DNA from: Gammaproteobacteria bacterium
Lineage (GTDB): Bacteria > Pseudomonadota > Gammaproteobacteria > UBA4575
DNA length: 64,000 bases
Reading direction: 5' to 3'
Assembly (NCBI GenBank): GCA_965221955.1
Contig: CBDCTA010000029.1
Coordinates: 352,001 to 416,000 of the forward strand
Part shown: in pieces, positions 1-64,000 of the stretch
How positions within the stretch are numbered: position 1 is the first letter of the stretch
How the letters are laid out: the number at the start of each line of letters is the position of its first letter
Made by a program: the position numbers and the translations under genes
Notes under the pieces: generated by a model
Database searches by the model: none
What the model saw: the letters and a program-made list of their open reading frames with translations, nothing else
Told to the model about the DNA's origin: nothing

Positions 1-331
1 TGTTTGGGATATTGATATTCGTACTACCAATGTCTTTTATATACATTTCTAGTATGTTTTTATGAAGTACTATTTCTTCGTCTAAAAAATTTTTGGTTAG
101 AAATTTCGTAATTGGAAGCTTTTCATCAACTTTCGTTTCATAATTTTCAAAAAATGGTCGCGAATAGCTTACGACTAGAGCAATTTTAAGTGCATTTTTG
201 ATGCTCAGACTTAAATTAAGGTAATTTTCTTCACCATTCTCAAGAACGTAATCAGCAAAATGACGTAATAGCCGCATGTCTACTTTTGCCAGATAAATTT
301 TCACAATATCAGGTGAGTCTTTTATATTCAT
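1..331 (-). CDS. Hypothetical protein, truncated by the window edge
   Basis: My translation from ATG at 331 is open to position 1 (MNIKDSPDIVKIYLAKVDMRLL...ALVVSYSRPFF...); it follows the HAD gene on the same strand; absent from the ORF track because no stop lies in the window. Confidence 0.6.
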   Translation of the reverse strand, partial: MNIKDSPDIVKIYLAKVDMRLLRHFADYVLENGEENYLNLSLSIKNALKIALVVSYSRPFFENYETKVDEKLPITKFLTKNFLDEEIVLHKNILEMYIKDIGSTNINIPN

Positions 332-371
332 ACTAATGTTGACATGCAGGATTTCTAAAAGTTCTTTTGTT

Positions 372-1046
372 TTATAACGAAGTTTTATTTTGAATATAAT
401 AGTTTATTTCATTGGTTAAATTTTGCATTGTTTTTATAATATGATGCGCTCCTGAATCAATCAAAGTTTTTTCCTTAATCAGATCAGCATGGCCAAATAC
501 TACCATTCCCGCAGCAGCAGCACCTTCAACCCCTAATGGGCTATCTTCAATAACAAGACAGCGGTTTAGATTTAAGCAGTTCATGTTTTTAGCAGCATAG
601 AGAAAAACATCTGGAAATGGTTTTCCTCTTGCAACATCAGAAGTGCTAAAAATATTATTTCCAAAATATTTTAGTAAGTTTGTTTTGCCTAGTGTGGTTT
701 GCATTTTTTCATGTGAGCCTGCAGAGGCTACACAATACGGAATGGATAAGTTTTTCAAAGCATCTTCAACACCATCTATAGCTGAAACTGAATTTTTAAG
801 TGCTTCTTTGATCTCATGCTGATATCGTGATGCTAGGTCGGGAGGAGGCTTTTTGCCCAATAAGTTTTCGAGTATTGCTAAGCATTGTTCAGAAGATTGA
901 CCCATAAAAGTTTCAAGTAAATATTCTTGACTTAGGGTTAGTCCACATTCTTCTTCTATGACTTTTGAGAATACTCTAGTAGCTATTCTCTCACTGTCGA
1001 CAAGTACGCCATCGCAATCAAAAATAATGAGTTCAAAATAATTCAT
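372..1046 (-). CDS. HAD-superfamily hydrolase (subfamily IA, YieH-like phosphatase)
   Basis: Motif I FDCDGVLVDS, GKPFPD, and motif IV IEDSPLG. Confidence 0.9.
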   Translation of the reverse strand: MNYFELIIFDCDGVLVDSERIATRVFSKVIEEECGLTLSQEYLLETFMGQSSEQCLAILENLLGKKPPPDLASRYQHEIKEALKNSVSAIDGVEDALKNLSIPYCVASAGSHEKMQTTLGKTNLLKYFGNNIFSTSDVARGKPFPDVFLYAAKNMNCLNLNRCLVIEDSPLGVEGAAAAGMVVFGHADLIKEKTLIDSGAHHIIKTMQNLTNEINYYIQNKTSL

Positions 1047-1086
1047 TAAGTGAGTTTTAGAGCAATGTAATGTTTGAAGGCATGGG

Positions 1087-2442
1087 CTATAAAAGTAGCC
1101 AAGTTGCCAAACCTAAAAATGCAAAGATTCCAATTACGTCAGTAATAGTAGTTAACACTACACCGCCTGCAAGTGCTGGATCAATTTTCAGTTTGCGCAA
1201 TATGATTGGGATTGTTACACCCGCAAGTGCAGCACAGAGTAAATTTGCCGCCATTGCAGCAGCAATGATGCCACCCATTTTAAAATCTTTAAACCAAAGG
1301 ATTACCACTAAGGCAACAATAATGGCCCATACCATGCCGTTTAAAAAACCGACTGCAAGTTCTTTAAATAATAGTAACTTTGAATTACTGCGGCTGATTT
1401 GACCGGTTGCAATGCCGCGGATGACTAAGGTTAAGGTTTGACTACCTGCAATACCGCCCATGCTTGCAACAACTGGAATTAATATGGCTAATATGATGAT
1501 TTTTTCCAAGGTGGGTTGAAATAAACTAATCACCCATGCGGCAAGAAATGCGGTGGCTAAATTTACCGCTAACCAAATAGAGCGGCGCCTAGTTGATGCA
1601 ACAACAGGTGCGAATAAATCTTCTTCTTCTGATAAACCAGCTTGTCTAAAAACAGAATGTTCAGCTTCTTCACGAATCACATCCACAACATCGTCTACTG
1701 TAATTCGGCCAATGAGTTTATTGTTCTCATCGACTACGGCGGCTGAAACAAGATCTAAATCTTCAAAGGTTTTTGCGACAAGATTGTCTTCCGTATCTGC
1801 TGAAAATGCTTCCACATCTTCTACCATTACATCGCGTACTAATTCGGTTGGTTTTTCGGTGAGCACTTTTGTCAAGGGTAATGTGCCAATATAATGATCG
1901 TAACGATCGACTACAAATAAAGAATCTGTAGCATTTGGCAACTCTCCTCGAGTGCGCAAATAACGTAACACTACATCCAAAGTTACATCGCGTCTCACGG
2001 TTACTGTATCGGTGTTCATCAAGCCGCCGGCAGTGTCTTCGTCATAGGACAAGACCGCTTCTAAGCGTTGCCGATCTTGGTAGTCCATGCTCGATAAGGC
2101 TTTTTCCATTACCGTATCGGGTAAGTCGGCAAGCAAATCTGCTAAATCATCAATTTCTAAGCCTTCCGTTGCAGACAGCAAAGCATCACTGTCCATAAGT
2201 TTGATCAAGCCATTTCGAACTTCATCACCAACATTCAGCAAAATCTCACCGTCATCGTCATGGTCTAGCATGTTCCATACAATGCTACGTTGTGAATGTG
2301 GAAGTGCTTCGAGCAAATTGGCGATCTCTGCAGGATGCAGTGCATTTAGAATACGGCGCGCACGTTGCATCGTGCCGCTTTGTAAAGCGTCACCGATGAC
2401 CTTTAAGGTTTGGTCTTGCAGTTGAACAATTGTGTCAGGCAT
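1087..2442 (-). CDS. mgtE: Magnesium transporter MgtE
   Basis: N-domain, tandem CBS (TAGGLM, GRITVDD) and TM domain with MGGIAGSQ and DPALA...TDV. Confidence 0.96.
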   Translation of the reverse strand: MPDTIVQLQDQTLKVIGDALQSGTMQRARRILNALHPAEIANLLEALPHSQRSIVWNMLDHDDDGEILLNVGDEVRNGLIKLMDSDALLSATEGLEIDDLADLLADLPDTVMEKALSSMDYQDRQRLEAVLSYDEDTAGGLMNTDTVTVRRDVTLDVVLRYLRTRGELPNATDSLFVVDRYDHYIGTLPLTKVLTEKPTELVRDVMVEDVEAFSADTEDNLVAKTFEDLDLVSAAVVDENNKLIGRITVDDVVDVIREEAEHSVFRQAGLSEEEDLFAPVVASTRRRSIWLAVNLATAFLAAWVISLFQPTLEKIIILAILIPVVASMGGIAGSQTLTLVIRGIATGQISRSNSKLLLFKELAVGFLNGMVWAIIVALVVILWFKDFKMGGIIAAAMAANLLCAALAGVTIPIILRKLKIDPALAGGVVLTTITDVIGIFAFLGLATWLLL

Positions 2443-2554
2443 GAAACATCTAGCTATTTATTATTATGCGCGCGGCAAGTGTAACTGCTTGTTAGTAGCT
2501 TGCCAAAGTAAATAGTTTTAGGGATTACTCGCCTATCAGAAAAAATTAATAGAC

Positions 2555-4285
2555 TTATTCGTTTAGAGCATCAACCATGGGCGCGATTTTGCTCGGCACG
2601 GTTGTGCTCAAAATTTTTTTGGCCTGTTTCTCAAGATCCGAAATCCTGCTTTTGTTAATGATTTGCTTGATTTCTAATAGGTTCGATGGGTGAGCACTGA
2701 ATTCTTGTAATCCTAGTCCTAGTAGTAAGCGTGTATAACGTGGATCACCCGCCATCTCACCACACATAGCAACGGGGATATCTGCTCGGCGGCCCGCCTG
2801 TAAAGTGAGGTTGATAAGTTTTAACACTGAAGGGTGTAATGGATCATACAAGTAGTTCACTTGGTCATCGATGCGATCGATCGCTAATGTGTATTGTATT
2901 AAATCGTTGGTGCCGATTGATAAGAAATCTAATTTTTTGGCTAATATATTTGCAGAAATAGCCGCTGCAGGTACTTCAATCATTGCACCTACAGGAATCT
3001 CGGCATCAAATTCTTTGTTCTCGTCGGTGAGCTCTTGTTTAGCGTGATCCAGTATCGCTAAGGATTGAACAAGTTCATTATGACTTGTGATCATCGGCAA
3101 TAAAATTCTTACTGGGCCATTGGCAGAAGCACGAAGGATCGCACGTAATTGTTGTTTAAATAAATCGGTATCTTTTAGCGACCTGCGAATCGCGCGTAAC
3201 CCTAAAGCAGGGTTTTGAGTCATCGGTCCTTGGAAGTCTGGGTCAAATTCTTTTTCAGCACCTAGGTCGAGTGTGCGTATGGTTAAAGGTTTGCCTTTTA
3301 ATACGCGAATAATTTTTCTATAGGCATTTAGCTGTTCTGTTTCATCCGCAGGCGCATTACGATCGATATATAAAAATTCTGTACGATATAAACCAACACC
3401 ATCCGCGCCTGATTTTTTCAGCGCACTAATATCTTCTGAAAGTTCAATATTAGCTTGTAAGCTGATGCGTCGACCATCTTTGGTTTTTGCAGAAATATTT
3501 TTTAATGAACCTAGCTTACGTTTCGCATCTCTTTGTTCACGCTGAATATGCCGATATTCCTTGATGGTATTTTCATCCATCCCTGCGAGCACCATGCCAC
3601 TGCTGCCATCAAGTATGAGTTGTTCTTCTTGCTGTAATAGTGTGCGAGCACTTTGGATGCCTACCACAGCGGGAATACCTAAACTTCTTGCTAAAATTGC
3701 GGTGTGTGATAGTGGGCCGCCAAGCTCAGTGATAAACCCTGCGATATTTTGATGTTGCATCACAACTGTGTCAGCAGGGGTTAAATCATCCGCAACGATA
3801 ATGCTGCCTTTGAGTGGCTGCAGTTTCATTTGTACGGTAAATTGTTGGTCTTTTAGGATTTGCTGAATTAAATTGATAACGTGTTCAATATCGTTTAAGC
3901 GCGTGCGTAAATAGTCATCCTCCATTTGTTCAAAAACAGCCTCTAATTTATCTCGCTGTTGTTTAAGTGCCCATTCAGCGTTGCAGTGTTCTTCACGAAT
4001 GATTTCTATTGGCACTTTGCTAAGCATAGAGTCTTTGACCATCAGCAAATGAGAGTCAATAAATGTTGCTACATCTTTAGGAGCATCTTCAGGAATGGTA
4101 TCGCGAATACCACGTAGCTGTTCTGCTGCACCTTCTACTGCAGATTCGAAACGTTCAATTTCTGTTTCGATTTCATATTCTTCTAATTTTCTTTCGAATA
4201 CTTCTGGTGCGCCACGATTGAGGAGATGTACCTTGCCAATGGCGATGCCGCGGGAGACTCCTATGCCAGAAATAATAAGTGCCAT
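2555..4285 (-). CDS. ptsI: PEP-protein phosphotransferase (PTS enzyme I, no GAF domain)
   Basis: SHTAILAR phospho-His motif, GLYRTEF, SIGTNDL, CGEMAGD; 576 aa. Confidence 0.95.
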   Translation of the reverse strand: MALIISGIGVSRGIAIGKVHLLNRGAPEVFERKLEEYEIETEIERFESAVEGAAEQLRGIRDTIPEDAPKDVATFIDSHLLMVKDSMLSKVPIEIIREEHCNAEWALKQQRDKLEAVFEQMEDDYLRTRLNDIEHVINLIQQILKDQQFTVQMKLQPLKGSIIVADDLTPADTVVMQHQNIAGFITELGGPLSHTAILARSLGIPAVVGIQSARTLLQQEEQLILDGSSGMVLAGMDENTIKEYRHIQREQRDAKRKLGSLKNISAKTKDGRRISLQANIELSEDISALKKSGADGVGLYRTEFLYIDRNAPADETEQLNAYRKIIRVLKGKPLTIRTLDLGAEKEFDPDFQGPMTQNPALGLRAIRRSLKDTDLFKQQLRAILRASANGPVRILLPMITSHNELVQSLAILDHAKQELTDENKEFDAEIPVGAMIEVPAAAISANILAKKLDFLSIGTNDLIQYTLAIDRIDDQVNYLYDPLHPSVLKLINLTLQAGRRADIPVAMCGEMAGDPRYTRLLLGLGLQEFSAHPSNLLEIKQIINKSRISDLEKQAKKILSTTVPSKIAPMVDALNE

Positions 4286-4295
4286 ATAATATTAA

Positions 4296-4565
4296 TTACT
4301 CTTCTTCGTCGAAAAGGTTATTAAATAAATTTTCAATCTGTGTCATAGCTTGTTGTTCGTCTTCACCATCAATGACTATGTTTACAATACTATGTTGACT
4401 CGCGGCTAACATCATGACTCCCATAATGCTTTTACCATTAATTTTTCTGCCTTCTTTTTGAATTGTAATTTCGCTAGCAAAATTCGATGCTAGGGCAACG
4501 AGCTTTGCGGCTGCGCGTGCATGTAAACCTAATTTGTTGGCAACCGTAAGGTCCTTGCTAATCAC
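4296..4565 (-). CDS. ptsH: HPr-family phosphocarrier (HPr/NPr)
   Basis: GLHARAA (His15) and GKSIMG (Ser46); GTG start. Confidence 0.93.
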   Translation of the reverse strand: MISKDLTVANKLGLHARAAAKLVALASNFASEITIQKEGRKINGKSIMGVMMLAASQHSIVNIVIDGEDEQQAMTQIENLFNNLFDEEE

Positions 4566-4596
4566 GTATTCACCTATCTATTATTGCGCTAAGCGT

Positions 4597-5001
4597 TCAA
4601 TTATTCACTTGGCAATCGATGATCCCGTCATGTGCGCCGCTAAGCGCCTTTTCGACGATCTCATTGAGTTCTAGTTTGGGATAATTCATGGCCCGAACCA
4701 GCATAGGTAAATTAAGTCCAGCGAGTACATGTACCTTGAGGCTTTTGTCATTTTTGAGTTTATTACAGATATTGCTAGGGGTAGAGCCAAAGATATCGGT
4801 TAATACTAAAACCCCTTCACCTTGATCTATTATTTTACAAATCTGTTGCGCTTTAATTACTAATTCATCTGGGTTACAGGTTTCAGAGACAGAAAGTGTT
4901 TCGCATGTAAGAGGCAACGTATTGCCCAGCATCGATTTAGCTGTAGCAAGAAGCTCATGCCCGACCTTGCCGTGGGTTATGGTAAGAATTGAAACTGACA
5001 T
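4597..5001 (-). CDS. Stand-alone PTS EIIA, mannose/fructose family
   Basis: ITHG phospho-His, LTDIFGSTPSN and GLNLPML motifs. Confidence 0.92.
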   Translation of the reverse strand: MSVSILTITHGKVGHELLATAKSMLGNTLPLTCETLSVSETCNPDELVIKAQQICKIIDQGEGVLVLTDIFGSTPSNICNKLKNDKSLKVHVLAGLNLPMLVRAMNYPKLELNEIVEKALSGAHDGIIDCQVNN

Positions 5002-5864
5002 TAATTTTCCAAGTCTCGGTGTCGTACTGAGATATGTGTGTCCTTAAAATCTTCAAAGTGCTTTGCTAAGGACTCGGTAATATGTACTGATCGATGATGT
5101 CCGCCTGTACACCCAATAGAAACACTCAAATAACTGCGATTTTCCTTAGCAAATAATGGAAGCCACTTTTCAATGAATTCTGAGATTGAGCGAATCATTT
5201 GCGTCACTTCATCATGCGATTGCAAAAAATCAATAACTTCGGTGTCTTTGCCAGTGAGATCACGCAAAGACTTTTCCCAATAAGGATTAGGTAAGCAGCG
5301 TACATCGAAAACATAATCTGAATCATTTGGTACACCGAATTTAAATCCAAAAGATTGCAATAATATCGTTAATGCCGAAGAGATTTTTTTGCAAACTTGC
5401 TCAGTAATGATTGCGCGCAGCTCGCGTACGTTAGTTGAAGTAGTATCAATACGTAGATCTGCAAGAAGCACTAAATCTTCAAGAATGTGTTTTTCCATTT
5501 GAATCGCTTCCACTAGTGGAAGGCCATCTTTAGTAAGTGGATGTTTTCGGCGTGTTTCGCTGTAGCGCTGGATTAAGGTTTCTTCGTTGGCTTCCAAGTG
5601 TACAAGCTCAAGATCGATACCTCTATTCTTAATCGCTTTTACGATATCGGGGAAAGATACAATGTCTTTGCTAGCATTTCGTGCATCCACGCCAATAGCA
5701 ATTTTTTCATAGAAAATAGAGCTAGAAGTAGTGAGGTGCTCAATGCAATTTAACAACATACCTAGGGGCATATTATCAATACAATAAAAATCATCATCTT
5801 CCAGAGTTTTAATTGCAACTGACTTTCCTGAGCCAGACAGACCGCTAACAATTACTAATTTCAT
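5001..5864 (-). CDS. rapZ: RNase adapter RapZ
   Basis: SGLSGSGKS Walker A, SFGFKFG, DVRCLPNP, IGCTGGHHRS. Confidence 0.96.
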   Translation of the reverse strand: MKLVIVSGLSGSGKSVAIKTLEDDDFYCIDNMPLGMLLNCIEHLTTSSSIFYEKIAIGVDARNASKDIVSFPDIVKAIKNRGIDLELVHLEANEETLIQRYSETRRKHPLTKDGLPLVEAIQMEKHILEDLVLLADLRIDTTSTNVRELRAIITEQVCKKISSALTILLQSFGFKFGVPNDSDYVFDVRCLPNPYWEKSLRDLTGKDTEVIDFLQSHDEVTQMIRSISEFIEKWLPLFAKENRSYLSVSIGCTGGHHRSVHITESLAKHFEDFKDTHISVRHRDLEN

Positions 5865-5881
5865 TATTTATTATTCTAAAT

Positions 5882-6841
5882 TTATTGCATCGACTTTTTT
5901 TGACGCCCAATAAAGTCTTCACTCGCTTTGTAACCATTTTTAGCTAACAAATGATTTCGTACAGCGGCTTCTACTAATACGGCAAGGTTTCTGCCGGGTG
6001 CAACGGGTAGTGAAATGGTTGGAATTTCAATACCTAGCACGTCTGTTTTTCTTTCCGATAGTCTAAGTCGATCTTCGGTTTTTGGCACATCTAATTTAGG
6101 AGGTATTAACTCGATGATGAGCTTTAAGAATTTATTCGATTTAATTGCACTATCCCCATACATTTCGCGAATATTGAGCACACCTAAGCCACGCACTTCT
6201 AAAAAGTTTTGTAATAATTCGGGGCAAGTGCCGTTTATGGTTTCTGGCGCAATGCGAGCAAATTCTGGTGCATCGTCGGCGATTAATCGATGTCCACGAG
6301 ATACTAGATCGAGTGCAAGTTCACTTTTTCCTAATCCGCTTTTACCAGTAATTAATACACCCACACTAATGACTTCCATGAAAACACCATGCAATATTTC
6401 TTTCTCGGCGAGTGCCTGAGTTAAGTAATAGCGTAATTGATCAATAAGCTCATTACTCGATAGTGAAGAGCAGATAATGGGTAAATTATATTTTAATGAT
6501 TGTTCTCTAAATTCTTCTGGAGGTGTAAGGCCATCGCTAATAAAAATGGCTGCTGATTTTCTTTGAAATAATTGTGTTAGTAAATTTTCTAAAATATTTT
6601 CATCTGCTTTATTAAAAAACTTTAACTCGGTTTCACCGAGAATTTGTGCTTGGTTTGGATGAATTAAATTAAAGTAACCAACTAAGCCTATTTCAGATGA
6701 TGAAAAAGATAAGCGGGTGAAGCCAAGTCCGCTATTTTTGTTTCCCGACCACCAGTGTAAATCAAGGGTTTCTTTTTTTTGCGAAAACAGATCAATAGTC
6801 TTGAGTGCCACGCGTGAGTCATGTGGGGATGCAACTGCCAT
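5882..6841 (-). CDS. hprK: HPr(Ser) kinase/phosphorylase
   Basis: HGV, GKSGLGKSELAL, LIADD, LEVRGLG, PGRNLA. Confidence 0.95.
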   Translation of the reverse strand: MAVASPHDSRVALKTIDLFSQKKETLDLHWWSGNKNSGLGFTRLSFSSSEIGLVGYFNLIHPNQAQILGETELKFFNKADENILENLLTQLFQRKSAAIFISDGLTPPEEFREQSLKYNLPIICSSLSSNELIDQLRYYLTQALAEKEILHGVFMEVISVGVLITGKSGLGKSELALDLVSRGHRLIADDAPEFARIAPETINGTCPELLQNFLEVRGLGVLNIREMYGDSAIKSNKFLKLIIELIPPKLDVPKTEDRLRLSERKTDVLGIEIPTISLPVAPGRNLAVLVEAAVRNHLLAKNGYKASEDFIGRQKKSMQ

Positions 6842-6925
6842 ATGGCTTATATACAGCTCTATTTAGAACGGTTCAAGGTAAAACAATAGATAATGCTTAA
6901 GAATAGAAAAGATATAAGCACCGAG

Positions 6926-7393
6926 CTAGGCGGCAAGGTGTTTTGGGTTTTGGGTAAGAATTTGGTAGAGCTCTGAAGCATTACTACTTTTTTCAATAGA
7001 ATTTCGAAGTTGTTCATTGTCTAGGAGTTCTGCGAGGCTTGCTAATAGCTGCAAATGATCTTCGTTAGCGTCTTCAGGTACAACAAGGCAAAATAAAAAT
7101 GTTACGGGATGATCATCACTGGCTTCAAAATCTACACCTTCTTCCAGCTTGAGTATTGAAACATAGATCCTTTTAAGCTCCTGCATGCGGCAGTGTGGAA
7201 TCGCAATTCCATTGCCTAAACCTGTACTGCCAAGCTTCTCGCGTGCCAGCAGCGCATCCAAAAGCTTATTTTTATTTAAATCAGTATTTAGATGCGCAAG
7301 CGTTTCGCTTAACACTTCAAGTGCTGTTTTTTTACTACTGACAGAAGGTGAAAATACAATCCCTTCTTCAGAGATGAATTCTTTGATTTGCAT
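6926..7393 (-). CDS. ptsN: PTS EIIA-Ntr
   Basis: REKLGSTGLGNGIAIPH; position downstream of rpoN-hpf. Confidence 0.93.
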   Translation of the reverse strand: MQIKEFISEEGIVFSPSVSSKKTALEVLSETLAHLNTDLNKNKLLDALLAREKLGSTGLGNGIAIPHCRMQELKRIYVSILKLEEGVDFEASDDHPVTFLFCLVVPEDANEDHLQLLASLAELLDNEQLRNSIEKSSNASELYQILTQNPKHLAA

Positions 7394-7419
7394 GTTATGG
7401 GGAAATTAAATTATTAGAA

Positions 7420-7740
7420 CTAATTTATAGCGTGATGTTCTACATCGCGTTGATGATGATCTTTTAGTTTTTCTTTGTGCTTAACAATTTGTCTGTCTAA
7501 TTTATCAACTAAACTATCAACTGCCGCATACATTCCATCACTTACAGCTTCAGCAAAAATTTTATTACGACTTACTTGCATTGATGCTTCAGCATGATGG
7601 TCTAGTTTTTCAACTGTAAGGATGACATGAATATTTATTACGTGATCAAAGTGTCTGGTGAGTTTTTCAAATTTTTTTTCTACATAGTCCTTTAATGAAG
7701 ATGTGATTTTAAGATGTTGGCCCGTTATGTTTATTTGCAT
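7420..7740 (-). CDS. hpf: Ribosome hibernation promoting factor (short HPF)
   Basis: MQINITGQH...MYAAVDSLVDKLDRQ; start moved to ATG 7740, which has a GAGGG RBS. Confidence 0.94.
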   Translation of the reverse strand: MQINITGQHLKITSSLKDYVEKKFEKLTRHFDHVINIHVILTVEKLDHHAEASMQVSRNKIFAEAVSDGMYAAVDSLVDKLDRQIVKHKEKLKDHHQRDVEHHAIN

Positions 7741-7831
7741 AATTATTCCCTCAATCTTATTGCTATGATAGTAAATCACAGTCGCCCTGAGATTAAAATA
7801 GTTGATAAATATGTATTTTTATATTACTGAT

Positions 7832-9301
7832 TTAGATCAATTGTTTCCTTTCATTGGATGGAGGTATTCCTAGAGATTCCCTATATTTAGCAATTGTTCG
7901 ACGTGCTACTTTGATGCCTTTTTGTTCTAGTAATGTGGCTATTTTGTTATCACTCAAAGGCTTATTTTTGACTTCTTCTTTTACTAGCTTTTTGATCATG
8001 GCCCGAATCGCAGTAGCGGAACAAATTCCCCCATCATTTGTGTTGACATGACTTGAAAAGAAGTATTTAAACTCAAACACGCCTCGAGCTGATTCTAAAT
8101 ATTTATTTGTTGTTACCCTAGAAATGGTAGATTCATGCATCTCCAGCTCTTCAGCGATATCTCGTAGCACTAATGGACGCATGGCTTCTTCACCATATTC
8201 AAAAAATGCCCGTTGATGTTTAACGATTGAAGTTGCAACGCGCATTAAAGTTTCATTGCGACTTTGTAAGCTCTTAATAAACCAACGTGCCTCCTGTAAT
8301 TGGTTGCGCAAATATTCCGCGTCTGTGCCTTTGTTTGAGTCTTTAATTAAGCTTGAGTACACATCATTAATGCGTAGTTTTGGTGCACTATCTGAATTGA
8401 GTCTAACTTTCCAAACGCCTTCATGTTTTGCAACATAAACGTCAGGCACGATATATTCTGATTTTTGAGTAGCAACTAAATCACCAGGTCTGGGGTTTAG
8501 AGATTGAATTAATTTAATTGCTTCTTCGATAATTTCTATATCAAGCTTTGTATGTTTCTCAATTTGCCGATGATTTTTTGTGGCTACTAAGTCAAGATGA
8601 TCAGCAACAATTAAACGCGCTTCAGCTACAAAGGGTGTATCGTTTCCCATTTGTTGTAACTGAATATCTAAACATTCAGGTAAATTTCTTGCACCAGAAC
8701 CTATGGGGTCTAAACGTTGTACAAATTTTAATACCGCTTCAACTTCGTCGAGTTCAAATTGCTCGGTATCGATATCGCGACTATTTTTTAAGTTTTCATA
8801 AATATTTTCGATTGGTTCTTGTAGATAGCCAGACTCATCCAACGAATCAATTAGTGTGTTTGCAATAATTTGATCTTGTTCAGATAACGCACTTAATTCT
8901 AACTGCCAGAGTAAATGTTCTTGTAAGGAAGTTTGGTCCTCACTGCTTTGGTTTTCTAAATAGTCTGAATAATCATCAGATTTTTGACTGATGGGTGTGC
9001 TTTGACTAGGTTCATAATAATCATCCCATTGGCTATCTGTAGGCAGCTCATCTGGGAGGTTTTCGTTTTGGCCGAGCTCAGTAGTCTCGCTGGCTATCTC
9101 ACTATTCTCTTTGCTGTCCGGTGTGAGCGTTTCTAGTGCAGTATCATCCTCCGTTTCTAGCATGGGGTTGGTTTCAAAGGCTTCTTGTATTTCAGCTTTC
9201 AGTTCCAATGAGGATAGCTGCAATAAGCGAATCGCTTGTTGCAATTGCGGTGTCATGGTTAGCTGCTGCCCTAACCGAACCTGTAGTGAAGGTTTAAGCA
9301 T
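7832..9301 (-). CDS. rpoN: RNA polymerase sigma-54 factor
   Basis: Region I LTMTPQLQQAIRLLQLS, HTH MHESTISR, RpoN box ARRTIAKYR. Confidence 0.98.
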   Translation of the reverse strand: MLKPSLQVRLGQQLTMTPQLQQAIRLLQLSSLELKAEIQEAFETNPMLETEDDTALETLTPDSKENSEIASETTELGQNENLPDELPTDSQWDDYYEPSQSTPISQKSDDYSDYLENQSSEDQTSLQEHLLWQLELSALSEQDQIIANTLIDSLDESGYLQEPIENIYENLKNSRDIDTEQFELDEVEAVLKFVQRLDPIGSGARNLPECLDIQLQQMGNDTPFVAEARLIVADHLDLVATKNHRQIEKHTKLDIEIIEEAIKLIQSLNPRPGDLVATQKSEYIVPDVYVAKHEGVWKVRLNSDSAPKLRINDVYSSLIKDSNKGTDAEYLRNQLQEARWFIKSLQSRNETLMRVATSIVKHQRAFFEYGEEAMRPLVLRDIAEELEMHESTISRVTTNKYLESARGVFEFKYFFSSHVNTNDGGICSATAIRAMIKKLVKEEVKNKPLSDNKIATLLEQKGIKVARRTIAKYRESLGIPPSNERKQLI

Positions 9302-9312
9302 GATATTAATTA

Positions 9313-9328
9313 TGGCATGAAAGTTGCT
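9313..9328 (+). promoter_or_regulatory. Sigma-54 -24/-12 site, antisense to and just upstream of rpoN
   Basis: TGGCATGAAAGTTGCT matches TGGCAC-N5-TTGCW with exact GG-N10-GC spacing, 12 bp from the rpoN start. Confidence 0.7.
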
Positions 9329-9447
9329 TTCAAAATACTAAAGGGTGCTGCGTTCGTCGTCTGTATGCAACCCTACGGTACAAGCTAGAAATTGTTTCTA
9401 GTTTGTTTTGGCGGCATTATTTTGACGTTTAGTTTGCCATAGAAAAC

Positions 9448-10176
9448 TTAGTTAAGAGTGAAATTTGATCCAAGATAAACTTCTTGCACGGATTTGTTAG
9501 TTAACAATTTTTTAGGTGTCCCATGCGCAAGCATTCTACCTTCATTTAAGATAAAGGCATGATTACATATGTCTAGGGTTTCGCGTACGTTGTGGTCGGT
9601 GATGAGTAAGCCAATTTCTTTATCACGTAGCTCTTTTAAAATGTGTTGAATATCTTTTACTGAAATAGGGTCAACTCCTGCAAAAGGTTCATCGAGTAAA
9701 ATAAATTTTGGTTGCATAGCAAGTGCACGTGCAATTTCTGCACGCCTTCTTTCACCGCCAGATAAACTTAAGCCTTTATGATCACGAATATGTTCGATTT
9801 GCAAATCGGCAAGTAGCGCATTGCATTGTTGCTTGCGTTGACTGCGTTTTAAGTCTCCGCGAGCTTCAAGACTGACTAAAATATTTTGTTCTACTGTTAA
9901 GCCGCGAAAAATAGAAGCTTCTTGTGGTAGGTAGCCAATGCCTTGTTTGGCTCTTTTGTGCATCGACATAGCTGTGATGTTTTTGTCGTCAAGTGAAATG
10001 GAACCTTCGTTACATTGAATTAAGCCGACTAGCATATAAAAACAAGTGGTTTTGCCGGCGCCATTAGGGCCAAGTAATCCAACAATTTCACCTGATTTAA
10101 TTTGCAGTGAAACGTCATCGACAACTACACGTGATTTAAATTGTTTACGCAGGTTTTCTGCGCTTAGTTTACTCAT
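9448..10176 (-). CDS. lptB: LPS export ABC ATPase
   Basis: [33 protein letters not shown]; upstream of rpoN. Confidence 0.97.
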
Positions 10177-10195
10177 GTGTGTGAATTAAAAATAA

Positions 10196-10741
10196 TTATT
10201 GATCGTTAGTGATATCTTGTTCGGTATTTTCTTTAACGGTTTCTGGGAAAACAGTGATATTGACTCGGTCGTTACCAGAAGTGCTACCGGCTTGAACAAC
10301 TTCTTTATCTGTAAAGAAAGTAATTTTATCACTTGCAAAAGTATTACCTGCTTCAGTTAATTTTGCATTGTTAGTTAAGACTATTTTATTGCCAGTGATG
10401 CTATACACCATTTTTTCTGCTTCAGCATTAATAAGTCGTCCATCATCTGTTTTTTGTTTGAAAGTGCTTAAGTTACCCACAGCAATAATTTTCTTAACTT
10501 TTTTATTCGCGGTTTCAAGCACAACGGTATTCCCCGTTAGTCGCATACTGCCTTGAGTAATCACAACATTACCTCTGTATGTGCTTATCCCAGTCGCATC
10601 ATTAATTTCTGCTGAGTCGGCTTGAATATTGATGGGTTTGTTCGAGTCATCGGTGAGGGCTATCGCATAGCTACTACAAAAAAGCACTAGGTTGAAGGTG
10701 CATATAATTTTTATTATATGACGAGTTATCTTATGGATCAT
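10196..10741 (-). CDS. lptA: LPS transport periplasmic protein LptA
   Basis: Signal peptide, PINIQADS, YRGNVVITQG; between lptC and lptB; start taken at ATG 10741. Confidence 0.9.
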   Translation of the reverse strand: MIHKITRHIIKIICTFNLVLFCSSYAIALTDDSNKPINIQADSAEINDATGISTYRGNVVITQGSMRLTGNTVVLETANKKVKKIIAVGNLSTFKQKTDDGRLINAEAEKMVYSITGNKIVLTNNAKLTEAGNTFASDKITFFTDKEVVQAGSTSGNDRVNITVFPETVKENTEQDITNDQ

Positions 10742-11294
10742 AACGACCCTTAACATTGTTATGCAGGTGTAAAATTTTATTATTTAAATTTAATGTCATG
10801 CCTAAGGCTGTAATTTTTTGTGATCCACGCGTTGCGGTAACGGGTAAATCAGTAGTGACCTGTTGCTGACTTTGTGAAACAGTAAGTCTATCGGTAAAAA
10901 TGTTTAATGGATATGGTTCTTCATCTGTGGGAGCTTGCTGAATTTCCACCTCACCGATTAAAGTGATGACATCATTTTCATTATAAGTTTCACCCTTTTT
11001 AGATGTGGCGTAAATCTTACTGCCTTCGCTGTTATAGATGATGATATTGGGTGAATCAAACTCACTCATTTGTTCATGATGATAAAGCCAATACTTAGGT
11101 GCTGACAATTTATATTGCGGCTGCCCTAAAGGGGAATTAATCACCATGTTGATGTTTTCAAAACTAACTGTAGGTTTATCGCTAGAGACAGCCATTGGGG
11201 CTTCTGCATAATTTTCACGCTGATTGAAAAAAAACAAGGTAAGCACACCACCAGCTATGATAAGACAGAATATCCAGATTATTCTAAACGACAT
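10731..11294 (-). CDS. lptC: LPS export protein LptC
   Basis: Single N-terminal TM helix and C-terminal NVKGRY; synteny kdsC-lptC-lptA-lptB. Confidence 0.88.
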   Translation of the reverse strand: MSFRIIWIFCLIIAGGVLTLFFFNQRENYAEAPMAVSSDKPTVSFENINMVINSPLGQPQYKLSAPKYWLYHHEQMSEFDSPNIIIYNSEGSKIYATSKKGETYNENDVITLIGEVEIQQAPTDEEPYPLNIFTDRLTVSQSQQQVTTDLPVTATRGSQKITALGMTLNLNNKILHLHNNVKGRYDP

Positions 11295-11297
11295 GCG

Positions 11298-11840
11298 TCA
11301 AGAGCCTTTGTTGAGGTTATATTCCAGTGCTTGTTGTAATAGACCTTGCGATTCTAGTAACAGTTCACATACTTCACGAACTGCGCCATGTCCGCCTCTT
11401 GCTGTAGTCTGCCAGTGTGCATGTTGTTTCACAAAATCGTGCGCGTTTGCAACGGCAATACTCAAGCCGCATTGTGACATGACTTGTAAATCGACAATAT
11501 CATCACCTACGAATGAAGTTTGTTCGTTATTTAAGTTTAGTTTTTTTAATAAACCTTGAAATACAGATTGTTTATCAATAACGCTTTGATAAACATGTTC
11601 TACATTTAAATCTTGCATGCGATGTGTAAGTGCTTTTGAGCTGCGTCCAGTGATGACACCTACTTGAATACCATAATGTTGCAGCAGGCGTATGCCATGT
11701 CCATCTTGAGTGTTAAACGTTTTAACTTCCTCGCCTTGCGCATCAATATGAATGTTGCCATCTGTAAGCACTCCATCCACATCAAATAATGCTAGGCGAA
11801 CTTGTTTAGCACGTTCTTGTATTTCTGTTTTAATATCCAC
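11298..11840 (-). CDS. kdsC: KDO 8-phosphate phosphatase
   Basis: FDVDGVLTDG, ITGR, VGDD, GGHGAVRE. Confidence 0.95.
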   Translation of the reverse strand: MDIKTEIQERAKQVRLALFDVDGVLTDGNIHIDAQGEEVKTFNTQDGHGIRLLQHYGIQVGVITGRSSKALTHRMQDLNVEHVYQSVIDKQSVFQGLLKKLNLNNEQTSFVGDDIVDLQVMSQCGLSIAVANAHDFVKQHAHWQTTARGGHGAVREVCELLLESQGLLQQALEYNLNKGS

Positions 11841-12785
11841 TTATGATGTCTGAATAAAAATGAGGTAGATGTAAGTAAAGTATCCGCCGAGAAATAGTAA
11901 CCCGAAAACGCGTGGAATATATCGATTACGTAAAAATATCAACACTAAAATAAATAACATAGCTGTTGCGATTAGCATTGCAGGGAAGTCACGCTCAAAA
12001 ATCTCACCAGGTAACGAATATCCAGCGATCAAACTAGCAACGCCAGTAACGCCGAGCGTATTAAAAATATTTGAGCCAACAATATTCCCTAGTGCAAGCT
12101 CGCTGTGTTTTTTTAACGCGCTCGCAACACACGTGGCAAGCTCCGGCAAGCTCGTCCCAATCGCAATAATAGTTAAACCGATTATTAAATCACTCACGCC
12201 TAAGAATTTGGCGATGCCTACGGCAGACCAAACGACTAATTTTGAACTTAATAGCAGCACTATAAGGCCGACTAGTAAGCCAATAACTACTTTTTTAATA
12301 GATTGAGTGTTAGTTGCGTTATCATCAGTTTGTTCTGAATTATTTTCAAAGCGCGCTAACAGATAGAATGTAACGATTAAAGCAAAAAATAAAATCATGC
12401 CATCAATTAAATTTAATTGTCGGTCATAAATTTGCAAACTCAATAATGTGGTTGCCCCAAGTAATAGTAAAAAATTTCTATGTATGATTTGTGCATTAAT
12501 CTCTAATGGTAAAATACATAATGTTGCACCGAGAACGAGTAATATATTGGTAATGTTGGAGCCAATTGCATTGCCGATTGCTAAGCCTGAATTGCCTTGC
12601 AAGGCCGATAAGGCGGAGACCAGCAGTTCGGGTGCAGAGGTGCCAAAACCGAGAATCACAATGCCGATTAGAATCTTTGGTAGATTAAAATACTGACCCA
12701 CTAATAGTGCCTCATCCGCAAAACGGTTAGCGCTCCACATCAGTAGCAAAAACCCTATGAGTAGGGCAGCAATAAAGGTCAACAT
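11841..12785 (-). CDS. yrbG: Calcium/sodium antiporter (YrbG, CaCA family)
   Basis: Two alpha repeats, GTSAPE...GSN and GTSLPE...GSN. Confidence 0.93.
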   Translation of the reverse strand: MLTFIAALLIGFLLLMWSANRFADEALLVGQYFNLPKILIGIVILGFGTSAPELLVSALSALQGNSGLAIGNAIGSNITNILLVLGATLCILPLEINAQIIHRNFLLLLGATTLLSLQIYDRQLNLIDGMILFFALIVTFYLLARFENNSEQTDDNATNTQSIKKVVIGLLVGLIVLLLSSKLVVWSAVGIAKFLGVSDLIIGLTIIAIGTSLPELATCVASALKKHSELALGNIVGSNIFNTLGVTGVASLIAGYSLPGEIFERDFPAMLIATAMLFILVLIFLRNRYIPRVFGLLFLGGYFTYIYLIFIQTS

Positions 12786-12983
12786 ATATTCGTTTTTAGC
12801 TTTTGGTTTATCGGCTTACTAATTGTTGAATGGAAACTGATTTTAGAGTGTGTACATCGCCAAGCATACTATAAGCAGGTATGATATTCGGCTTAAATTA
12901 TGTAGAAAGAGTCGTTAGGATTAAGTGTGTGATTCTTGCGCAACTGAATTGACACTAATCCGTGATATACAAGAACAACAATA

Positions 12984-13781
12984 GTGGAATCGATTGTACA
13001 AATTCGTGACCTGCATTTTTCGCGAGGTACGCACAAAATTTTCAATGGCATCAGCCTAGATATTCGCGCTGGGCAAGTGACAGCGTTTATGGGTCCTAGT
13101 GGCACTGGGAAGACAACCTTATTAAAACTCATTGGTGGTCAATTGCGCCCAGAAAAAGGTACGGTGCATGTGTTCGGTGAAGATATACATCATGTGAACC
13201 AAGATACGCTTTATTCAGTGCGCAAGAAGATGGGTATGCTTTTTCAAAGTGGTGCCTTGTTAACGGATTTAAATGTATTTGAGAATGTAGCGTTTCCGTT
13301 GCGAGAACATACCCAATTACCCGAACAGATAATTCGCGATTTAGTGCTGCTCAAACTCGAATCAGTTGGCTTGCGGGGTGCGCGCAAGTTGATGCCGAGT
13401 CAATTGTCTGGTGGTATGTCTAGACGAGTCGCATTGGCAAGAGCAATCGTGCTTGATCCAGACATGATTATGTATGACGAGCCTTTCACTGGTTTGGACC
13501 CAATCACTAAAGGCACTATTGTCACCTTAATTAAAGGGCTAAATGAAACTATGGGTTTGACCAGTGTTATTGTCTCTCATGATGTTGATGAGACTTTGTC
13601 GATCGCAGACTATATTTATGTCATTTCTGAGGGCGAGATTGTTGAATCTGGAACATCGGAGCATTTATCGACAAGTACATCCAATTGGATGCAGCAATTT
13701 TTGCAAGGTTTGCCCGATGGGCCCGTTCCATTTCATTATCCATCAGATGAATTTAAAGCAGATTTATTAGTAGGAAGGTAA
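12984..13781 (+). CDS. mlaF: Mla phospholipid transport ATPase
   Basis: [21 protein letters not shown]-terminal DGPVPFHYP. Confidence 0.95.
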
Positions 13782-14566
13782 TGATAACTTCAGCACTGCA
13801 AAATATCGGAGCCCGTGCCTTAGGTGTTTTTGAAAATCTTGGTTATGCGTCGATATTTTTTGCCAAAATTATCGTAGCGATCCCGCATGCTCTGACAAGA
13901 CCGCGATTGATTATTAAAGAAATTTACTCCATTGGCGTTTTATCACTCACCATTATTGTTGTATCTGGTCTTTTTGTGGGCATGGTATTAGGTCTGCAAG
14001 GATATATAACCTTGGTGGACTTTGGCGCTGAAGAGTCACTAGGGGTTGTGGTCGCGATGACTTTAGTGCGTGAATTAGGTCCTGTTGTAACGGCATTATT
14101 ATTTGCAGGTCGAGCAGGTTCTGCATTGTCAGCGGAAATTGGATTGATGAAAGCCACCGAACAGCTCTCAAGTATGGAAATGATGGCAGTGGATCCAATT
14201 CGACGCATCATTACACCGCGCTTTATTGGCGGCTTTATTTCTGTGCCTTTGCTTACTGCAATTTTTACAGCAGTTGGAATTTTAGGGGGAAGGTTTGTAG
14301 GTGTCGGTTTATTAGGGATTGATGAGGGCTCCTATTGGTCACAAATGCAAGCCAATGTTGATCTACTTGATGACGTAGCAAATGGCATGATTAAAGGAGT
14401 CGTGTTCGCAGTTGCATGTGTATGGATTGCGTTATACAAAGGCTATTCTGCCATTCCAACTGCAGAAGGTATCAGTTTGGCAACTACACATACTGTTGTT
14501 AATTCTGCATTAGCCGTATTGGGCTTAGATTTTGTTTTAACTGCTTTGATGTTCGGTGATCTTTAA
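13781..14566 (+). CDS. mlaE: Mla permease
   Basis: [24 protein letters not shown]. Confidence 0.96.
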
Positions 14567-14605
14567 GTAAACGTTATATTTGAAAATAATAATAGGTATT
14601 TAATT

Positions 14606-15064
14606 ATGACAACCCGCTTTATTGAAATCATGGTAGGACTTTTTGTCGTACTAGGGTTTTTAGCTTTATTTATGTTAGCGATGAAAGTAAGCAACTTAAG
14701 TCGATTAACAAGCAATGAGGGTTACGAAGTGACAGCGTATTTTGAAAATATTGGTGGATTAAAAGTGCGATCACCAGTAACCGTTTCAGGTGTGCGTGTA
14801 GGACAGATTACAGAAATTGTTTATGACGAGAATCGCTATGAAGCAAAAGTTGTAATGCGCATTCAATCTGAGCATGATTATTTTCCGATAGACACCACTG
14901 CTAGCATCTACACTGCGGGATTGCTGGGTGAGCAATACGTAGCGTTAGAGCCGGGAGCAGAGGACGATGTGCTCACCACAGGTGATACAATAGAATTTAC
15001 GCAATCTGCTCTAGTATTAGAGGAAATAATTGGCAAAATTGTTGTCAAACTAACGTCTGGGTAA
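14606..15064 (+). CDS. mlaD: MCE-domain protein MlaD
   Basis: FENIGGLKVRSPV, TAGLLGEQY. Confidence 0.95.
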   Translation: MTTRFIEIMVGLFVVLGFLALFMLAMKVSNLSRLTSNEGYEVTAYFENIGGLKVRSPVTVSGVRVGQITEIVYDENRYEAKVVMRIQSEHDYFPIDTTASIYTAGLLGEQYVALEPGAEDDVLTTGDTIEFTQSALVLEEIIGKIVVKLTSG

Positions 15065-15135
15065 TATAGGCGTCTATAAGCCATTGATTTATATAGCAGC
15101 TACTTTCGTGCTGTACAATTTTAGGGAGTTTCACA

Positions 15136-15795
15136 GTGACTAAGCACCTGTCTCAAAAATTTATTCTATTTTTATTCGTAGCACTGCTGGTGTTTGCGAA
15201 CACATTTGTGTTTGCTATCGATGAACGTACGCCTGAGCAAATCGTTGAAGAGACTTCTTCAACGGTTCTAAATACAATTAACGAAGACAATGATCAGCTG
15301 CGTGAAGACCCAGCTTTAATCAATGCTTTGATTAATGATACGGTGATCCCCATTATTGATCTAGATTCAATGGGAAAATTAATTTTAGGTAAATATTGGA
15401 AAAAAGCTTCTGAACAACAGCGTGCTAGTTTTATTGCAGAGTTTAAAGATATGTTAATTCGCACTTATGCGAAATCATTGGTGGACTACGGGCATGCAAA
15501 AATAACAGTATTACCTAATCGTGATAAAGAGCAGGGAAAGTATTACACCGTGCAATCAGAGCTTGATGTAGGTTCAGGAAAAGCACCTTTACAGGTTGCG
15601 TATATTTTTCGTAAAAACAAACAAGAAGAGTGGAAAGTCTTTGACCTCGCCGTGGATGGGTTGAGTCTTGTTAAAAATTTTCGCACTAGTTTTGGTCAAG
15701 AAATTAAAGAAACTTCTTTGGATGCATTGATTGCACGCCTAGCGAACACGAATAAAACTGGCACAACTGATGAAGTTGCTGAAGAAGCGGGGTAG
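15136..15795 (+). CDS. mlaC: Periplasmic phospholipid shuttle MlaC
   Basis: Signal peptide, LGKYW, WKVFDLAVDGLS; synteny. Confidence 0.92.
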   Translation: MTKHLSQKFILFLFVALLVFANTFVFAIDERTPEQIVEETSSTVLNTINEDNDQLREDPALINALINDTVIPIIDLDSMGKLILGKYWKKASEQQRASFIAEFKDMLIRTYAKSLVDYGHAKITVLPNRDKEQGKYYTVQSELDVGSGKAPLQVAYIFRKNKQEEWKVFDLAVDGLSLVKNFRTSFGQEIKETSLDALIARLANTNKTGTTDEVAEEAG

Positions 15796-15842
15796 CTCTA
15801 TTATATAATTTTCCTAAGGAAAATTTTCTTAGCTTAAAAGTT

Positions 15843-16142
15843 GTGTCCGAATTCAAACCTATAGAGCCTGGACGATTTAGTCTTTCTGGTGATCTCACAT
15901 TCGCAAGCGTACCCATGGTATGGGAGCAAGCTCGAAAAATGCTATTAGATGTTTATGAAGACGAAGTAGAAATTGATATCGGTGCCACACAGAAATTTGA
16001 TAGCAGTGGCCTTGCACTGTTAGTGGCCTGGTCGCGTTGGGCGCATTGCAATAAAAAAGTGCTAACCTTTCGTAATCCCACTGAACGAGCATACAAGCTG
16101 ATTGAGATTAACAAGCTTCAAGATATATTAAAAACCGCTTAA
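15843..16142 (+). CDS. mlaB: STAS-domain protein MlaB
   Basis: LSGDL and DSSGLALL STAS motif; synteny. Confidence 0.88.
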   Translation: MSEFKPIEPGRFSLSGDLTFASVPMVWEQARKMLLDVYEDEVEIDIGATQKFDSSGLALLVAWSRWAHCNKKVLTFRNPTERAYKLIEINKLQDILKTA

Positions 16143-16262
16143 GCAAGGGTATCGTTCTTAGCTTACTTTTATTTGTGTACTAGTATCTAGCAAGTGGGTT
16201 CGCTAAGATCTCTTCTTTCATCAATCTGTTCTATAACAAATTTTCATCTATCATTTCCGTAG

Positions 16263-17525
<1,263 letters not shown>

Positions 17526-17534
17526 AATATTTTT

Positions 17535-18185
17535 ATGTCTACAGAAGCTAATTCAACCATTACTACGATTGCGGTTTCAAAAGGGCGTATCTTTGATGAG
17601 AGTCGTGAGCTTTTAGAAAAAATAGGTATTACGGTTGCACAAAAAGATCTCGATGGTCGTAAGTTAGTATTGCCTACTAATAAAGATGATGTGCGTTTGT
17701 TAATTATTCGTGCGACAGATGTACCTACCTATGTTCAATATGGTGCAGCCGAACTTGGGGTCGTGGGTAAAGATACTTTAATGGAGTTTGCAGGTGATGG
17801 AATTTATGAACCGTTGGATTTAGGCATTGCGAAGTGCAAACTTATGGTGGCAGGTGTAGAAGGCAAAATGATTGAGAGTCGTCGTATGCGTGTTGCAACA
17901 AAATATTTGCAAAGCACGCGGCGTTATTTTGCTTCTAAGGGCCAGCAAGTTGAATTGATTAAGCTTTATGGTTCTATGGAGCTCGCGCCTTTACTTGGAC
18001 TCGCCGACTGCATTGTGGATTTAGTGGCTACGGGCGGAACCCTGAAGGCAAATGGCTTGGTGGCCACAGAGCACATTGCCGATATCAGCTCACGACTGAT
18101 CGTCAACAAGGCAGCAATGAAGATAAAATCTGCTACACTTAAACCCTTAATTGAACAATTTAAGCTAGCTGTCGAGAAACCATAG
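17535..18185 (+). CDS. hisG: ATP phosphoribosyltransferase, short (HisZ-dependent) form
   Basis: [21 protein letters not shown]...[10 protein letters not shown]; 216 aa. Confidence 0.96.
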
Positions 18186-18246
18186 GATTTCTCATAGAAT
18201 TAAAAAAGAAAATTTCCCATAAGAATAATTAGCGTCAGGTACGATC

Positions 18247-19326
18247 ATGCAACATCAAACGGACGATCTCAGAATTGTAGCAATGAAGGAAGTCATTGCG
18301 CCTTCTGAATTACATAAAGAACTCCCCATTAGCGAACAATCTGCACAATGTGTATTTACAGCACGTAGTGCAGTACAAAAAATCCTACATGGTGAAGATG
18401 ACCGTTTGTTAGTCATTGTAGGCCCATGTTCAATTCATGACCCTGAAGCTGCATGGGAGTATGCAACGCGTCTAGCGAAAGTACGCGATGAAGTTGCTGG
18501 CGACTTGATGATTATCATGCGTGTGTACTTTGAAAAGCCACGGACTACAGTGGGGTGGAAGGGTCTGATTAATGATCCTAATTTAGATGACAGTTTTGAA
18601 ATTAATAAAGGTTTGCGCGTTGCACGTAAGTTATTACTTGATTTGAATGAATCAGGTATGCCGGCAGGTACAGAATATTTAGACTTAATTAGCCCACAAT
18701 ATGTTGCTGACCTTGTAAGTTGGGGGGCAATCGGTGCGCGTACAACTGAAAGTCAGGTGCATAGAGAATTATCTTCTGGTTTGTCTTGTCCTGTTGGTTT
18801 TAAAAATGCTACCGATGGTGGATTACAAGTTGCAGTAGATGCAATTGGTTCTGCTATGAATCCTCACCACTTTTTATCAGTGACTAAAGAAGGCAAGTCG
18901 GCAATCTTTTCTACAGCAGGCAATAAAGATTGTCATATTATTTTGCGTGGAGGCAGTGATCAACCTAACTACAGTCCTGAGAGCATCAATGAATCATCTG
19001 CTCTGCTTGAAAAGTCAGGTTTACCTGCACGCATTATGGTCGATCTTAGTCATGCAAACAGCCATAAGCAGCATGAAAAGCAAATGGAAGTAGGTGGGTC
19101 AGTTGCTCAACAATTGAGTAATGGTGATATGCGTATCTTTGGTGTGATGATCGAAAGTCATTTAGTGGGCGGTCGACAAAACGCTAAACCTGGTCAAGAA
19201 CTAACTTATGGGCAAAGTATTACCGATGCTTGTTTAGGCTGGGAAGATACTGAAACCTTATTACATACACTTGCAAACGCAGTGCGCGAACGACGACATA
19301 TTAAGTCTGCAGCAAGCGCGGCTTAG
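18247..19326 (+). CDS. aroG: DAHP synthase, class I-alpha
   Basis: GPCSIHD, RVYFEKPRTTVGWKG, IGARTTESQ, SITDAC. Confidence 0.95.
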   Translation: MQHQTDDLRIVAMKEVIAPSELHKELPISEQSAQCVFTARSAVQKILHGEDDRLLVIVGPCSIHDPEAAWEYATRLAKVRDEVAGDLMIIMRVYFEKPRTTVGWKGLINDPNLDDSFEINKGLRVARKLLLDLNESGMPAGTEYLDLISPQYVADLVSWGAIGARTTESQVHRELSSGLSCPVGFKNATDGGLQVAVDAIGSAMNPHHFLSVTKEGKSAIFSTAGNKDCHIILRGGSDQPNYSPESINESSALLEKSGLPARIMVDLSHANSHKQHEKQMEVGGSVAQQLSNGDMRIFGVMIESHLVGGRQNAKPGQELTYGQSITDACLGWEDTETLLHTLANAVRERRHIKSAASAA

Positions 19327-19344
19327 TTCCTTCATCAAAAACCC

Positions 19345-20640
19345 ATGCTGGAAGTGAGACGTCTTTCAACCTTAGACGCAGATTTCTCTGCGCAATTTAA
19401 TCATGTGCTACAACAAAATCAGTCGGCAGAAAACGATGTGCGCGCTACTGTTGAAGCCATTATAAAAAATGTACGAGACAATGGCGATCAAGCGTTACTG
19501 AACTATACAGAAAAATTTGATCAAGTCAGTGTAAAGCAAGTATCTGAATTAGAAATTTCAGCAGCACAAATGCAGGAATATGTAAGTCAGATTAATGACG
19601 AGCAACGCGATGCGCTTGAGATGGCAGCACAACGTATACGCGAATATGCTGAGCAACAAGGACTTGAATCTTGGTCAACGAAAGATGAAGATGGGAATGA
19701 GTTAGGTCAGCTTGTTACACCACTCGAAAAAGTTGGCGTATATGTGCCAGGAGGTAAGGCGGCCTATCCTTCTTCAGTTCTTATGAATACCATCCCTGCA
19801 AAAGTAGCAGGAGTGGATTCCATTTATATGGTGGTGCCAACCCCAAAAGGTGAGATTAATCCTTTAGTGATGGCAGCTGCATCAATTGCAGGTGTCGATC
19901 GAGCCTTTATGATTGGGGGTGCACAAGCAGTTGCTGCACTTGCTTATGGAACCGAAAGTATTCACAAGGTTGATAAAATTGTAGGACCGGGGAACGCCTA
20001 TGTTGCAAGTGCAAAACAACAAGTGTTTGGTCAGGTAGGGATCGATATGTTGGCGGGACCTTCAGAAGTGTTAGTGATTTGTGATGCGAGTGCCAATCCG
20101 GAATGGGTGGCGATGGATTTATTTTCTCAAGCTGAGCACGATGCTTATGCGCGTACAACATTGATTAGTACGCAGGCTGATTTTTTTGATCAAGTGCAAC
20201 AACAAATGCAAAGGCTGTTAAAAGAGTTGGACCGCGAAGAAATTATTACAAGTGCAATAAACAATTTTGGCGTATTTATACAAGTACAAGACCTATCTGA
20301 AGCAGCAGAACTCTCTAATCAAATTGCACCAGAACATTTAGAGTTATGTGTTGCGGAACCAGAGCAATTATTAAAAAAAATTCGTAATGCAGGTGCGGTG
20401 TTTTTAGGCCACTATTCACCAGAAGTATTTGGTGATTATTGTGCAGGACCGAATCATGTTTTGCCTACTGCAGGTACTGCACGTTTTTCTTCTCCTTTGG
20501 GTGTGTATGATTTTCAAAAACGTACCAGTGTAGTGAATTGCTCTAAAGCGGGCGCTAAAAAGTTAAGTGGTGTAGCGGCAACATTAGCACATGGTGAAGG
20601 TTTGACTGCGCATGCAAGGTCTGCTGAGTATAGAAAATAA
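19345..20640 (+). CDS. hisD: Histidinol dehydrogenase
   Basis: YVPGG, GPGN, AGPSE, QAEH, APEHL, GPNHVLPT. Confidence 0.97.
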   Translation: MLEVRRLSTLDADFSAQFNHVLQQNQSAENDVRATVEAIIKNVRDNGDQALLNYTEKFDQVSVKQVSELEISAAQMQEYVSQINDEQRDALEMAAQRIREYAEQQGLESWSTKDEDGNELGQLVTPLEKVGVYVPGGKAAYPSSVLMNTIPAKVAGVDSIYMVVPTPKGEINPLVMAAASIAGVDRAFMIGGAQAVAALAYGTESIHKVDKIVGPGNAYVASAKQQVFGQVGIDMLAGPSEVLVICDASANPEWVAMDLFSQAEHDAYARTTLISTQADFFDQVQQQMQRLLKELDREEIITSAINNFGVFIQVQDLSEAAELSNQIAPEHLELCVAEPEQLLKKIRNAGAVFLGHYSPEVFGDYCAGPNHVLPTAGTARFSSPLGVYDFQKRTSVVNCSKAGAKKLSGVAATLAHGEGLTAHARSAEYRK

Positions 20641-20666
20641 ATCTAGGTTTATTTAGCGAATTTAAT

Positions 20667-21755
20667 ATGGATATCACTCCAGAAAATTTGTTGCGCGCAG
20701 AGCTTGCTGCAATGCAGGCATATCAAGTACCGGATTCAAGCGGCTTAATTAAGTTAGACGCGATGGAAAATCCTTATACTTTTCCAATTTCTTTGCGTGA
20801 AAAATGGTTGGCTGAATTAAAGCAAGTCGAACTTAATCGTTATCCAAGTCCTCAAGCGTCTGAACTTAAAAAAACCTTTCAACAGGTTTTTACACTTTCA
20901 CCAAAGCTTGAAATGATGTTTGGCAATGGTTCGGATGAATTGATTCAGTTATTGATTATGGCGGTAGCTAAACCCAATGCTTTGATTCTGACTGTCACAC
21001 CAAGTTTTTCAATGTATAAGTTGATCGCTGAATATGTTGGAGTCAATGTTGTTGAAGTACCGTTGCAACAAGACAGTTTTGCATTGCAAACTGAATTGCT
21101 CGCGGCAATGATTCAAAAGCATAAACCCGCAATAATCTTTTTAGCTTGTCCAAATAATCCTACAGGCACGCTTTGGCCACAAGAAGAGATCGAAGAGGTC
21201 ATTAAGCAAGCAACCGGGTTAGTAGTCATTGATGAGGCCTATTCGCCTTTTGCGGCTTATTCCATGATGCCTCTAGTAGAGCGTTATCCACATGCTTTAT
21301 TAATGCGCACCGTTTCAAAAATGGGTCTAGCAGGCCTGCGCCTTGGCTGGTTGTTGGGTGATTCGAAATGGCTAGATGAGCTAAACAAAATGCGCCTGCC
21401 ATACAACATCAATGCCTTGACGCAAGCAAGTGCAAACTTTGCATTACAAAATATTGCGGTATTCAAAGAGCAAGCTGAAAAAATTTGTCAGCAGCGTGAA
21501 CAATTACTTAAATCGCTGCAGGCAATGAGAAATGTGAAGGTGTATCCAAGTCAGGCAAACTTTATTTTATTTAAAGTTTTAAAGGGTACTGCAGATGATG
21601 TGTATGAAAATTTATTAAAAAATAAAATCATTATAAAAAATGTTTCTAGCGGTCACTCTGGTAATGAACTACTAGAAAATTGTTTACGTGTTACGGTTGG
21701 AACTGAAGATGAGAACAACGCTTTTCTTACTGCATTAACATCGATACTGAAATAA
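20667..21755 (+). CDS. hisC: Histidinol-phosphate aminotransferase
   Basis: GNGSDE, PNNPTG, DEAY, RTVSK (PLP lysine). Confidence 0.96.
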   Translation: MDITPENLLRAELAAMQAYQVPDSSGLIKLDAMENPYTFPISLREKWLAELKQVELNRYPSPQASELKKTFQQVFTLSPKLEMMFGNGSDELIQLLIMAVAKPNALILTVTPSFSMYKLIAEYVGVNVVEVPLQQDSFALQTELLAAMIQKHKPAIIFLACPNNPTGTLWPQEEIEEVIKQATGLVVIDEAYSPFAAYSMMPLVERYPHALLMRTVSKMGLAGLRLGWLLGDSKWLDELNKMRLPYNINALTQASANFALQNIAVFKEQAEKICQQREQLLKSLQAMRNVKVYPSQANFILFKVLKGTADDVYENLLKNKIIIKNVSSGHSGNELLENCLRVTVGTEDENNAFLTALTSILK

Positions 21756-21758
21756 TTA

Positions 21759-21885
21759 CTAAAAAGCTCTGATTTATTCTGAAATGAGGCAAAAAATATC
21801 GAGAAGAGCAAGTGTATTAATTTATGCATGAGCGATTTTAAGACTATTTTTTAACGAAGTGGTCGGGATAAATCAGGGCTTTTAG
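21759..21885. repeat. 127-bp imperfect palindromic element (ERIC/RPE/MITE-like) between convergent hisC and degS
   Basis: Left arm AAAAGCTCTGATTTATTCTGA pairs with right arm TCGGGATAAATCAGGGCTTTT (21 bp, 3 G-U); inner AAAAAATA/TATTTTTT also pair. Confidence 0.65.
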
Positions 21886-23034
21886 CTATCTATAAATAGG
21901 TCGTTGGCCAATCTTAGCTTGCACCTCAAAGTTTTTGTTTCTTCGTAGACCACTAATGGTTATTTCAGAATTAGGTTTGCTACTGGCAATTTCATTTTGA
22001 ATGTTTTTTGCATCGCGAATTAGTTCATCATTGAATAATAAAATAATATCTCCAGGACGAATGCCGGCTTTGTAGGCAGGGCTTTGGCGTACCACGCCGG
22101 CAACGAGCGCGCCCGTGCGTTCTTTTAGCCCAAAAGATTCCGCAAGCTGTGGTGAAAGATTTTGTAACTCTAGTCCTAGCCAACCACGAATTACGCGTCC
22201 GTGCTCAATAATTTGCGCCATTATATCACTGGCTAAGCCAATCGGAATGGCAAAGCCAATACCTTGTGAGCCACCAGACTTAGAGAAAATCGCAGTATTG
22301 ATGCCAACGAGTTCACCATATGCATTGATTAATGCGCCACCTGAGTTACCAGGATTGATTGCAGCATCGGTTTGAATAAAGTTTTCAAAAGTATTAATCC
22401 CTAATCGATCTCGTCCAGTAGCGCTGATAATGCCTTGGGTAACGGTTTGTCCAAATCCAAAAGGGTTACCAATAGCAAGTACTACGTCACCTACTTGTAA
22501 CTTGGATGAGTTGCTAATTACTGCTGTGGGTAAGTTTTCTACTGAAATGGTGAGTACCGCTAAATCGGTTTCAGGGTCTGCACCTAAAACATTTGCAACC
22601 ACTGTGTGACCATTCGCAAGTAATACTTCAATTTCGTCTGCATTTTCTATGACATGATAATTGGTAAGCACATAGCCTTGAGCACTCATGATTACACCCG
22701 AACCCAAACTAGTTTGAGTGCGTTGTCGTGGTTGATTTAAATCACCGAAGAAGCGTCTGAAGACCGGGCTGTCTAATAATGGACTTGGTCGAGCAAATAC
22801 TTGTTTACGAGTATATATATTTACCACGGCCGGGCTGGCGCGTTGTACGGCTTGCGCATAGGAAACTGGACCAGAGCCTAAATGATCGGGTTTATCAGAG
22901 TTGTCTTGTAAAAATTCAACTACTGGTCGTTTGTCAATTACATAATCGGGTAAAAAAACCAGCAATAGCACAGCTGCCAAGACACCCACCGCAACGGCTT
23001 GGAATATAAAAAGTAACAACTTGCGTATCTTCAT
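21886..23034 (-). CDS. degS: HtrA-family serine protease with one PDZ domain (DegS-like)
   Basis: TNYHV, DLAVL, GNSGG catalytic triad; N-terminal TM anchor; single PDZ. Confidence 0.88.
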   Translation of the reverse strand: MKIRKLLLFIFQAVAVGVLAAVLLLVFLPDYVIDKRPVVEFLQDNSDKPDHLGSGPVSYAQAVQRASPAVVNIYTRKQVFARPSPLLDSPVFRRFFGDLNQPRQRTQTSLGSGVIMSAQGYVLTNYHVIENADEIEVLLANGHTVVANVLGADPETDLAVLTISVENLPTAVISNSSKLQVGDVVLAIGNPFGFGQTVTQGIISATGRDRLGINTFENFIQTDAAINPGNSGGALINAYGELVGINTAIFSKSGGSQGIGFAIPIGLASDIMAQIIEHGRVIRGWLGLELQNLSPQLAESFGLKERTGALVAGVVRQSPAYKAGIRPGDIILLFNDELIRDAKNIQNEIASSKPNSEITISGLRRNKNFEVQAKIGQRPIYR

Positions 23035-23075
23035 AAGTACGTTAACCTTGTTACCAATAATTTAATTGTTTGAGC

Positions 23076-23840
23076 ATGGTTATGGTGTCTTTGCAAGAAT
23101 TGACAGAATACACAAATAATTTCTTACAAATTGATCAATTTAAAGATTACTGTCCAAATGGTTTGCAGGTTGAAGGTAAAAGCGAGATTCATAGTGTAGT
23201 CACTGGGGTTACTGCAAGCCAGGCTTTAATTGATTTTGCTTGTGATAAAAAAGCCGATGCAATTTTAGTTCATCATGGTTATTTTTGGCGCAATGAGGAT
23301 GCGCGCATCACGGGTATCAAGCGTAAACGTATTGCAGCGCTAATTGAAAATAACATCAGTTTATTGGCCTACCATTTGCCGCTCGATGCACATCAAGAGG
23401 TGGGTAACAATGTTCAGTTGGCACGAATATTAGACATTCAAGTGGATGGTGAGTTGCGTAGTCACTCTAATACGGTTTGCGGAAGTTACGGTCATTTAGC
23501 TAATCCAATGAAAGCTGAACAATTTAAGCAGCAAATTGGCTCCGCATTGCACAGAAAATGTACTCATATCCATGCTGGGTCCACGGATATAACCACAATT
23601 GGTTGGTGTACGGGTGCCGGACAAGGTTTCATTGAGCTTGCTGCACAACAAAATTTAGACGCTTACATTAGTGGCGAAATCTCCGAAACTACAACACATA
23701 TAGCGCGTGAGTCAGGTATTCATTATTTTGCTGCAGGACATCACGCAACTGAGCGTTATGGCGTGCAAGCTTTAGCACAACATTTAGCTAAACAATTTGG
23801 GATAGAACATGAATTTGTAGACGTGGATAACCCCGCGTAA
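23076..23840 (+). CDS. Nif3-like dinuclear metal centre protein (YbgI)
   Basis: DYCPNGLQVEG, VHHG, YHLPLD, GHHATE; start 23070, 23076 or 23082 uncertain. Confidence 0.94.
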   Translation: MVMVSLQELTEYTNNFLQIDQFKDYCPNGLQVEGKSEIHSVVTGVTASQALIDFACDKKADAILVHHGYFWRNEDARITGIKRKRIAALIENNISLLAYHLPLDAHQEVGNNVQLARILDIQVDGELRSHSNTVCGSYGHLANPMKAEQFKQQIGSALHRKCTHIHAGSTDITTIGWCTGAGQGFIELAAQQNLDAYISGEISETTTHIARESGIHYFAAGHHATERYGVQALAQHLAKQFGIEHEFVDVDNPA

Positions 23841-24020
23841 TTAAAGCATTTTTCTAACTTCTACTTGACGAAATTCGGTTCTTGCGCCATCCTACGCGTC
23901 TTTTGTGGGGCAGTGTTCACACAACAAATTTGCACACAAAACTTAATTTAAAAATACATCATTATTCATCATCAGACTAATCACAGTACTTCGTTGAGTC
24001 TAAGCGAGGAGAGTTAGTAC

Positions 24021-24617
24021 ATGGCAAAAGACAACATTGATCAAGGTCGCCGCAAAGCAATTACAGGTAGTGTAGCGGTTGTAGGTGGCATTGGTGCAGC
24101 GGTTGCAACTTGGCCCTTCATATCGAGCATGAATCCTAGTGCAAGTGCGCTTGCAGCAGGTGCTCCAGTTGAAGTGGACGTCAGCAAAATGGAACCGGGA
24201 CAACAAATTCAAGAAATTTGGCGACGTAAACCCGTTTGGATTATTCGCCGTACACCTGAAATGGTCCAAACATTATCTGGCTTAACAGAAAAGCTTCGTG
24301 ATCCAGATTCTAAAGAGGTTTCTCAGCAGCCTGCTTTTGCTCAGAACGAGATTCGTTCTATTAAACAAGAATTCTTAGTGTTGATTGGTATCTGTACTCA
24401 CTTAGGTTGTTCACCTGAATTTAAACCGACGCCTGGTGAATTAGGAGCTAATTGGGAAGGTGGATTTTATTGTGCTTGTCATGGCTCACGTTTTGATTTG
24501 GCTGGAAGGGTGTATAAAAATGTTCCTGCTAATAAAAATTTAGAAGTACCGCCTTATCACTTCATTAGTGAAAATAGAATTTTAATTGGTCTAACCCAAG
24601 ATGAGGCAGAAGCATGA
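24021..24617 (+). CDS. petA: Cytochrome bc1 Rieske Fe-S subunit
   Basis: Tat RR motif, CTHLGC and CACHGS boxes. Confidence 0.96.
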   Translation: MAKDNIDQGRRKAITGSVAVVGGIGAAVATWPFISSMNPSASALAAGAPVEVDVSKMEPGQQIQEIWRRKPVWIIRRTPEMVQTLSGLTEKLRDPDSKEVSQQPAFAQNEIRSIKQEFLVLIGICTHLGCSPEFKPTPGELGANWEGGFYCACHGSRFDLAGRVYKNVPANKNLEVPPYHFISENRILIGLTQDEAEA

Positions 24618-26005
24618 GTGAACAATCAACAGGCTTATTGGGTTGGATAGATGCGCGTTTCCCGCTCAGCAAAATGATGCGGGAGCACTTATCTGAATAC
24701 TACGCGCCAAAAAATTTCAACTTTTGGTACTTCTTTGGTTCTTTAGCACTTCTCGTATTAGTTATTCAAATTTTAACGGGTATCTTTTTAACCATGCATT
24801 ACAAGCCAGATGCCGAGCTGGCATTTGCATCGGTAGAACACATCATGCGTGATGTGAACTGGGGTTGGTTAATTCGTTATATGCATTCAACGGGTGCATC
24901 ATTCTTCTTTATCGTTGTGTACTTGCATATGTTTAGAGGTTTGATGTATGGCTCGTTTAAAAATCCACGCGAATTGATTTGGATTTTTGGCATGCTGATT
25001 TATGTCGCTTTGATGGCAGAAGCATTCATGGGTTACTTGTTACCATGGGGCAACATGTCTTACTGGGGTGCACAAGTCATTATTAACTTGTTCAATACTA
25101 TTCCAGGTTTTGGACAAGAAATTTCTGAATGGTTACGTGGAGATTTTGTAATTTCTGATGCCACATTGAATCGATTCTTCTCGCTCCATGTTATTGCAGT
25201 GCCTTTAGCATTGTTAGGGTTGATCGTAGGTCATATTCTTGCCTTACATGAAGTGGGTTCTAACAACCCTGATGGTGTAGAAATTAAAAAACAGAAAGAT
25301 GCAAATGGCATTCCATTAGATGGCATTCCTTTCCACCCTTATTACACAGTAAAAGATATCTTAGGGGTTGTAGTGTTCTTAGCTATTTTCTCGGGTGTTG
25401 TATTCTTTTGGCCTGAAGTGAATGGTTATTTCTTGGAGCATGCGAATTTTGATCCAGCAAATCCATTAAACACGCCAGATCATATTGCGCCAATTTGGTA
25501 TTTCACACCTTTCTATACAGTATTGCGTGCAGTGCCAAATCCATTTGGTGGATTTTTGCTGATGGGCTTAGCTATTGTCGTGTTGTTTTTCTTGCCATGG
25601 ATTGATCGCAACCCGATTAAGTCGATTCGTTATCGTAGCTTGTTATTTAAATTAAACTTATGGATTTTTGCGATCACGTTTATCATTTTGGGTTACTTAG
25701 GATTGAAACCCGTAACACTTTTGTACTCACAGCTTGCACTGCGTTTTACAGAAGTTTATTTCATCTTCTTTTTTGTGTTGTGGGCTTACAGTAAACCACG
25801 ATCAAGTAGTTTCTGGATCAACAGTTTTATCGTGCTTTTAGGCAGCATCACTTTGTACGATGTATTTGCTAACACTTCAGATAGACCCGAATTGATCTGG
25901 TACACCTGGTTAATTCCTGCGATTTGTTTGTTTATAACTTTGCTGATGCCAATGCTATCTAATTGGGATCGTGAAAAAGAAGTTCCAGAGCGAGTGACAT
26001 CATGA
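24614..26005 (+). CDS. petB: Cytochrome b
   Basis: RYMH...LHMFRG, GYLLPWG, RFFSLH heme ligands; PIWY at the Qo motif. Confidence 0.97.
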   Translation: MSEQSTGLLGWIDARFPLSKMMREHLSEYYAPKNFNFWYFFGSLALLVLVIQILTGIFLTMHYKPDAELAFASVEHIMRDVNWGWLIRYMHSTGASFFFIVVYLHMFRGLMYGSFKNPRELIWIFGMLIYVALMAEAFMGYLLPWGNMSYWGAQVIINLFNTIPGFGQEISEWLRGDFVISDATLNRFFSLHVIAVPLALLGLIVGHILALHEVGSNNPDGVEIKKQKDANGIPLDGIPFHPYYTVKDILGVVVFLAIFSGVVFFWPEVNGYFLEHANFDPANPLNTPDHIAPIWYFTPFYTVLRAVPNPFGGFLLMGLAIVVLFFLPWIDRNPIKSIRYRSLLFKLNLWIFAITFIILGYLGLKPVTLLYSQLALRFTEVYFIFFFVLWAYSKPRSSSFWINSFIVLLGSITLYDVFANTSDRPELIWYTWLIPAICLFITLLMPMLSNWDREKEVPERVTS

Positions 26006-26772
26006 AAATATTAAACAATTTATTTTTATTGCTCACTTTATTGCTAATGTCTTCGGGCATTGCGTGGAGTGCTGGTGGAGGAAGCGGTGTTGATCTCGAA
26101 AAACACTTTGGCAAAGTAAACGTTCAGTTAAGCAACAAAGCTTCTTTACAACGTGGTGCCAAATATTTTGTGAACTACTGTTTAAGTTGTCACCCTGCAC
26201 AGCATAGTCGTTATAAAAGAGTTGCGGATGATTTGGGCGTTCCCGAGACTATGATGATTGAAAATATGATTTTTACGGGACAAAAGTTTGGTGACTTGAT
26301 GACGGTAGCAATGAAGCGTGAAGATGCAGCGAACTGGTTTTTGGGTGTAGACCCGCCCGATTTGAGCACTCATGTACGCGCAATCGGTTCACAAGCGGTT
26401 TATAACTTTTTAATGTCATTTTATGTGGATGATAAACGCCCCTTTGGCGTGAACAATCTACATTTAAATAACACTGCGATGCCGCATGTATTGGCAGATT
26501 TACAAGGCTTACAGCATGCCGATTTTCATAATACACTTGATGGTCATGGTGTAGAGCACAAAGAGTTAAAATTTGAAATAGTTCAGCCAGGCACATTAAG
26601 TGAAGACGAATATAAAAGAGTAGTATCTGATTTAGTTAACTTCTTGGCTTACCTAAGCGAGCCTGCACAACTGATTCGCAAAAAAGTGGGTACTGGTGTA
26701 CTACTATTTCTCGCTTTCTTAGGTGTGCTTGCTTATTTTTTGAAGAGAAATTATTGGCAAGATATCCACTAA
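26002..26772 (+). CDS. petC: Cytochrome c1
   Basis: CLSCH, PPDLS, AMP, C-terminal TM anchor. Confidence 0.96.
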   Translation: MKILNNLFLLLTLLLMSSGIAWSAGGGSGVDLEKHFGKVNVQLSNKASLQRGAKYFVNYCLSCHPAQHSRYKRVADDLGVPETMMIENMIFTGQKFGDLMTVAMKREDAANWFLGVDPPDLSTHVRAIGSQAVYNFLMSFYVDDKRPFGVNNLHLNNTAMPHVLADLQGLQHADFHNTLDGHGVEHKELKFEIVQPGTLSEDEYKRVVSDLVNFLAYLSEPAQLIRKKVGTGVLLFLAFLGVLAYFLKRNYWQDIH

Positions 26773-26814
26773 GTATTTCGCCCATAACTCATACAATAAA
26801 TAAAAGAGATTAAA

Positions 26815-27444
26815 ATGGCCTTAGTTGCAAACCGTCGTTCTGGAATGACGTTATTTTCTGATCCATATTGCGCACAGAGCCACCGTACCCGCATTGTTTT
26901 AGCTGAGAAAGACATCACTGTTGATGTGGTGCATATCGATCCAAACAATAAGCCTGAGGATTTATTAGATGTAAATCCATATAACTCAGTACCAACATTA
27001 ATTGATCGTGAACTTGTACTTTATGATGCGCGCGTAATCATGGAATATTTAGATGAGCGTTTTCCGCATCCACCATTGATGCCAGTAGACCCAGTGTCAC
27101 GTTCTAAATCACGTTTAGCCTTATTTCATATTGAAAAAGACTGGTATGTGCCATTAAGTGAAATCAATTCAGCTGATAGCAGTGTGGCCGATAATGCTAA
27201 AAAAGCATTACAAGAAAGCATTCTATCTACGGTTGAAGTGTTCAGCGCTAAACCTTATTTTCTCAGTGATGAATTCAGTTTGGTAGATTGCAGTATTGCG
27301 CCGATCTTATGGAGATTGCCATATTTTGGTATTAAACTCGGTGCCTCCGCGAAACCCATTATGCAATACGCAGAGCGCGTATTTGATCGGCCTTCGTTTA
27401 GAAGCAGCCTTTCTGAAGAAGAAGTCGAAATGTGGCCTGGGTAG
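26815..27444 (+). CDS. sspA: Stringent starvation protein A
   Basis: GST fold; YLDERFPHPPLMPVDP; follows petC. Confidence 0.96.
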   Translation: MALVANRRSGMTLFSDPYCAQSHRTRIVLAEKDITVDVVHIDPNNKPEDLLDVNPYNSVPTLIDRELVLYDARVIMEYLDERFPHPPLMPVDPVSRSKSRLALFHIEKDWYVPLSEINSADSSVADNAKKALQESILSTVEVFSAKPYFLSDEFSLVDCSIAPILWRLPYFGIKLGASAKPIMQYAERVFDRPSFRSSLSEEEVEMWPG

Positions 27445-27507
27445 TCGCATCGAATATTCTGTCAGGATAAAATAGCCTAACTTCCAAATCTTATTGAGCT
27501 ATTCGCA

Positions 27508-27891
27508 ATGACCTCCAGTCGTCCTTATTTGCTACGCGCTATGTACGAATGGATTGTCGATAATGGTATGACACCCTATGTTTTGGTGGATACGCGAAAT
27601 GACCAAGTTATTATTCCGCGCCAATACGAAGAAGATGGCAAAATCGTTTTAAATATTGGGCCCAGTGCTGTGCAATCACTTGATCTTGGTAATCAGGCGT
27701 TAAGTTTTGATGCAAGATTTGATGGTACTGCCATAGATGTATATGTTCCGATGGAATTCATACTCGCAATCTATACGCGTGAAAATGGTCAAGGCATGAT
27801 GTTTGCGGATGAAGATATGCCGCCGCCAGGGGATGATTCAGAACAAGGTTCGGGTAAGCAAAAACAACCTCACCTTCGTGTTGTAAAATGA
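27508..27891 (+). CDS. sspB: ClpXP adaptor SspB
   Basis: [23 protein letters not shown]-terminal LRVVK. Confidence 0.96.
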
Positions 27892-28397
27892 TCAAAGTTT
27901 TACAAGACGACATCACAACCTTAAAAATTGATGCAATCGTTAACGCTGCCAACAACAGTTTGTTGGGTGGCGGTGGAGTAGATGGCGCAATTCATAAAGC
28001 TGCAGGACCTGAACTATTAGAATTCAATAAAACTTTGGGTGGTTGTGAAACGGGTGCTGCTAAAATTTCACCAGGCTTTAAACTCCCTGCAAAGTGGATC
28101 ATTCATACTGTTGGTCCTGTTTGGCAAGGCGGTACTCAAGGAGAGCCTGAATTGCTCGCACAATGCTATCAACAAAGCTTTGAACTTGCGCTCGAAAATC
28201 AAATTAAAACCATTGCTTTTCCCGCAATCAGCACAGGTGTGTATGGCTATCCCAAACAAGCTGCATCTGTAATTGCAATGCAACAATTCCGCAACTACGA
28301 AGATAAATTTGATGAAGTAATTGCGTGTTGTTTTAGCGAAGTGGATGTGGAGATTTATGAGGGGATACTTAACAATAGTTTTAAGGCTGCTGTCTAA
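27888..28397 (+). CDS. Macrodomain O-acetyl-ADP-ribose deacetylase (YmdB/MacroD-like)
   Basis: [33 protein letters not shown]; ATGA overlap with sspB. Confidence 0.93.
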
Positions 28398-28413
28398 ATC
28401 TTAAAAAGATACT

Positions 28414-28443
28414 GTGTCATTACGAGCGCAGCGAAGCAATCTA
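28414..28443. repeat. Solitary REP/RPE-like arm (GTCATTGCGAG...GCAATC family)
   Basis: TGTCATTACGAGCGCAGCGAAGCAATCTA resembles a widespread palindromic repeat family as I recall it; no partner arm seen nearby. Confidence 0.5.
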
Positions 28444-28461
28444 GTCATCATAAGATCCGCC

Positions 28462-29203
28462 TTAGTTTTTTCGCTTAACACCTAGTAACTTTGCGAACCC
28501 CCATTTCCTAAAACCAAGCATCATTGCAACCCCGCTACGCTTGTTTGCAGGAATTTTTAAATCATTGCTAATTAATTGATCAAAGTATCTTGTAACTTCG
28601 TCTAATTTCTCATGCATTTTATGAATTGCTCCGTCAGTAAGCATTCCTCCAACAAAATGAAGTTTCTCATCTTGATGAGAAAATTTTGTTTTCAGAAATT
28701 CAGTTAAAATTTCTTGATTGAAAAACTTTTGTACCGGTCCCATCATCGGACCATTTAAAGTTTCGAGCTGTTAATAAACGTATACGATTAAATGGTAATA
28801 ATTCAATGAGACCTATCTTTTCAAGTTTTATAAAATGCTTATTGAGCTCGGCTTCTGAGAAATCAAACGTATCCTTAATTTCATGCTCCTTCCAATGATT
28901 AAGAACAAGGTAGGTAACTAATAACAACCTATGGTCATTCACAAATTCTTTTTCTTGTTGCAATGTAAGTTGTGTAATCAAAGGTTGTTGCAGCTCAGAG
29001 TCTAAAACGATTTCTTTTATGTCTAAACCTAACCAATTACATAATGTTTCTAGTCGATTTAGTGATAACCCTGCAGTGGAAAATAATCTCCTTATACTGG
29101 GTTCACTGAGGTTCAAAATCTCAGCAGCATCAGCATAGGTCTTACCTTGAGTTCGAATCCGCTTCTTTAGAGCAATGTGAATAGCTTTGCTTTGAACAGC
29201 CAT
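28462..29203 (-). CDS. XRE/Cro-type HTH transcriptional regulator, ~246 aa, split by one frameshift
   Basis: N-terminal HTH (TYADAAEILNLSEPSIRRLF); removing one base from CCC 28739-28741 joins ORFs 28700-29203 and 28462-28746 as ...FKWSDDGPVQKFF... Confidence 0.85.
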
Positions 29204-29205
29204 AA

Positions 29206-29267
29206 TGTATTATATATTGATACAAATATGTCATATATTGCAAATATTTAGATAATAATTGCAAATA
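29206..29267. promoter_or_regulatory. Candidate operator array in the divergent promoter
   Basis: Imperfect palindrome TGTAT-N9-ATACA (29206-29224); ATATATTG at 29212 and 29233; ATTGCAAATA at 29237 and 29258 (21-bp spacing). Confidence 0.45.
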
Positions 29268-29313
29268 ATGAGACAAACCGGAAATATGCTCTCAGATACA
29301 AGGGAGTATTTGC

Positions 29314-30045
29314 ATGAGTCTATTTGTCATTATTGTCTCCATCGGGGTCAGCATGATTATTATCGAGAGATTGTGGCCAAACGCTCTGTTACCCGAAACA
29401 CCTCGCTGGTGGGTAAGAGCCCTTATATTTAATTTTGCCCAAGCACTAATCAGTTTTATCGCTGCAGTTACTTGGGACAAGTGGTTTCCATTTTTTACAT
29501 TGTTTGAAATTGATGCACTTCCTAATGCAATACAAATCCTCATTGGCTACATTACAATTACATTTATCTATTACTGGTGGCATCGTGCGCGACATGAAAT
29601 TCCATTGCTGTGGAATGTGTTCCACCAAATTCATCATAGCCCTGCAAGACTAGAAGTAATCACCAGCTTTTATAAACATCCACTAGAAACATTCGTAAAT
29701 GGATTGTTATCCAGTTGGTTGTTACATAGTTTGTTAGGTGTGACTCCAACCGTTGCAGCCACGGTTGTAATGATCACTGGTCTTGCTGAATTCATTTATC
29801 ACTGGAATATACGCACACCTTACTGGTTAGGGTTTTTGTTTCAGCGTCCAGAAAGTCATCGTGTGCATCATCAACATGGGCTTCATCATTTTAATTATTC
29901 GGATTTACCAATTTGGGACATGTTATTTGGGACATTCAATAATCCTAAATCAACGCCTAAACAAACGGGATTTGAAATTAATGATGAATTACAGCTTAAA
30001 ACCATGTTGCTTGGAAAGTCTGTTGTTAATAGGAGACTAACATGA
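29314..30045 (+). CDS. Sterol desaturase / fatty acid hydroxylase superfamily membrane di-iron enzyme
   Basis: His boxes HRARH, HQIHH, YHWN, HRVHH and WDMLFGT; GGGAG RBS. Confidence 0.92.
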   Translation: MSLFVIIVSIGVSMIIIERLWPNALLPETPRWWVRALIFNFAQALISFIAAVTWDKWFPFFTLFEIDALPNAIQILIGYITITFIYYWWHRARHEIPLLWNVFHQIHHSPARLEVITSFYKHPLETFVNGLLSSWLLHSLLGVTPTVAATVVMITGLAEFIYHWNIRTPYWLGFLFQRPESHRVHHQHGLHHFNYSDLPIWDMLFGTFNNPKSTPKQTGFEINDELQLKTMLLGKSVVNRRLT

Positions 30046-30530
30046 AACATAAAATAATATTTTTATTCTTAATATTTATAGGCAGTGTACGTGCAGTTGC
30101 TGATATCGGTGGGTATTCAAATGTATCTTCGTTTTTCTCATTATTTAATGCATCACCTGCAATGAAAGTGTTCACGGCACATAATAATTATGAGACTTTT
30201 TCACCAATTTTTATGCTCGATTTTCATGGAGACAATGGTAGTTCGACATCTATTGAATTAACACCAGAACTCTATAGAAAATTAGAAGGCCCTTATAATC
30301 GAAGAAACATATTTGGTGCAGCCATTTCCTATGGTCCAGTACTTGTGAGCAATCAAAATACAGCGGATTTATTTTACAGTGTTGTGCAGTATAGTTTTTG
30401 TAAACCAGGGAGACTGATTAATGAATTAGAAATTAATGTACTTGATGACGTGCGCAAAGTTACGGTTCGTTATCTACATCAGGAAAATGTAAATACTGAT
30501 TATCCCTGTTCAATTGGAGGTGGACTGTGA
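30042..30530 (+). CDS. Hypothetical exported or membrane-anchored protein
   Basis: Hydrophobic N-terminus; ATGA and GTGA overlaps couple it to both neighbours. Confidence 0.8.
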   Translation: MKHKIIFLFLIFIGSVRAVADIGGYSNVSSFFSLFNASPAMKVFTAHNNYETFSPIFMLDFHGDNGSSTSIELTPELYRKLEGPYNRRNIFGAAISYGPVLVSNQNTADLFYSVVQYSFCKPGRLINELEINVLDDVRKVTVRYLHQENVNTDYPCSIGGGL

Positions 30531-31766
30531 ATAACTCTAACTGGACTGCCGGTATGTTCGCAATTTTTAGAGTTCTACTAGGATTGTATTTAATTGTGCA
30601 TTTTTTACATTTGGTACCGTGGGGTACAGAAGTATTTGGGGACAATGGAACGCTATATAGTTCATCAGTTAGTCCACTCATGGGCATCATGCCAAACCCG
30701 CTTAACATATTAGGAGAGAGTTACTTCATAAGTTTATTACTTTTGATTGGTGCAATAAGTGGAACACTAATTGTATTAGGTAAGTGGGACCGCATAGGAG
30801 CTGCCATATCAATGGTTGTATTAGCATGGCTCTATCAACGCAATCCTTTGATTGCAAATCCTTCATTACCCTTACTTGGTTGGATGTTGCTTGCTTATTG
30901 CATTATTCCTTTAGGTGGAATTGGCCGGGCATTTACTAAAAATGGAGATACGACTGATTTTAACTGGCGATTGCCGGGCTCTGCATGGTGGGCAGCATGG
31001 ATCGTATTGGGTGTAGCTTATACATATAGTGGATATACTAAGTTATTAAGTCCGTCGTGGGTGGACGGTTCTGCTATAAGCATTGTTCTAGAGAATCCAT
31101 TAGCAAGAGACTATTTTCTAAACAGTTTTTCTTTTATCGTTAGACCCGTGGTTTTTAAAAGGACTTACCTGGGCAATTACATGGATTGAACTATTATTTC
31201 TTCCTCTAATTGCTTTTAAGTCAACACGCTTTATTGTATGGGCATTGATGTTGATTGTGCAGTTTGGCTTTCTTTTCTTACTTAACTTTGCAGATTTAAC
31301 ATTTCCAATGTTGCTTATCCATTTATTGCTCTTTGACCCTCAGTGGATTACACCAAAGCCGAATAAAAAAGAAACGATTTTCTATGATGGAAATTGTGCA
31401 TTGTGTCATTCTGTTGTACGTCTTGCATTGTCTGAAATGCCCAAAGAACGATATATTTTTTCACCGCTTCAAAGTAAAACGTTTGAAAATGCAATTCCGG
31501 AAAATGTGCGTGCACAGTTACCCGATTCCTTTCTCGTGCTTACAAGTGACAATAAAGTGAAAGTCGAATGTGATGCAGTTTTGCACGTGCTTCGAAGCTT
31601 TGGGGGACTTTGGTACTTATTAGGAACAGCTTTGAGCATTTTACCTAAAGCGTTATTAAATTTCGGATACCGGTTTGTTGCGAAAGTAAGATACCGGCTA
31701 TTTGGTATTAAAAGTAATTTGTGCCCGATAGTACCAACTGAATTCCGAAAATTATTTGTAAGTTGA
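30527..31766 (+). CDS. HTTM (vitamin K-dependent carboxylase-like) membrane domain fused to DCC1-like (DUF393) thiol-disulfide oxidoreductase, ~412 aa, one frameshift
   Basis: FRVLLG start, YTYSGYTKLLSPSWVDG, ELLF, then YDGNCALC and FVAKVRYRLFG; removing one T from run 31126-31130 joins ORFs 30527-31189 and 31245-31766. Confidence 0.8.
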
Positions 31767-31770
31767 AATT

Positions 31771-32217
31771 ATGAGTAACAGTAGTAAATACGCAAAAGTT
31801 CTTTGGGTATTGCTTGGACTTTTCTGTTTCCGTGTGATTGCTCAATTATTGCAATTGGTATTTGATAGTCCATTTTTGCCTCCGTTTGACACTTGGTATA
31901 GTGGAGCGTTGGCCTATCCGTATTTGCTGGTATCTCAGATACTAATCATCAGTATTTATTCATATATCTGTTTTCAATTTACCAAAGGTTCCGTCACGCC
32001 ATCTAATCGCATGGGTATACTTTTCTTAGCCATAGGGGGCGTTTATGCAAGCTTTATGCTGGGAAGATTGTTGATTGGTCAGCTATTTACTTCTTCTACA
32101 TGGTTTCATGCTTACATTCCCATTTTCTTTCACTTTATTCTTGCACTATTCCTAATTGTGGTTGGGATATTTCATGTTAGAAATACAAAGATATATGTCA
32201 ATCGAAGCAGTAAATAA
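31771..32217 (+). CDS. Hypothetical membrane protein (~4 TM)
   Basis: Four hydrophobic segments; 4 bp from the upstream stop; overlaps the next gene. Confidence 0.8.
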   Translation: MSNSSKYAKVLWVLLGLFCFRVIAQLLQLVFDSPFLPPFDTWYSGALAYPYLLVSQILIISIYSYICFQFTKGSVTPSNRMGILFLAIGGVYASFMLGRLLIGQLFTSSTWFHAYIPIFFHFILALFLIVVGIFHVRNTKIYVNRSSK

Positions 32218-34783
32218 ATGGTTGTCGTGGGTTGTATACCCAGTTGGCGTTGGGATGGGAATCTATTTGCATATAGCTATGCAGTCATGGGGCATTGATC
32301 TTCAAATTAGCACATACGTTCCCATATTTCTTGCAGCTGGAATGATCGTGTTGTTTGAGCTTTATTTTCCACATTTGCATCAATGGAAACCCAATATTAA
32401 AGATATAAAAAATGATGCAATGTACATGCTTGTTGTACAAACGATTTTGCCAAAAGTATTAGCATTTATTACAGCATTAGTACTGTTACGCTATTCAAAT
32501 GAAAGTGGTTTATTAAATATAAACCTTTGGCCACATTACTTACCTGTATGGATTCAGGCAATGCTAATGATTTTAGTAGCTGATTTTTTCCGTTATTGGC
32601 TTCATGTTGCTTCTCATAAAAATAGTTTCTTATGGAGATTTCATGCAGTTCATCATTCACCTAAAAAATTGTATTGGATAAACACAGGAAGATTTCACCC
32701 TATTGAAGAAGTTGCTCAGTTTTTATTCGATGCAGTACCTTTCATTCTATTAGGAGTCAGTGAATATGTTCTGGCATTTTATTTTGTTTTCTATGCCATT
32801 AATGGTTTTTTTCAGCATTCCAATATAAAACTAAAGTTTGGTGTATTGAATTATTTAATTAGTACTGCAGAACTACACCGTTGGCATCATTCACGTCTTG
32901 AGAAAGAATCTAATTCTAACTATGGAAATAACACAATTATTTGGGATCTAATCTTTGGCACGAGATACTTGCCAGATGATAGAAGCATCGAAAAAATAGG
33001 GCTCATCAATTCTAAATACCCAGCAACATTTTTCGATCAACTTAAAACACCATTTGTTGGAGGGTTAGATAAAAAGAATTTGCCATTACCTAGCATTAAA
33101 CAGTTAATTGTGAATAGTTTAATCAAGCTTCAAATGAATATTACCAAATTTACTATTTGGAAACCCATGATGAAGGCAGCTAAAGATCCTATGCATGCGC
33201 AATTTAGTTTCCTTGAACAACTCTTGAAAGAAAATGCAAAGACAAAATTTGGAAAAGAACATCAATTTAATAAAATAAATTCTTATGAAGATTATTGTAG
33301 GCTTGTGCCAATTCAAACATATGAGACATTAAGCCCATATTTTATAAACCAAGATAAATTAAAAGAAATTTTGATAAATAATGAGCAACCGTTTATGTAT
33401 GCAGTTACAAGCGGGACTACAGGAGCATCAAAATTTATCCCGATTTTAGATAAAACAATTAAACAAAATAAAAAGCATCAAAAACTTTTTACCTATATTC
33501 AATATAGAGATAATCCTGGAACATTCAGCGGCAAAATGCTTGGAATCGTAAGCCCTGCAATTGAAGGATATACAGACCACGGCACTCCATTTGGCTCAGT
33601 ATCTGGTGTTCTGTATAAAAACATGCCTTCAATTATGAGATCAAAATATGTACTTCCATTTGAAATATTTTCAATTGAAAACTATGAACTTAAATATCAA
33701 CTCATCCTAAGAATTGCCCTTGCTTACAAAGATATCACCTATTTTGTTACAGCAAATCCTTCAACTTTACTAATGCTTAACAAAATACTAAATGAGGATA
33801 TTTCTGTATTGGCAAATGAAATTGAGCACGGAGGATTTAGAGAATACGAAGTATTGCCAAAGAGTATCCAAACGTTTATTACACATAATTTGCACTCAAA
33901 TCCAAAACGTGCAAATGAGCTACGTCAACTAATATCGAATAAAAAAGAAATCACCTTTGCAGATGTATGGCCACAATTACAAACAGTTGTTACATGGACT
34001 GGCGGTAGTTGTGGAATCGCAATAGATGCAGTCAAGCAAAAATTACCGATTGTTACAAAAGTAATCGAACTAGGGTATATGGCTACTGAAGTGAGAGGGA
34101 CAATAACAATTGATGCAGAAAATAATCTTGGTCTTCCTACAATTCAGGATAATTTCTTTGAATTTGTTGAAAGAGATGATTGGGAAAACGAAAAAAATAA
34201 TTTCTTAACAATTGATCAACTATCTAATAGCAAAGAATACTATATTTTCATTACAACAAGCTCTGGCCTTTATCGATATTACATCAACGACATAGTAAGA
34301 GTAAATGGAAAAATAGAAAATACTCCTACTCTTCAATTTATACAAAAAGGAAAAGGTGTAACCAGTATTACAGGCGAAAAGTTATATGAATGCCAAATTA
34401 TTGATGCGATGAAGTTAACGGAAAAAGAATTTAATTTCTCAAGTATTTTTTACATTATGCTTGCCAATAAAATTCACTCAAATTATGAATTATATATTGA
34501 AACCCCCGGAAATTTTGAACCCCCATTAGAAACATTAAGAGACTATATTGAGTCTTGTCTTTGTAAGCTAAATATCGAATATCAAAGTAAACTTGCAAGC
34601 GGGAGACTAAAGCCTCTGTCTTTGCATCATGTTCAAAGTGGAACAAGGGAAATATTTAAGAAATATTATATTGGAAAAGGGCAAAAAGAGAGTCAATTTA
34701 AAGTTGTGGCACTTCAGTACAAGAACGAATTAGATTTTGACTTTGATAATTACATTTTAGGATATTATGAAAAGGCGAGTTAA
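32195..34783 (+). CDS. Sterol desaturase/fatty acid hydroxylase domain fused to a GH3-family acyl-acid amido synthetase domain
   Basis: His boxes HVASH, HAVHH, QHSN, HRWHH, WDLIFGT; GH3 motifs TSGTTGASKFIP, GYMATE, GLYRYYIND, GEK; one uninterrupted ORF; start taken at ATG 32195. Confidence 0.88.
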   Translation: MSIEAVNKWLSWVVYPVGVGMGIYLHIAMQSWGIDLQISTYVPIFLAAGMIVLFELYFPHLHQWKPNIKDIKNDAMYMLVVQTILPKVLAFITALVLLRYSNESGLLNINLWPHYLPVWIQAMLMILVADFFRYWLHVASHKNSFLWRFHAVHHSPKKLYWINTGRFHPIEEVAQFLFDAVPFILLGVSEYVLAFYFVFYAINGFFQHSNIKLKFGVLNYLISTAELHRWHHSRLEKESNSNYGNNTIIWDLIFGTRYLPDDRSIEKIGLINSKYPATFFDQLKTPFVGGLDKKNLPLPSIKQLIVNSLIKLQMNITKFTIWKPMMKAAKDPMHAQFSFLEQLLKENAKTKFGKEHQFNKINSYEDYCRLVPIQTYETLSPYFINQDKLKEILINNEQPFMYAVTSGTTGASKFIPILDKTIKQNKKHQKLFTYIQYRDNPGTFSGKMLGIVSPAIEGYTDHGTPFGSVSGVLYKNMPSIMRSKYVLPFEIFSIENYELKYQLILRIALAYKDITYFVTANPSTLLMLNKILNEDISVLANEIEHGGFREYEVLPKSIQTFITHNLHSNPKRANELRQLISNKKEITFADVWPQLQTVVTWTGGSCGIAIDAVKQKLPIVTKVIELGYMATEVRGTITIDAENNLGLPTIQDNFFEFVERDDWENEKNNFLTIDQLSNSKEYYIFITTSSGLYRYYINDIVRVNGKIENTPTLQFIQKGKGVTSITGEKLYECQIIDAMKLTEKEFNFSSIFYIMLANKIHSNYELYIETPGNFEPPLETLRDYIESCLCKLNIEYQSKLASGRLKPLSLHHVQSGTREIFKKYYIGKGQKESQFKVVALQYKNELDFDFDNYILGYYEKAS

Positions 34784-34791
34784 CTACAATC

Positions 34792-35922
34792 ATGTTGATT
34801 GAAAACGCTAAGCTAAAAAAAATAGATATTCCTTTTACAGTCTCATTTAAGCACTCATCTGCCGAACGATCACGAACGGAGAGTGTTCTCGTAGAGATGA
34901 CATCCAATAGCGGATATTCTGGCTATGGAGAATCATGCCCAAGAGAATATGTAACATCAGAAAATATTGAAAGTGTGAAAGTATTTTTTAATGAGAATAT
35001 TCTCTCTTTCAAAAATAATGTAGATGACTTAGATAGCCTTAATACTTGGATGGGCAACAATCTTAAAAGTATTAACCTTAACCCTGCTGCAATGTGTGCA
35101 ATTGAAACAGCATTTTTAGATTTGCTTTCAAAAAATAAGGATATATCAATTGAAAGTTTAATTGGGGTGCCTGAACTACAAGGCCAATTTAAATATACAG
35201 CAGTTATTGGAGACAGTAGTTCAGAAGTATTTCATAGCACTCTTAAAAAATATATTGAAATGGGCTTTGATGATTACAAAGTTAAGCTCTCAGGTGACTT
35301 AGAGAAGGATCAAGAAAAATGTCATATATTAATTAATATGTGTAAATTTCCTTTTCGTTTACGTTTCGATGCTAATAACTCATGGAATAACCATGAAACT
35401 GCAATTAAATACTTATCTAAATTAGATATAGATTATTTTGCAATTGAAGAACCTCTTACACCAAAGGACTATCTAGGTTTATCCAAACTCTCGAATGAGC
35501 TAGATAAACAAATCATATTAGATGAAAGTTTTTTGAATCTAGGTCAATTCGAGAACCTCATCGAATATCCTGAAATAATGTGGATAATAAATCTTCGAAT
35601 ATCAAAAATGGGTGGCTTATTAAGGTCAAAAAAGATTGTTGATAAAGCAAAAGCTCATGGAATTAAGATAATTATTGGTGCTCAAGTAGGGGAAACAAGT
35701 CTTCTTTCTAGAGCTGCTTTGACGATTGCAAACTACGCAAGGGATATGCTCATTGCTCAAGAAGGTGCTTTTGGGAAACTTTTGCTTAAAGAGGACGTCT
35801 TTGAGCCTACTTTGCAGTTCGGGAAAGCTGGACTTTTAGACCCTGCAAAGTTATTTAATGGTATATCTGGTTTAGGTTTTGAGAATGTATTAAATAAAAA
35901 ATTTATCAAAGAATACTTATAA
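34792..35922 (+). CDS. Enolase-superfamily enzyme (muconate lactonizing enzyme subgroup)
   Basis: GYGE capping domain, KVK, DAN, EEP, DES metal ligands, NLRISKMGG. Confidence 0.88.
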   Translation: MLIENAKLKKIDIPFTVSFKHSSAERSRTESVLVEMTSNSGYSGYGESCPREYVTSENIESVKVFFNENILSFKNNVDDLDSLNTWMGNNLKSINLNPAAMCAIETAFLDLLSKNKDISIESLIGVPELQGQFKYTAVIGDSSSEVFHSTLKKYIEMGFDDYKVKLSGDLEKDQEKCHILINMCKFPFRLRFDANNSWNNHETAIKYLSKLDIDYFAIEEPLTPKDYLGLSKLSNELDKQIILDESFLNLGQFENLIEYPEIMWIINLRISKMGGLLRSKKIVDKAKAHGIKIIIGAQVGETSLLSRAALTIANYARDMLIAQEGAFGKLLLKEDVFEPTLQFGKAGLLDPAKLFNGISGLGFENVLNKKFIKEYL

Positions 35923-37296
35923 ATTTGGTAACGTTTTCCCAGGATTAAGGATGTTATTGGGGTCAAATTGTTTTTTGATTTTGTGCATTAATGCAAGTGT
36001 GGTTGCGTCAATTTCTTTAGATACAAAATCGCGTTTTGCAATGCCCACTCCGTGTTCGCCTGAGAGAGTGCCGCCCAGTTGTAATACCAATTCAAATACT
36101 TCATTCAAGCAGGACTTAACTACAGAGTCTTGTTTAGTGGCATCATATAAAAGATTGACATGTAAATTACCATTGCCGGCATGACCAAAATTAAAAATTG
36201 CGATATCATTTTTTTTGCTTAGTTTTTCTATCTCGGTTAATAGCTTAGGTAATTGTGTAACGGGAACAACAATATCTTCATTAATTTTATTCGGTGCAAA
36301 ACTACGAAGGGCAGGGGAAAGTGCTTTGCGAGCAGCCCATAGTTGGATTTTTTGTTGGTCGTTTTCTGCAGTTTGAATATCAATACAGCCGCTATTTTTT
36401 GCTGCGTCTAAAACAGCTTGCGTGCTCGCTTCAATATTTTCGTTTAACCCATCGATTTCAATCATTAGCATCGCTTGGGCTTGAGAATCTAACTCAAGGT
36501 TTGAATGTTGACGAATTAAATTGAGTGAGCCTGAATCAATAAATTCTAATGCATACGGTAGAGCATTTTGTGCTAATACACTCACTACTGCTTCAATTGC
36601 AGAATTTGAATTCTTGTAAAGTGTGCGAATGGTATTAATACATTCCGGTTTTGGGTGGAGTTTTAAACGTGCTTCAGTAATGACGCCTAAAATACCTTCA
36701 CTACCAATAAGTAAACGCGTCAAGTCTAAACCGACTACGCCCTTGGTGGTTGCGCTGCCGGTATGAATAGTTTCGCCGGTTCCTGTCACTGCAGTAAGGC
36801 TTAATGTATTTTCTCTGCAGGTTCCGTACTTGATTGCACGTGGGCCAGCCGTATTGCAAGCAAGATTGCCGCCAATGCTGCAATAGTCTGCGCTACTGGG
36901 GTCGGGCGGCCAAAATAGATTATTTTCTGCTGCACGTTTTTGTACTTCTATATTTAAGACACCTGGTTCAACGCGCATATTTCGATTATTCACATCAAAT
37001 TCTAAAATTTGATTCATGCGTTCGGTTGAAAGCACAACACCGGCTTGGATAGGTATTGCAGCACCGGTTGTACCGGTTCCACGTCCACGCGTTGTGATTG
37101 GAATATTATTTTCGTTGCACAGTTCAACACTATTCACGATTTGCTCGTGAGTGGTTGGAAGTAAAACTAAATCAGGACAAGCGTGTTGTTTGCTATTGTC
37201 ATAGCCATACGGCCAACACTCGCCTTGATCAGTAAGTACCGAATTTCTTCCACAAGCCTCAATAAACTTGTTTATGATGTGAGTTTCTAAAGCCAC
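35917..37296 (-). CDS. FAD-linked oxidase, GlcD/D-2-hydroxyacid dehydrogenase family
   Basis: RGRGTG, PPDPSS, GSEGILG, GHAGNGNLH, SGEHGVG, LNPGK. Confidence 0.92.
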   Translation of the reverse strand: MALETHIINKFIEACGRNSVLTDQGECWPYGYDNSKQHACPDLVLLPTTHEQIVNSVELCNENNIPITTRGRGTGTTGAAIPIQAGVVLSTERMNQILEFDVNNRNMRVEPGVLNIEVQKRAAENNLFWPPDPSSADYCSIGGNLACNTAGPRAIKYGTCRENTLSLTAVTGTGETIHTGSATTKGVVGLDLTRLLIGSEGILGVITEARLKLHPKPECINTIRTLYKNSNSAIEAVVSVLAQNALPYALEFIDSGSLNLIRQHSNLELDSQAQAMLMIEIDGLNENIEASTQAVLDAAKNSGCIDIQTAENDQQKIQLWAARKALSPALRSFAPNKINEDIVVPVTQLPKLLTEIEKLSKKNDIAIFNFGHAGNGNLHVNLLYDATKQDSVVKSCLNEVFELVLQLGGTLSGEHGVGIAKRDFVSKEIDATTLALMHKIKKQFDPNNILNPGKTLPNL

Positions 37297-37310
37297 GTTT
37301 TGGAAAACGC

Positions 37311-38256
<946 letters not shown>

Positions 38257-38262
38257 GTGGTA

Positions 38263-40194
38263 TTACTGAGTTGCGTTCAGTTGAGCGGAGTAATCAGGTA
38301 TAGCACCTAGTGATTCTGGTCGACCTTTTTTGAATTTTGCCCATACTAATTCACGATAGATACGATTTTGTGCATCCACGCTTAATTTTCCTGTAGTGCC
38401 ATCATAACGATCAAAGTCATTCGCAGCTAAGCGTTGTAGATGGGGGATCACTTGATAAGCATCGATTCCTAGTGCAGCAAAACGTGGTAAGCGAGAAGAG
38501 CTGCTAGAGGATTGTAAATCTAGTGAATCTTTTAATAATGCCATTGAAGGGTCGTTTGATAACAGCCAAGGTACATCGCAATAAGTGATGCCATTAATAT
38601 CTTGGTCTGCTGATAGATTTTCATTGCCAGAAAATACATGGGACGTGGCATATACTGGAAGATCCGATGCAAAGTGAAAACTCAGTTGTGGTCGAAGCAG
38701 TCTAGCTTGCTGGGGTGATGCGGCAATAAATACGAAATCAGCATCTTGTCTGCGGCGGGGTTCAAATTCTACTTCTGCTTTGATGATAGATTGCAAGGTG
38801 CGGCGGCGTTGTTCGCTTTGGTTGAGTTGTAGCAAGCTTTTTATCGCCACGGAGTAATCTGAGTTTTGCGGGAAATAACGTTCTGCTTGCAAAACAGAGC
38901 CACCTAATTCAAGAAAGCGATTCGTAAAAGCGGATAATAAACGTGTGCCCCATTCCCCTTCAGGTACGAGTACTAATGCAGCGCTTTTATTTTCAAAAGA
39001 CGCACGTTCAGCAACTTGCTGCGCTTCATCTTCGGGCAATAAACCAAATTGATATAAATTATTAGCACCTGTTAATGCATTATCAGAATAATTTAGTGAC
39101 AAAGTGGGTACTGGCAGAGTGCCTTGGCTGGCTAAACTGCGCACCGCGTCTTTTTGAAATGGACCAATGATGAAGTCTGCACCCTCTGAAACAGCGCGGC
39201 GGTAGTAACTCAGTGCAGAAGTTGGATCATCACCCGTATCGTAAACAACAAGTTCGGGCGGTGGATTAAAGGCTTCGCCAAATTCGCGTGCAGTTGTGAT
39301 GCCAGAATAAACCGCTTCAGCCACTTTGCTGTAGCGACCGGTTAACGGCAGTAATAATGCAATTTTGTTTGGGGCGATATGAAAAGAGGCATAATCTTCG
39401 TGAATTGAATCAATAATGTGATTAGGAATTCGGTGTCCAGAAAATCGTAGCCTCCATTGTTGAATAGCGTTATCGATAGAGGCTTGACTTGCATGTGGTT
39501 GCTTTTGGATTGCTACTAAGCTAAGCCACGCTGCAAGTTCGGGGTTATTATTGTTGGTTGACCACGTATTTAATTCTTCAACATTTGTATTGAGCATGGT
39601 TTGCCAGATGAGCTCATTATTTTTTTTCAACTGCGCAGGTTTTTTTAATAAATTATTTAATGCAATGCGTGTTTCGATGGATTGTTTTGTTTTGCCAGCA
39701 CTATTTAGAGCTTTTGCGCGCACGGCAAATAAGTGCGGATTATATTTTTCAGATAAATTAATTAATTTTTCAGGTGCAGCATCCAATGCAACTTGTGGTT
39801 GTCCATTTAATAAGGCTAGTTCTGCGCTCGCGACACGTTTGCGTACAAATAAATCTTGCGTAAGTGTGCTTTCATCAATAGCACTTAAATATTGTTGGGC
39901 TTGCAGTTTGGTTGTGGGTTGTAATACCGCTTCAGCGGCTCTAATTTGTAAGGCTTCTTTTTGTGGCGATGGTCGATTTTCGGCTTCTGCCCAAAAAATA
40001 GCAGCTGCTTCTTGATATTTGCCTGCATTGAGTAGTCTTTCAGCTTTGCGAGTTTGGGCGCTGCCAGTGTTAAATACTTTGCTAGTATCGAGTGGAAAGT
40101 CAGCGCAACTTGTTAGTATCAACAGGGTAATAAAACTTATGACTACCCATGTTAGTGTATGTTTAGTTGAATATTGCAGTTGATTACTTCGCAT
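38263..40194 (-). CDS. lpoA: Penicillin-binding protein activator LpoA (LppC family lipoprotein)
   Basis: Lipobox LTSC, IALLLPLTG, FGLLPEDEA, RRRQD, ALGIDAY. Confidence 0.92.
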   Translation of the reverse strand: MRSNQLQYSTKHTLTWVVISFITLLILTSCADFPLDTSKVFNTGSAQTRKAERLLNAGKYQEAAAIFWAEAENRPSPQKEALQIRAAEAVLQPTTKLQAQQYLSAIDESTLTQDLFVRKRVASAELALLNGQPQVALDAAPEKLINLSEKYNPHLFAVRAKALNSAGKTKQSIETRIALNNLLKKPAQLKKNNELIWQTMLNTNVEELNTWSTNNNNPELAAWLSLVAIQKQPHASQASIDNAIQQWRLRFSGHRIPNHIIDSIHEDYASFHIAPNKIALLLPLTGRYSKVAEAVYSGITTAREFGEAFNPPPELVVYDTGDDPTSALSYYRRAVSEGADFIIGPFQKDAVRSLASQGTLPVPTLSLNYSDNALTGANNLYQFGLLPEDEAQQVAERASFENKSAALVLVPEGEWGTRLLSAFTNRFLELGGSVLQAERYFPQNSDYSVAIKSLLQLNQSEQRRRTLQSIIKAEVEFEPRRRQDADFVFIAASPQQARLLRPQLSFHFASDLPVYATSHVFSGNENLSADQDINGITYCDVPWLLSNDPSMALLKDSLDLQSSSSSSRLPRFAALGIDAYQVIPHLQRLAANDFDRYDGTTGKLSVDAQNRIYRELVWAKFKKGRPESLGAIPDYSAQLNATQ

Positions 40195-40229
40195 TTTGAT
40201 TTTTTGGGTTACTTTTTAATTTAATAGTT

Positions 40230-41099
40230 ATGAGTGAATTTGGCATCTTATACGTTATTGCCACACCTATAGGCAATCTAGCAGATATTACTCTGCGAGC
40301 ATTAGACACTATAAAGACGGTTAAGGTTTTATATGCCGAAGATACTCGTGTGACGCAACGTTTATTAGAGCACTATGGTATCCAAGCTAAACTACAGTCG
40401 CTACATGATTATAATGAATCTAATAAAATTTCTTCAGTCATTGAGCAGTTACAAGCCGGGAATGATCTGGGTCTAGTGTCCGATGCAGGTACTCCTTTAA
40501 TAAGTGATCCGGGGTATAAGTTGGTAGCTGCCGTGCAAGCAGCCGGGATAGACGTGAGGGCTATACCTGGTGCTAGTGCACTTACAGCAGCGTTATCTAT
40601 CGCAGGCTTGCCTACAGATCGCTTTATATTTGAGGGTTTTTTGCCTAAAAGTTCCAGTGAACGGAACAGTCTTTTTAAGGCATTGCAGTTTGAAACGCGT
40701 ACTATGGTGTTTTATGAGTCGCCGCAGCGTATTCAAGCATCAGTGCAAGCTTGTATAGAAGTAATGGGTGGAGAGCGCAAAGCGATTTTACTGCGTGAGC
40801 TTACAAAACACTATGAGGAACATATAAGTGCTGACTTGCGAACCATTAATGAACACTTAAGCAATCAGACTGAAAAAATACGTGGTGAAGTTGTGTTCAT
40901 TCTGCATGGAACTGATTCGCCACAGGATGCCGCAGACATGGACAAAGCCATGCAATTGTTAGCTGATCTATACAAACATATGTCACTTAAAGATGCCGCA
41001 GCGATTGTGGCTAAACATACTGGAATACGCCGTAATCAACTCTATTCTCTGGGTCTAGATTTACAGGGTTCAGAGATTGATTCTGATAATAAGACTTAG
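40230..41099 (+). CDS. rsmI: 16S rRNA C1402 2'-O-methyltransferase
   Basis: ATPIGNL, AEDTR, SDAGTPLISDPG, RELTK. Confidence 0.97.
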   Translation: MSEFGILYVIATPIGNLADITLRALDTIKTVKVLYAEDTRVTQRLLEHYGIQAKLQSLHDYNESNKISSVIEQLQAGNDLGLVSDAGTPLISDPGYKLVAAVQAAGIDVRAIPGASALTAALSIAGLPTDRFIFEGFLPKSSSERNSLFKALQFETRTMVFYESPQRIQASVQACIEVMGGERKAILLRELTKHYEEHISADLRTINEHLSNQTEKIRGEVVFILHGTDSPQDAADMDKAMQLLADLYKHMSLKDAAAIVAKHTGIRRNQLYSLGLDLQGSEIDSDNKT

Positions 41100-41105
41100 G
41101 GAGTG

Positions 41106-41114
41106 TGGTATCTT
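41106..41114 (+). promoter_or_regulatory. Extended -10 promoter of rnpB
   Basis: TG-G-TATCTT, 6 nt upstream of the RNase P RNA 5' end. Confidence 0.5.
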
Positions 41115-41120
41115 AGTTGT

Positions 41121-41513
<393 letters not shown>

Positions 41514-41750
41514 ATGATTTAACAGCTTAGTTTTTTGTACCTAGATACCATGGTTCTGCTGGTTTGTTGCTTTAATTACTGGGATCTGAGTCACGGAATC
41601 CAACCACTCTTAAACTAATTTATTACTATTCTTTGGTAAGCCTTCAAAATTAGGTAAGTTAATCAAAAAATACCCTGTATTTTTCAGGGTATAAGGCCTC
41701 TTAACTATCTGTCTTATAAGAAATTTTTTGGTTTTTTTCGACTTATTTGC

Positions 41751-41779
41751 TTGCAATCTAATGGGGTCGTTTCTATAGT
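41751..41779 (+). promoter_or_regulatory. Sigma-70 promoter of the dcw cluster
   Basis: TTGCAA-17 bp-TATAGT directly upstream of the MraZ boxes. Confidence 0.7.
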
Positions 41780-41787
41780 GTCAAAAA

Positions 41788-41812
41788 GTGGGAAATTGTG
41801 GGAAAACATGGA
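41788..41812 (+). promoter_or_regulatory. MraZ binding repeats
   Basis: GTGGG (41788), GTGGG (41798), ATGGA (41808) at 10-bp period upstream of mraZ. Confidence 0.8.
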
Positions 41813-41850
41813 ATAAAGCTCCGTGACGAATACTTATGTTTCATTAAATT

Positions 41851-42303
41851 ATGTTCCAGGGAATCAACGATCTCAATTTGGATGCCAAAGGCCGCATGTC
41901 TTTGCCTGCTCGTTATCGCGAAAGTATTCAAGAAAGTTGCGCGGGCAGTTTAGTGATTACCGTGGATGTTGATCGTTGTTTGCTTATTTATCCACAACCC
42001 GAATGGCATGTGATTCAACAAAAGTTGATGCAGTTACCAAGCATTAATAAACAAGTACGACGACTACAACGTTTGTTACTTGGTCATGCTACAGAATGTG
42101 AAGTGGATGGTAATTACCGAATTTTGTTACCCCCACCGTTACGAAAGTTTGCCAGTTTAACCAAGCATGCAGTGCTGATTGGGCAAGGAAATAAGTTCGA
42201 ACTTTGGGATCAAGAAACGTGGGAGAAAATGCGAGAGCGTTGGATTAAAGAAGAAAATAAATTAAGTGATATATCTGAAGCACTTGAAACGTTATCGATT
42301 TAG
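41851..42303 (+). CDS. mraZ: Transcriptional regulator MraZ
   Basis: DAKGR and DGNYR repeats, GQGNKFELW. Confidence 0.97.
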   Translation: MFQGINDLNLDAKGRMSLPARYRESIQESCAGSLVITVDVDRCLLIYPQPEWHVIQQKLMQLPSINKQVRRLQRLLLGHATECEVDGNYRILLPPPLRKFASLTKHAVLIGQGNKFELWDQETWEKMRERWIKEENKLSDISEALETLSI

Positions 42304-42305
42304 TA

Positions 42306-43241
42306 ATGAATGATGCTTCATATACGCATCAACCAGTATTGCTGAAAGAAGCCATAGAAGCTTTGAATATTGAACCAAATGGCAAATACATAGATTGCAC
42401 ATTTGGTCGTGGAGGGCATAGCCAGGGAATATTAAATTGTTTGAGTGTGCAAGGAAGGTTGCTTGCGCTTGATCAAGACTTACAGGCAATTGAATACGGT
42501 AAAAAAAAATTTAGTGACGATTCGAGAATTGTTTTAGTACAAACAAATTTCTCGCTGATATCACAAATAGCTAAGCAAAATGGTTTTGATAGGAATGTGC
42601 AAGGCATTTTGTTTGATTTAGGGGTGTCGTCACCACAGTTAGATAACGCAGAGAGAGGGTTTAGTTTTATGCACGATGGGCCGCTTGATATGCGCATGAA
42701 CCCTACTGAAGGGCTAAGTGCTGCCGAATGGTTGCAAGATGTAAACGCTGTTGAGCTTGCACGAGTGCTGAAAGAATATGGGCAAGAACGCTTTAGTAAA
42801 AAAATTGCCAATGCTGTAGTTCAGCAACGAGAAGAGATACCTATTAAATCAACTCAGCAGTTAGCAGATCTTGTGTCTAAAGTAATCGGTAAGTCGCGTG
42901 AACAAAAGCATCCTGCAACACGCACATTTCAGGCCATTCGTATTTATATCAATAAGGAGCTTGAGTCACTTGCAGAAGCTTTAGAAGATTGTCTTAATTT
43001 ATTGGCAAATTCTGGGAGGCTGTTGGTCATCACATTTCATTCTCTTGAAGACCAAATCGTTAAAAACTTGTTACATAAAAATAGTCACTCTAATTTGCCA
43101 CGCAAATTGCCTGTGATGGATGAGCAAAGGTCGAAACTTAATCGAGTGTGCAAAGCAATTAAGCCTTCTGAAGATGAAATTGAAAAAAACCCAAGAGCAA
43201 GAAGTGCAAAGTTACATGTGCTGGAGTGGGTGAAGTGCTAG
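42306..43241 (+). CDS. rsmH: 16S rRNA C1402 N4-methyltransferase
   Basis: DCTFGRGGHS, DLGVSSPQ, FHSLED, NPRARSA. Confidence 0.98.
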   Translation: MNDASYTHQPVLLKEAIEALNIEPNGKYIDCTFGRGGHSQGILNCLSVQGRLLALDQDLQAIEYGKKKFSDDSRIVLVQTNFSLISQIAKQNGFDRNVQGILFDLGVSSPQLDNAERGFSFMHDGPLDMRMNPTEGLSAAEWLQDVNAVELARVLKEYGQERFSKKIANAVVQQREEIPIKSTQQLADLVSKVIGKSREQKHPATRTFQAIRIYINKELESLAEALEDCLNLLANSGRLLVITFHSLEDQIVKNLLHKNSHSNLPRKLPVMDEQRSKLNRVCKAIKPSEDEIEKNPRARSAKLHVLEWVKC

Positions 43242-43507
43242 GTCGAGTATTGATAGTGCTGGTGCTATTTGTCGCTAATGTAGCCACTGGAGTTGGCATC
43301 GTGTACTCGAAACACTCAATGCGCAAATCGTTCATAGAATTACAAAGTATGCAGAATAATTTTGACGAGCTACAAATTGAATGGGGTCGTTTTCAGTTAG
43401 AGCAAAGTGCCTGGGCTACGCACGGCAGAGTTGAAAAAATTGCCCGTGAAAAACTTAATATGGATTTAGTGCATACCGAAAGCCTAGTCTTTCTGAAGAG
43501 TGATTAA
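43226..43507 (+). CDS. ftsL: Cell division protein FtsL
   Basis: TM helix plus EWGRFQLEQSAW...RVEKIA; synteny; start uncertain. Confidence 0.9.
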   Translation: MGEVLGRVLIVLVLFVANVATGVGIVYSKHSMRKSFIELQSMQNNFDELQIEWGRFQLEQSAWATHGRVEKIAREKLNMDLVHTESLVFLKSD

Positions 43508-43514
43508 TTAAATC

Positions 43515-45233
43515 ATGAAGAAAAGTCCAACTTATCCTGCACGTCGAGCATTTTTGTTAGCTTTGTTTGTAATCGGCCTTAGTGGTTTGTTTGCAAGATC
43601 AGTTTATTTGCAATTATTTGAGAATGAGTTTTTAGAGGAGGAAGGTAAGGCGCGCCATCTGCGAGTAGTCGAAATTCCTGCCCACCGTGGCATGATTTTG
43701 GATCGAAATGGGGAGCTACTCGCGGTGAGCACGCCTATCCACTCTGTTTGGGCAAATCCACTTGAAGCATTGCAAAGTCATAAAGCGATTCGCAATGTTG
43801 CGCTCGTTTTAGATATGAATGCAAATCGCTTGATTAAAAAATTACAAAGTAAAAAAAATCGTCAATTTTTTTATGTGAAGCGACATATCGATCCACAACA
43901 AGCGGAAAAATTAAGGCAATTAAATAGTAAAGGCATTCACCTTCAGCGCGAGTATCGTCGTTATTACCCTACTGCTGAAGTTAGTTCTCATGTATTAGGC
44001 TTTACCGATATCGATGACAAAGGTTTGGAAGGAATAGAGCTTGCGTACGAGCAATGGTTGCGTGGTGAGCCAGGTGCGAAAAAAGTAATTAAGGATTCCT
44101 ATAATCGTATTGTCGAAGATGTTGAGGCAATGAAGATTCCTGAGCCAGGCAAAGACATCGTTCTTAGTATTGATAGAAGAATTCAATATCTTGCGTATCG
44201 AGAATTAAAAGCACAACTCTCCAAGCATCGCGCTAAGGCTGCTTCAGCTGTTTTGCTCGATGCAAAAACAGGTGAAGTGTTGGCGATGGCAAATACTCCA
44301 TCCTTTAATCCAAATAACCGCACAGGCTACAGTCGAGGAACCTATCGGAATCGTGCGGTAACGGATGTATATGAACCTGGCTCTACGATAAAACCGTTTA
44401 CGATTGCTTCAGCTTTGGAGTCACAACGTTATTCGCAAAACACAATTATCGATACTGCTCCAGGAAAATATCAGATTGGAGAATTTACTATTCGTGACCA
44501 CAAAAATTATGGCGCGCTTACGGTCAGTGAAATTATTCTCAAATCCAGCAATGTGGGGGCTACAAAAATTGCTCAGACCATCCCTGCGCAAGAGTTGTGG
44601 TCTACGTTTAGCTCAATAGGAATAGGTCATTCAACTGAATCAGGTTTTCCTGGTGAAGTTGCAGGTCATTTAAAAAGTTTTCATGATTGGCATCAGGTGG
44701 AACATGCCACCATGTCTTATGGTTATGGTATGTCTATGACAAGCTTGCAGCTTGCGCGGGCTTATACGGTTTTGGCATCAGGCGGCAAGCTATTGCCTAT
44801 TTCGATGCTACGAAAGTCAGATGAAGAAGTGGCTAAGTTAGACGAAATTCCAGCCATTTTTTCGCCACAAACAGTTGATAAAGTTGTCACCATGTTAATT
44901 GCTGCAGTTTCTAAAGAAGGTACAGGATCACGTGCTGTCATTCCTGGCTACAGTGTGGCAGGTAAGACGGGCACAGTACATAAATCTTCAAAAGGTGGTT
45001 ATGAAGAGGATAAATACATTTCTGTGTTTGCGGGAATGGCACCTGCGAGCGATCCGAACTTAGTATTAATCGTGATGGTGAATCAACCCAATAGCGGAGC
45101 ATATTTTGGTGGTGAAGTCGCGGCACCAATATTTTCAAAAATTATGGGTGGGGCTTTGCGTATCCTCAATATTTCGCCAGACAAAGTGCCTCTGCAGGCG
45201 AATGCCGAGCCTTCTTCTGATTATGCGGGTTAG
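43515..45233 (+). CDS. ftsI: Peptidoglycan transpeptidase FtsI (PBP3)
   Basis: RGMILDRNG, STIK, SSN, KTG. Confidence 0.97.
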   Translation: MKKSPTYPARRAFLLALFVIGLSGLFARSVYLQLFENEFLEEEGKARHLRVVEIPAHRGMILDRNGELLAVSTPIHSVWANPLEALQSHKAIRNVALVLDMNANRLIKKLQSKKNRQFFYVKRHIDPQQAEKLRQLNSKGIHLQREYRRYYPTAEVSSHVLGFTDIDDKGLEGIELAYEQWLRGEPGAKKVIKDSYNRIVEDVEAMKIPEPGKDIVLSIDRRIQYLAYRELKAQLSKHRAKAASAVLLDAKTGEVLAMANTPSFNPNNRTGYSRGTYRNRAVTDVYEPGSTIKPFTIASALESQRYSQNTIIDTAPGKYQIGEFTIRDHKNYGALTVSEIILKSSNVGATKIAQTIPAQELWSTFSSIGIGHSTESGFPGEVAGHLKSFHDWHQVEHATMSYGYGMSMTSLQLARAYTVLASGGKLLPISMLRKSDEEVAKLDEIPAIFSPQTVDKVVTMLIAAVSKEGTGSRAVIPGYSVAGKTGTVHKSSKGGYEEDKYISVFAGMAPASDPNLVLIVMVNQPNSGAYFGGEVAAPIFSKIMGGALRILNISPDKVPLQANAEPSSDYAG

Positions 45234-45236
45234 TTT

Positions 45237-46721
45237 ATGCAAACAACTAACTGGTCTTTGGATGAACTGCTGAAGGGTTGGACGACCTTGCAAGAAAATT
45301 ATTCAGCAATTTCTATTAACGGTTTGAGTATAGATAGCCGCTTTGCATCTGTGGGTGATTTATTTTTTGCTTTGCGAGGTTTGCAACAACATGGTCTGCA
45401 ATATAGTCAGCAAGCGGTAGATAACGGTGTGGCTGCAATTGCTTGGGAATCCTCTGATGAAATTACTCCACAAGACCTTCCAACCTCTGTGCCATGTGTC
45501 GAAATTCCCAACTTACAACGTAAGTTAGGTTTAATTAGCCAGCGTTTTTACCACAATGTTTCTGCCCGCATGCATGTTATTGGCGTTACTGGAACAGATG
45601 GTAAAACTTCAGTGAGTCAATTTATTGCACAAGCGTTACAAAGCTTAAAACTTTCTTGTGGTGTGATTGGTACATTGGGTTATGGGATTTATCCAAACTT
45701 TTCGAACGCAAGTCATACTACGCCTGATGCAGTGCGAACACATGAGTTGTTGAATGACTTCTATATTGATGATGTAACCAATGCTGTCATTGAAGCATCA
45801 TCTCATGGTTTAGTTCAAGGAAGGCTGAATGGCATACAGTTTAACACTGCAGTGTTCACAAATTTAGGTCGTGATCATATGGATTACCATGATTCTATTG
45901 AAGACTACGGCAATGCAAAACGTCTGTTATTTCAAAGTGAAAATTTACAAAACGCTGTCATCAATATCGATGATGAGTTTGGACTTCAATTGGCTAATGA
46001 GTTTTCAGATCAACTTAAGGTAATTACCTATTCCATCCAAGAAGATTCTGTTCAATCAAATTCATATATTAAAGCTACCAATTTTGAATTTGATTCAGGT
46101 GCAACTCATTTTGAAATTCATTCCAGTTGGGGTAATGCTAACGTTACTACAAATTTAGTTGGAAAATTTAATGTTAGTAATCTATTAGCAGTTTTAGGTA
46201 GTTTGTTAGCGCATGATGTGGTTTTTGATGAAGCCGTGTGTGCAATTGAATCTGTGCAAACTGTGCCAGGCAGAATGGAATTTATTGCAAATAGCCCTGC
46301 TGTAGTGATTGATTATGCGCACACGCCACAAGCGCTTACTAACGTATTAAAAGTGCTGCGTGAGAATTGTATGGGGGAGCTCTGGTGCGTGTTTGGATGT
46401 GGCGGTGATCGTGACCAAGGCAAGCGAAAATTGATGGCCGAAGCCGTTGAGCAATATGCTGATATTGCGGTATTAACCGATGATAATCCGCGTTTTGAAG
46501 ACCCTGAAGCAATCACTAATGAAGTGTCTTCAGGTTTTTCTTCTTCCTATTCATATTCTCTAATTCATGATCGTCGTGAAGCGATCCACCATGCAATTCA
46601 TAATGCCAAGCAAGACGATATTGTTCTTATTGCAGGTAAAGGCCATGAAGCGGTTCAGCTTATACAAGGGAAGCAATTGCCATTTGATGATAAAAAAATT
46701 GCAAATGAGGTACTGCAATAA
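45237..46721 (+). CDS. murE: UDP-MurNAc-tripeptide synthetase (meso-DAP)
   Basis: GTDGKT, DYAHTP, GCGGDRD, DNPR, AGKGHE. Confidence 0.97.
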   Translation: MQTTNWSLDELLKGWTTLQENYSAISINGLSIDSRFASVGDLFFALRGLQQHGLQYSQQAVDNGVAAIAWESSDEITPQDLPTSVPCVEIPNLQRKLGLISQRFYHNVSARMHVIGVTGTDGKTSVSQFIAQALQSLKLSCGVIGTLGYGIYPNFSNASHTTPDAVRTHELLNDFYIDDVTNAVIEASSHGLVQGRLNGIQFNTAVFTNLGRDHMDYHDSIEDYGNAKRLLFQSENLQNAVINIDDEFGLQLANEFSDQLKVITYSIQEDSVQSNSYIKATNFEFDSGATHFEIHSSWGNANVTTNLVGKFNVSNLLAVLGSLLAHDVVFDEAVCAIESVQTVPGRMEFIANSPAVVIDYAHTPQALTNVLKVLRENCMGELWCVFGCGGDRDQGKRKLMAEAVEQYADIAVLTDDNPRFEDPEAITNEVSSGFSSSYSYSLIHDRREAIHHAIHNAKQDDIVLIAGKGHEAVQLIQGKQLPFDDKKIANEVLQ

Positions 46722-46726
46722 CAACG

Positions 46727-48130
46727 ATGAAATTATCGTTAGCAGAAATTGCGACTATCACTAACGGTCAAATCGTAGGTGAGGATGTGCAAGTGGAGGG
46801 ATTGTCTACGGATACGCGGAGCATGATTCCAGGAGCATTATTTGTTGCATTGGTGGGAGATTCATTTGATCCGCATGCGTTGATTGAAGACGGTAAAGCT
46901 GAAACCGCGGCAGCAGTGCTAGTGCAGCGTGAAGTTAGCACAACGATCCCTCAAGTAATTGTGGAGGACACTTATCAAGCTTTGCAAGACATCGCTGTAG
47001 CATGGCGCAAGCGTTTTAGCTTACCTGTTGTTGGTGTGACGGGTTCAAATGGAAAAACTTCAGTTAAAGAACTTATTAAGGAAATTTTATCTACCCAAGG
47101 AAAGGTGTTGGCAACAGTAGGTAACCTAAATAACCACATTGGAGTACCACTTACTTTATGTGGCTTAAATGAACAGCATCAATTTGCTGTGATTGAGATG
47201 GGTGCTAACCATGCAGGTGAAATTGCAAGCTTAGCCAAGCTCGCGTTACCAAATATTGGCGTCATTACCAATATTGGTCCTGCACATTTGGAGGGATTTG
47301 GCTCAATTGAAGGCGTTGCGCGTGCTAAAGCAGAACTTTATGCGAATTTAAATCCAAATGGTGTGGCAGTGGTGAATGCGGATGATGCATTTCGAGATTC
47401 TTGGGCGAATGAGATCGGCGATCGTATGCAAATCAGTTTTGGGGTTGAAAACCAGGCTGATGTAAGTGGGAAGGCGATTGCTGATGATTTAATTGAAATT
47501 TCTACACCGATGGGTGAGATCCGTGTTCAGCCACAGGTGTTAGGCATGCACGCTTTATTAAACATATTGGCAGCGACTGCGGTCGGGTTGGCAATAGGTA
47601 TTGATTTAGAAGATATCAAAACAGGTATTGAAAATACTCAAGCGGTTAAGGGTCGTCTCATGAGTGTTAATGGATTAGCTGGTTCTTGCATTTTAGACGA
47701 TACCTATAATGCTAATCCTGCTTCTTTGGCTGCTGCACTTGATGTGCAAGCAAAAAAATCGGGTGAACATTGGCTGGTGTTGGGAGATATGGGGGAGCTG
47801 GGTGATGAAAGTGAATTTATGCATCAAAAGGCGGGGGAGATCGCGAAGCAATTTGGTGTTACGCGTTTATTTGCTTGTGGAGAGCTGACTAAACATAGTG
47901 TTAAAGCATTTGGTAGTGGAGCAAAACATTATTCTAGTCATGCAGAAATTACTATCGCACTGCAAGATGAGTTAAGCAAAGATATCTGTGTACTGGTAAA
48001 GGGTTCGCGTGCCATGCAACTCGAAAAAATTGTAGCGGATATTAAAAGTAATAAAGCGTCTGGCAATAGCAAACTAAATGGTAAAACTAACGGCCATGGC
48101 GGTATGGAGCATAAAGAAAATGCTGCTTAG
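46727..48130 (+). CDS. murF: UDP-MurNAc-pentapeptide synthetase
   Basis: GSNGKT, NNHIGVP, EMGANH, DTYNANP, GDMGELG, KGSR. Confidence 0.97.
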
Positions 48131-49202
48131 CCTATTTGAATATTTAGAGCAATTTCATTCTGGTTTTAATGTATTCCAGTATCTAACTTTGCGCGCTATT
48201 TTGGGTGTATTAACTGCACTCACTATTTGTTTTATTACAGGGCCAATCATGATTCGCAAGTTAACTACCTACAGTGTGAATCAAAACGTTAGAGACGATG
48301 GTCCGCAAACCCATCTTGCTAAAGCAGGTACACCAACTATGGGTGGTGCCTTTCTTTTAGTTTCTATTTTGGTCAGTGCACTGTTATGGAGTGATTTGTC
48401 TAATCGTTATGTTTGGTTTGTCATTCTTACTACTTTTTTATTTGGTTTGGTGGGCGCTGTAGACGATATTAAAAAATTACTTAGCCGATCAAGTAAAGGG
48501 CTTACAGCCAAAAGTAAATATTTTTGGCAATCCGTGATCGGTTTAAGTGCTGCTTTGTTGATATTTAATTTTGCTACATTGGTAGAAGAAACTAGTTTGT
48601 ATGTACCGTTTTTTAAAAATGTGATTGTTCCGTTAGGAATTTGGTTCATACCATTAACTTACTTTGTAATCGTTGGTTCAAGTAACGCAGTTAACTTTAC
48701 TGACGGCTTAGATGGTTTAGCGATTATGCCGGTTGTGATGGTCACGGGTGCTTTAGGTGTATTTGCTTATTTAAGTGGGAATATCAATTTTGCGAATTAT
48801 CTTGCTATTCAACATTTGCCTTTGAGTGGTGAGTTAGTTGTGTTTTGTGGGGCAGTAGTGGGTGCTGGTTTAGGTTTTCTTTGGTTTAACGCTTACCCTG
48901 CACAAGTTTTTATGGGTGACGTAGGGGCGCTGGCATTAGGTGCTGCAGTAGGTGTGTTAGCCGTATTAGTCAGACAAGAAATTGTTCTAGTGATTATGGG
49001 AGGTGTTTTTGTATTAGAGACCGTGTCAGTCATTATGCAAGTGGTTTCATTTCGGCTGACAGGTAAACGAATATTTCAAATGGCGCCATTGCATCATCAT
49101 TTTGAATTGAAAGGTTGGCCTGAGCCACGAGTGATTGTGCGTTTTTGGATTATTACTGTGATTTTAGTGCTAATCGGTTTAGCTACTTTAAAACTACGAT
49201 AG
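48120..49202 (+). CDS. mraY: Phospho-MurNAc-pentapeptide transferase
   Basis: [29 protein letters not shown]; start moved to ATG 48120. Confidence 0.97.
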
Positions 49203-49219
49203 CAAATAGATTATTAGGA

Positions 49220-50585
49220 ATGGGTTTAGCGTTGAAAAAGGAATCGGTCGGACAACAAACTGTTGTGATTGGTCTTGGAGATACAGGAATGTCTGTTGCG
49301 CAACACTTAAGTAAGCAAGGTATTGATTTTAAAATGTTGGATACACGGTTAAATCCACCACAACTTCGCAGCATTCAAACAAACCTATCCAGATATTGAA
49401 GTTCAGTTGGGTGAAATTTCTACAGAAAAATTTGAAGGTGCGCAGCAAATTATTGTAAGTCCTGGTGTAGACACCAATCTAAGAGTAATTCGCCAGGTTG
49501 TTGAGGATAATCAATGCGAATGTATTGGAGATATTGAATTGTTTGCCCGCAGTGTTACTAAACCAGTTGTGGCCATCACAGGGTCAAACGGTAAGAGCAC
49601 TGTAACCAGTTTGTTAGCAGAGATGGCAAGCATGGCAGGTATTAAAGCTTATGCAGGTGGTAACTTGGCGCCTCCCGCGCTGAGTTTGTTAGACCACCAT
49701 GATGCAGAATTGTATGTTTTGGAATTATCAAGCTTTCAACTTGAGTCAACTCAATCATTACAGCCGCAAGTCAGTGTTGTTTTGAATGTTTCTGCAGATC
49801 ACTTGGATAGGCATGGTGATGTCGAAAACTATGCGCAGATTAAAGCGCGTATTTATTCAAATGCAAAAGTAAGTGTAATTAATCGTGATGATTATTATGT
49901 AGCCAATATGCAAACCTTTGGAAAGGTGATCTCGTTCGGTTTGGACCAGCCTGAGAATAATCATTTTGGCATTTTAAATGAAAATGGTGATTCCCATTTA
50001 GCATTTGGCGGAGAACGCTTAATTCCTGTACGTGAACTTGCGTTGCAAGGTGAAGCAGGCATATTAAATTCACTTGCGGCGTTAGCCATTGGGCATGCCT
50101 TAGAATTGCCCATGCTGGAAATGCTTAAGGTTTTGAAGAGTTTTAAAGGTTTGCCGCATCGCTTAGCTTTGGTTGCGGAGTCAGAGGGAGTGTCGTGGTA
50201 CAACGATTCGAAGGGAACGAACATTGGAGCTACTGTAAGTTCATTGCGTAGTTTAGAAGACAACATCATTTTAATTGCAGGTGGAGTATTTAAAGGTGGT
50301 GATCTTAAATCGTTCAATCAAGCAGTAAGCAAGCATGCTAAGCATGTGATCTTGCTTGGTCAAGATGCTGCTTTACTACAACAATCCTTGGAACAATCTC
50401 TAGAGCATTCCATTGCAATAGATTGTGCAAGCTCTATGCAGCATGCAGTTGAGATTGCAAATCAAAAAGCAAAATCTGGAGACAAAGTTCTGTTGTCACC
50501 TGCATGTGCAAGTTTTGATATGTATGCAAATTATATCGAACGTGGCAAAGATTTTGAAAAATGTGTGAAAGGAGTTTTGGCATGA
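49220..50585 (+). CDS. murD: UDP-MurNAc-L-Ala:D-Glu ligase, one frameshift near 49364-49367
   Basis: GLGDTG N-terminus in one frame; SPG, GSNGKS, NDSKGTN, SPACASFD in the next; removing one base joins them. Confidence 0.93.
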
Positions 50586-51751
50586 ATATGACAAAACAAG
50601 CAGCACGCAAAAAGTCTACTAGTGTGGGAATCGAGCTAGCAAAATATTGTGATCCGAATTTAATGTTTGCGGTCATTATGCTGCTCGGTATAGGTCTTGT
50701 AATGGTAGCCTCATCCTCAATCGAAATAGCGGATCGTGCTACCGGTGACCCGCTATATTATTTCAAGCGTCAATTTGTTTTTGCAGTGATGGGAATATCT
50801 GCCGGGTATGTGCTAACAAAAATTCGTTTAGCACACTGGGAAAGTTCCGGCATGGCCATTTTATTTTTTATGGTGTTGTTGTTGTTGTTGGTGCTCATCC
50901 CAGGCTTGGGCAGAACAGTGAATGGCAGTACTCGCTGGTTAGCGATTGGACCATTTGGGCTACAAGTATCAGAAGTTGTAAAACTATTATTGATTATTTA
51001 TCTCGCAGGTTATGTAGTACGGCAAGGTAAACAGATTCGCGAATCTTTCATTGGCTTTATCAAACCTATGATGGTGTTAGTTGTGTTGTTTACGCTTTTG
51101 TTATTAGAGCCTGACTTTGGTGCAGCAATGGTTCTGCTGATTACTGCTTTAGGAATGCTTTATCTTGCGGGTGTGAAATTTTGGAAGTTTGGGTTGTTGT
51201 TAATGGCTTCTGCAATCTCTATGGGCTTCGTTGCAATTTCTTCTCCTTATCGAGTAGAACGATTTACCGCATTTTTGAATCCTTGGTCAGATCCATTTGG
51301 TTCGGGGTTTCAGTTAACGCAGTCGTTAATTGCAATTGGTAGTGGTGCGTGGTCAGGATTGGGACTGGGTGCGAGTGTGCAGAAACTATTTTATTTGCCT
51401 GAGGCGCATACTGATTTCGTGTTTGCTGTGATTGCAGAGGAATTAGGTTTATTGGGTGCGACATTTGTAATCGCGTTATTTATTCTTTTAATTTATCGAT
51501 GTTTTGCAATTGGCAAAATGGTTGAAAAGCGCGGCATGAAATTTGGTGCGCAAATTGCGTATGGCATCGGTATTTGGTTGGGTTTGCAAGCATTTATTAA
51601 CATTGGTGTGAATACCGGGGTGCTGCCTACTAAAGGACTTACATTGCCTTTTATAAGTGCGGGGGGTAGTAGCTTATTAGTAGTGTGTATGGCAATTGGC
51701 CTCATCACCCGTGTGTATGTGGAGGGCTACACAAAATCATCACATCGATGA
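50582..51751 (+). CDS. ftsW: SEDS peptidoglycan polymerase FtsW
   Basis: NGSTRW, EPDFG, LPEAHTDF, LPTKGLTLP; ATGA overlap with murD. Confidence 0.96.
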   Translation: MNMTKQAARKKSTSVGIELAKYCDPNLMFAVIMLLGIGLVMVASSSIEIADRATGDPLYYFKRQFVFAVMGISAGYVLTKIRLAHWESSGMAILFFMVLLLLLVLIPGLGRTVNGSTRWLAIGPFGLQVSEVVKLLLIIYLAGYVVRQGKQIRESFIGFIKPMMVLVVLFTLLLLEPDFGAAMVLLITALGMLYLAGVKFWKFGLLLMASAISMGFVAISSPYRVERFTAFLNPWSDPFGSGFQLTQSLIAIGSGAWSGLGLGASVQKLFYLPEAHTDFVFAVIAEELGLLGATFVIALFILLIYRCFAIGKMVEKRGMKFGAQIAYGIGIWLGLQAFINIGVNTGVLPTKGLTLPFISAGGSSLLVVCMAIGLITRVYVEGYTKSSHR

Positions 51752-51763
51752 TTTTATAACACG

Positions 51764-52889
51764 ATGAATAATTCACGTTCACCTGTAATGATTTTTGCTG
51801 GCGGTACTGGTGGTCATGTGTTTCCAGCTTTAGCTGTAGCAAAACAAATTGAACAGCAATCCGTTCCTATTGTATGGGTGGGAACCAAACGTGGTATTGA
51901 GTCGAAAGTAGTGCCCAATGCAGGTTATAAAATAGAGTGGATCTCGGTGAATGGCTTGCGTGGTAAAAATGTCGCGACCTACATTATGGCGCCATTTAAA
52001 TTAGTGTTAGCAAGTTTACAAGTAACGTGGTTGCTACTTAAGCATCGTCCTTGTGCGGTACTTGGTATGGGTGGTTTTGTAGCAGGTCCTGGGGGCTTAA
52101 TTGCTGCCTTATTACGTAAGCCACTTATCATTCATGAGCAAAATGCAATTGCAGGTTTAACGAATCGATTACTTGCGCCTTTTGCAAAACGAATCCTAAC
52201 CGGATTTCCAAGCACATTTGTGCGCAACAATGTTGAGGTGCTTAGGTAATCCAGTTAGAAGTGAAATTTCACAAATACAGCGGCAGCAAGACATTGCCGA
52301 TCCTGAACACCGCCCTTTGCGTGTGTTGATATTTGGTGGCAGTCTTAGGTGCACATGCATTAAATGAAACGGTGCCATCAGCTATCGCACAAGTTATGTC
52401 AGCATTTCCTGCTGAATTACATCCAGAGATTTGGCATCAAACTGGTGAAAATAAACATACAGTACACTTCAGCAACAGTATGCAGAACAGAATAAGGTTA
52501 ACCGCACGCGTCGATGCTTTTATAGATGATATGCAAGATGCCTATGCCTGGGCAGATTTAGTGATTTGCCGTGCTGGTGCGATAACAATTGCAGAATTAG
52601 TCCGTTGCAGGTGTAGGAGCAATATTTATTCCATACCCTTATGCAGTGGATAATCATCAAACTGCGAATGCTGCCGCATCTCGTTAATGCCGGAGCAGCC
52701 GTAATGATTGACTGAAAAGCAACTTAGCTGACCGTAGTACGTCTAGCTGAAGTAGTTACAAGGAATTACTAAACAATCGAAATAAGTTGAAAGCGTTTGC
52801 ACAAGCAGCCGCAAGTGCTTTTGCCAAACCTCAAGCAGCAAGTGATGTTGCAAGAGTTTGTGTTGCAGGCTTGCTATGGGCAAAGATGA
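51764..52889 (+). CDS. murG: Undecaprenyl-PP-MurNAc-pentapeptide GlcNAc transferase, several frameshifts after ~52240; 3' end approximate
   Basis: GGTGGH, HEQN, then GNPVR, GGSLG, CRAGA, DNHQTAN in shifting frames. Confidence 0.9.
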
Positions 52890-52923
52890 TGAAAATTTCG
52901 AATATGGTTAAAGATTTTTGAGT

Positions 52924-54347
52924 ATGACATTTAATATTGGTCATTTTGCAACACGAAGAATCAAGCAAGTGCACTTTGTTGGTATTGGCGGTTCAGGTAT
53001 GGGCGGTATTGCAGAAGTGATGGTAAATCTTGGTTACCAAGTTCACGGTTCTGACATACAGCAAAATGGTGATTACGAAAAAATTAGCTGGGTTAGGTGC
53101 GACGGTTTATCATTGAACATGCTGCAGAGTAATATTGAATGGTGCCGATGTGGTGGTGATGTCGAGTGCAGTGAAAAGATGATAATCCAGAGATTGTAGC
53201 GGCACGTGAACAACGTATTCCTATCGTGCCGCGTGCAGAAATGTTGGCCGAGTTAATGCGTTTTCGTTACGGGATTGCCATTGCAGGTACTCATGGTAAG
53301 ACTACGACAACAAGTCTAGTGGCTTCCATTCTGGCAACAGCGGGCATGGATCCAACGTTTATTGTTGGAGGGCGAGTCAATAGTTTTGCCAGTCATTCTA
53401 AATTAGGTGCTGGACAATATTTGGTTGCTGAAGCCGATGAAAGTGATGCATCGTTCTTACATTTGCAGCCGATTATGTCGGTTGTAACGAATATCGATTC
53501 GGATCATCTTTCTGCGTATGACGGTGACTTTAATAAATTACAAGATGCGTTTGTGGAATTCATTCATCACTTGCCATTTTATGGAATGACGGTGTTATGT
53601 ATTGAAGATGAAACTATTAAAGAATTATTGCCAAGAATTTCTCGACCTTATCTGACTTATGGTTTCAGTGAAGACGCTGATTATCAAATTAGCCAAATAG
53701 AAATGGAAGGCACAAAGACAAAGTTTAAACTCAAACGTCCTGGGAATAATTCATTCATTCAATTCAATTTAAATCTTCCTGGATTGCATAATGTACAAAA
53801 TGCGGTAGCGGCCACAATTGTTGCTATGCAGCTCGATGTAAAGGAAAAATATATTCAAGAGGCTTTAGAAAACTTTCAAGGTATTGCGAGAAGGTTTCAG
53901 ACTTACCCAGATATTTGTATCGATGGTAAAAATATTCAACTAGTTGATGATTATGGACACCACCCCACTGAATTAGCGGCAACTATTCAAGCCGCACGAG
54001 ATGCCTATCCAAAACAGCGCTTGGTGGTGTTGTTTCAACCTCATCGTTATTCGCGTACACGCGATTTATTTGATGATTTTGTGCGTGTATTGAATGAAAC
54101 CGATGCCTTAATGTTGTGTGAAGTCTACGCTGCGAATGAAGAACCTATTGTGGGTGCAGATAGTGCTGCATTGTGTCGAGCTTTACGCGCACGTGGCAAG
54201 TTAGACCCCATTTTGGTTAAAGATATGTCTGAAATCCAAGCCACGCTCGAACGAGTTATTCATGATAATGATGTGTTGTTAACTTTAGGAGCGGGAAGCG
54301 TGGGCAGTATTGCACCGGCTTTACAGGAATCATTTGCAATCAATTAA
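52924..54347 (+). CDS. murC: UDP-MurNAc:L-alanine ligase, about five frameshifts in 53065-53180
   Basis: [10 protein letters not shown] in the first frame; [33 protein letters not shown] downstream. Confidence 0.93.
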
Positions 54348-54349
54348 TC

Positions 54350-55275
54350 ATGAACGCTGTGATGCAAAAAAAAATACACAACTCGAATCATCAACGCAAA
54401 ATTTGCGAGGCAGGCTCGAAAAAAATATTTCTTTGGCGCGTTATACGAGTTGGAAAGTGGGTGGTTTGGCAGATGCTTTATATCAACCTGCAGATTTAGA
54501 AGACTTGCAGCATTATCTACAAACTTTAGATGTCTCCATGCCTGTTACTTGGTTAGGTAGGGGTACTAATGTATTAATAAGAGATGGTGGAATTCGTGGA
54601 GTAGTAATCGTGATGCATGGTTGTATGAATGCATTGCAAAAAATAGATGAAAATCTAGTGCGCGCTGAAGTTGGTGTGTCATGCGCCAAGTTGGCACGTG
54701 CGATTGCAGAATATGAATTGCAGGGTGGAGAATTTCTTGCTGGTATCCCTGGCACGGTGGGGGGTGCATTGGCAATGAATTCAGGCGCGTATGGTAGTGA
54801 AACTTGGAACTATGTTGTTGAAGTGGAGACCTTGAGTCGTCGAGGTGTGTTGCAAAAGCGTGCAGCGGATGATTTTGAGATTGCTTATCGTTCTGTAAAG
54901 GGGCTGGGTGACGAATGGTTTATCGCAGCTACATTTAGGTTTAACCATGGTAGTGGCGAGCAAGCAAAACAAACAATTCGTAAGCTATTAGATAAACGTA
55001 ATGCTGCTCAACCAGTAGGCGCAAATAGCTGTGGCTCAGTTTTTCGCAATCCCAAAAATGATTTTGCTGCTCGCTTGATTGAGGCATGTAATTTAAAAGG
55101 TTTGGCTATTGGTGGAGCACAAATCTCTAGCAAACATGCAAATTTCATTATTAATACGGGTGATGCAACTGCGAGTGATATTGAAAAACTTATTTTGCAA
55201 GTTCGAAGTACAGTTGAAAATGAACAAGGTGTGTCATTAATGCCCGAAGTTAAAATTATCGGCGAGGCTGCATAA
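54350..55275 (+). CDS. murB: UDP-N-acetylenolpyruvoylglucosamine reductase; probable indel in the A9 run at 54366-54374
   Basis: GGLAD, GRGTN, GIPGTVGG, GSVFRNP, HANF; ATG 54350 is in frame only if the A-run is 10 (or 7) long. Confidence 0.92.
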
Positions 55276-56240
55276 TGTCTATGCAAGATTATTCGCAGTC
55301 GTTAGGAAAAGTTGCCGTGTTAATGGGTGGGCAATCTTCGGAGCGAGAGATATCACTTAAAAGTGGTGCAGCTGTACTCAATGCGTTACAGGTAGAAAGC
55401 GTTCAGGTCGAAGCTATCGATGTAGATAAAAATATATTTGAAAAACTGCGTTCAGGTAATTTTGCACGTGCATTTATAGCTTTGCATGGCCCACTTGGTG
55501 AAGATGGTTGTATTCAGGGCGGTTTAGAGGTGATGGGTTTGCCCTACAGCGGTAGCGGAGTGATGGCATCTAGCATTTGTATGAATAAGTTGATGACCAA
55601 ACAGTTATGGCAAGGTTGTGATATTCCAACACCTAAACATCAAGTGTTGAGAGAGGGTACGAATGAAGATCAACTAATTTCACAGTTAGGTCTACCCATG
55701 ATTTTTAAGCCTGTATCACAGGGTTCAAGCGTTGGTATGACCAAAGTGAACGATAAAAGTGAAATTGCTGCAGCATGGGCCGATGCACGTAAATATGAGG
55801 AAACGGTGATTGCAGAACAATGGATCACGGGTAAGGAATATACTGTTACCATACTCAATGGAAGAGCGTTGCCAATAATTCGTTTAGAAACTCCAAACAC
55901 TTTTTACGACTATGAAGCTAAATATGAAGCTGATGACACGCAATATCACTGTCCGTGCGGATTAACTGAAGAATTAGAGAAAAAAATTCAATCACTCTCA
56001 TTGTTAGCATTCAATGCAACAGGGGCAACTGGCTGGGGTCGTGTGGATGTAATGTTAGATGATCAGCAGCAACCGTGGTTTTTGGAGGTCAATACAGTTC
56101 CAGGAATGACGGACCATAGTCTTGTTCCCATGGCTGCAAAAGCAGAAGGTATTAGCTTTAATGAGTTAGTAATTAAAATATTACAAACATCTTTTAAAGA
56201 AGATTCTAAGTTTATTTCTGAAGAGTGTGTTACGGCATGA
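55275..56240 (+). CDS. ddl: D-alanine-D-alanine ligase
   Basis: GGQSSEREIS, HGPLGEDG, GSSVG, YDYEAKY, EVNTVPG. Confidence 0.97.
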   Translation: MSMQDYSQSLGKVAVLMGGQSSEREISLKSGAAVLNALQVESVQVEAIDVDKNIFEKLRSGNFARAFIALHGPLGEDGCIQGGLEVMGLPYSGSGVMASSICMNKLMTKQLWQGCDIPTPKHQVLREGTNEDQLISQLGLPMIFKPVSQGSSVGMTKVNDKSEIAAAWADARKYEETVIAEQWITGKEYTVTILNGRALPIIRLETPNTFYDYEAKYEADDTQYHCPCGLTEELEKKIQSLSLLAFNATGATGWGRVDVMLDDQQQPWFLEVNTVPGMTDHSLVPMAAKAEGISFNELVIKILQTSFKEDSKFISEECVTA

Positions 56241-57064
56241 AGCGCAATAAACGTAAAACAACAAGGCGCAATTCAGTTAGGCGTAAAAAAACTTCTGTGC
56301 AAACTTTTTCATTGCGCGATGCTTGGGATGTAATTGTAGTGATTATGTTATTAATAATCATAGTGTACTTTTCTACTCATGTTCGAAATAATCAGCACTT
56401 TGTTGCAGCATGGCCCGTTATAGAGCATGTGAATATAAGTGGAGAAGTCGATGCGGTTGACCGCGAGGCATTAAAAGCTATTATTCGCAACCACAGTGCA
56501 GGTGGTTTTTTGCGTGTACAAATGGATCAACTTGAAGAAGCACTAGAAAAATTAACCTGGGTACATCAAGCGTCTGTACAACGATATTGGCCAAGTACAT
56601 TAAGTGTGAAAATTTTACAGCACAGCCCTATCGCTCGTTGGGGAGATACTGGGTTAATGAATGCTTATGGAAATTTGTTTTTTCCTACAGATGTTGAGTC
56701 GTTTCAAAATTTACCCATGCTTTATGGTGAAGAAGTTAGAGCGAAAGATTTAGCGCGTACTTTTGAAAATAGTATGCAACAGTTGAAACCATTAGGGCTG
56801 CAATTGCGCGGTTTGTTCGAAGATGAGCGTCAATCCAAACATCTAGTGCTGTCTGATGGGTTGATTATTTCAATAGGTGATGGAGAAGTGTCTGAGAAAA
56901 TTAATCGATTCATCACCGCATATGAGCAATATTTGGCTACAAAAATAACAGAAGTTAAAAAAGTCGATTTGAGATATACCAATGGTTTGGCAATCGAATG
57001 GAAAAGCCCTCAATTTGCCCAAAACTTAAATACAAATATTCATTCCATGGAACCTAATTTATGA
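56237..57064 (+). CDS. ftsQ: Cell division protein FtsQ
   Basis: Basic N-terminus, TM, POTRA (RYWP), DLRYTNGLA; ATGA overlap with ddl. Confidence 0.93.
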   Translation: MKRNKRKTTRRNSVRRKKTSVQTFSLRDAWDVIVVIMLLIIIVYFSTHVRNNQHFVAAWPVIEHVNISGEVDAVDREALKAIIRNHSAGGFLRVQMDQLEEALEKLTWVHQASVQRYWPSTLSVKILQHSPIARWGDTGLMNAYGNLFFPTDVESFQNLPMLYGEEVRAKDLARTFENSMQQLKPLGLQLRGLFEDERQSKHLVLSDGLIISIGDGEVSEKINRFITAYEQYLATKITEVKKVDLRYTNGLAIEWKSPQFAQNLNTNIHSMEPNL

Positions 57065-58296
57065 GTCGCAAGGTTGATAAAAGCATGATTGTTGGATTGG
57101 ATATTGGCACTTCCAAAATCACAGCGATTGTTGGAGAAATTAATGAGGATAATCAGTTAGAGATTGTAGGTATTGGCTCGCATCCATCACGCGGCCTGAA
57201 AAAAGGTGTCGTAGTAAATATTGAGTCCACTGTGCAATCGATTCAACGCTGCGTTGAAGAAGCAGAATTAATGGCGGGTTGCCAAATACATTCTGTGTAT
57301 GCAGGTATAGCGGGCAGCCACATTCGCAGTATGAATTCACACGGCATCGTAGCGATTAAAGATCGTGAAGTTTCCTCAAGTGATGTGGAACGTGTCATTG
57401 ATGCTGCAAGAGCGGTTGCGATACCCGCAGATCAACGTGTCTTACATGTCATGCCGCAAGAATTCGTTATTGATCAGCAAGAAGGGATTCGTGAACCGGT
57501 TGGCATGTCCGGTGTGCGTCTTGAAGCAAAAGTTCATCTCGTTACCGGTGCTGAGAGTGCAGCACAAAATATTATTAAATGTGTGCGCCGTTGTGGTTTA
57601 GAAGTTGACGATATTATCTTAGAGCAACTTGCATCTAGTTATTCAGTATTAACCGATGATGAAAAAGAATTAGGGATTTGTTTGGTAGATATTGGTGGCG
57701 GTACTACTGATGTTGCGGTGTTTACCGAAGGCGCAATTAAGCATACTGCAGTCATTCCAATTGCAGGCGATCAAGTCACGAACGATATTGCCGTAGCCAT
57801 GCGCACACCTACTCAATATGCTGAAGAAATAAAAATTAAATATGCTTGCGCATTGCGCCAGCTTGCAAACCCTGATGACACCATAGAAGTACCAAGTGTG
57901 GGGGATCGCGAACCGCGTCGACTTTCACGTCAGACACTTGCTGAAGTAGTAGAGCCTCGTTATGAAGAATTGTTGTCATTGGTGCATGCAGAGTTACGTC
58001 GTAGTGGTTTCGAAGATTTAGTCGCTGCAGGTGTAGTGTTGACGGGTGGTAGTTCAAAAATGGAGGGTGTAGTTGATTTGGCAGAAGAAGTTTTCCACAT
58101 GCCAGTTCGCTTAGGTTTACCACAACATGTAATTGGATTAGTGGATGTTGTGCGCAACCCTATTCATGCAACGGGTGTTGGGTTGTTGTTGTTTGGGCAC
58201 AAAAATCAGCAAATGGGGGAGACTTCATTATTTAGTGAATCGAATGTCGGAAGTGTATTAAAGAGGATGAAGAATTGGTTTCAGGGGAGCTTTTAA
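57061..58296 (+). CDS. ftsA: Cell division protein FtsA
   Basis: LDIGTSK, DIGGGTT, LTGG, C-terminal amphipathic helix. Confidence 0.98.
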   Translation: MSRKVDKSMIVGLDIGTSKITAIVGEINEDNQLEIVGIGSHPSRGLKKGVVVNIESTVQSIQRCVEEAELMAGCQIHSVYAGIAGSHIRSMNSHGIVAIKDREVSSSDVERVIDAARAVAIPADQRVLHVMPQEFVIDQQEGIREPVGMSGVRLEAKVHLVTGAESAAQNIIKCVRRCGLEVDDIILEQLASSYSVLTDDEKELGICLVDIGGGTTDVAVFTEGAIKHTAVIPIAGDQVTNDIAVAMRTPTQYAEEIKIKYACALRQLANPDDTIEVPSVGDREPRRLSRQTLAEVVEPRYEELLSLVHAELRRSGFEDLVAAGVVLTGGSSKMEGVVDLAEEVFHMPVRLGLPQHVIGLVDVVRNPIHATGVGLLLFGHKNQQMGETSLFSESNVGSVLKRMKNWFQGSF

Positions 58297-58361
58297 GTTG
58301 CTCGATAAAACGAGCTCAGTGTTTTCTTAGCATGTAAATGTAAACTAGAGGAGAAAGTATC

Positions 58362-59549
58362 ATGTTTGAATTAATGGATGCGTACAGTCAGAGTGCTGTA
58401 ATAAAAGTAATAGGTGTCGGCGGCGGCGGCGGTAATGCCGTGCAGCACATGGTTAACTCTGCAATTGAGGGAGTTGACTTTGTTTGTGCAAACACCGATT
58501 CGCAAGCTTTAAAAAACACCAATGCTAAAACAGTGTTGCAGATGGGGAGCGAAATAACAAAAGGATTGGGCGCAGGCGCTAATCCCGTTGTGGGTCGTGA
58601 AGCTGCTATTGAAGACCGCGATCGTATTCACGATGTGATTGCGGGAGCAGATATGTTGTTTATCACTGCTGGCATGGGTGGTGGTACTGGTACTGGTGCG
58701 GCACCTGTAGTTGCGGAAGTGGCTAAAGAGTTAGGTATTTTAACTGTTGCAGTAGTCACTAAGCCGTTTCCTTTTGAGGGTGCAAAGCGCATGCAAATTG
58801 CTGATACTGGAATTGAAGAACTCAGCAAGCATGTTGATTCATTAATCACCATTCCTAATGAAAAGTTGTTGACGGTTTTAGGAAAAGATACAAATTTACT
58901 TGAAGCCTTTAAGTCTGCAAACGATGTGTTGCATGGTGCAGTGCAAGGCATTGCAGAGCTTATTACTTGTCCAGGTTTAATTAATGTCGACTTTGCGGAT
59001 GTGCGTACCGTAATGTCTGAAATGGGAATGGCGATGATGGGTTCTGGTTTGTCCGTAGGTACAGAACGTGCACGTGAGGCGGCAGAATCTGCCATTTCAA
59101 GTCCACTACTTGAAGATGTGAACATTTCGGGTGCGAAGGGAATTCTAGTGAATGTAACTGCTAGTACCAGTCTGTCAATCGGAGAGTTCGAAGAAGTCGG
59201 TAATCACATAAAAGGGTTGGCATCAGATGACGCAACCGTAGTTGTTGGCACAGTGATTGATGAATCTATGGCAGATAATCTTCGTGTCACTTTGGTTGCA
59301 ACTGGAATTGGTTCGCAGAGTATGGCAATGCCAACTCGACCCACTGTTAAGTTAGTCGAGACTAAGCCAAAAGTTGTTATCGAAGATCCAGCTGTGGCGG
59401 AAATGGATGAAGAGTTGGAAGTGCCGGTAGCGATACGAACGGAAAATCGTGCTAAGGCGGTCAATGAAGCGAGAACGAGTGAAAAAGAGGATGACTACGA
59501 TCTTGATTACTTAGACATTCCAGCATTTTTACGCCGCCAAGCAGATTAG
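58362..59549 (+). CDS. ftsZ: Cell division protein FtsZ
   Basis: GGGTGTG signature, NVDFAD, C-terminal LDIPAFLR. Confidence 0.99.
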   Translation: MFELMDAYSQSAVIKVIGVGGGGGNAVQHMVNSAIEGVDFVCANTDSQALKNTNAKTVLQMGSEITKGLGAGANPVVGREAAIEDRDRIHDVIAGADMLFITAGMGGGTGTGAAPVVAEVAKELGILTVAVVTKPFPFEGAKRMQIADTGIEELSKHVDSLITIPNEKLLTVLGKDTNLLEAFKSANDVLHGAVQGIAELITCPGLINVDFADVRTVMSEMGMAMMGSGLSVGTERAREAAESAISSPLLEDVNISGAKGILVNVTASTSLSIGEFEEVGNHIKGLASDDATVVVGTVIDESMADNLRVTLVATGIGSQSMAMPTRPTVKLVETKPKVVIEDPAVAEMDEELEVPVAIRTENRAKAVNEARTSEKEDDYDLDYLDIPAFLRRQAD

Positions 59550-59816
59550 TGCTCATTAGTATTGGGCTAAGCAGTTGATTTATAGGCAACTCCTGGATGT
59601 CCTAATTGGAACTAAATGCCACATTAGAGTTCAAAGTTCCTAACGGCGTAATGGTAGGAATTGTGTAATAATGTTGCGGCTTTTTAATAGTACTTTCATA
59701 TAAATGAAATGAAAGGGCTAGATGTGCCGATAGGCGACAAAAGAGCATCCAAATAGGGGTGTCCAATTACGACCTGTAATCAAATAGGATTAGCGATCGA
59801 ATAGGACTTACGATCC

Positions 59817-60734
59817 GTGATAAAACAAAGAACGTTAAAGAATGTAATACGCGCAACTGGCGTGGGTTTGCATACGGGAAAAAAGGTTTATTTAACCTTG
59901 CGGCCTGCACCTGTTGATACTGGTGTGGTATTTCGTCGTATTGATCTTGACCCTCCTGTAGAAATTAAGGCTAGTCCTGAGAATGTGGGCGATACAAGTC
60001 TATCTACTACCTTGGTGGCTGGTGATGTGCGTATCTCTACTGTTGAACATTTACTTTCTGCAATTGCGGGTTTAGGTATCGACAATGCTTACGTCGATGT
60101 AAGTGCTGCCGAAGTGCCTATCATGGATGGTAGCGCAGGGCCTTTTGTATTCTTGGTGCAATCCGCAGGGATCATTGAGCAAAATGCGCCGAAGAAATTC
60201 ATACGTATTATAAAGTCTGTAGAAATTAAGGAAGAGGATAAGTGGGCACGCTTTGATCCTTTTGATGGTTTTAAAGTAGGCTTCACTATTGATTTTGATC
60301 ATCCCGTGTTTCAAGCCGCTCCGCAGAAAGCTGAACTGGATTTTTCTACCACATCTTTCGTGAAAGAAGTATCCCGCTCACGTACTTTTGGGTTTATGCG
60401 TGACTTTGAAACTTTGCGTTCGCAAAATCTTGCTTTAGGCGGAAGCTTGGACAATTCAATTGCGGTGGATGATCATCGCATACTTAATGAAGATGGCTTA
60501 CGTTACGAGGACGAGTTTGTAAAACATAAGATTCTTGATGCAATCGGTGATTTATATCTGCTCGGCCATAGTTTGATAGGTGCATTTAGTGGTTATAAAT
60601 CTGGTCATGCACTGAATAATAAATTGCTGCGACACTTAGTTGCCGTTACGGATGCATGGGAAGAAGTAACATTTGAGGATGATGCAGAAGATGTACCGAT
60701 TTTCTATAGTCGTCCGATTAGTGCGAGTTCCTAG
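59817..60734 (+). CDS. lpxC: UDP-3-O-acyl-GlcNAc deacetylase
   Basis: GVGLH, TVEH, HKILD, GH; GTG start with AGGA RBS. Confidence 0.98.
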
Positions 60735-60780
60735 ACCACGAATTAGCAAACCCTTGTTCTCAGCCAAAGGACTGCTCTGA

Positions 60781-61218
60781 TCATCCCTTTTCACTACTCT
60801 GATAGCCTCGAGAGGCGAGGTGTTGAAGCGCTTTCTGCAGTTCTAAGTCTTTGATATCTTTGGCGCATCGGTGGATATGTTCGGCGCTGTTTGTGGACAA
60901 ATTCTCCGCTTTCATCGGATGGTTGCCACCATTGACTATGCTGCCTATTTTAACCTTTATTTGATTCAAGTATTCCTTTACAGTAAGACTTAGTTCTTGA
61001 TTCAGCTGCTTTAGTATCTCTCGTTGCTGAAATCGAATAATGCTCGCCCGATTAGGGTCATCTGTGATGATCGTGAGGGTGCGATTGTCGATCCCAGCAA
61101 CCCAACAGTGTCTAGCTAGGTCTTCAGGTAACTGCATTCTTACGCTCAAGGTGAGCCGATGTAGCAGTTTAGCTTTTTTTTGTAGATCTGCACTGATGTA
61201 TGAAGAAAATTTTTGCAT
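60781..61218 (-). CDS. DciA / DUF721 family protein
   Basis: Antisense position between lpxC and M23-secA; LARHCWV...IRFQQREIL pattern; C-terminal LQKALQHLA. Confidence 0.75.
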   Translation of the reverse strand: MQKFSSYISADLQKKAKLLHRLTLSVRMQLPEDLARHCWVAGIDNRTLTIITDDPNRASIIRFQQREILKQLNQELSLTVKEYLNQIKVKIGSIVNGGNHPMKAENLSTNSAEHIHRCAKDIKDLELQKALQHLASRGYQSSEKG

Positions 61219-61302
61219 CAGACTTTTACATGGATTGTAAATAATGTTGGTGATAACTATTGATGAACAGGGACTTAAAATAATAAGTATAATGAATTAA
61301 AA

Positions 61303-62211
61303 ATGAACATTATCATTTTCCCACGTCCGCAAACAAATCATATCTATGCAAAACCTTTGCATGGCTTAAATAAGATTGCTCTGTTTTTAGGAATTATAAC
61401 GGTTTCGGCGGTTCTGTTGGGTGGTGGATATTTACTTGGTATTTCATTTGGACACAAGACGATACTCAACGAATGGAAGGCGGATGTAAGTGCTCAAAAA
61501 GAACGCCTACAATTAGCTAAACATGAAAGTGAAACGCATGTAGATGCATTGACAACAAAAGTGGGCTTGTTGCAAGCGCACGTTAATCGTATTGATGCCT
61601 TGGGTAATATGTTGGTAAGTATGGCAGGATTAGATCAAGACGAGTTTAGTTTTGATTCTGTTCCAGGTGTTGGTGGTGCAAATGCTACTCTTGAGGGTGA
61701 GCAGCATGTGGATATGGAAATCGACACAGTACTTGCCAGGTTGAATACAGAAATTGAAAATCGTGAGCACCAATTAAAAGTATTAAATGATTTATTGATT
61801 GATGAAAAACTAGAGCAAGAGACTCGACCTCAAGGTCGCCCAGTGATTCATGGCTGGATTTCATCTTATTTTGGCAAACGTACGAGTCCATTCACTGGTA
61901 AAACTGAGACCCACAGAGGCGTAGATTTTGCAGGCAAGGAAGGCAACGACGTCGTTTCAGTGGCAGGTGGTGTGGTCACTAAGGCAGGCAAAAAAGGCGC
62001 TTATGGTTATCTTGTAGAGGTTGATCATGGCAACGGCTATGTAACGCGCTATGGGCATAATCAGATGGTTCTAGTTCAAGTTGGTGAAGCAATAAGACGC
62101 GGCCAAGTGATCGCCAAATTAGGTAGTACGGGACGTTCTACCGGTCCACATGTGCATTTTGAAGTAATCAAAGATGGTGCACGTATTAATCCGATGAAAT
62201 TTATCGAGTAA
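61303..62211 (+). CDS. M23 family metallopeptidase
   Basis: TM, coiled coil, HRGVD, YGH, STGPHVH. Confidence 0.95.
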   Translation: MNIIIFPRPQTNHIYAKPLHGLNKIALFLGIITVSAVLLGGGYLLGISFGHKTILNEWKADVSAQKERLQLAKHESETHVDALTTKVGLLQAHVNRIDALGNMLVSMAGLDQDEFSFDSVPGVGGANATLEGEQHVDMEIDTVLARLNTEIENREHQLKVLNDLLIDEKLEQETRPQGRPVIHGWISSYFGKRTSPFTGKTETHRGVDFAGKEGNDVVSVAGGVVTKAGKKGAYGYLVEVDHGNGYVTRYGHNQMVLVQVGEAIRRGQVIAKLGSTGRSTGPHVHFEVIKDGARINPMKFIE

Positions 62212-62447
62212 GAAAATCTCCGCCTGTAAAAACCAGCTAGTTGATCTTTATATAGCGATTTCTTTATTTACTTCTTTGTTAGTTCTTTTTTCACGCTAGT
62301 GTATAATTGCTAGCTTGCTTCTAACGTAAAACTAATATTCATATATCTAGATCTATTTTATCTGGCTGTAAATTTATCGAGTTGGCCTTTACTGAAAATT
62401 GTAGAGCCTAGGCCGAACTCTCTAATGCACCTCTAATCTAAGTAAGT

Positions 62448-64000
62448 ATGTTTCAGAAAATATTTGGTAGTCGCAATCAGCGATTAGTCAAACAATACAG
62501 CAAAACGGTTAAAAAAATTAACGCTCTTGAGGACGCTTATCAGGCCCTTGATGATGAGGCCCTAAAGAATAAAACCACAGAGTTTCGAAGCCAAATCAAT
62601 AACGGAACTAGTCTAGAAGAAATCCTTCCTGATGCTTTTGCAACAGTGCGTGAAGCCGCCAGGCGTGTCTTGGGTATGCGTCATTTTGACGTACAACTTA
62701 TCGGTGGCATGGTCCTTAATGAAGGCAAGATTGCAGAGATGCGTACCGGCGAAGGGAAGACTTTAGTAGCTACGTTGCCAGTGTATCTAAACGCATTGGC
62801 TGGTAAGGGGGCGCATGTTGTAACGGTGAACGATTATTTGGCTAAGCGTGATGCAGAATGGATGGGAGAGGTCTATCGTTTCCTTGATATGAGTGTTGGC
62901 GTAGTTACTGGTGGCATGATGCATGAAGAACGCAAACAAGCTTATGCTGCAGATATTACTTACGGCACCAATAATGAATTCGGTTTTGATTATCTGCGTG
63001 ACAATATGGAATTCGCTATCGAAGGTTGTGTTCAACGTGAGTTACATTTTGCGGTGGTGGATGAGGTTGATTCCATTCTAATTGACGAAGCACGCACACC
63101 ATTAATCATTTCAGGTCCTACGGGTGAAAATTCTGAAATGTATATGGCGATTAATAAGCTGGTACCAAAGTTAGTTCGGCAACGAGAAGAAGAGGGGCCA
63201 GGTGATTACAGTGTTGATGAAAAAAGTAAGCAAATTTTTCTTACGGAGGATGGTCATCAGCACATTGAAGAGTTGCTTGCGGAGCAAAAGCTGTTGGGTG
63301 AAGGGGAAACGCTTTACGACACAACTAATATAAGCTTATTGCATCACGTCAATGCAGCGCTACGAGCACATGCGTTATTCCAAAAGAATGTTGATTATAT
63401 CGTCAAAGATGGTCAAGTCATTATTGTGGATGAATTTACTGGACGCACGATGCCGGGTAGGCGTTGGTCTGATGGCCTGCATCAGGCGGTTGAGGCTAAA
63501 GAAGGTGTGAAGATCCAAAATGAAAACCAAACCTTAGCGTCGATTACGTTTCAAAATTATTTTCGTTTGTATGACAAGCTGTCTGGTATGACGGGTACAG
63601 CGGATACCGAGGCATTTGAATTTCAGTCCATCTATGGTTTAGAGGTAGTTGTAATTCCAACGCACCGAGAGATGGTGCGTGATGACATGGGTGATTTAGT
63701 TTATCTCACTCTAAATGAAAAATACGATGCGATTATTAATGATATAAAAGATTGCGTACAAAGAGGTCAACCGGTCTTGGTTGGAACGACTTCAATCGAA
63801 TCTTCTGAACTCATTTCGAATGTATTAACAAAATCTAACATCGAACATCAAGTGCTCAATGCGAAGCAGCATGAGAAAGAGTCACACATCATTACGCATG
63901 CAGGTATGCCTGGCAAAGTTACCATTGCAACGAACATGGCAGGGCGCGGAACAGATATCGTTTTAGGTGGTAGCTTAGATGCCGAATTGCAGGAAAAAGG
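62448..64000 (+). CDS. secA: Preprotein translocase ATPase SecA, 5' part (runs off the window)
   Basis: [60 protein letters not shown]. Confidence 0.98.

What the first reader, a model, noticed from the sequence alone, without database searches (positions are those of the whole stretch)
28462..35922. Candidate undescribed regulated lipid/acyl-amide tailoring operon: two di-iron desaturases, GH3, HTTM-DCC1 and an enolase-family enzyme
Seen: six co-directional genes with overlaps or gaps of 8 bp or less, a divergent regulator, visibly AT-richer DNA, and a location inside the otherwise conserved sspB-to-diaA/lpoA neighbourhood. Established: fatty acid hydroxylase-family enzymes oxidise lipids; GH3 enzymes adenylate carboxylic acids and amidate them with amino acids; HTTM domains are related to vitamin K-dependent carboxylases; MLE-subgroup enolases abstract alpha-protons from carboxylates. 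Inference: together they make or modify a membrane-associated acyl-amide (signal or lipoamino acid), or detoxify an environmental lipid. There is no PKS, NRPS or ACP gene, so rule-based cluster miners could miss it. I recall no characterised pathway with this gene set.
Basis: partly seen in the sequence, partly recalled or inferred. Interest (0 to 1): 0.88.

Follow-up and report, generated by a model that had tools for sequence, protein, structure and literature searches.

The report
Two-module lipoamino-acid gene island
A horizontally acquired block of genes joins a widespread but uncharacterised enzyme set, which probably makes a modified fatty-acid-amino-acid lipid, to a separate bacterial look-alike of the vitamin K-dependent carboxylase; the product of neither is known.

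Summary
Six co-directional, tightly packed genes and a divergent HTH regulator form an AT-rich 7.6-kb island (window 28362-35926) between the sspA/sspB/macro-domain genes and the glcD-like/gmhA(diaA)/yraN/lpoA genes.

It is two independent modules, not one six-gene unit.

- **Core (31771-35922):** a 4-TM protein, an OlsE-like di-iron hydroxylase fused to an OlsH-like GH3 amido synthetase, and an MLE-subgroup enolase. The enolase is adjacent in 47 of 50 evaluable loci from many phyla. Its strand-6 catalytic Lys is always Arg.
- **Accessory trio (29314-31766):** a second hydroxylase, a 162-aa anchored protein, and an HTTM::DCC1 protein whose model matches human GGCX (Z 17.9). The trio occurs alone in another genome and is missing from a same-genus copy of the core.

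The closest characterised system is the OlsH/OlsI ornithine-lipid pathway (2025), with OlsE. Equivalog scores are not met, and the searches listed in the full report found no paper describing this module.

The most likely product is a hydroxylated, further modified N-acyl amino acid.

The three apparent frameshifts are homopolymer differences. They are absent from a relative and from independent contigs.

This scan had already flagged the hydroxylase-GH3-enolase trio in two other genomes.

The parts
28362..35926 (.). Whole inserted island, AT-rich. Homology to the empty sites of relatives stops at 28361 and resumes at 35927.
   Evidence: in G014 the two flanks lie 128 bp apart, while its own island copy (86% identical) sits elsewhere on the contig. 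G001 also carries its copy at a third site.
28462..29203 (-). Divergent transcription regulator with an N-terminal Cro/C1-type HTH_26 domain and an uncharacterised C-terminal part. It reads as two ORFs (28700-29203 and 28462-28746) because of one extra base near 28738/9.
   Evidence: Pfam HTH_26, E 5e-5. Whole 246-248-aa orthologues exist in G001 and G014. The indel was located. An X1 contig lacks the extra base. Regulator homologues lie beside the core in 5 of 81 loci and in G330.
29228..29256 (+). Promoter-like site in the 110-bp divergent intergenic region (29204-29313).
   Evidence: consensus match only. The same scan found 0 terminator-like sites across 28300-36100, against 4.4 +/- 1.8 in shuffles.
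29314..30045 (+). FAH1, a membrane di-iron FA_hydroxylase-family enzyme. First gene of the accessory trio.
   Evidence: Pfam PF04116, E 6.9e-27. It scores only 62.6 bits on the OlsE model. It is 55% identical and syntenic in G327. Seven representatives carry this family fused to the orf162 family.
30042..30530 (+). orf162, an N-terminal membrane anchor or signal followed by a ~140-aa domain of no known family. Its C-terminus is affected by a 1-base CCC-run difference at 30504.
   Evidence: No Pfam or NCBIfam hit. 316 representative homologues at E<=1e-3. Conserved P39, E51, R88 and a GPYNRRN motif. The hydropathy plot shows one N-terminal segment. X1 and X3 contigs lack one base at 30504.
30527..31766 (+). 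HTTM-like (GGCX-fold) membrane domain fused to a DCC1-like CxxC thiol-disulfide oxidoreductase domain. It reads as two ORFs (30527-31189 and 31245-31766) because of one extra T in a T5 run at 31126.
   Evidence: DCC1-like PF04134, E 4e-18. The gene is a single 412-aa ORF in G014. An X1 contig lacks the extra T. The AF2 model has pLDDT 89.1. All 15 top Foldseek hits are human GGCX. VIA Z is 17.9 with 269 aligned residues.
31771..32217 (+). TM148, a four-helix membrane protein of no known family. First gene of the conserved core.
   Evidence: Found beside the fusion gene in 44 of 69 loci with enough upstream DNA. It is fused N-terminally to the hydroxylase::GH3 protein in P0074 and P0107. Invariant residues: F18, R21, Q25, L52, Q56, Y92, M96, R99, F120, H121, L124. 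The model has pLDDT 94.4, with no specific fold match.
32195..34783 (+). OlsE-like di-iron hydroxylase domain (about residues 20-301 of the 875-aa ORF) fused to an OlsH-like GH3 acyl-acid amido synthetase (about residues 318-875). The ORF opens at TTG 32156; orthologues start at the ATG at 32195.
   Evidence: Pfam FA_hydroxylase plus GH3 N/M/C domains. NCBIfam OlsE 182.2 bits and OlsH 113.6 bits. All of the best 120 homologues have the same fusion architecture. The histidines and the three GH3 nucleotide motifs are invariant.
34792..35922 (+). MLE-subgroup enolase-superfamily enzyme with K163-x-K165, D193, E219, D244, and Arg269 where the family has its strand-6 catalytic Lys.
   Evidence: Pfam MR_MLE_C/N. 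The best solved relatives are dipeptide epimerases 3r0k, 1jpm and 3jva. Arg269 is present in 48 of 48 linked orthologues and in 120 of 120 best homologues. The gene is adjacent to the GH3 gene in 47 of 50 loci.

Best explanation
The block is a mobile genomic island built from two separate gene modules under one divergent HTH regulator.

**Core module (TM148, hydroxylase::GH3, enolase)**
This is a self-contained, widely distributed pathway for a modified N-acyl amino acid, that is, a lipoamino acid. The proposed steps are all inferred.
1. The cytoplasmic GH3 domain adenylates a free fatty acid with ATP and amidates it with an amino acid. This is what OlsH does with ornithine.
2. The fused membrane di-iron domain, whose closest model is OlsE, hydroxylates the product at the membrane. 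TM148 probably acts as its membrane subunit.
3. The enolase-family enzyme binds the free alpha-carboxylate of the head group through Mg2+ and removes the alpha-proton.
4. The second base of racemases (the strand-6 Lys) is always Arg here. I therefore favour one-base chemistry, namely elimination of the newly introduced hydroxyl to give a dehydro-amino-acid head group, over simple epimerisation.

**Accessory trio (FAH1, orf162, HTTM::DCC1)**
This is a two-part bacterial relative of the vitamin K-dependent carboxylase with its own hydroxylase. In this genus it has been inserted between the regulator and the core, so the two are probably co-expressed. Whether it acts on the core's product is open; I put that at about one in three.

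**What is shown and what is not**
Shown: the domain identities, motifs, fold, gene linkage, fusions and mobility. Inferred: every chemical step, the amino acid used and the product.
For: **Families**
- The best NCBIfam models for the fusion are OlsE (182.2 bits, covering model positions 3-284 of 293) and OlsH (113.6 bits).

**Active sites conserved in 29 diverse fusions**
- Histidines H150, H154, H163, H166, H167, H241, H244 and H245 are invariant.
- The three GH3 nucleotide motifs are present as TSGTTGASK, GYMATE and GLYRYYIND. The motifs are as defined in PMC12493201, section 6.

**Biochemical precedent**
- OlsH makes N-acyl ornithine from free fatty acid, ATP and Mg2+ (PMC12493201, sections 4 and 9).
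- OlsE hydroxylates C4 of the ornithine head group (passages of PMC12971839).

**Linkage of the core**
- The enolase is present in 47 of 50 evaluable loci and TM148 in 44 of 69.
- In 44 loci the enolase directly follows the GH3 gene, with a median of 25 nt between the tblastn hit ends. In 7 loci the enolase hit starts before the end of the GH3 hit, five of them in the order hydroxylase-enolase-GH3.
- The flanks of these loci are otherwise diverse.
- The core is also found in G330 and G266.

**Fusions**
- Hydroxylase::GH3 in all of the best 120 homologues.
- TM148::hydroxylase::GH3 in P0074 and P0107.
- FAH1::orf162 in 7 representatives.

**Enolase**
- KxK and D/E/D align with the B. subtilis YkfB residues, but Arg269 aligns with K268.
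- The Arg is invariant in 48 of 48 and 120 of 120 sequences.

**Independence of the two modules**
- G001 has the core without the trio.
- G327 has the trio in the same order at 55/36/40% identity. It is not among the GH3 matches.

**HTTM fold:**

**Island**
- Three genomes carry it at three different sites, and an empty site exists.
- An integrase lies beside the G014 copy.

**Alternative route not found**
- No PF13444 (OlsB/OlsF-type) N-acyltransferase was found in this 96.6%-complete genome, while the control genomes gave hits.
Against: - No product, substrate or transcript has been seen. No RNA run was listed.
- The OlsH and OlsE equivalog cut-offs are missed by a wide margin (113.6 against 620; 182.2 against 475). 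Head group and regiochemistry therefore cannot be transferred from those enzymes.
- OlsE hydroxylates C4, which is not beta to the carboxylate. The proposed hydroxylation-elimination needs a different regiochemistry, and nothing here shows it.
- An invariant Lys (K272) lies three residues after Arg269 and might serve as a displaced second base. Epimerisation is therefore not excluded.
- There is no O-acyltransferase (OlsI or OlsA type) in the window. The CocE/NonD hydrolase that follows the regulator in G001 and G014 was not found in this genome.
- Joint transcription of the two modules rests only on gene spacing and on the absence of terminator-like sites.
Confidence: 0.6

Rival explanations
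1. All six genes form one pathway. The GGCX-like HTTM::DCC1/orf162 pair and FAH1 tailor the lipoamino acid made by the core. This could be quinone- and O2-driven carboxylation or oxidation of the head group, with the CxxC domain recycling the cofactor as VKOR does for vitamin K epoxide.
For: - The genes have the same orientation, with 4-nt overlaps or gaps. No terminator-like site lies between the trio and the core.
- The same arrangement is kept in G014 at 86% identity.
- A bacterial HTTM enzyme, MloH, carboxylates a small-molecule aspartyl residue. This is cited in bioRxiv 10.64898/2026.08.19.745780, of which I saw passages only.
Against: - The trio is missing from the G001 copy of the core and from 80 of 81 other loci.
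- The trio stands alone in G327.
- In GGCX the active site faces away from the cytoplasm (recalled, not from a call). The GH3 and His-box sites need cytoplasmic ATP and reductant.
Confidence: 0.3
2. It is simply a hydroxylated ornithine-lipid pathway. The GH3 domain would be an OlsH orthologue and the hydroxylase an OlsE orthologue, so the set would already be characterised.
For: - OlsE and OlsH are the best NCBIfam models.
- No OlsB/OlsF-type N-acyltransferase was found in the genome.
Against: - Both scores are far below the equivalog cut-offs.
- No OlsI-type O-acyltransferase or OlsG is in the island.
- An invariantly linked enolase-family enzyme and TM148 have no counterpart in the OlsH/OlsG/OlsI operon.
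- The OlsH authors themselves expect homologues outside planctomycetes to use other amino acids.
Confidence: 0.12
3. It is a salvage or detoxification system for environmental free fatty acids or N-acyl amino acids. Toxic free fatty acids would be conjugated, oxidised and then hydrolysed, rather than used to build a membrane lipid or signal.
For: - The block is a regulated, mobile, patchily distributed accessory island. It is present in 3 of 15 same-genus genomes and carries a dedicated regulator.
- A CocE/NonD hydrolase sits beside the core in 9 of 81 loci, and downstream of the regulator in G001 and G014.
Against: - ATP-dependent amide synthesis followed by hydrolysis would be futile.
- The hydrolase is absent from most loci and from this genome.
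- Fusion of the synthetase to a membrane hydroxylase fits product tailoring better.
Confidence: 0.1

Closest known systems
OlsH/OlsG/OlsI ornithine-lipid pathway of Singulisphaera acidiphila (PMC12493201, 2025; sections 4, 6, 8 and 9 read)
   Same: Both have a GH3-family enzyme with the three nucleotide-binding motifs. OlsH forms an N-acyl amino acid directly from free fatty acid and ATP, without CoA or ACP. Both are operon-encoded together with head-group tailoring.
   Different: - Here the GH3 is fused to a membrane hydroxylase and scores 113.6 bits against the 620-bit equivalog cut-off.
- There is no OlsI alpha/beta-hydrolase O-acyltransferase and no OlsG methyltransferase.
- An enolase-family enzyme and a 4-TM protein are constant partners instead.
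- The amino acid used is unknown.
OlsE, the ornithine-lipid head-group C4 hydroxylase of Rhizobium tropici (review PMC12971839, passages only)
   Same: Both are di-iron His-box FA_hydroxylase-family membrane enzymes. The OlsE model aligns over almost its whole length with the N-terminal domain of the fusion (E 1.4e-53).
   Different: The score is 182.2 bits against a 475-bit cut-off. The domain here is fused to the synthetase, and its regiochemistry is unknown. The second copy, FAH1, scores only 62.6 bits.
Dipeptide epimerases and N-succinyl/N-acyl amino acid racemases of the MLE subgroup (YkfB 1jpm, 3r0k, 3jva, 2p88, NAAAR 1sja)
   Same: These are the best solved relatives (E 2e-26 to 1e-10). 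The KxK motif and the three metal ligands align. These enzymes act on the alpha-carbon of an amino acid whose amine is acylated, which is what a GH3 product would be.
   Different: The strand-6 catalytic Lys (YkfB K268; its role is recalled from the literature) is Arg in every member examined. A classical two-base racemase mechanism is therefore not expected. No NCBIfam equivalog cut-off is reached; the best is menC_lowGC at 119.5 bits against 200.65.
Human vitamin K-dependent gamma-carboxylase (GGCX), bacterial DUF5819 + HTTM::DCC1-like pairs (bioRxiv 10.64898/2026.08.19.745780, passages only) and SdpA/SdpB
   Same: The N-terminal ~280 residues of the DCC1-fused protein share the GGCX membrane fold (Z 17.9). 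A small N-terminally anchored protein is encoded just upstream, as in the DUF5819 and SdpA pairs.
   Different: - There is no sequence-level match to HTTM for this protein, nor to GGCX for the family profile.
- orf162 matches neither DUF5819 nor SdpA by HMM.
- A di-iron hydroxylase is a third constant member and is sometimes fused to orf162.
- Substrate and cofactor are unknown.
NasY pathway to N-acyl 2,3-dehydrotyrosines: thalassotalic acids, stieleriacines (PMC12479983, abstract only)
   Same: It shows that marine bacteria make long-chain N-acyl amino acids with a dehydro-amino-acid head group. That is the kind of product my favoured enolase step would give.
   Different: The enzymes are entirely different: NasY synthase, an adenylyltransferase/cyclase and a nitroreductase. 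It is a precedent for the chemistry only.

Membership tests
GH3 acyl-acid amido synthetases | GH3 N-terminal, central and C-terminal domains above Pfam gathering scores | tested here: met
   PF03321 188.6 bits, PF23571 67.2 bits and PF23572 53.0 bits, each against a 23.6-bit cut-off.
GH3 acyl-acid amido synthetases | Three nucleotide-binding motifs (SSGTSxGxxK, YGSSE, GLYRYRLGD, as given in PMC12493201 section 6) | tested here: met
   T418-S-G-T-T-G-A-S-K426, G640-Y-M-A-T-E645 and G704-L-Y-R-Y-Y-I-N-D712. The key positions are invariant in 29 fusions.
OlsH (lyso-ornithine lipid synthetase, NF052613 equivalog) | Score at or above the curated equivalog cut-off (620 bits) | tested here: not met
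   113.6 bits, two stretches.
OlsH (lyso-ornithine lipid synthetase, NF052613 equivalog) | Operon partner OlsI (alpha/beta-hydrolase O-acyltransferase), and ornithine as substrate | not testable with these tools
   There is no alpha/beta-hydrolase gene in the island. The CocE/NonD hydrolase of G001 and G014 could not be compared with OlsI because no OlsI sequence was in hand. Substrate identity needs an assay.
OlsE (ornithine lipid hydroxylase, NF052566 equivalog) | Score at or above the curated equivalog cut-off (475 bits) | tested here: not met
   Fusion N-terminal domain 182.2 bits; FAH1 62.6 bits.
FA_hydroxylase (di-iron His-box) superfamily | Pfam PF04116 above cut-off, and the conserved HxxxH / HxxHH / HxxHH histidines | tested here: met
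   109.8 and 94.9 bits against a 31-bit cut-off. H150, H154, H163, H166, H167, H241, H244 and H245 are invariant.
MLE subgroup of the enolase superfamily | MR_MLE N- and C-terminal domains; KxK at strand 2; Asp/Glu/Asp metal ligands | tested here: met
   PF13378 91.3 bits and PF02746 24.6 bits. K163/K165, D193, E219 and D244 align with YkfB K160/K162, D191, E219 and D244 and are present in 48 of 48 sequences.
MLE subgroup of the enolase superfamily | Catalytic Lys at the end of strand 6 (the second acid/base of racemases and epimerases) | tested here: not met
   Arg269 aligns with YkfB K268. Arg is present in 48 of 48 linked orthologues and 120 of 120 best homologues.
HTTM / vitamin K-dependent carboxylase-like membrane domain | Pfam PF05090 match | tested here: not met
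   No hit even at E<=10 for the window or G014 protein; only a weak DoxX match. Eight of 40 aligned homologues match, best E 6.6e-7, but 5 of those 8 were picked because they carried the hit.
HTTM / vitamin K-dependent carboxylase-like membrane domain | GGCX membrane-domain fold | tested here: met
   The model has pLDDT 89.1. The Foldseek top 15 are all GGCX, E 7e-7 to 8e-5, and the next unrelated hit has E 0.09. VIA gives 16 GGCX chains at Z 11.5-17.9, with 269 residues aligned to GGCX 54-329; the next hit is Z 7.0.
HTTM / vitamin K-dependent carboxylase-like membrane domain | Catalytic Lys equivalent to GGCX K218 | tested here: inconclusive
   K172 is invariant in 40 homologues. No residue-level alignment to GGCX could be obtained: the family profile against PDB sequences gave 0 hits at E<=1.
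DCC1-like thiol-disulfide oxidoreductases | Pfam PF04134 and the CxxC motif | tested here: met
   67 bits against a 27.8-bit cut-off. All 40 homologues match. C290 and C293 are invariant.
DUF5819 / SdpA accessory partners of HTTM proteins | Match to PF19136 or PF17418 | tested here: not met
   orf162 and 18 stand-alone homologues gave no Pfam hit. Neither family hits the orf162 locus in G000, G014 or G327 at E<=10. Only a language-model lead exists: clusters with SdpA in 11% of members at 0.91, and DUF5819 in 42% at 0.84.
Genomic island (horizontally acquired block) | Empty site in relatives, different insertion sites, deviant composition, mobility gene | tested here: met
   Empty site and three different locations. 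Borders. GC 0.346 against 0.408. A tyrosine integrase lies beside the G014 copy only. There is no integrase or tRNA at the window copy.

The most novel reading that the evidence does not exclude
In this genus a bacterial vitamin K-carboxylase-like enzyme has been recruited to a lipid pathway. The enzyme is the HTTM::DCC1 protein with its orf162 partner and a dedicated di-iron hydroxylase. It would carboxylate or oxidise the amino-acid head group of a GH3-made lipoamino acid, whose alpha-carbon is activated by an Arg-variant enolase. The product would be a carboxylated or dehydro-amino-acid membrane lipid or signal. That would be the first lipid substrate for an HTTM enzyme and the first assigned reaction for the Arg-type enolase family.
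Probability: 0.12. Interest if true: 0.85.

Novelty: new variant of a known kind. Interest (0 to 1): 0.62.

Why it matters
**Scale of the family**
- The fused hydroxylase::GH3 protein has at least 1315 homologues at E<=1e-10.
- Source names span Bacteroidota, Balneolales-type, Gemmatimonadota, Latescibacteria, Myxococcota and Gammaproteobacteria.
- Rule-based cluster miners would not flag the module, and I found no paper on it.

**What an assignment would give**
- If the module makes a lipoamino acid, a common class of bacterial membrane lipid or signal is missing from lipid maps.
- The OlsH assay format (cell extract, free fatty acid, ATP, labelled amino acids) makes the question directly testable.
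- The enolase partner, with Arg in place of a catalytic Lys, would add a new reaction type to a well-studied superfamily.

**What this window adds**
- A fourth constant member, TM148.
- The regulator.
- Proof that the module is mobile.
- A natural junction with a GGCX-like module whose bacterial function is an open question.

Tried and rejected
**Expression**
- No RNA holder was listed for the stretch, so co-transcription could not be tested.

**Protein complex**
- Complex prediction (HTTM::DCC1 alignment A2 with orf162 alignment A3) was never accepted because the queue was full. Calls: 72, 77, 80, 83, 85, 91, 97, 102, 105, 107-110, 114, 117, 119, 122, 126, 128. No result exists.

**Same-contig check**
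I wanted to check whether P0122, P0015 and P0410 lie on one 8372-base contig. The equal contig lengths remain only a hint that the two modules are joined in a more distant relative.

**TM148**
- The fold search over 48,161 chains gave a best Z of 7.1, which is within noise for helical bundles.
- The Atlas gave only unnamed clusters.

**HTTM and orf162 by sequence**
- HTTM::DCC1 family profile against PDB sequences: 0 hits.
- Direct Pfam HTTM: no hit.
- DUF5819 and SdpA HMMs: no hit on orf162.

**Wider scans for HTTM::DCC1**
- Class sample: 3 of 400 genomes.
- Phylum sample: 1 of 401, the genome itself.

**Further conserved neighbours of the core**
- Clustering of 662 ORFs from 83 loci gave only the hydroxylase/GH3 and enolase families as widely recurrent. 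Small genes such as TM148 were partly lost by my greedy ORF choice.

**Missing partners in this genome**
- The CocE/NonD hydrolase was not found with the G014 query.

**Island borders**
- No target-site duplication or att-like repeat was evident where homology to the empty sites stops. No repeat search was run there.

**Simple racemase reading of the enolase**
- Considered and down-weighted because of Arg269.

**Literature searches**
- OlsH; ornithine lipid.
- GH3; N-acyl amino acid; fatty acid hydroxylase; mandelate racemase; gene cluster. 13 papers, none relevant by title or abstract.
- HTTM; DCC; thiol-disulfide oxidoreductase; bacteria.
- Gretchen Hagen 3; bacterial; aminolipid; lipoamino acid; sterol desaturase; enolase superfamily.
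- 0 occurrences of 'fusion' or 'racemase' in the main text of the review, and 0 of 'fused', 'fusion', 'hydroxylase', 'enolase' or 'racemase' in the main text of the OlsH paper.
- Supplements of these papers were not opened.

Full report
**What is there**

ORF listing and family scans show a divergent regulator and six co-directional genes.

| Coordinates | Strand | Gene |
|---|---|---|
| 28462-29203 | - | HTH_26 regulator |
| 29314-30045 | + | FAH1 (FA_hydroxylase) |
| 30042-30530 | + | orf162 (no family; one N-terminal hydrophobic segment) |
| 30527-31766 | + | membrane domain fused to a DCC1-like CxxC domain |
| 31771-32217 | + | TM148 (four helices, no family) |
| 32195-34783 | + | FA_hydroxylase fused to a complete GH3 enzyme |
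| 34792-35922 | + | MR_MLE enolase-superfamily enzyme |

- Junctions are overlaps of 4, 4 and 23 nt and gaps of 4 and 8 nt.
- No terminator-like site lies anywhere in 28300-36100, against 4.4 +/- 1.8 expected from shuffles. One promoter-like site lies in the divergent spacer. These are consensus matches only.
- Flanks: on the left petABC, sspA, sspB and a macro-domain deacetylase; on the right a glcD-like oxidase, gmhA/diaA, yraN and LppC/LpoA.
- GC is 0.346 inside against 0.408 outside.

**The frameshifts are probably not real**

- Against the same-genus genome G014, the window has one extra T in a T5 run at 31126. This splits the HTTM::DCC1 gene.
- It has one extra base near 28738/9, which splits the regulator.
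- Both genes are single ORFs in G014 (412 and 248 aa). The regulator is also whole in G001 (246 aa).
- Contigs of public run X1, 99% or more alike, lack one base at 28739, 30504 (a CCC run near the end of orf162) and 31126. An X3 contig also lacks the base at 30504.
- Caveats: each difference rests on one contig at depth 3.5-4.4, and X1 may be the sample of origin.
- All three sites are homopolymers, and each shorter version restores the frame seen in relatives. I read them as assembly errors or rare strain variants.

**It is an island**

A DNA search with window 26800-38300 in five same-genus genomes gave the following.

| Genome | Distance between the two flanks | Island copy |
|---|---|---|
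| G014 | 128 bp | elsewhere on the contig, 86% identical |
| G011 | 533 bp | no island match |
| G001 | 776 bp | at a third location, 81-82% identical, core and regulator only |
| G010 | 2643 bp | no island match |
| G013 | 3310 bp | no island match |

- Homology to the empty sites stops at 28361 and resumes at 35927.
- The full-length fusion gene is present in 3 of 15 genomes of the genus.
- A tyrosine integrase lies directly after the enolase gene in G014.

**Two modules, not one operon-sized unit**

- tblastn of all island proteins shows that G001 has regulator, TM148, fusion and enolase. It has no FAH1, orf162 or HTTM::DCC1.
- G014 has all of them.
- G327, a gammaproteobacterium from another family, has FAH1 (55%), orf162 (36%) and HTTM::DCC1 (40%) adjacent in the same order. 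It is not among the GH3 matches of the class-wide scan.
- Among 80 metagenome loci and one MAG locus fetched with the fusion protein, only one (L022) has a DCC1-like hit. That hit is weak and lies 5 kb away.

**The core is conserved and widespread**

- Of 8000 candidates scored, 1315 proteins match the fusion at E<=1e-10. The best 120 all carry FA_hydroxylase plus GH3. Source names range from Cytophagaceae, Chryseolinea and Gracilimonas to Latescibacteria, Gemmatimonadetes, Myxococcota and Gammaproteobacteria.
- In the 81 loci, the enolase is present in 47 of the 50 that have a complete GH3 end and at least 600 bp downstream. The misses are L018, L031 and L034.
- TM148 is present in 44 of the 69 loci with at least 500 bp upstream.
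- A CocE/NonD (S15) hydrolase is present in 9 of 81 loci, and the regulator in 5 of 81.
- GH3 and enolase are directly adjacent in 44 loci, with a median of 25 nt between hit ends. In 7 loci the enolase hit starts before the end of the GH3 hit. Five of these (L064, L077, L078, L084, L091) have the order hydroxylase-enolase-GH3.
- In some loci the hydroxylase and GH3 are separate genes, for example L002.
- P0074 and P0107 are TM148::hydroxylase::GH3 triple fusions, 45% identical to TM148, E 9e-35 and 3e-31.
- G330 keeps the divergent regulator with the core. G266 keeps the core.
- Beyond these genes the flanks are diverse.
- In a tree of 29 fusions, the window groups with G001 (100/100). It sits inside the branch that holds the rows labelled Gammaproteobacteria or Pseudomonadota. 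The root is midpoint only.

**What the core proteins look like**

*Fusion protein*
- NCBIfam's best models are OlsE (182.2 bits, nearly full model length) and OlsH (113.6 bits). Both are far below the equivalog cut-offs of 475 and 620.
- The eight His-box histidines and the three GH3 nucleotide motifs are invariant in 29 diverse fusions. The motifs are as defined in section 6 of PMC12493201.

*Enolase*
- Its best solved relatives are dipeptide epimerases and N-succinyl/N-acyl amino acid racemases: 3r0k, 1jpm, 3jva, 2p88 and 1sja.
- In the printed alignment to B. subtilis YkfB, K163/K165, D193, E219 and D244 match K160/K162, D191, E219 and D244.
- Arg269 matches K268. The roles of these YkfB residues are recalled from the literature.
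- Arg269, followed by S271 and K272, is present in 48 of 48 linked orthologues and in 120 of 120 best database homologues.

*TM148*
- It models confidently as a four-helix bundle (pLDDT 94.4).
- It has no specific structural or family match.

**How the core most likely works**

Every step below is inferred.

1. By analogy with OlsH, the GH3 domain adenylates a fatty acid and amidates it with an amino acid. OlsH was shown experimentally to make N-acyl ornithine from free fatty acid, ATP and Mg2+.
2. The fused OlsE-like domain hydroxylates the product in the membrane. OlsE hydroxylates C4 of the ornithine head group. TM148 probably acts as its partner.
3. The enolase removes the alpha-proton of the head-group carboxylate.
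4. The usual second base is Arg, so I favour one-base chemistry, that is, elimination giving a dehydro-amino-acid head group. Epimerisation through K272 is not excluded.

Further context:
- N-acyl 2,3-dehydrotyrosines from marine bacteria show that such products exist. They are made by unrelated enzymes (PMC12479983, abstract).
- The genome has no detectable PF13444 N-acyltransferase. The GH3 route may therefore be its only route to aminolipids.

**The accessory trio**

- Pfam does not call HTTM on this protein.
- Of 40 aligned homologues, 8 match PF05090. Five of these were chosen because they carried the hit.
- The AF2 model (pLDDT 89.1) matches human GGCX and nothing else:
  - The Foldseek top 15 are all GGCX.
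  - VIA gives Z 17.9 with 269 residues aligned to GGCX 54-329. The next unrelated chain has Z 7.0.
  - The C-terminal part resembles thioredoxin/GST-like folds only weakly (Z 4-5).
- orf162 has 316 representative homologues. Seven of the 150 listed are longer proteins, and all seven carry an N-terminal FA_hydroxylase. FAH1 and orf162 are therefore functionally tied.
- A 2026 preprint predicts that DUF5819 proteins bind adjacent HTTM::DCC1-like proteins to rebuild a GGCX-like whole. It cites MloH as a bacterial HTTM carboxylase acting on a small molecule (passages only).
- orf162 has the same position and shape as those partners. It matches neither DUF5819 nor SdpA by HMM. Only a language-model lead links them.

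**Comparison with what is known, and novelty**

- The nearest characterised system is OlsH/OlsG/OlsI, with OlsE as a separate tailoring enzyme.
- This module works like that system, but it fails both equivalog tests and has different constant partners.
- My searches found no paper describing the module (term searches inside two papers). Supplements were not opened.
- This scan had already noted the hydroxylase-GH3-enolase trio in two other genomes (e1-2815155 and e1-3588958). It had also noted DUF5819+HTTM::DCC1 cassettes (e1-2241905 and e1-1928708). My tests agree with those notes.
- New here: TM148 as a fourth member with fusion evidence; the regulator; the Arg269 signature counted on 168 sequences; the FAH1::orf162 fusions; the mobility of the island; and the junction of the two modules.

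**Verdict**

The feature is real. It is a new variant of a known kind: GH3/OlsE-type lipoamino-acid synthesis with an unprecedented enolase partner. It sits on a composite mobile island, and no product has been demonstrated.

Noticed in passing
L013 265-3478 (G014:C2, about 141.3-144.5 kb): A tight array of 24 tRNA genes on one strand. It covers most amino acids and includes three tRNA-Arg and four tRNA-Leu genes. It lies about 0.5 kb from the left end of the G014 copy of the island, and an integrase lies at the island's right end. It looks like a tRNA-array mobile element.
   Followed up: no
window 28362-28461 and 35923-35927; G010:C1:2447984-2450627; G013:C2:134728-138038: The junction between the macro-domain gene and the glcD-like gene is a variable spot in the genus. 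G010 and G013 carry other inserts there, of about 2.6 and 3.3 kb, which I did not examine.
   Followed up: no
window 28739, 30504, 31126: All three frame-breaking differences from relatives or independent contigs are single extra bases in homopolymer runs. The assembly may carry similar errors in other genes of the window.
   Followed up: partly
L064, L077, L078, L084, L091: A sub-family of the core has the gene order hydroxylase-enolase-GH3. Its GH3 and enolase are only about 30% identical to the window's. It may be a second specificity class.
   Followed up: no
G000 C22:266353-267003, C20:8337-8984, C29:94593-95297, and relatives: This family of genomes is rich in stand-alone FA_hydroxylase paralogues. 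23 of 24 same-family genomes have matches, and G010 and G019 have six each. One G000 copy contains an in-frame TAG.
   Followed up: no
L013 4644-6359 (-) and L001 6867-8582 (-): A 571-aa CocE/NonD (S15) hydrolase overlaps the 3' end of the regulator gene by 4 nt in G014 and G001. It lies next to the core in 9 of 81 loci. It is missing from the window's copy of the island and was not found elsewhere in this genome.
   Followed up: partly
L002 8051-9304 (-) and 9348-10403 (+): A cytochrome P450 gene and a DUF2914 gene lie 2-3 kb downstream of the core in this MAG contig.
   Followed up: no

Follow-up and report, generated by a model that had tools for sequence, protein, structure and literature searches.

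A single gene that joins a membrane desaturase/hydroxylase to a GH3 amido synthetase raises the questions of whether the fusion is genuine, which reactions its halves couple, and with which partners it works. Such a gene lies in the window analyzed here, a stretch of 64,000 nucleotides from a Gammaproteobacteria bacterium of the UBA4575 lineage (assembly GCA_965221955.1, contig CBDCTA010000029.1, positions 352,001 to 416,000). The earlier note on this DNA had described one intact open reading frame with complete His boxes followed by a plant-type GH3 enzyme, and had proposed that an oxidised, fatty-acid-like substrate is passed on to amide formation at the membrane, reminiscent of oxylipin conjugation. 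The features of the locus are collected in Table 1.

Table 1. Features of the hydroxylase–GH3 locus, in positions of the window.
Feature	Position	Strand	Remarks
Low-GC island, about 7.5 kb	28400..35925		Inserted between a macro-domain gene and a glcD-like gene
Divergent HTH (Cro/C1-type) regulator	28462..29203	-	A frameshift divides it into two parts, 28700-29203 (167 aa) and 28462-28746 (94 aa)
Two 19-nt direct repeats, 21 nt apart	29237..29276		Gap between regulator and operon; repeat family D7
Second, short FA_hydroxylase, 243 aa	29314..30045	+	94.9 bits; first operon gene in the lineage
162-aa protein with N-terminal signal-like hydrophobic segment, no family	30042..30530	+	4-nt overlaps with its neighbours
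220-aa polytopic membrane protein	30527..31189	+	Weak DoxX-like match, 19 bits, below cut-off
DCC1-like thiol-disulfide oxidoreductase, 173 aa	31245..31766	+	67 bits
Small four-helix membrane protein, 148 aa	31771..32217	+	3' end overlaps the start of the fusion gene by 23 nt
Fusion gene, 862 aa	32195..34783	+	OlsE-like FA_hydroxylase membrane domain (about 1-290), linker helix (301-330), GH3 adenylating amido synthetase (about 331-862)
MLE-subgroup enolase-superfamily enzyme, 376 aa	34792..35922	+	KxK K163/K165, D193, E219/E220, D244/E245, K272

The frame is open without interruption from 32156 to 34783 and would code for 875 amino acids if counted from a TTG codon, but the ATG at 32195 was taken as the start, since the orthologue in locus L001 can begin only at the equivalent ATG and 24 homologues align from the same Met. 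Pfam places FA_hydroxylase (PF04116) at residues 123-256 with 109.8 bits (cut-off 31), followed by three GH3 models with a common cut-off of 23.6 bits, namely the N-domain PF03321 (residues 326-614, 188.7 bits), GH3_M PF23571 (651-718, 67.2 bits) and GH3_C PF23572 (735-840, 53.1 bits); the combination of PF04116 with PF03321 and the GH3 nature of the whole C-terminal part, both proposed earlier, are thus borne out. The three nucleotide-binding motifs of GH3 enzymes, given in the accessible text of PMC12493201 as S/T-SGT..K, Y..[ST]E and GLYRY...D, correspond to TSGTTGASK at 405-413, GYMATE at 627-632 (YMATE at 628-632) and GLYRYYIND at 691-699 (YRYYIND at 693-699), while the His boxes of the hydroxylase domain form a complete set (H137/H141, H150/H153/H154, H208 and H228/H231/H232). 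Boxes and motif core residues are invariant in an alignment of 25 family members, so that the intact frame, the boxes and all three motifs stand as first described. An AF2 model of the protein (mean pLDDT 85.8, pTM 0.79) connects the two domains by a confident helix at 301-330, and the fusion gene is the single GH3 match in the whole genome. The protein is therefore a membrane di-iron domain of the hydroxylase/desaturase type joined to a complete GH3 adenylating amido synthetase, with the activities of both predicted from motifs and profiles.

Could the fusion be an artefact of assembly or annotation, or a decaying gene whose domains act independently? The orthologues in two independently assembled congeneric genomes are gap-free and of equal length (2586 nt), with 87% and 84% amino-acid identity, and the gene as a whole has a dN/dS of 0.119 against genome G014 and 0.124 against G001, with values of 0.086 and 0.104, respectively, for the linker (residues 291-330) taken separately. 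The fusion gene, linker included, is under purifying selection. Regarding the coverage of the linker, which the earlier note had named as a check, public contigs over 31771-35922 contain no insertion or deletion, although at a depth of just 2-4 and with the linker only partly covered. The 73 related loci comprise 24 with a fused gene, 33 with two separate genes and 16 that do not reach across the junction; the split form thus prevails among the loci that span it (33 of 57), which together with the thin coverage is what speaks for an artefact. Against it stand the 24 fused loci, the fused architecture of all of the best 120 database relatives, the selected linker and its confidently modelled helix, and we regard an artefact or a decaying gene as having a negligible probability. 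Moreover, all breaks between fused and split forms fall at query residues of about 282-340, i.e., at the domain boundary, and on a tree of the GH3 domain (43 rows) the fused/split label switches at least seven times, at least two of these switches being forced by well-supported branches. It is mainly because the fused and split forms interchange that the fusion very probably couples lipid oxidation to amide formation at the membrane.

We then considered the closest relatives of the hydroxylase half. The only NCBIfam model matching residues 7-288 is OlsE (NF052566; E 1.3e-53, profile positions 3-284 of 293). Among the five FA_hydroxylase genes of the genome, the domain of the fusion is the most OlsE-like, with 185.6 bits against 88 or fewer for the others, the second FA_hydroxylase of the island having 61 bits. 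Identity with OlsE itself was rejected, as the domain reaches 182.2 bits (185.6 in the genome search) where the cut-off is 475. Gammaproteobacterial relatives that stand alone reach comparable scores on this model (176-211 bits), which places the domain in a wider OlsE-like clade and not in OlsE proper. OlsE of Rhizobium tropici and Agrobacterium, a member of the FA_hydroxylase superfamily, is described in the available sections of PMC12971839 as hydroxylating C4 of the ornithine headgroup of the finished lipid. Its eight-histidine di-iron motif is complete in the fusion, but the two differ in that those sections report no small partner protein for OlsE, whereas the hydroxylase of the fusion has a putative one. 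The superfamily, according to the same source, also includes carotenoid and sterol enzymes. It contains desaturases as well, and this weighs against a confident reading of the domain as a lipid hydroxylase. No solved structure matched it in a sequence search.

The GH3 half likewise has one NCBIfam match, OlsH (NF052613, E 8e-33), with 113.7 bits against a cut-off of 620; identity with OlsH was therefore also rejected, and the enzyme can be said to work like OlsH but is not filed as such. Since both halves lie below their equivalog cut-offs, neither orthology nor substrate follows from these matches. OlsH (Sinac_1599 of Singulisphaera acidiphila) was described in 2025 as a GH3-like lyso-ornithine-lipid synthetase that converts free fatty acid, with ATP and Mg2+, into N-acyl ornithine; it depends on the motif-I serine, Ser115, and favours non-hydroxylated fatty acids, being poor with a hydroxy fatty acid (PMC12493201, accessible text). 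The fusion has the same GH3 fold and all three nucleotide-binding motifs of OlsH, with the essential serine conserved (S406, invariant in the 25-member alignment), and by analogy would be expected to join a free fatty acid to an amino acid by an amide bond in an ATP/Mg-dependent manner, without CoA or ACP. However, OlsH is a soluble, stand-alone protein of 526 amino acids, whose operon also codes for the methyltransferase OlsG and for OlsI, an alpha/beta-hydrolase, whereas the ligase studied here is fused to, or encoded beside, a membrane hydroxylase and accompanied by a muconate lactonizing enzyme (MLE)-type protein and a small membrane protein. The words hydroxylase, fused, desaturase, racemase, enolase and transmembrane do not occur in the text of the OlsH paper (PMC12493201) as available.

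In agreement with the comparison to JAR1 and GH3.12 that had been suggested earlier, a Foldseek search with the AF2 model returned the plant enzymes GH3.5, GH3.6, JAR1 (GH3.11), GH3.12 and GH3.15 as best PDB matches (E 1e-27 to 1e-24), with GH3.15 (6avh_D) superposing at an rmsd of 3.5 Å over 553 columns and a TM of 0.82 on the target. Sequence matches to GH3.6 and JAR1 range from E 1e-21 to 4e-19, the latter for JAR1; GH3.6 aligns over residues 6-507 of the 532-aa GH3 part, i.e., nearly its full length, motifs I and III included. Plant GH3 proteins thus share the Pfam domains, all above cut-off, and the two-domain adenylating fold (TM on target 0.62-0.82). They differ in being only about 19-21% identical to the GH3 part and in being soluble, hormone-conjugating enzymes without a membrane tether, a hydroxylase or MLE partners. 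Altogether, the fusion of a desaturase/hydroxylase with a complete GH3 enzyme is upheld by the Pfam domains, the congeneric orthologues and the 24 fused loci, but the label "plant-type" is not supported as it stands, as the closest characterized relatives of both halves, OlsE and OlsH, are bacterial.

The earlier account lacked two obligatory partner genes, coding for the small membrane protein and the MLE-type enzyme, as well as the island context. The small protein has no Pfam or NCBIfam family match, and its structural model (pLDDT 93.8) returned no informative match in a fold search; R21, Q25, Q56, Y92, R99 and H121 are invariant. Its gene lies directly upstream of the hydroxylase(-GH3) gene in 35 of 49 evaluable loci, and it is found fused in frame to the hydroxylase (L040/L042, L087, L080, L051, P0213, P0232, P0256) or to hydroxylase and GH3 together (P0077, P0112). 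In 50 of the 52 loci that could be evaluated, the next gene downstream, on the same strand, is the MLE gene. Across 401 genomes sampled from the class, the genomes hit by the small-protein profile were exactly the four that hold hydroxylase and GH3 genes, and the MLE profile reached at least 500 bits only in the three with the fused gene; the fourth carrier (G266) has the split form, with an MLE gene broken across two contig ends (303 + 154 bits). The small-protein profile alone retrieved 1161 cluster representatives. Small membrane protein, OlsE-like di-iron hydroxylase, OlsH-like GH3 ligase and MLE-type enzyme form a conserved four-part module.

In the MLE-type enzyme, the catalytic KxK at the end of strand 2, three carboxylate ligands of the metal and a second lysine at the end of strand 6 (K272) are invariant in 33 members and align with the catalytic residues of YkfB; the motifs GEGCPRxYVTGE, QVGETS and AQEGAFG are family-specific and invariant. 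Searched with the family profile, the best solved relatives were 2p88 (5.8e-45), which we take to be the N-succinyl-Arg/Lys racemase BC0371 of B. cereus, the dipeptide epimerase 3jva (2e-44) and YkfB (1jpm, 6e-39). That function of BC0371 is reported in the accessible part of PMC2948282. Dipeptide epimerases (YkfB 1jpm/1tkk, 3jva) and N-succinyl racemases have the same KxK, metal ligands and second catalytic lysine, and their chemistry takes place at the alpha-carbon of an N-acylated amino acid, so the product expected of a GH3-type ligase is the matching kind of substrate. [quoted passage not shown] All 19 listed NCBIfam equivalog models fall below their cut-offs, among them those for o-succinylbenzoate synthase (OSBS)/N-succinylamino acid racemase (menC_lowGC_arch, 119.5 against 200.65 bits) and DgcA (76.8 against 400).

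Starting from the domain identities, catalytic motifs, gene linkage, fusion and fission patterns and phyletic co-occurrence, which are observed directly, we infer substrates, an order of steps, an epimerase outcome and roles for the hydroxylase domain and the small protein. The cytoplasmic GH3 domain would adenylate a free fatty acid with ATP/Mg2+, and the alpha-amino group of an amino acid, perhaps ornithine- or lysine-like, would attack the acyl-adenylate to give an N-acyl amino acid without CoA or ACP, as in OlsH. The tethered di-iron domain, whose His boxes would face the same cytoplasmic side, could then hydroxylate (or desaturate) this lipid, either in the headgroup in the manner of OlsE or in the acyl chain, with the small four-helix protein as its putative membrane partner. 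Finally, the MLE-type enzyme may remove the alpha-proton that neighbours the free carboxylate of this N-acylated amino acid, inverting the centre from L to D. We favour, with moderate confidence, the module being such an ACP/CoA-independent pathway to a modified (hydroxylated) N-acyl amino acid lipid that is epimerised or dehydrated by the MLE enzyme. A further-reaching version is tentative and, in our judgement, somewhat unlikely: that free fatty acid is turned, with ATP and at the cytoplasmic face of the membrane, directly into a new lipid class, hydroxylated N-acyl-D-amino acids (or N-acyl dehydroamino acids), that the small protein is a hitherto unrecognised, obligatory subunit of OlsE-type di-iron hydroxylases (and elsewhere of a CocE/NonD hydrolase), and that the MLE enzyme is the first enolase-superfamily member acting on a membrane lipid headgroup. 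No paper on a hydroxylase-GH3, MLE and small-protein module was found in the literature.

The order proposed earlier, oxidation followed by amide formation, belongs to a different pathway, in which the hydroxylase would act on a free fatty acid and the GH3 domain would conjugate the product to an amino acid, yielding a diffusible signal or surfactant like jasmonoyl-isoleucine and not a membrane lipid. A fusion permits channelling either way, plant GH3 enzymes conjugate oxidised fatty-acid derivatives (and JAR1 is matched, as given above), a dedicated HTH regulator travels with the module, and its patchy, island-borne occurrence resembles that of accessory metabolism. Nevertheless, both halves are nearest to aminolipid enzymes and not to oxylipin enzymes, flank clustering revealed no recurrent lipoxygenase- or cyclase-type gene, and the literature, if it favours either order, places hydroxylation after amide formation, because OlsE acts on the assembled headgroup (PMC12971839) and OlsH prefers non-hydroxylated fatty acids (PMC12493201), in the available parts of both papers. 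We consider this pathway rather improbable; of the oxylipin analogy, the coupling of oxidation and amide formation at the membrane is kept, while the kinship is with bacterial aminolipid enzymes and the oxidation-first order finds no support.

A comparably low probability is given to the MLE-type enzyme acting as a dehydratase, in which case the hydroxyl would sit on the beta-carbon of the amino acid and removal of the alpha-proton with loss of water would leave an N-acyl dehydroamino acid. Beta-elimination following alpha-proton abstraction is standard chemistry in the enolase superfamily, and the constant linkage of hydroxylase and MLE genes would be accounted for. In addition, the top NCBIfam model is OSBS (1.6e-34), with cis-3-hydroxy-L-proline dehydratase at 3.9e-22, and the enzyme retains residues used by OSBS-type dehydratases, with Gly at the YkfB Asp321 position as in OSBS; an Asp-to-Gly exchange there gives an epimerase OSBS activity (10.1101/2022.05.01.490185, accessible part). 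However, every dehydratase model stays below its cut-off, the solved structures that the family profile matches best belong to racemases and epimerases, and the characterized OlsE is reported, in what is available of its description, to hydroxylate C4 and not the beta-carbon. Still less likely, in our view, is that the acid ligated to the amino acid is not a fatty acid but an aromatic, dicarboxylic or isoprenoid one, such as an intermediate of the OSBS or muconate type, the module then serving secondary metabolism or catabolism. PDB titles list auxin, benzoates and isochorismate as GH3 substrates, the MLE subgroup includes muconate cycloisomerases and OSBS, and the hydroxylase family includes the carotenoid and sterol enzymes noted above (PMC12971839, sections available); yet the only characterized bacterial GH3 enzyme, as far as the accessible text of PMC12493201 goes, uses fatty acids, every form seen has the ligase either tethered to integral membrane proteins or encoded next to them, and no aromatic-pathway genes recur in the flanks.

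The module resides on an island whose GC content is 0.346, against 0.404 and 0.411 in its flanks. These flanks are adjacent to each other in all five congeners searched, and in G014 and G001 the block is found at other places; overall, three of 15 genomes of the genus carry the module, each in a different chromosomal place. The DoxX-like and DCC1-like genes precede the cassette in G014 too. Homologues of the HTH regulator adjoin the cassette in nine loci, and an intact form of 246 amino acids is present in L001. The frameshift in the regulator of the studied genome counts against the pathway reading. The 19-nt direct repeats are a possible operator; a promoter-like site at 29228-29256 belongs to a kind no more frequent than in shuffles. 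Flank clustering recovered only four recurrent families, the MLE enzyme, the small protein, the HTH regulator and a CocE/NonD alpha/beta hydrolase, the last accompanying the module in nine of 42 long loci and giving no match in the present genome when the L001 protein was used as query. As the island has no O-acyltransferase among its genes, a two-chain, ornithine-lipid-like product is not explained by the island. In favour of the pathway reading, the genome (96.6% complete) has no match to PF13444, the OlsB/OlsF-type N-acyltransferase. By their source labels, carriers of the module belong to Bacteroidota, Balneolota, Gammaproteobacteria, Gemmatimonadota, Myxococcota and Latescibacteria, with one cyanobacterial label.

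Bacterial GH3 enzymes were tied to lipid synthesis only in 2025, through OlsH (PMC12493201), and their homologues outside planctomycetes are said to be numerous and of unknown substrate in the accessible parts of that paper and of a 2026 review (PMC12971839). The module described here is widespread and offers a concrete, testable pathway, in which the product of the ligase suits the adjacent MLE enzyme and the hydroxylase is kin to a headgroup hydroxylase. If true, it would give a first lipid role to a racemase-like enzyme of the enolase superfamily, and its enzymes, needing neither CoA nor ACP, might be used to make N-acyl amino acid surfactants. Moreover, the island could supply a phosphorus-free lipid to a marine genome without a PF13444 match, and the pathway would represent a fourth route to bacterial aminolipids.

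The gene joining a membrane hydroxylase to a GH3 ligase is a single open frame, and its start codon agrees with an alignment of 24 homologues and with the orthologue in the related locus L001, whose frame opens at the equivalent ATG only. The His boxes and GH3 motifs that the earlier note had read in the protein were all found, invariant across 25 family members with 45-84% identity to the window protein, and Pfam detected FA_hydroxylase plus GH3 domains in one protein, as had been proposed. Transmembrane helices are confined to the first ~200 residues (hydropathy scan), and in the AlphaFold2 model of the fusion (mean pLDDT 85.8, pTM 0.79) a confidently modelled helix, residues 301-330, joins the membrane domain to the GH3 fold. 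The top PDB matches of this model are the plant enzymes GH3.5, GH3.6, JAR1, GH3.12 and GH3.15, and PaaK-type ligases rank after them. Moreover, entry 6avh_D superposes with an rmsd of 3.5 A in 553 columns, and the GH3.6 sequence alignment spans nearly the entire GH3 part.

Features of the module and its surroundings (window positions unless residues or another locus are named)
Feature	Position	Strand	Remarks
Block with divergent regulator	about 28400-35925		7.5 kb
HTH regulator	28462-29203	-	two overlapping ORFs
Two 19-nt direct repeats	29237-29276		21 nt apart
Operon	29314-35922		4-nt overlaps
Four lineage-specific genes	29314-31766	+	ahead of the cassette, same operon
Small membrane protein	31771-32217		148 aa; overlaps fusion start by 23 nt
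Fusion gene	32156-34783	+	single open frame; ATG 32195, 862 aa
FA_hydroxylase	residues 123-256		Pfam, 109.8 bits (cut-off 31)
GH3 N-domain	residues 326-614		Pfam, 188.7 bits
GH3_M	residues 651-718		Pfam
GH3_C	residues 735-840		Pfam
MLE-type enolase-superfamily gene	34792-35922	+	begins 9 nt past the fusion stop
Conserved housekeeping genes	35917-40194	-	adjoining the island on its right; glcD-like FAD oxidase, SIS (DiaA-like), YraN/UPF0102, LppC/LpoA
CocE/NonD hydrolase	L001 4867-6582		also in L041, L053, L061, L062, L066, L077, L079, L089

The fusion is real and under selection. Its orthologues in the congeneric genomes G014 and G001 are exactly 2586 nt long and align without gaps, with 87% and 84% identity, respectively, which bears out the claim of an intact fusion. 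Nei-Gojobori dN/dS against the same two genomes was 0.119 and 0.124 for the whole gene, and 0.086 and 0.104 for linker codons 291-330. Public contigs (4 coded runs) show zero indels where they cover, at a depth of 2-4 and with the linker partly covered; ~33000-33075 is without cover among the listed pieces, and no single public contig spans the whole stretch. An apparent joint from 33191 to 34300 was judged spurious, its 21-letter sides coming from a 25-kb contig that is otherwise unmatched.

We then considered the closest characterized relatives. NCBIfam gave exactly two matches on the fusion protein: the ornithine lipid hydroxylase OlsE (residues 7-288, nearly the whole profile; E 1.3e-53, 182 bits) and, on the GH3 part, the lyso-ornithine lipid synthetase OlsH (E 8e-33, 114 bits), both far under the equivalog cut-offs of 475 and 620 bits, respectively. 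Among the 5 FA_hydroxylase genes in the genome, the fusion N-domain is the most OlsE-like (185.6 bits vs. at most 88); stand-alone relatives from other gammaproteobacteria score 176-211 bits on the OlsE model, so that the N-domain belongs to a broader OlsE-like clade. The window's genome holds one GH3 match only, and no match to PF13444. In PMC12493201, OlsH is described as converting free fatty acid, with ATP and Mg2+, to N-acyl ornithine without CoA or ACP, and as requiring the motif-I serine; its authors consider that GH3 homologues beyond planctomycetes probably take other amino acids. The paper does not use the terms hydroxylase, fused, desaturase, racemase, enolase or transmembrane. The target of OlsE is C4 of the ornithine headgroup, according to a 2026 review (PMC12971839), where the homologue survey is stated to have demanded at least 70% subject coverage, a filter by which fused proteins would drop out.

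The architecture is not restricted to the window. A protein search retrieved 2575 proteins at E <= 0.001 among 7998 scored candidates, and the best 120 matches all carry the same four Pfam domains, with 44-89% identity and mostly 840-870 aa. Source labels include Cytophagaceae and Chryseolinea (Bacteroidota), Gracilimonas (Balneolota), Gammaproteobacteria, Latescibacteria, Gemmatimonadetes, Myxococcota and one Nostocales label. A single-protein query on genome contigs gave 2 loci only, and an alignment query was needed for more; 73 loci were thus assembled, 68 from a metagenome scan with the alignment query and 5 from genomes. The junction reads as one fused frame in 24 of them and as two genes in 33, the other 16 having no junction span. 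The break between the halves always falls at the domain boundary, with in-frame stops at query residues 290-298 and frame changes at about 282-340. In a quick maximum-likelihood phylogeny of the GH3 part, built from 42 loci and the window, the fused or split state changes at least 7 times, at least 2 of these being forced by well-supported branches, vs. an average of 14 changes in label shuffles; the halves have therefore been repeatedly joined or separated. Such repeated fusion and fission is strong evidence that the hydroxylase and GH3 halves cooperate functionally. One locus, L039 (746-3264), is interrupted twice, by an in-frame stop at query residue 291, on the domain boundary, and by a second break between HSPs at residue 502, inside GH3; it may be a decaying copy. 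Apparent GH3-MLE fusions in L086 and L065 were discarded: the MLE frame is spuriously extended upstream there, and tblastn places the GH3 and MLE matches in different frames.

The small membrane protein encoded ahead of the fusion is a fourth component of the module, strictly co-occurring and sometimes fused. By tblastn (E <= 1e-5) it lies immediately 5' of the module in 35 of 49 evaluable loci. Its profile retrieved 1161 cluster representatives at E <= 0.001 and, in the 401-genome class sample, was positive in G000, G014, G266 and G330 and in none of the 397 others; the same four genomes carry the hydroxylase and GH3 genes. In-frame fusions to the hydroxylase occur in L040/L042, L087, L080 and L051, as well as in the database proteins P0213, P0232 and P0256, and in P0077 and P0112 the small protein is joined to the entire hydroxylase-GH3 protein. 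These natural fusions are what suggests a physical binding of the small protein to the hydroxylase domain. Pfam and NCBIfam contain no family for it. It is modelled with confidence as a four-helix bundle (pLDDT 93.8), with an invariant polar core (R21, Q25, Q56, Y92, R99, H121); structural searches were uninformative, Foldseek giving a best E of 1.3 and VIA-align a best Z of 7.0 to generic helix bundles, under what the tool gives as noise for helical proteins. A di-haem cytochrome-b-like role was considered because the last helix in the window protein has two His 14 residues apart, but it was rejected since only H121 is invariant. The MurB-like protein P0193 (484 aa; FAD_binding_4 + MurB_C) carries the small-protein domain at its C-terminus, through either read-through in gene calling or an unrelated fusion.

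Linkage to the third enzyme is near-obligatory: in 50 of the 52 loci that could be evaluated by tblastn, an MLE-type gene lies immediately 3' of the module ligase in the same orientation, with L030 and L041 as exceptions. In the class sample its profile reached at least 500 bits only in G000, G014 and G330, and the G266 copy is broken across two contig ends. A 288-bit match in G037 (C33:11228-12316), where hydroxylase-GH3 is without a match at E <= 1e-40, may represent a free-standing relative of the module enzyme. As in the other two enzymes, the catalytic motifs are intact, with KxK, the three metal ligands and the second Lys of the MLE subgroup all invariant. The best solved relatives by family profile are 2p88, 3jva, 1jpm and 3r0k, the first of which we take to be BC0371. 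PMC2948282 describes BC0371 as an N-succinyl-L-Arg racemase that groups with the epimerases but is without three of their typical residues. In YkfB, Asp321 and Asp323 hold the dipeptide ammonium group, and in OSBS the first of these positions is Gly, according to bioRxiv 10.1101/2022.05.01.490185. The module enzyme differs from YkfB in having Gly325 and Phe327 there, inside a conserved AQEGAFG motif, and shares the first Gly with OSBS. Replacement of the Asp pair suggests a substrate whose nitrogen is acylated rather than a free ammonium, and the enzyme is predicted to abstract the alpha-proton of such an amino acid. The N-acylated amino acid that it would need is precisely the type of compound that GH3 ligases make.

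Of the four genes that precede the cassette within the window, the first two code for another FA_hydroxylase, a short one, and for a signal-peptide protein without a family; the other two, for a DoxX-like membrane protein and a DCC1-like thiol-disulfide oxidoreductase, were otherwise seen only in G014. No terminator-like site was found inside the island, and promoter-like sites were fewer than in shuffles. The block with its divergent regulator has a GC content of 0.346, vs. 0.404 and 0.411 in the flanks, and splits a macro-domain gene/glcD-like gene junction that is contiguous in all 5 of the congeners searched, the gap there measuring 128 bp to 3.3 kb. The same block has a different chromosomal location in G014, as does part of it in G001, and the full-length fusion gene is present in 3 of the 15 genomes of the genus. 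Low GC, an interrupted junction, differing locations and patchy presence all argue that the block acts as a transferable island. Its ends showed no direct or inverted repeats, and neither an integrase nor a tRNA was seen. The first regulator ORF (167 aa) is 84% identical to residues 1-159 of an intact 246-aa G001 protein and the second (94 aa) is 93% identical to residues 153-243, the split near 28700-28746 being either a frameshift or an assembly error. The direct repeats between regulator and operon are a possible operator.

HTH regulators occur near the module in 9 loci. In addition, a CocE/NonD (S15) alpha/beta hydrolase is found in 9 of 42 long-flank loci, mostly just 3' of the MLE gene, and the small protein is also fused to such a hydrolase in P0179, P0257 and P0234. 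The genome of the window yielded no copy when searched with the L001 protein. Where present, the hydrolase could possibly correspond to OlsI, an O-acyltransferase, or hydrolyse the product.

We propose a pathway in which free fatty acid would be adenylated by the GH3 domain, yielding an N-acyl amino acid, and the resulting lipid would be hydroxylated or desaturated by the di-iron domain together with the small protein. The His boxes would face the cytoplasm, as in other membrane di-iron enzymes, and so would the GH3 domain, since it must reach ATP. The earlier note had an oxidized acid channelled into amide formation, in an oxylipin-like manner; the OlsE and OlsH precedents favour, by analogy, amide formation before hydroxylation. 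In the last step the MLE-type enzyme would epimerize the alpha-carbon, the main alternative being dehydration of a beta-hydroxylated headgroup. The ornithine- and arginine/lysine-handling relatives give only a hint of which amino acid may be used. A description of the fusion or of the hydroxylase-GH3-enolase trio did not turn up in our literature search; the OlsH supplements (Fig. 9 accession list, Fig. S3) might include fused homologues. Overall, the module would probably belong to bacterial GH3-dependent aminolipid synthesis.
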